DNA of 13,627 bases, taken from Candidatus Zixiibacteriota bacterium. GTDB taxonomy: Bacteria; Zixibacteria; MSB-5A5; GN15; JAAZOE01. Below are positions 1-13,627 of this stretch, piece after piece. The notes under the pieces were generated by a model, which worked only from the letters and a program-made list of their open reading frames with translations, did not search any database and was not told where the DNA came from. The first letter of the stretch is position 1, and each line of letters begins with the position of its first letter. A program made the translations under genes and the position numbers. The DNA lies in NCBI GenBank assembly GCA_043819555.1, contig JBDREQ010000006.1:1-13627 (forward strand), read 5' to 3'.

Positions 1-228
1 AGACCGACCATTTATGTGAATTCAATCGAATACAATGGAACGGAGCAGAATTTAACAAATTCATACGAAGATTACAGTCATGAATGGACAACAAACCCCA
101 ATACTTCAGCCGCATGGTCTTGGAACGATATTAATAACCTCCAGGCTGGTCTAAGAATAAAAGGCAAAAATTCTAATTTCCCGGCTTACTGCACGCAAGT
201 CTGGGTAACAGTCACTTATACACCATAA
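1..228 (+). CDS. C-terminal fragment of a hypothetical (probably secreted, beta-rich) protein; start lies upstream of the window
   Basis: Frame is open from base 1 to TAA at 226-228. The Trp/Asn/Thr-rich tail (..NPNTSAAWSWNDINNLQAG..CTQVWVTVTYTP) lies 32 nt upstream of the pilin-like genes on the same strand. Confidence 0.7.
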   Translation, partial: RPTIYVNSIEYNGTEQNLTNSYEDYSHEWTTNPNTSAAWSWNDINNLQAGLRIKGKNSNFPAYCTQVWVTVTYTP

Positions 229-260
229 AGAAATGGCAATAAGGAATAATGAAATTGTAA

Positions 261-998
261 ATGAGTAAGATAAAAGGACAAAGCGGATTCACCCTCATCG
301 AACTGGTGGCAGTGATTATAATTGTTGGAATCCTGGCGGCTATCGCCGCTCAAAAAATTGGCTCAGTCGCTGAAAACATCAAAGCCGAAGAGACTATGCG
401 AGAGATGGATCTCATCGCCAAAGCAGTAGTCGGAAATGAACTATTATATAATAACGGAATGCGCTCGGATTTCGGATATGTCGGAGATATCGGAGCCTTT
501 CCGCCCAACCTCGATGCATTAATTTCAAATCCCGGACTTGGCACCTGGAACGGCCCATATATCAAAAACAGCTTTGAACAAATATCGAGTGATTATAAAC
601 AGGATTCATGGCAAGCCAATTATACGCTAAGCGGAATTCAAATAACCTCAAGCGGTTCGGGAAGCAATATTGTCAAATACTTCAGCGGGTCAGTCGATGA
701 AATATTATATAATAGTATCGAAGGCAACATCTTTGATCTCGACGGCACTCCTCCCGGCGATTCTCTTAATGCATTTATATTAGTCAGAATGACCTTTCCC
801 GATGGAACCGGAAGTTATTCGACTATATCAAGAACGCCGGATAACGGCGGGCATTTCCAATTCGATTCGATTCCGATCGGCAATCACACGCTTGAAATAA
901 TCTATACTCCAAGCAGTGATACTCTGAGGCATTATGTTTCAGTTTCTCCGGGTTCGGCATTATATGAACAAAATTCCTTAACAACTAATGAATGGTAG
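261..998 (+). CDS. Prepilin-type N-terminal cleavage/methylation domain protein (type II secretion GspG-like pseudopilin) with a C-terminal beta-sandwich extension
   Basis: Class III signal G|FTLIEL followed by a hydrophobic helix (VAVIIIVGILAAIA). GspG-like motifs LDALISNP..WNGPY and D-S-W..Y. Confidence 0.85.
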   Translation: MSKIKGQSGFTLIELVAVIIIVGILAAIAAQKIGSVAENIKAEETMREMDLIAKAVVGNELLYNNGMRSDFGYVGDIGAFPPNLDALISNPGLGTWNGPYIKNSFEQISSDYKQDSWQANYTLSGIQITSSGSGSNIVKYFSGSVDEILYNSIEGNIFDLDGTPPGDSLNAFILVRMTFPDGTGSYSTISRTPDNGGHFQFDSIPIGNHTLEIIYTPSSDTLRHYVSVSPGSALYEQNSLTTNEW

Positions 999-1009
999 CG
1001 GCAGTTTTT

Positions 1010-1756
1010 ATGATGATAGAAAAGGCACAAAACAAATTCAGAGATTGCGGCGGTTTCACTCTGATCGAAATCGTGATAGTCATAATTATTCTCGGAATCC
1101 TGGCCGGAATGGCAACCATGCAATTTGGAACCAATATTGATATTGCCAAATTCGAAGCGACCATGTCCGAGATGAACGCTTTGGCTCATGCCATCGTCGG
1201 TAATCATCAGATTTCCTTAAATGGAACCCGCTCTGAATTTGGCTATGTTGGAGATGTCGGCAGTCTTCCCCCTAATCTCGACGCTCTTTATTCAAATCCG
1301 GGCTATGCCACTTGGGACGGACCCTACATGGACGGCAATACATTGTCTAGCATCAAAACCGATGAATGGGGCTCGAATTATATTTTTCAGGATACGTTGA
1401 TTCGTTCGGTTGGCTCGGGGCAAAATATCGATAAAGTTTTTGCTGGTAACACAGCTTCTTTAATATCAAATAGATTTGACGGCCGGATAGTTGATGCCAG
1501 CGGCAATCGCCCATCGGTATCATATGTTGATTCGGTATTGATTCGCCTCTATTATCCTGATGGAGCCGGAGGAACGGCCTCACCAATTACATACCCCGAT
1601 ACAAAAGGCCAATTCAATTTTACGGGAATACCTATTGGGATGCACATACTGGAAATTATTTATTTGCCCGATAACGATACGCTGTCATATTCAGTTTCAA
1701 TTAATCCCGGCCGCGACGTCAATATGGATATAATTTTCCCCGCCGACTTGTGGTAA
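1010..1756 (+). CDS. Second prepilin-type N-terminal cleavage/methylation domain protein (GspG-like pseudopilin), paralog of 261-998
   Basis: G|FTLIEIVIVIIILGILAGMA, WDGPY and DEWG..Y motifs. Shares the RS(D/E)FGYVGD(I/V)G..PPNLDAL.SNPG block with the upstream gene. Start placed at ATG 1010 (992 and 1013 are alternatives). Confidence 0.85.
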   Translation: MMIEKAQNKFRDCGGFTLIEIVIVIIILGILAGMATMQFGTNIDIAKFEATMSEMNALAHAIVGNHQISLNGTRSEFGYVGDVGSLPPNLDALYSNPGYATWDGPYMDGNTLSSIKTDEWGSNYIFQDTLIRSVGSGQNIDKVFAGNTASLISNRFDGRIVDASGNRPSVSYVDSVLIRLYYPDGAGGTASPITYPDTKGQFNFTGIPIGMHILEIIYLPDNDTLSYSVSINPGRDVNMDIIFPADLW

Positions 1757-1783
1757 AAAATTCCAATTCGCGTTTTTTGGAAA

Positions 1784-3223
1784 TTAAAATTTATCAACCG
1801 TGAATTTATAAATTTGAACTTGTTTATCTTTATAGATGTTTTTAGGCAGTCCGGCCTTAAGGCAGGTCTGTTCCATAAACGTTTGCCGGCCCCATTTATT
1901 TTCCGTGGCGACCTGCGGAAGTAAAAGCCCGGAATGCATATCCATGCGAATTAAGAGCCCGTCCCTTCCCACTTTTATATCTTTAATATCCGTGACCAGG
2001 ACTAATGGCGACATAATCGATATTTCGTATTCAAGATAAGGAAGTTCCTCAGCTGTTACTGGCGGAAAACGAGGATCTTCAAAAGCGGCGGCCAAAGCCA
2101 TTTCCGCAATCGTCTGAAACAATGGTTGCCGAGCCTGAACCAAACCGATGCAACCCCGGAGGTTTCCATTTTTATTCAGCGTCACAAAGGCGCCATGTTT
2201 TTTCTCGAGTTTCGACATCGGCGGATTCGGAATTTCGGTCTTTTGACCGGATGCCGTTGCCTCAACCATATGTCGCGCCAAATTGAGCAAATACTTTTTT
2301 TCATCATCAGTATATGCTTGTTTGGGCAGGATGCTGGGAGTACCCATAAGATTTGATTTTTTGATTTCGGTTTTTTTACCGAGAATTACCGCGGATAAAT
2401 ATCCAACCACTTCTGAAAAATCCCCGGTTATCTCCCCTGACGTGCCGTAACCTGTTATTTCGACAGACTTCCCGCCGATTCTCCTCTGCGCTTCAACAAC
2501 GGCGGCGACCGGGCCAAATCCGCATGCTTCGGCCGCACCACTGGTCACGGTTCTTATTATTTTACCGCTATCAAATGACTTGAGCGCTTCTTCAAAGTTT
2601 TTATCCATCCGATTGGCTTCTTTGACGGGATAAAAATGAGACATATCGGTTGAAGCCACCATTAGGGCGTTTTTATCCTTCATCGATGCCGATAGAACCT
2701 CTGCCGCGGCGCGAATAGTTGATTCTTCCTGATCACCCATAACCATTGCAACGAGTTTAAATCTCCCCAGCACTGTTTGAAGGAACGGCAGTTGAACTTC
2801 AAGCGAATGTTCGCCCTGTCCGCCGGATCCAACATGCCCGGCGGTAGAAGCATAAACATCGGGGTGTCGTTTTGATATCTCCGACGATAATTCCGAATCT
2901 ATCTCTATAACGCCCAGCGGGGTCTGGTAAGCGCCGCCCGAAAAGACCGAAACACCCTTAAAAAATCCATGATGTGGAGCGACCACCACGACGACATCAT
3001 ATTCCTCGCCTTCAATCTGCTTGTAGGCATTGGCCGCCAACTGTCCCGAATACATATAACCGGCATGAGGAGCTATAATGGCATTGACATGCCCGCCAAA
3101 CTGTTTCTTGGGCGCTTTGCTGAAAAATCCTGCCAGCTGTTTGGACAGCTCAATCGGATTCAAAGGATAAAACATCCCCGCTACCATCGGCCGGCGCACT
3201 TCAAAATGTTCTTTCATATTCAT
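1784..3223 (-). CDS. amrB: AmmeMemoRadiSam system protein B / protein A fusion (MEMO1-like dioxygenase-fold domain + AMMECR1 domain)
   Basis: N-terminal MEMO motifs: R.P.VAG.FYP, PHAGYMYSG, EHSLEVQLPFLQ, ASTDMSH, CG.GPV, VVGY. C-terminal AMMECR1 motifs: GAFVTL..LRGCIG, DPRF.PV, GLLLPQV, C.KAG. Confidence 0.93.
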   Translation of the reverse strand: MNMKEHFEVRRPMVAGMFYPLNPIELSKQLAGFFSKAPKKQFGGHVNAIIAPHAGYMYSGQLAANAYKQIEGEEYDVVVVVAPHHGFFKGVSVFSGGAYQTPLGVIEIDSELSSEISKRHPDVYASTAGHVGSGGQGEHSLEVQLPFLQTVLGRFKLVAMVMGDQEESTIRAAAEVLSASMKDKNALMVASTDMSHFYPVKEANRMDKNFEEALKSFDSGKIIRTVTSGAAEACGFGPVAAVVEAQRRIGGKSVEITGYGTSGEITGDFSEVVGYLSAVILGKKTEIKKSNLMGTPSILPKQAYTDDEKKYLLNLARHMVEATASGQKTEIPNPPMSKLEKKHGAFVTLNKNGNLRGCIGLVQARQPLFQTIAEMALAAAFEDPRFPPVTAEELPYLEYEISIMSPLVLVTDIKDIKVGRDGLLIRMDMHSGLLLPQVATENKWGRQTFMEQTCLKAGLPKNIYKDKQVQIYKFTVDKF

Positions 3224-3235
3224 AATTCTAACAAA

Positions 3236-3264
3236 AAGGTACTAAAGCGTTAATCAAAAGTCAA
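3236..3264 (-). promoter_or_regulatory. Putative sigma70 promoter for amrB/A
   Basis: Minus strand TTGACT (3264-3259), 17-nt spacer, TACCTT (3241-3236), just upstream of the start codon. Confidence 0.45.
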
Positions 3265-3298
3265 ACTAAGCACAAAAATTAATAAAAAATCAGATTAT

Positions 3299-3327
3299 TT
3301 GACGTACTTACGGTTATATTTTATATT
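3299..3327 (+). promoter_or_regulatory. Putative sigma70 promoter for the antiporter
   Basis: TTGACG (3299-3304), 17-nt spacer, TATATT (3322-3327). Confidence 0.55.
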
Positions 3328-3377
3328 TGTCTCCTGAAATAGAGGATTATATATATTGGCATATAATTGGAGATCGT

Positions 3378-4811
3378 ATGCGGCGTTTTTTACCGAATAG
3401 AAAATTATTGATTTTCCTGATTATTCTATCGACGGCCTGGTTTTTTTCCAACTTTAATTTGAAGGCTGCATCTGTCCTTGAAAAAACAGATAATTCAATT
3501 CAGGCACAAGTTTCACCAATAGGTGAGATTGAGACTGCTCCCGCTAAATACATTGATGATGTTGATCCTCATCAACATGAAGTTTCAGATGTTCTCCTGG
3601 GATTAATTATCATCCTACTGGCGGCCAAAATTGGCGGTGATATGTTTGAACGTTTCAAACAGCCCGCGGTACTGGGAGAATTGATTTTCGGGATTATCAT
3701 CGGAAATATGTCCCTTTTAGGAATTGATGTTTTTGAATCTTTCAAATACTCGATAACGCTCGATGTATTGGCTGAAATCGGGGTTATAATTCTGCTTTTC
3801 CAGGTTGGCCTCGAATCGTCAATCAGTGAAATGATTAAAGTCGGATTGGCCTCATTTATGGTAGCAACACTTGGGGTTATTGCTCCTTTCTTTCTCGGTT
3901 GGGGCGTGGGCGCCTGGTTCCTGCCGAATGAATCAATTTACGTTCATATTTTTATTGGAGCCACGTTAACGGCAACTTCTGTCGGAATTACAGCGCGGGT
4001 GTTACAAGACATAGGCAAAATAAAAACCAAAGAGGCAAAAATCATACTCGGCGCAGCGGTCATTGACGATATCATGGGACTGGTTATTCTCGCCGTAGTG
4101 GCGGGAATTATTTCGGCGGCTGACAGCGGAAGTTCACTTTCGAGTTTATCCGTCTTTTCGATTATCGCTAAAGCAATAATTTTTGTAATCGGCTCGCTTT
4201 TGCTTGGGAGATTTTTATCCCCTTATTTATTCAAGATCGGTTCCAAAATGAAAGTCAAGGGTGTCCTTCTGTCTCTTGGCCTTTTAATATGTTTTCTCCT
4301 GGCTTATATAGCCGATATGATTGGCCTGGCCCCGATTGTGGGAGCCTTCGCCGCCGGTTTGATTTTGGAAAAAATATTCTATAAAGACTATACCGACCGC
4401 GGTGAGCATGATGTGGATGATTTAATAGAGTCGATCGCGATATTTTTGGTTCCGATATTCTTCGTTCGCATGGGCATGATGGTGCAGTTGGAATCCTTTG
4501 CTGATGTGGATATTCTTTTCTTCGCCGCTGTGATGACCATTGCCGCAATTGTGGGAAAACAAGTGTGCTCACTGGCCATTTTCGATAGAAAGACCAATCG
4601 AATCGCCATCGGATTGGGCATGATTCCGCGAGGCGAAGTGGGATTAATATTTGCCGGTATTGGAGCCAAACTTATGTTAAACGGACATCCCGTCATTTCC
4701 GGAGGTGCGTTTTCCGCTGTAATCATCATGGTTATTGTAACTACTTTAGTAACGCCGCCATTTTTGAAATATGCTATGCTCCGTGAGCCCAAAATGGCCA
4801 AATCAAGTTGA
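3378..4811 (+). CDS. Cation:proton antiporter, CPA2 family (Na+/H+ or K+/H+ exchanger, NapA/Kef-like)
   Basis: About 12-13 hydrophobic segments with CPA2 motifs QPAVLGEL..G..IG, LF.VGLES, ATSVGITARVL, AAVIDD, GAF.AG and GMIPRGEV. GGAG precedes ATG 3378. Confidence 0.92.
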   Translation: MRRFLPNRKLLIFLIILSTAWFFSNFNLKAASVLEKTDNSIQAQVSPIGEIETAPAKYIDDVDPHQHEVSDVLLGLIIILLAAKIGGDMFERFKQPAVLGELIFGIIIGNMSLLGIDVFESFKYSITLDVLAEIGVIILLFQVGLESSISEMIKVGLASFMVATLGVIAPFFLGWGVGAWFLPNESIYVHIFIGATLTATSVGITARVLQDIGKIKTKEAKIILGAAVIDDIMGLVILAVVAGIISAADSGSSLSSLSVFSIIAKAIIFVIGSLLLGRFLSPYLFKIGSKMKVKGVLLSLGLLICFLLAYIADMIGLAPIVGAFAAGLILEKIFYKDYTDRGEHDVDDLIESIAIFLVPIFFVRMGMMVQLESFADVDILFFAAVMTIAAIVGKQVCSLAIFDRKTNRIAIGLGMIPRGEVGLIFAGIGAKLMLNGHPVISGGAFSAVIIMVIVTTLVTPPFLKYAMLREPKMAKSS

Positions 4812-4869
4812 GTTCATTCGGCTCAGCATAGTTCAAACTTCAGAGAATAAAATTAATTGATGCATTGCC

Positions 4870-4898
4870 TTGACAAACCATATGAAAACTTATAGATT
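4870..4898 (+). promoter_or_regulatory. sigma70 promoter of the tRNA gene
   Basis: TTGACA (4870-4875), 17-nt spacer, TAGATT (4893-4898), 12 nt before the tRNA. Confidence 0.75.
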
Positions 4899-4910
4899 GG
4901 CAATTCTCGA

Positions 4911-4965
<55 letters not shown>

Positions 4966-4987
<22 letters not shown>

Positions 4988-6144
4988 AATTTAAGTCCCT
5001 GAAGCTTAACAGCTTCGGGGATTTTATTTTGAGTGGGATTTCCTTCAGAAACCGGATTTTCTAACAGTTTTCTAACAAAACTTCCGAAAACTGTTTTGTC
5101 TAATCTCCGAGCGGCACCATTTTCAAGGTTTGGCATCAAATGTCCATAGCGATCAAGTGTCGTTTTTGCCGACGCATGACCAAGTTGTGATTGAACGAAT
5201 TTAATATTCTCGCCCTGAGAAATAAGTAATGATGCAAAGGTATGCCGGAGATCATGGAAGCGAATCCGGTGCAAGCCTGCTCTGTCCAGTGCGGGATAGA
5301 ATCCCCGCTTAACAAGGTTATCGGGATCAACTGACAATCCGTTTCCATTGGAAAACACTAATTCCTTTTCGGATTGGTTTCCAAGTAAACGATGCTGTTC
5401 AAGTGCCTGACGAAGCATGGGCGACAAAACTATCCTTCTAATAGAATTCTTCGACTTGGGTGTTATGAATTCTCCTCGAAAGATAGAACGCCTGACTGAT
5501 ATCTGATTGGAATTCCAATCAATATCACCCCATTGCAATGCCAGAAGCTCACCACGTCGCATGCCAGTCATTACTGCTGTCATAAGCACTGCATAATACT
5601 CCTGACCGACATTATTCAAGAATAGGCGAATTTCCTCTGGATTGAGAAATTCCATCTCTTCCTGTTCTACTCGTGGTCGCTTCACATGTAATGAGGGATC
5701 ACGTTTAATATATCCCCAGATAACAGCATGCTTGAACATTTCCTTAAGAGGAATTAAAATATTCACAACGGACTTGGGACTCAAACTGTCTCTCGTAATC
5801 TTCTCAGATACGAATTTCTGAATAGTCGCCGTAGATATCCGATGCAAATACTTCTTACCAAAACAAGGATTCAAGTGAAGCCTCACAATGGATTCATAGC
5901 TGATGTATGTAGATTCCTTTACGGAAATCTTTGCGTAATCGGAAAGCCATTTTTGAGCAAAATCCTTGAAAAGAATTTTCTCAAAATCCTGATAGGTTCC
6001 AGTGTTAATCTGATCTAACCGTTTTGCCAGGAGTTTTTCTGCTTTCCTCTTACTGCTACCAGCTCGTTCCCATTTCTGAACTCCTCCGTCCCGATAAACC
6101 GCATACCAACTTCCAGACTTGTTTATAACGCTTCCTTTTGCCAA
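4966..6144 (-). CDS. int: Site-specific tyrosine recombinase/integrase (phage/ICE type, ~392 aa)
   Basis: Catalytic motifs TGMRRGEL (R), FHDLRHT (HxxR), LGH and DRYGH (Y), plus an N-terminal arm-binding-like and SAM-like region. A strong SD (AAAGGAGGTG) precedes TTG at 6144, so the start is moved from 6297. Confidence 0.95.
4993..5030 (+). terminator. Rho-independent terminator for the tRNA, supplied by the element end and lying inside the integrase CDS on the opposite strand
   Basis: AAGTCCCTGAAGCT-taac-AGCTTCGGGGATTT is a 14-bp stem with two G-U pairs on the + strand, followed by TATTTT. Confidence 0.75.
5057..5077. repeat. Tandem 10-bp direct repeat TTTTCTAACA x2, candidate integrase arm-type binding sites of attL
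   Basis: TTTTCTAACA at 5057-5066 and 5068-5077 with a 1-nt spacer, ~70 nt from the tRNA end. Confidence 0.55.
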
Positions 6145-6268
6145 TACAATCTCACCTCCTTTCCGAATGGCCGGTTTGAGGGTTAGAAATTCATCGAATA
6201 GCAAGGGCACACAATTTACTGGATACCCTTGCCACTCGAATTGTTGACTTTGAATTCTCATGGACTGT

Positions 6269-6297
6269 AAAATACAACGTCCAGAAGCTAAAATCAA
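6269..6297 (-). promoter_or_regulatory. Possible internal promoter for int
   Basis: Minus strand TTGATT (6297-6292), 17-nt spacer, TATTTT (6274-6269), at the end of xis. Confidence 0.35.
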
Positions 6298-6557
6298 ACT
6301 GTTGATTCGACTTCTTCAAATTCGTCTTCATGAATGTGCATCCCTGCGCCTTTAATCCTGAGATAATCCTCAATCTCTGGAATAGAAAAACGCAAATATC
6401 TTCCGATTTTGTAGAACGGTAATCTCTCCGGGCCCGATTTTCTGGTTCTATCGTAAACCCAAGACATCGGAACTCTCAATCTCCTTGCCAATTCTTCTGG
6501 CGTTATGAGATAAGCAAGAAGACTCGAATCAATGGTTCCTCTATTGCCATCTTGCAT
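6294..6557 (-). CDS. xis: Excisionase-like / AlpA-MerR-type helix-turn-helix DNA-binding protein
   Basis: LITPEELARRLRVPMSWVYD..LPFYKIGRYLRFS..EIEDYL is the typical HTH_17/Xis pattern. The gene is directly upstream of int, has GGAGG before ATG 6557, and overlaps the ATPase stop. Confidence 0.85.
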   Translation of the reverse strand: MQDGNRGTIDSSLLAYLITPEELARRLRVPMSWVYDRTRKSGPERLPFYKIGRYLRFSIPEIEDYLRIKGAGMHIHEDEFEEVESTV

Positions 6558-8313
6558 TTTCAATTTCCTCCTCTAATTGCTCTGCTACAATCTTTGGTTG
6601 TTCGAGAAGAGCAAATCTTCGCTCTTCAATAAGCCTATCAACCACTATGGCAGGCAGAGCATACTTTGCATTTGAACGAGCGATTGTCTTTCGCTTGTCC
6701 TTCTCTAAAGCCTTAACATCTCGGACAAATTTAGTGATTATCGGCATAGTCTCATTATCACCAATCTTAATCTGTGCGTGGCGCATTGGCTGGCATTGAA
6801 TCCAGGCGATATATTTCTCTTTGATTTCCTCAACAGTGAAATACTGCCTGTTAGCCAATTCAGATTCTCGCACATATTCATAGAAAGGTACAATTGATGT
6901 GCTCCGGGACCTGCCTTTACTGAAACCTTTCGTGGTGGAAGATGCGCTGAAAATACCGGAAGAGTACGAATCGAGATCGGTCTTAGAATTGCCAATACTA
7001 AATGCGGACGAATACGAACCCATTCGATCTGGCTCATACATATCTGTACTAGGCAAGAACACTTCTGATGAGCCAAATCCCGAACTATCGCCAATCCCTG
7101 TAGCGTGGCTGTTACCGTCCGACATACCCTCCATTTCCGATTCACTTTGGCTTTCGCTTTCGGATTCCGATTTGCTTTTGACTACTCTTCTTGATTCGGT
7201 AGGCGTTAACAAAGTTCGGTGCAGCTCATCCTTAATGCGATTGCCGGATATTTTCCCGGCATACAATTCCCCAATCAGCTCTTCAGCATCAACTCTGCTC
7301 GTCTTAAAAGCGATTTTGACATCTGTGTTTGACATCAGGTTTTCATAATAAGCTGGTATTTCCTTCGTTTGTGCCAAAGTCTGAAAACACAAGGTAAAGA
7401 ATATACCGTATTTCCTGAGGGCTTGGAGAGAGTAAGGCAGGTCATTGGAAGTCAATTCTCCTGCTTCGTCTACGATAACATTAAAAGGTTTCATCGCATT
7501 CTTCTTTGATCTTTGAAAAGCGTAGTTGACGACCTGGTCTACAAGGAGAATGCCCAACACCTGCTGGCATTCACGGGAAACCCTCTTGGGAGCAAGATTA
7601 ACTAATACAATCTTGCCTCGCTCGATAGCATCGCCAATATCAATAGTTGATTTGTTCTGGCCGAGGATTCTCCTGATAGGGTCAGATAAGATCAGCTTTG
7701 CGGCCCGATTCAAGGGAGCCTCAATCAAGTTCTCCATATCAGATCGCTTCTTTATAGCATCAAAACCGGTCCACTCGTTGTGTACGTAAGAGTTTTGGAC
7801 ATATTGTAGCGCGGCCTGTCTATAAAGTGGATTCGACGTGGATAGAAAATCCAGCATATCGGCCAGCGTCAACCTTGCCGCTATGAGGGACATCAAAAGA
7901 TTTCTTTGCCACCTTTCTAAACGGGGCAATACATCACCTTCATTTTGCCCAAACACCTTTGCAATCGCCTTCATTACCTGGGATGCCAAGGCTGCGTCAT
8001 CAAGCCACTGGTTTGAAAGGAAGTTAATACCAACCGCATATTCCGTTTCATTCGGATTAATACTAGCAATACGGTTTCTATATCCCGCAGTCGTCGCAAA
8101 AGCCAGCAGATCATCATACAACGAACCATGGGGATCCAAAACCATCATTCCTTGGTTGTGTTGGATGTGGTACCTGCAACGAGCCTCCAATAGTTTTGAT
8201 TTGCCTCTGCCAGTTCCTCCGACAATCATCCAATGTTTTCGCATTGAATCTTGTTCGAGAAGCACTGGTTTGCCATTTATGGCATGTTTCCCAATGTTTA
8301 GCTTTGTAGTCAT
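6541..8313 (-). CDS. VirD4/TraD/TrwB-like type IV coupling-protein ATPase (HerA/FtsK superfamily)
   Basis: Walker A KHWMIVGGTGRGKS, LDPHG motif, KIVLVNL, Walker B VIVDEA, LRKYG..LCFQ..Q, and a Ser-rich C-terminal insert. AGGAGG precedes ATG 8313. An alternative in-frame ATG at 8433 adds a hydrophobic segment. Confidence 0.85.
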   Translation of the reverse strand: MTTKLNIGKHAINGKPVLLEQDSMRKHWMIVGGTGRGKSKLLEARCRYHIQHNQGMMVLDPHGSLYDDLLAFATTAGYRNRIASINPNETEYAVGINFLSNQWLDDAALASQVMKAIAKVFGQNEGDVLPRLERWQRNLLMSLIAARLTLADMLDFLSTSNPLYRQAALQYVQNSYVHNEWTGFDAIKKRSDMENLIEAPLNRAAKLILSDPIRRILGQNKSTIDIGDAIERGKIVLVNLAPKRVSRECQQVLGILLVDQVVNYAFQRSKKNAMKPFNVIVDEAGELTSNDLPYSLQALRKYGIFFTLCFQTLAQTKEIPAYYENLMSNTDVKIAFKTSRVDAEELIGELYAGKISGNRIKDELHRTLLTPTESRRVVKSKSESESESQSESEMEGMSDGNSHATGIGDSSGFGSSEVFLPSTDMYEPDRMGSYSSAFSIGNSKTDLDSYSSGIFSASSTTKGFSKGRSRSTSIVPFYEYVRESELANRQYFTVEEIKEKYIAWIQCQPMRHAQIKIGDNETMPIITKFVRDVKALEKDKRKTIARSNAKYALPAIVVDRLIEERRFALLEQPKIVAEQLEEEIENARWQ

Positions 8314-8466
8314 TGAAATGCCTCCTTCATTATTTGAATGAGGGAAAGCAATTGCTGGTAATATTGATATGATTACCAACACATACGCAATCCCTCTGGT
8401 AAAGAAGCCTACATTCCTTTGTGGAAGTTTCATTTTGCTTTCCCTCGTCAAAGGGTTTTTGTATAG

Positions 8467-9090
8467 TTATTCATCAAGATGAACCTGAGATTGACTAATG
8501 ATTTTGTCATATTCATCAATCGTGTCTTCAAGAATCTCCGGATCATCAATTTCTTGTTTCATTTGGGCAACGAACTCGGAACGCAATTTTGCTCTTTCAG
8601 CAGCATCCAAAGCGAGGGCTTTGTGGTAGAACCGTCGCTTCTTCTGCTCCATCTGGAGTTTTCTTAGTTCTCCTTTTTCTCGTTCATTGATTGCTCTCAA
8701 TCGCTCCTGCTGCAACTCTGCCGGCAGAAGAGTTCCTTCAGGTACGTTGAGCAGCTTTGTTTTCTCTTTATTTGCCTCCAGAACAGCCATTTTCAGCTTT
8801 TGATAGTCCGAAAGGATGTTCATCCGGTGCTGATGGCACTTATCTGCAAGATTTAGTTTGAAAGAAAGGATATCTTCTATCCTTTTGCGCAGCATTTGAA
8901 TTGCCAGGTCATATCTGACGTTTAGAAAATAGAAAGCAGCGTGTTCTAACGCCATTTTTTTCATTGACTCGCTTTCTACATTGTCTTTCAGCCAGTTCAC
9001 GAAATCCCGTTTTTCATCGATCAACTCGAGCATATTCTTCTTGGGGATTTCAGAAAATATTGCCAGAGGGTATTTTTTCTTTACTGACAT
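8467..9090 (-). CDS. Hypothetical alpha-helical/coiled-coil protein
   Basis: 207-aa charged, helical ORF. AAGGGGGTGG SD-like sequence precedes the ATG, which overlaps the end of the upstream small ORF. Co-oriented with the ATPase. Confidence 0.75.
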   Translation of the reverse strand: MSVKKKYPLAIFSEIPKKNMLELIDEKRDFVNWLKDNVESESMKKMALEHAAFYFLNVRYDLAIQMLRKRIEDILSFKLNLADKCHQHRMNILSDYQKLKMAVLEANKEKTKLLNVPEGTLLPAELQQERLRAINEREKGELRKLQMEQKKRRFYHKALALDAAERAKLRSEFVAQMKQEIDDPEILEDTIDEYDKIISQSQVHLDE

Positions 9091-9254
9091 TGTTCCACCC
9101 CCTTACGAAGTTCTTTTTCCATTCTTTCGAGCTCATCCAATTCCGAACGCATTGGACCGCCTGGTGCAGGCAATTGCTTAGGATCTTGCATAAGATACAA
9201 GAGTTTGGCAATTCCGTAAAATATGCTAACTGCTCCTATTACTAAATTGAACAT
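9081..9254 (-). CDS. Small single-pass membrane protein (57 aa), first gene of the ATPase-xis-int operon
   Basis: AAAGGAG SD 9 nt before ATG 9254. Hydrophobic N-terminus MFNLVIGAVSIFYGIAKLLYLM is followed by a Pro-rich linker and a charged helix. Confidence 0.65.
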   Translation of the reverse strand: MFNLVIGAVSIFYGIAKLLYLMQDPKQLPAPGGPMRSELDELERMEKELRKGVEQCQ

Positions 9255-9268
9255 TGTGTTCATCTCCT

Positions 9269-9296
9269 TTGACAAAATTTGTACCTATGCTAACAT
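9269..9296 (+). promoter_or_regulatory. Antisense sigma70 promoter overlapping the SD region of the operon's first gene
   Basis: TTGACA (9269-9274), 16-nt spacer, TAACAT (9291-9296), with an extended -10 TG. Confidence 0.5.
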
Positions 9297-9302
9297 GGAA
9301 GA

Positions 9303-9403
9303 CATCGTTCTTTCTCTTCCAGGTTAACGACTCAGTTTCCTCGCCCCGGACAACATCCTTTGACGGCATCCAGATGGATGCCCTCTGCTGTTCGGGGTTC
9401 TTT
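9303..9403 (+). ncRNA. Putative cis-antisense (countertranscript) RNA
   Basis: Lies downstream of the 9269-9296 promoter. It ends in the stem GCCCCGGACA/TGTTCGGGGT (G-U pairs on +) enclosing GGCATCC-agat-GGATGCC, followed by TCTTT. Confidence 0.4.
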
Positions 9404-9428
9404 AATTGGATTGGGAATTAGCGGGCAT

Positions 9429-9478
9429 AAAAAAACCCACCAATACCATTCTGGGATACCCAGATGTTATTGTGGGAT
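9429..9478 (-). terminator. Intrinsic terminator/attenuator in the leader of the ATPase-xis-int operon
   Basis: Minus strand CCCACAATAACATCTGGG-tat-CCCAGAATGGTATTGGTGGG long bulged stem followed by T7. Confidence 0.7.
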
Positions 9479-9528
9479 TGCTTCTCTAAATGTCGGCTGT
9501 CAGAAAACCTGACAATTCACTTAATGCT
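9429..9528 (-). ncRNA. ~100-nt leader/attenuated transcript (RNA2)
   Basis: Bounded by the near-consensus promoter 9535-9563 and the terminator 9429-9478. Contains the internal hairpin TGTCAG-gtttt-CTGACA (9514-9498). Confidence 0.5.
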
Positions 9529-9534
9529 AACCTA

Positions 9535-9563
9535 TTTATACTCAATCCTCCGCGAGATGTCAA
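9535..9563 (-). promoter_or_regulatory. Strong sigma70 promoter (P2) for the leader RNA and ATPase-xis-int operon
   Basis: Minus strand TTGACA (9563-9558), 17-nt spacer, TATAAA (9540-9535). Confidence 0.75.
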
Positions 9564-9566
9564 GCG

Positions 9567-9597
9567 AAAAAAAGATGGCCCACCCGAAGGTGGGCCA
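9567..9597 (-). terminator. Rho-independent terminator of the upstream sRNA
   Basis: Minus strand TGGCCCACC-TTCG-GGTGGGCCA (9-bp perfect stem, C-UUCG-G tetraloop) followed by TCTTTTTTT. Confidence 0.85.
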
Positions 9598-9755
9598 CTT
9601 CTCATTAGCATTAAGTGATTACCAACGAGAAGCTTGTCTACCTACCGCCAGCGTTGGACATTCTCCTGTTATTAGTCCACATCAACTTCCAAGGATTGAG
9701 AAGGAAGCCCTGGCGGCCTTAGTGACATGCTAAGCAAGCATGATCACCGAAACGC
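9567..9755 (-). ncRNA. Putative ~190-nt structured small RNA (RNA1)
   Basis: Has its own promoter (9761-9789) and terminator. Folds into a 5' hairpin (9748-9721), a three-way junction (9717-9644), a 14-bp hairpin with several G-U pairs that are valid only on the minus strand (9633-9597), and the terminator. Confidence 0.65.
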
Positions 9756-9760
9756 AAATT

Positions 9761-9789
9761 AATATGTACGATGAAAGACAATAAGTCAA
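9761..9789 (-). promoter_or_regulatory. sigma70 promoter (P1) for RNA1
   Basis: Minus strand TTGACT (9789-9784), 17-nt spacer, CATATT (9766-9761). Confidence 0.6.
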
Positions 9790-9809
9790 GACACTATATT
9801 ATCCAGAAT

Positions 9810-9957
9810 AATCCCGGCCTCACAATTCCGCGCCGGACCGGCTTCAGCGAGGCGAAAGCCTAACCAGCGTGTTTGAAACACCACCTTATATCGCAAACAC
9901 TTCTCACAGAGAAGCATGTCTCATTTTGGAGTAAGCGGAATTTATGAAGCCGGGATT
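9810..9957. other. ~150-nt multibranched stem-loop element directly downstream of the relaxase-like gene
   Basis: Closing stems AATCCCGGC (9810-9818)/GCCGGGATT (9949-9957) and AATTCCGC (9824-9831)/GCGGAATT (9935-9942). Internal hairpins AGGC-gaaa-GCCT, GTGTTTG/CAAACAC and CTTCTC-aca-GAGAAG. Confidence 0.6.
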
Positions 9958-9972
9958 CCAGGCTTGCGACAA

Positions 9973-11076
9973 TCAGTCTATTAGACTTCGCAAACCCTTT
10001 TTCGGATTAGATGTTTTCCAAACGTGGCGGAAAATCGATTCGGGATTTTCCAGTTCGAACTTATCAATCGGTGTAAACCAGAATAACGAACTGGTCGCAA
10101 TGTCTCGTCTGATCTGAGGAAGCTCAGCCAGAATGTTCGCCAACCGTCCGCCTACAACTCCCTCGCTGTCCAATTGCCCAGGTGTTATAAAAAGCACGGT
10201 GAACCCCTTGATCGGCTCAAGCTTTTCGTCCAGCATTTGGCCGGTCGTCCTTTTGAGTATTCCCAAATCGACTATCTGCCCGCCGCCGGTTTTTTTGTAG
10301 TAGTATCTTCTCGAATGCCCATGAGATTTTCGATAATACCAGAACCCCAGTACTTTTTTGCGAATATCCGACCCACTGCCTGTTGCAGATATCGGCATAG
10401 TTCCCCGATCAACCTCAAGGAAGTAATTCACTTTGCCTTTGCCAGCAACATGAAGTGAGAATATACCATCAGGATATACGGAATACCGATTGCCATTTTT
10501 ATCGTGAACGGCATCCATCAGCTCTCGCCCTTGTTTCCAAAACAGTAAGCGGATTTCTCCGCTTGACTGCTGGCAGGCAAGTTCGAGAATTGTCCTGAAT
10601 TTGGAAATTTCAAGGGCGTGTCGCAAAAAGAAGGGCTTCTTCTTATCGGATTTTATGACACTCCTGATTCTCTCAATTGAATCACCGGTCAATTTAGAAA
10701 TAAAATCCGCACTCTTGGGGCCAATACTGTAGATCGCTCTGGGCGATCCATAGCCCCGACCAATCGGCTCATCCGCAATGGGCTGTCTGTTCAAATATCT
10801 GGCATTGAAGAGTTGCATCAGTCGCTTTCTTAATGCCTGCTCCGTAAAGCCATATTGCTTTGGACGTTTCTTTCCGTCTTTCCCCACTTTATATTCTTTT
10901 GGCCGTTCACTGTATTTTGAGGCCAAAAGGTGCCAGAGCAATTCAAAATCCAAATATCGATATTCATTGATTATTTGGAGAATCTCGCTGTCTCTCTCAC
11001 GAAACGTCAGATTAGGGAAAGCACTTTCATCCGGGTCGAATCGAGACAATCTTTTCTTTGGGCTGGGTTTTTTCAT
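9973..11076 (-). CDS. Replication-relaxation (Replic_Relax) family protein, putative relaxase of the element (~367 aa)
   Basis: Pattern RD.EIL..I..YRYL, R.RL..L...YL.R, FLRHALEI, YPDGIFSL, YFLEVDRGTM, K...(F/Y), VLFIT (winged helix + PD-(D/E)xK-like core), next to a VirD4-like gene. CAGGA precedes ATG 11076. Confidence 0.8.
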   Translation of the reverse strand: MKKPSPKKRLSRFDPDESAFPNLTFRERDSEILQIINEYRYLDFELLWHLLASKYSERPKEYKVGKDGKKRPKQYGFTEQALRKRLMQLFNARYLNRQPIADEPIGRGYGSPRAIYSIGPKSADFISKLTGDSIERIRSVIKSDKKKPFFLRHALEISKFRTILELACQQSSGEIRLLFWKQGRELMDAVHDKNGNRYSVYPDGIFSLHVAGKGKVNYFLEVDRGTMPISATGSGSDIRKKVLGFWYYRKSHGHSRRYYYKKTGGGQIVDLGILKRTTGQMLDEKLEPIKGFTVLFITPGQLDSEGVVGGRLANILAELPQIRRDIATSSLFWFTPIDKFELENPESIFRHVWKTSNPKKGLRSLID

Positions 11077-11124
11077 ATTCAAGTTCCTGTCTGTTTCATC
11101 CGGCTTGCCGGATTCCGCTTCTCT

Positions 11125-11588
11125 TAAGATGCCCCCTCGTCGGCCCCGAAAGTCCCCTTCAGGGGACGGCCGCCCCACAAGGCCAAGCCGAAGGCGCAGG
11201 ATGAGTGGCTGGCGGTTCGTGGTTGCCCGACTCGACCCGCTTCGGCCGCAGTCCCACCTCAGAGAATACATAATGGGACAAGACCCGAAGACTGAAAAAC
11301 GCAGTTTTTCGGCTGAAGCCGAAGCCTCCTGGGAACCTGCCTGCTTCGCCCGGTATTACATCCTCCACCATCGCCAATAGCTCCACAGAAGCAGGTAGGC
11401 AGGAGGCAAGGGAAGGGGGTCGAGTCGGGCAACGAGCCGCGACATTATTCCATTGTATAGCCGCAACTTAGCGGCCTGTAAAAGTAGAATAGATAATTTA
11501 TCTATTCTACTTTACAATAAAGTCATTTTGAATGACTTTGCAAGGGAATAATGTCTGAGCGATGGCAGACCGACGAGGGGGCATCTTA
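11125..11588. repeat. ~460-nt nested inverted-repeat structure (candidate oriT / single-strand origin or large ncRNA)
   Basis: Perfect 19-bp IR 11125-11143/11570-11588 encloses a 17-bp IR 11222-11238/11417-11433, an 11-bp IR 11441-11451/11545-11555 and many smaller hairpins. Confidence 0.75.
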
Positions 11589-11594
11589 TCTTCA

Positions 11595-11638
11595 ACGACC
11601 ACGGCGTAAGTGGTCGTATTTCAATCACTGATTGAAAT
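11595..11638. repeat. Two adjacent perfect hairpins/palindromes
   Basis: ACGACCAC-ggcgtaa-GTGGTCGT (11595-11617) is immediately followed by ATTTCAATCA-c-TGATTGAAAT (11618-11638). Confidence 0.7.
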
Positions 11639-11652
11639 TGTTTTCAAGTAGC

Positions 11653-11790
11653 TTACGATGTTCGGCGTTTCTTGCAGTAATAGCACATTTTGCCAAACTG
11701 CACTTTCTTCTTGCATATCCTGCAATTCTTTGGATATCCAATTTTGATTTTTTGCCTTCCGAAAGGACGTTTTCCGTTGTATAAGCTCAT
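11653..11790 (-). CDS. 45-aa basic Cys4 (CxxC-x9-CxxC) zinc-finger-like microprotein, absent from the ORF track
   Basis: MSLYNGKRPFGRQKIKIGYPKNCRICKKKVQFGKMCYYCKKRRTS*. Its ATG overlaps the TGA of the RuvC-like gene (ATGA coupling). Confidence 0.6.
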   Translation of the reverse strand: MSLYNGKRPFGRQKIKIGYPKNCRICKKKVQFGKMCYYCKKRRTS

Positions 11791-12284
11791 GGTGTTTTAG
11801 ATATCAAATCTAAGTAAGTTAGGCCACACGCCACCGCGTCAGTAATATTGAAAAAGGTATTCAAGGACGAAGGTGATTGATTTTGGACGTATATCCGCAA
11901 TTCGGGATATCGATTCACAACAGCTCTTGAGAGTTCGGACTTGGTCGCATAGCCATTGTTCGATATTACTGATCGCACTGTATTGGGGGCGTATTCGATC
12001 AACCTGACAGAATGCTCCTTGGCGACTGTCTTAATCCTGGCAATCGCCAGAGTTAGCCGGATATTATTGGTGATTTGCGAAAATCTGTTCTTCTCGAGGA
12101 TTATCAGGGAAGGTTGTTTTTCCAAAATCAACCTTTCAAACACATTTTGAATATCATTCAGTAGGTTCTCAATCTTGGTGGCAGGTTTGAATAGCTTCAA
12201 ACCGTAATCAATAAGATGATAGTCTTCAAAATCTGCATAGCCCATTATTCTTGTTCCAGGATCAATCGCCAGAATTCTCATCAT
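11787..12284 (-). CDS. ruvC: RuvC-like Holliday junction resolvase (crossover junction endodeoxyribonuclease family)
   Basis: MRILAIDPGT..MGYA (catalytic D), P..IILE (E), EYAP..VR, G.ATK.E and TDAVA (D). About 165 aa, overlapping the XRE gene end. Probably an element-borne homolog rather than the host copy. Confidence 0.85.
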   Translation of the reverse strand: MMRILAIDPGTRIMGYADFEDYHLIDYGLKLFKPATKIENLLNDIQNVFERLILEKQPSLIILEKNRFSQITNNIRLTLAIARIKTVAKEHSVRLIEYAPNTVRSVISNNGYATKSELSRAVVNRYPELRIYVQNQSPSSLNTFFNITDAVACGLTYLDLISKTP

Positions 12285-12573
12285 CCTGGGAGTAGCATCG
12301 GTACTCCAATTGAATCTTGTTTTTCGCCTTAGCCTCATACATTTCTTCTTTCAATTGCTTAAATAAATCAAGGAAAAGAATCTCTACCGGACATTGAAGG
12401 GCCAAAGCAAGTCGTAGGCAGTTTCTTAATGAGGGTAGTTTCCTACCATGTTCGAAATGACAAATATGAGCTACGCATGATTGACCAGTTAATTTGGCAA
12501 CATCCCGCAACCGGAGGCCTCGCTCATGGCGATACCTCCGGATTTGATTTGGTAATGACTTTTCGCGGGACAT
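12262..12573 (-). CDS. XRE/Cro-family helix-turn-helix transcriptional regulator
   Basis: NQIRRYRHERGLRLRDVAKLTG....ICHFEHGRKLPSL...LRLALAL.CPVE.LF is an HTH_3 pattern. Confidence 0.88.
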   Translation of the reverse strand: MSREKSLPNQIRRYRHERGLRLRDVAKLTGQSCVAHICHFEHGRKLPSLRNCLRLALALQCPVEILFLDLFKQLKEEMYEAKAKNKIQLEYRCYSQDDENSGD

Positions 12574-12688
12574 AGCTATTTTTGTTTTTGTCTTTGTATT
12601 CCCATCCTAATTGGTAAGACAACACACTGCAATTGCTTGAAAGAGCTATTTGTCGTTTTGTCGGTCGGTGAGACCGGTAAAACAGATC

Positions 12689-12765
12689 ATTCTATCACAC
12701 TCACAAATTCTGTCAAGAGCACGGTATGTAGCTACATTGACAGCTTCCTTCGCTCGTGTTATGAT
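12689..12765. promoter_or_regulatory. Back-to-back divergent sigma70 promoters with a central 12-bp palindrome (candidate operator)
   Basis: Minus: TTGACA (12716-12711), 16 nt, TAGAAT (12694-12689). Plus: TTGACA (12737-12742), 17 nt, TATGAT (12760-12765). Both have an extended -10 TG. ATGTAGCTACAT lies at 12726-12737. Confidence 0.75.
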
Positions 12766-12796
12766 AAAGCCAAGGATATCCACTAAAACAAGAACT

Positions 12797-13495
12797 ATGA
12801 AAGACAAAAACGGGCGGTTTATAGGTTTTTATAGCCCGAAATATACCCAGGTGCCCGACGATCTGTTCGATGAACTGATGTCCGAACTCTCCGGATCGGA
12901 ATTAAAGGTCTTGTTATACGTTGTTAGACGGACCTTCGGATGGAAAAAAGACTCTGATAAAATAAGTCTTTCCCAAATGGCCAATGGTATTACCAAAAAA
13001 GATGGTACAATGCTTGATAGTGGTACTGGACTATCTAAACAGGCTGTATCAAGAGCAGTAAGATCACTTGTTAGCAGGGAAATCCTAATCCGACGACGTA
13101 ATCGTTCGGAAAAGAACAGCTTTGAGCCAACAGAATACTCATTGAATATAAGCGATTACCCCTTGTCAAATAATGTGACAAGGGGGGGTAGTCAAAAAAT
13201 GCAACAAAGGGTGGGTCACAAATGTGACATACAAGAAACAGTTAAACAAGATACAGAGAAAACGTTAAGTAAACCTGTGGATAACTCTCAGACCTTACAG
13301 GATAAAGAGCTTCTTGGACAAATCATGGTGACTTGCCGCGATCCTAACTCATTCAATTTCTATCGCAAAGTCGTCAAGGAAGTACCGAGATTCAAAGTCC
13401 TGAGTGCCCTCAGCCAAGTCAAAGAGGCCCAAGCTCTAGGGCGTGTTCGAAAAAACGCTGGAGCAATGTTCACGGACTTAATTAAACTGTACTGA
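12797..13495 (+). CDS. Replication initiator protein, lambda O / phage replisome-organizer-like N-terminal winged helix; last codons derive from an IS end
   Basis: YTQVPDDLFD..M..LSGSELKVLLYVVRRTFGWKK..DKISLSQ...G.....TGLSKQAV.RAV.SL is the Phage_rep_O-like pattern. Iteron-like repeats lie mid-gene. Start placed at the first ATG downstream of the promoter. Confidence 0.8.
   Translation: MKDKNGRFIGFYSPKYTQVPDDLFDELMSELSGSELKVLLYVVRRTFGWKKDSDKISLSQMANGITKKDGTMLDSGTGLSKQAVSRAVRSLVSREILIRRRNRSEKNSFEPTEYSLNISDYPLSNNVTRGGSQKMQQRVGHKCDIQETVKQDTEKTLSKPVDNSQTLQDKELLGQIMVTCRDPNSFNFYRKVVKEVPRFKVLSALSQVKEAQALGRVRKNAGAMFTDLIKLY
13159..13284. repeat. Candidate replication origin inside rep: iteron-like repeats plus a DnaA box
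   Basis: GTCAaataATGTGACA (13165), GTCAaaaaATGCAACA (13191) and GTCAcaaATGTGACA (13215). IR CCCCTTGTCA/TGACAAGGGG (13159-13185), then an A-rich tract and a perfect DnaA box TGTGGATAA at 13276-13284. Confidence 0.55.
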
Positions 13496-13627
13496 ACGAT
13501 ACTTAACTTGACAGTCACTTACCTCTGAGAGGTTTTTGGTTTAGGCCGTCAGTTTCTCTTCATTCTCCAGATTTGCATTATTTGCCAATTCCATTCCGTC
13601 AGTAAAAGTCTGAATCGGCGTTTTGCC
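13488..13627 (-). mobile_element. Right end of an IS481-family insertion sequence (truncated by the window edge)
   Basis: After the transposase-like stop, the minus strand ends ...CTGTCAAGTTAAGTATCGTTCAGTACA, matching the TGT...ACA termini and the TGTCA..T.AAGT internal motif typical of IS481 ends. Confidence 0.65.
13541..13627 (-). CDS. C-terminal fragment of an IS481-family transposase
   Basis: The minus frame reads GKTPIQTFTDGMELANNANLENEEKLTA*, resembling the GKTPxQTFxD..LA tail of IS481-type transposases. Confidence 0.65.
   Translation of the reverse strand, partial: GKTPIQTFTDGMELANNANLENEEKLTA

Follow-up and report, generated by a model that had tools for sequence, protein, structure and literature searches.

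Two putative small RNAs, RNA1 and RNA2, encoded in tandem on the minus strand of a mobile element, constitute, as judged by computation, a real, conserved and specific RNA–RNA pairing module, with the specificity apparent in silico. The paired blocks change together in related elements, and the module is therefore probably an element-specific RNA switch, placed ahead of the genes for transfer and excision. From its place in the sequence, RNA2 most likely serves as the terminated leader for the small-membrane-protein/ATPase/xis/int operon that follows it, and RNA1, by analogy with P4 CI, P1/P7 C4 and pCF10 Anti-Q, is most likely an element-specific counter-RNA.

The window, that is, the whole stretch of DNA that was analyzed (13,627 bases), is a complete contig, in which the following features frame the RNA pair:

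4911–4984: tRNA gene (cmscan, gathering threshold)
4966–9254, minus strand: the downstream operon, in the order small membrane ORF, 207-aa protein, ATPase, xis, int
4966–6297, minus strand: tyrosine integrase (int), abutting the tRNA gene at 4911–4984
6294–6563, minus strand: HTH_17 excisionase-like gene (xis)
6541–8451, minus strand: TraD/FtsK-like ATPase of 636 aa, with TrwB/TraG/FtsK-HerA matches
8467–9090, minus strand: 207-aa protein without a family match
9254–9081, minus strand: small membrane ORF, the first ORF of the operon
9973–11,076, minus strand: Replic_Relax protein (relaxase), with homologues of 367 aa
listed after the relaxase, minus strand: RuvC-like gene and HTH repressor-like gene
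beyond the HTH repressor-like gene, plus strand: RepO-like gene, diverging

The RNA1/RNA2 pair sits in a ~700-nt gap between the relaxase gene and the small-ORF/ATPase/xis/int genes. In the related locus L033, the element is ~10 kb long and bounded by tRNA matches, and its gene order is the same as in the window. A probable oriT-like structured element is located ~60 nt upstream of RNA1. One DNA contig matches positions 9508–9705 with a single C>T difference. The genome (97% complete) carries an RNase III gene, and no Hfq was found in it, which fits an extended, chaperone-independent pairing. The features of the RNA pair itself are as follows:

9761–9789, minus strand: P1, the putative RNA1 promoter (TTGACT, 17-nt spacer, CATATT), sigma70-like, 9/12 consensus
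9567–9755, minus strand: RNA1, ~189 nt, predicted fold, ends placed by motifs
9748–9721, minus strand: 5' hairpin of RNA1, predicted fold
9717–9644, minus strand: multibranch domain of RNA1, closed by a covarying stem
9633–9597, minus strand: antisense hairpin P3 of RNA1, the last hairpin before T1
9598–9575 (stem) and 9573–9567 (U-run), minus strand: T1, the RNA1 terminator
9535–9563, minus strand: P2, the putative RNA2 promoter (TTGACA at 9563–9558, 17-nt spacer, TATAAA at 9540–9535)
9429–9530, minus strand: RNA2 or leader, ~100 nt, ends placed by motifs
9514–9498, minus strand: hairpin H, RNA2's own hairpin
9476–9436 (stem) and 9435–9429 (U-run, seven U), minus strand: T2, the RNA2 terminator, a long imperfect hairpin
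9605–9633, minus strand: RNA1 blocks that pair with RNA2, namely C (9633–9627), B (9626–9621) and A (9618–9605)
9530–9517, 9497–9492 and 9486–9480, minus strand: the RNA2 partner blocks A', B' and C', respectively

A previous interpretation, made from the letters of the window alone (the sequence-only reading), had proposed two tandem minus-strand units, each with a promoter and a terminator; all of its coordinates agree with those above, the transcripts and their ends being deduced from the motifs. P2 is near consensus (11/12), and its −35 hexamer begins 3 nt past the T1 U-run; it was read by eye because the promoter scan demands a T at the last −10 position. At the relative place of P1, a −35 TTGnnn, a 17-nt spacer and (C/T)ATATT can be recognized by eye in L020, L021, L022 and L033. 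The same reading held that the pairing seed is exposed in a loop and that the stem below it contains G–U pairs, and the predicted fold of RNA1 supports this: P3 has 14 pairs, 4 of which are G–U, and the beginning of block A lies exposed in its 9-nt loop. Outside the antisense hairpin, RNA1 contains ~110 nt of conserved structure, including an invariant purine-rich strand. The consensus fold of five loci contains 28 pairs, and compensatory change is seen in 10 of these, the stem that closes the variable interior included; the covariance model CM R1 scores 126 bits at the RNA1 of the window.

Peptide-coding readings of the region were also considered. Small-ORF readings of RNA1 were rejected: the putative start varies with the demands of the closing stem, and, by eye, there is no start codon in L020 or L033. 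RNA2 has no minus-strand ORF of at least 20 aa with a plausible start; the minus-strand ORF at 9611–9486 overlaps it, but begins within RNA1 and spans T1 and P2. An 89-aa ORF on the opposite strand was set aside as well, its protein not being conserved.

In the window, the last hairpin of RNA1 is complementary to RNA2 at three collinear blocks (14, 6 and 7 bp), arranged on either side of the RNA2 hairpin, as had been claimed, and the coordinates, the inverted repeat and the co-fold all agree on this point. A and A' form a 14-nt inverted repeat that is 100% complementary, with arms 74 nt apart; B:B' comprises 6 bp, two of which are G–U, and C:C' comprises 7 bp. When RNA1 and RNA2 are co-folded, the P3 hairpin opens and 14 + 6 + 7 intermolecular pairs form around hairpin H, with T1 and T2 remaining intact.

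Could the block match have arisen by chance? It exceeds chance expectation. The block A 14-mer is found in the 3.35-Mb genome at only these two places when at most one mismatch is allowed; at up to two mismatches, there are 21 matches against 21.5 expected. Furthermore, the best non-trivial target of the RNA1 hairpin on either strand of the window is the 5' region of RNA2, with an energy of −35.0 kcal/mol compared with a mean of −15.2 (sd 4.1) over 2710 scanned segments. The net gain from dimer formation at this locus is −19.3 kcal/mol, a value that was reached by 0/100 dinucleotide shuffles. No consistent second target of RNA1 was seen between T2 and the first ORF.

Homologous loci were gathered via the relaxase, 16 from species genomes and 23 from metagenomes. 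Four close relatives of the relaxase (P0001, P0003, P0007 and P0008) are 68–88% identical to it. Within the phylum, 29 of 285 genomes carry the relaxase, whose profile found no relative among viral contigs; the records of the relatives are labelled Zixibacteriota or Ignavibacteria. An nhmmer profile of the region located the tandem pair in L020, L021, L022 and L033, and the signature of a terminator with TTGACA no more than a few bases behind it located it also in L036, L187 (genome G074) and L188 (genome G072). The tandem layout is thus present at eight loci, the window included, which represent seven sequence types, L021 and L022 being almost the same; of the eight, three fall within the 29 relaxase-bearing genomes of the phylum. 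TTGACA follows the terminator in 8/8 loci and, in the loci that were read, T1 has a G+C-rich stem of 9–10 bp followed by 5–7 U. L011 and L019 have a different RNA-like module in the same slot. A signature match in L016 was discarded, as it lies inside a coding region.

CM R1 is too narrow to find L036, L187 and L188: over 69 sources, it recovered only its five training loci, and it scored at most 27 bits across 28 other relaxase-bearing genomes. The membership of these three loci therefore rests on their architecture. DNA similarity searches with the region returned nothing from E. coli genomes or phage records, and one weak 40-nt match only from 60 relatives. A degenerate DNA pattern of the RNA1 core matched at least 119 stretches, which were regarded as chance and left unused, and a scan of each terminator against its downstream sequence was too noisy for use.

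Six of the loci share a predicted dimer topology, with 27 intermolecular pairs in the window, 18 in L020, 23 in each of L021 and L022, 22 in L033 and 31 in L036. In this shared plan, RNA2 runs from A' through its own hairpin and B' (and C') to a short spacer and T2, while C, B and A stand side by side in the last hairpin of RNA1 or its 3' flank. The length of the A block is 14 nt in the window, 11 in L021/L022, 7 in L033, 8–9 in L020 and 15 in L188. The block sequences diverge between loci, yet complementarity is kept. In a manual alignment of the A:A' helices from the window, L021 and L033, the first three or four pairs from the junction are common, and beyond them Watson–Crick pairs are changed on both sides. 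L020 has two unrelated blocks of 8–9 nt each; L188 has a perfect 15-mer; and L187 has a 10-bp block plus short helices, with no clear inserted hairpin. L033 shows one in-block mismatch, C–A, which would be G–U on the other strand. The block alignment was made by hand over seven interrelated sequence types; because the MAFFT alignment A2 sets the A blocks out of register, the pairing was assessed with tables of the helices and with energy-based tests. In 8/8 loci, the pairing includes the extreme 5' end of RNA2, and in most of them it continues into a composite duplex of 18–31 pairs that stops 3–12 nt short of T2. Conservation of the blocks in homologues, which the sequence-only reading had put forward as a check, is borne out, as complementarity is kept via compensatory change in related elements.

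The gain from cognate pairing was not reached by any of 100 shuffles in 7/8 loci; in L020, 12/100 shuffles reached it because its hairpin is very stable, and the net energy of pairing at that locus is thus not significant. In an 8 × 8 cross-matrix, the cognate mean was −16.1 kcal/mol, compared with a non-cognate mean of −5.0 (sd 3.0, n = 54). In 8/8 cases (with L021 and L022 counted as one type), an RNA2 paired best with its cognate RNA1, and in 6/8 an RNA1 paired best with its cognate RNA2; the non-cognate combinations that did equally well or better were L020 RNA1 with L033 RNA2 and, by 0.1 kcal/mol, L187 RNA1 with the window RNA2. In addition, the sense-strand dimer was 7.7–17.8 kcal/mol more stable than the opposite-strand dimer in 6/6 loci. 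We consider it quite probable that the RNA1:RNA2 pairing is itself functional.

Is RNA2 placed as the leader of an operon? Two further features lie between T2 and the small membrane ORF:

9269–9296, plus strand: antisense promoter-like site (TTGACA, 16 nt, TAACAT, with TG), 10/12
9417–9426, minus strand: post-T2 segment, which can pair with the 3' arm of T2 in an alternative helix

At seven loci, the distance from RNA2 to the first small membrane ORF, which follows on the same strand, is 175–223 nt. Between T2 and the first ORF, none of nine loci contains a sense promoter of a quality similar to that of P2. The site at 9269–9296 is the best in 8900–10,200; it lies just upstream of the first small ORF and faces T2/RNA2, and an equivalent site is present in 9/9 loci, where it outscores every sense-strand candidate. 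The helix between the 3' arm of T2 and the sequence after the U-run has 9–12 bp in 7/7 loci and is more stable on the sense strand in 5/7. Such a helix can be formed only by read-through RNA or by an antisense transcript, which suggests that read-through RNA matters. Consequently, the spacing, the lack of a sense promoter and the post-T2 helix favor RNA2 as a leader. The small-ORF operon is directly downstream of the RNA pair throughout, and the upstream neighbor varies, L021 and L022 having extra DNA between the pair and the relaxase. The earlier proposal that RNA1 is an attenuation RNA for this operon thus stands in part: the leader placement at these seven loci agrees with it, whereas the predicted folds lend no support to a control of termination at T2.

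These folds (MFE prediction) cover seven leaders from which the 3' arm of T2 had been removed. The 5' arm of T2 made 0 upstream pairs in 4/7 leaders; in the other three, pairing of the purine tract with the U-tail led to a wrong parse, L033 being among them with 2 nominal pairs. T2 forms in all predicted dimers. As T2 is the default fold, has an unoccupied 5' arm and persists in the dimers, there is no predicted route for RNA1 to promote termination. A classical terminator/antiterminator switch is not predicted here.

How might RNA1 act on its leader? In the scheme that we propose, RNA1 and RNA2 would be transcribed separately from a ~10-kb tRNA-integrated mobile element, RNA1 being encoded on the same strand, just upstream of the RNA2 leader. 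The last hairpin of RNA1 would open and pair with the first nucleotides (A') of the nascent leader, and the pairing would then spread beyond the leader hairpin to B' and C', resulting in a composite duplex of 18–31 bp and a three-way junction 3–12 nt before T2. RNA1 would keep operon expression down via duplex-directed cleavage, for which the genome has an RNase III, or via an altered leader fate, with antiterminator flipping playing no part in its action, and excess terminated RNA2 would titrate RNA1. Because the blocks are element-specific, each RNA1 would recognize its own leader only, as an immunity or insulation determinant would. Taken as a package, RNA1 as an element-specific repressing counter-RNA and RNA2 as a terminated operon leader, with the transcripts, the leader role, the sign and the step all deduced, this scheme seems to us about evenly poised between right and wrong. 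One observation speaks against its repressing part: P2 matches the consensus at 11/12 positions and P1 at 9/12, so that P2 looks stronger, and RNA1 would be outnumbered, which is awkward for a repressor.

A serious rival, which we hold to be possible if somewhat doubtful, gives the effect the opposite sign. RNA1 would then be a trans-acting antiterminator or activator, the binding of which to the leader weakens T2 or stabilizes the read-through mRNA and turns the operon on. With T2 forming by default, only its failure is left to regulate, and binding at the extreme 5' end allows the longest time before RNA polymerase reaches T2. When the leaders of L022, L033 and L187 are folded alone, the purine tract of C' pairs with the T2 U-tail, and RNA1 covers this tract in the window, L021, L022 and L033; an A-tract upstream of a terminator strengthens the terminator. 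The weaker-looking P1 would also suit a limiting activator. On the other hand, the RNA1 of L020 and L187 leaves the A-rich tract beside T2 uncovered, the distance from the last pair to T2 is not constant (3 to 12 nt), and both P4 CI and pCF10 Anti-Q are repressors according to the published accounts.

Three other explanations are less likely. RNA2 might be an independent small RNA, a decoy or sponge for RNA1, or one half of a two-piece particle, with the 5' domain of RNA1 being functional (e.g., in protein binding) and the operon driven from elsewhere. The ~110 nt of conserved RNA1 structure, with its compensatory closing stem and invariant purine-rich strand, would be consistent with this, as would a near-consensus P2, from which RNA2 should be abundant, and an efficient-looking T2 (a long hairpin, then 6–7 U). 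We nevertheless judge it unlikely, given that 9/9 loci lack a better sense promoter between T2 and the first ORF, that the pair is always directly upstream of the small-ORF operon while its upstream neighbor varies, and that the post-T2 helix implies a role for read-through RNA. Alternatively, the helix could be intramolecular, formed when a P1 transcript reads through T1 and folds around T1 and the P2 region, like the long and short forms of IsrK. The dimer topology is fully nested and could form in cis equally, and PMC4825925 describes an interaction between the read-through and short forms of the one IsrK RNA. T1, however, is strong in the loci read, and a conserved TTGACA promoter follows it in all eight, which argues for two transcripts and makes the cis helix improbable. 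Slightly fainter still is the prospect that the inverted repeats act as DNA, either as paired protein sites flanking P2 or as a hairpin in transferred single-stranded DNA. A and A' do flank the −35 and −10 of P2, A' overlaps the start site, the usual place of an operator, and a probable oriT-like element lies nearby, ~60 nt upstream of RNA1. Against this, neither arm is itself a palindrome, a DNA site would leave no role for blocks B and C or for the hairpin that interrupts one arm only, the two G–U pairs in block B of the window would be mismatches in DNA, the sense strand folds better in 6/6 loci, and both arms lie inside promoter–terminator units. An operator common to the repressor gene control region was rejected, as the longest word shared with that region is 8 nt.

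If the pairing of RNA1 with the RNA2 leader works as we infer, it would represent an uncatalogued RNA family that controls the excision and transfer of widespread small integrative elements, the hosts of which are uncultivated sediment bacteria. It would also extend RNA immunity of the P4/P1 type to an architecture in which the two tandem genes are independent, the target is 5'-terminal and the duplex forms a junction. More speculatively, and with a good deal of doubt on our part, the module might be a programmable, protein-independent switch, in which an RNA acting in trans captures a nascent leader by its 5' end, forms a three-way junction beside T2 and decides read-through without a competing antiterminator fold; there would be at least seven mutually orthogonal RNA1/RNA2 specificities, and the 5' domain of RNA1 would serve as the sensor by which the antisense hairpin is gated. 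The diverged, mutually specific pairs would be ready-made compensatory mutants for probing a trans-RNA effect on an intrinsic terminator or on leader stability, and they could serve as orthogonal RNA–RNA parts. As the promoters look sigma70-like, reconstitution in E. coli is realistic.

The RNA pair falls outside both the C4/CI family and the cis-antisense attenuators, and it is an uncatalogued form of mobile-element antisense/immunity RNA. The sequence-only reading had recognized no named family, and cmscan agrees. Against Rfam 15 at the gathering threshold, the whole window yielded tRNA only; at E ≤10, 9200–10,000 gave seven weak matches, C4 antisense RNA not among them; and, at E ≤1, the five related loci gave no match at the pair to C4 antisense RNA or any other named family. 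The likeness to P1/P7 C4 and P4 CI (Rfam C4 antisense RNA) is one of layout. All are small RNAs of mobile elements, encoded on the same strand as, and upstream of, their target sites in an operon (regulator blocks 9633–9605 and target 9530–9480 in the window), with complementary sites in the transcript of the controlled operon and a specificity that resides in short blocks. Between P1 and P7 C4, the complementary blocks carry matched changes. RNA1 differs from C4/CI in having no match to the Rfam C4 antisense RNA model and in its apparent origin: C4/CI are cut from the operon transcript, whereas RNA1 has its own promoter-like site and intrinsic terminator and is followed by a separate promoter, so that, at the sequence level, it does not appear to mature from the primary transcript of the operon. 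Its target starts with the first nucleotides of the following transcript, its three collinear blocks straddle a hairpin of the target, it has an additional conserved structured domain of ~110 nt, and its hosts are uncultivated bacteria, with relatives labelled Zixibacteriota or Ignavibacteria. P4 CI RNA, according to PMC4825925, pairs with seqA and seqC, leading to premature termination. IsrK, from Gifsy-1, has been described as structurally homologous to the P4 SeqA RNA. Nor does the module fit a type I toxin–antitoxin pair, as RNA2 has no plausible ORF for a small toxic peptide.

In the attenuation of rep in pT181, pIP501 and pAMbeta1, and in the RNA I/RNA II system of ColE1, an antisense RNA binds the 5' part of the nascent leader early, and changes in specificity define compatibility groups. 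The window resembles attenuation of the pT181, pIP501 and pCF10 type in having an intrinsic terminator, T2 (9476–9429), between P2 and the first ORF at 9254. The RNAs of the rep systems and of ColE1, however, are cis-encoded on the opposite strand and switch mutually exclusive leader folds. Neither was found here: RNA1 and RNA2 lie on the same strand, and MFE prediction over seven leaders gave no mutually exclusive antiterminator and terminator folds.

For pCF10, PMC3181467 describes Anti-Q as limiting the read-through of the terminator IRS1, with transcription of the leader titrating Anti-Q, a convergent promoter facing the operon promoter, and RNase III being involved in the cross-talk between the RNAs. 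Because Anti-Q comes from the opposite strand, it is fully complementary to its target, whereas RNA1 is encoded on the same strand and matches in short blocks only, and no antiterminator alternative is predicted for the T2 leader. The two arrangements are alike in that a conjugation operon stands behind a leader with an intrinsic terminator and a small RNA acts, or would act, on that leader; the window, too, has a conserved convergent promoter-like site.

Could a structured RNA or DNA element accompany the relaxase gene more widely than the RNA1/RNA2 pair, the two inferred small RNA units encoded downstream of it? We observed one such element directly behind the relaxase gene, together with five further features in and around this region:

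Window 9806–9975, minus strand: ~155-nt structured element (predicted fold), immediately 3′ of the relaxase stop codon
Window 11222–11555: inverted-repeat cluster between the RuvC-like and relaxase genes
Window 9417–9450, minus strand: 3′ arm of T2, the intrinsic terminator of RNA2, able to pair either with the T2 5′ arm or with the segment after the U-run
Window 9380–9400, minus strand: A-rich then C-rich motif, ~30–45 nt past T2, conserved in the window and related loci
Window 9269–9296, plus strand: conserved promoter-like site (TTGACA, 16–18 nt, then a −10 box across loci)
L011 7280–7720 and L019 8090–8420, in two relatives: a pair of RNA-like units, different from RNA1/RNA2 and each ending in a terminator, in the slot between the relaxase and transfer genes

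The 9806–9975 element is predicted to fold into three hairpins and a long closing stem, and its six-locus consensus has 56 pairs, of which 22 show compensatory change and several columns are mainly U-G. A profile of the element matched 65 of 84 locus entries, a set with many duplicates, and at loci where the end of the relaxase gene is known, the matches mostly start no more than ~30 nt from it. The element is much commoner than the RNA1/RNA2 pair; a search of this region of the window against Rfam returned no match for it. One possible reading is that this is the oriT of the relaxase family; another is a separate structured RNA, as yet uncatalogued.

The relaxase ORF itself (9973–11271) encodes 432 aa when counted from the first ATG; ~90 homologues are ~367 aa long, covering 85% of this ORF, and the true start probably lies near 11076. 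Upstream, the inverted-repeat cluster includes a perfect 16-nt palindrome (11481–11513) and 22-nt arms at 11222–11243 and 11412–11433; the cluster may serve as an origin or operator.

On the operon side, the alternative helix of the T2 3′ arm is predicted in all seven loci checked (9–12 bp), with a sequence that varies from locus to locus, and it is unable to form ahead of the termination decision. Farther along, the C-run of the 9380–9400 motif pairs in predicted folds with a G-run ~60 nt downstream; the motif could be a piece of leader structure or a Rho-loading region.

The promoter-like site, with counterparts in L019, L020, L021, L022, L033, L036, L187, and L188, lies opposite the operon, is aimed at T2, RNA2, and RNA1, and overlaps the ribosome-binding region of the first ORF. 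TG often precedes its −10 box, which in several loci forms one palindrome arm. The site could drive a third RNA, antisense in cis, or contribute to control by convergent promoters.

Furthermore, the RNA-like units of L011 and L019 carry a long-range complementary 8-mer pair. Because these relatives hold a different RNA-like pair between the relaxase and transfer genes, and the L019 relaxase is 87% identical to that of the window, this slot seems to be exchangeable.
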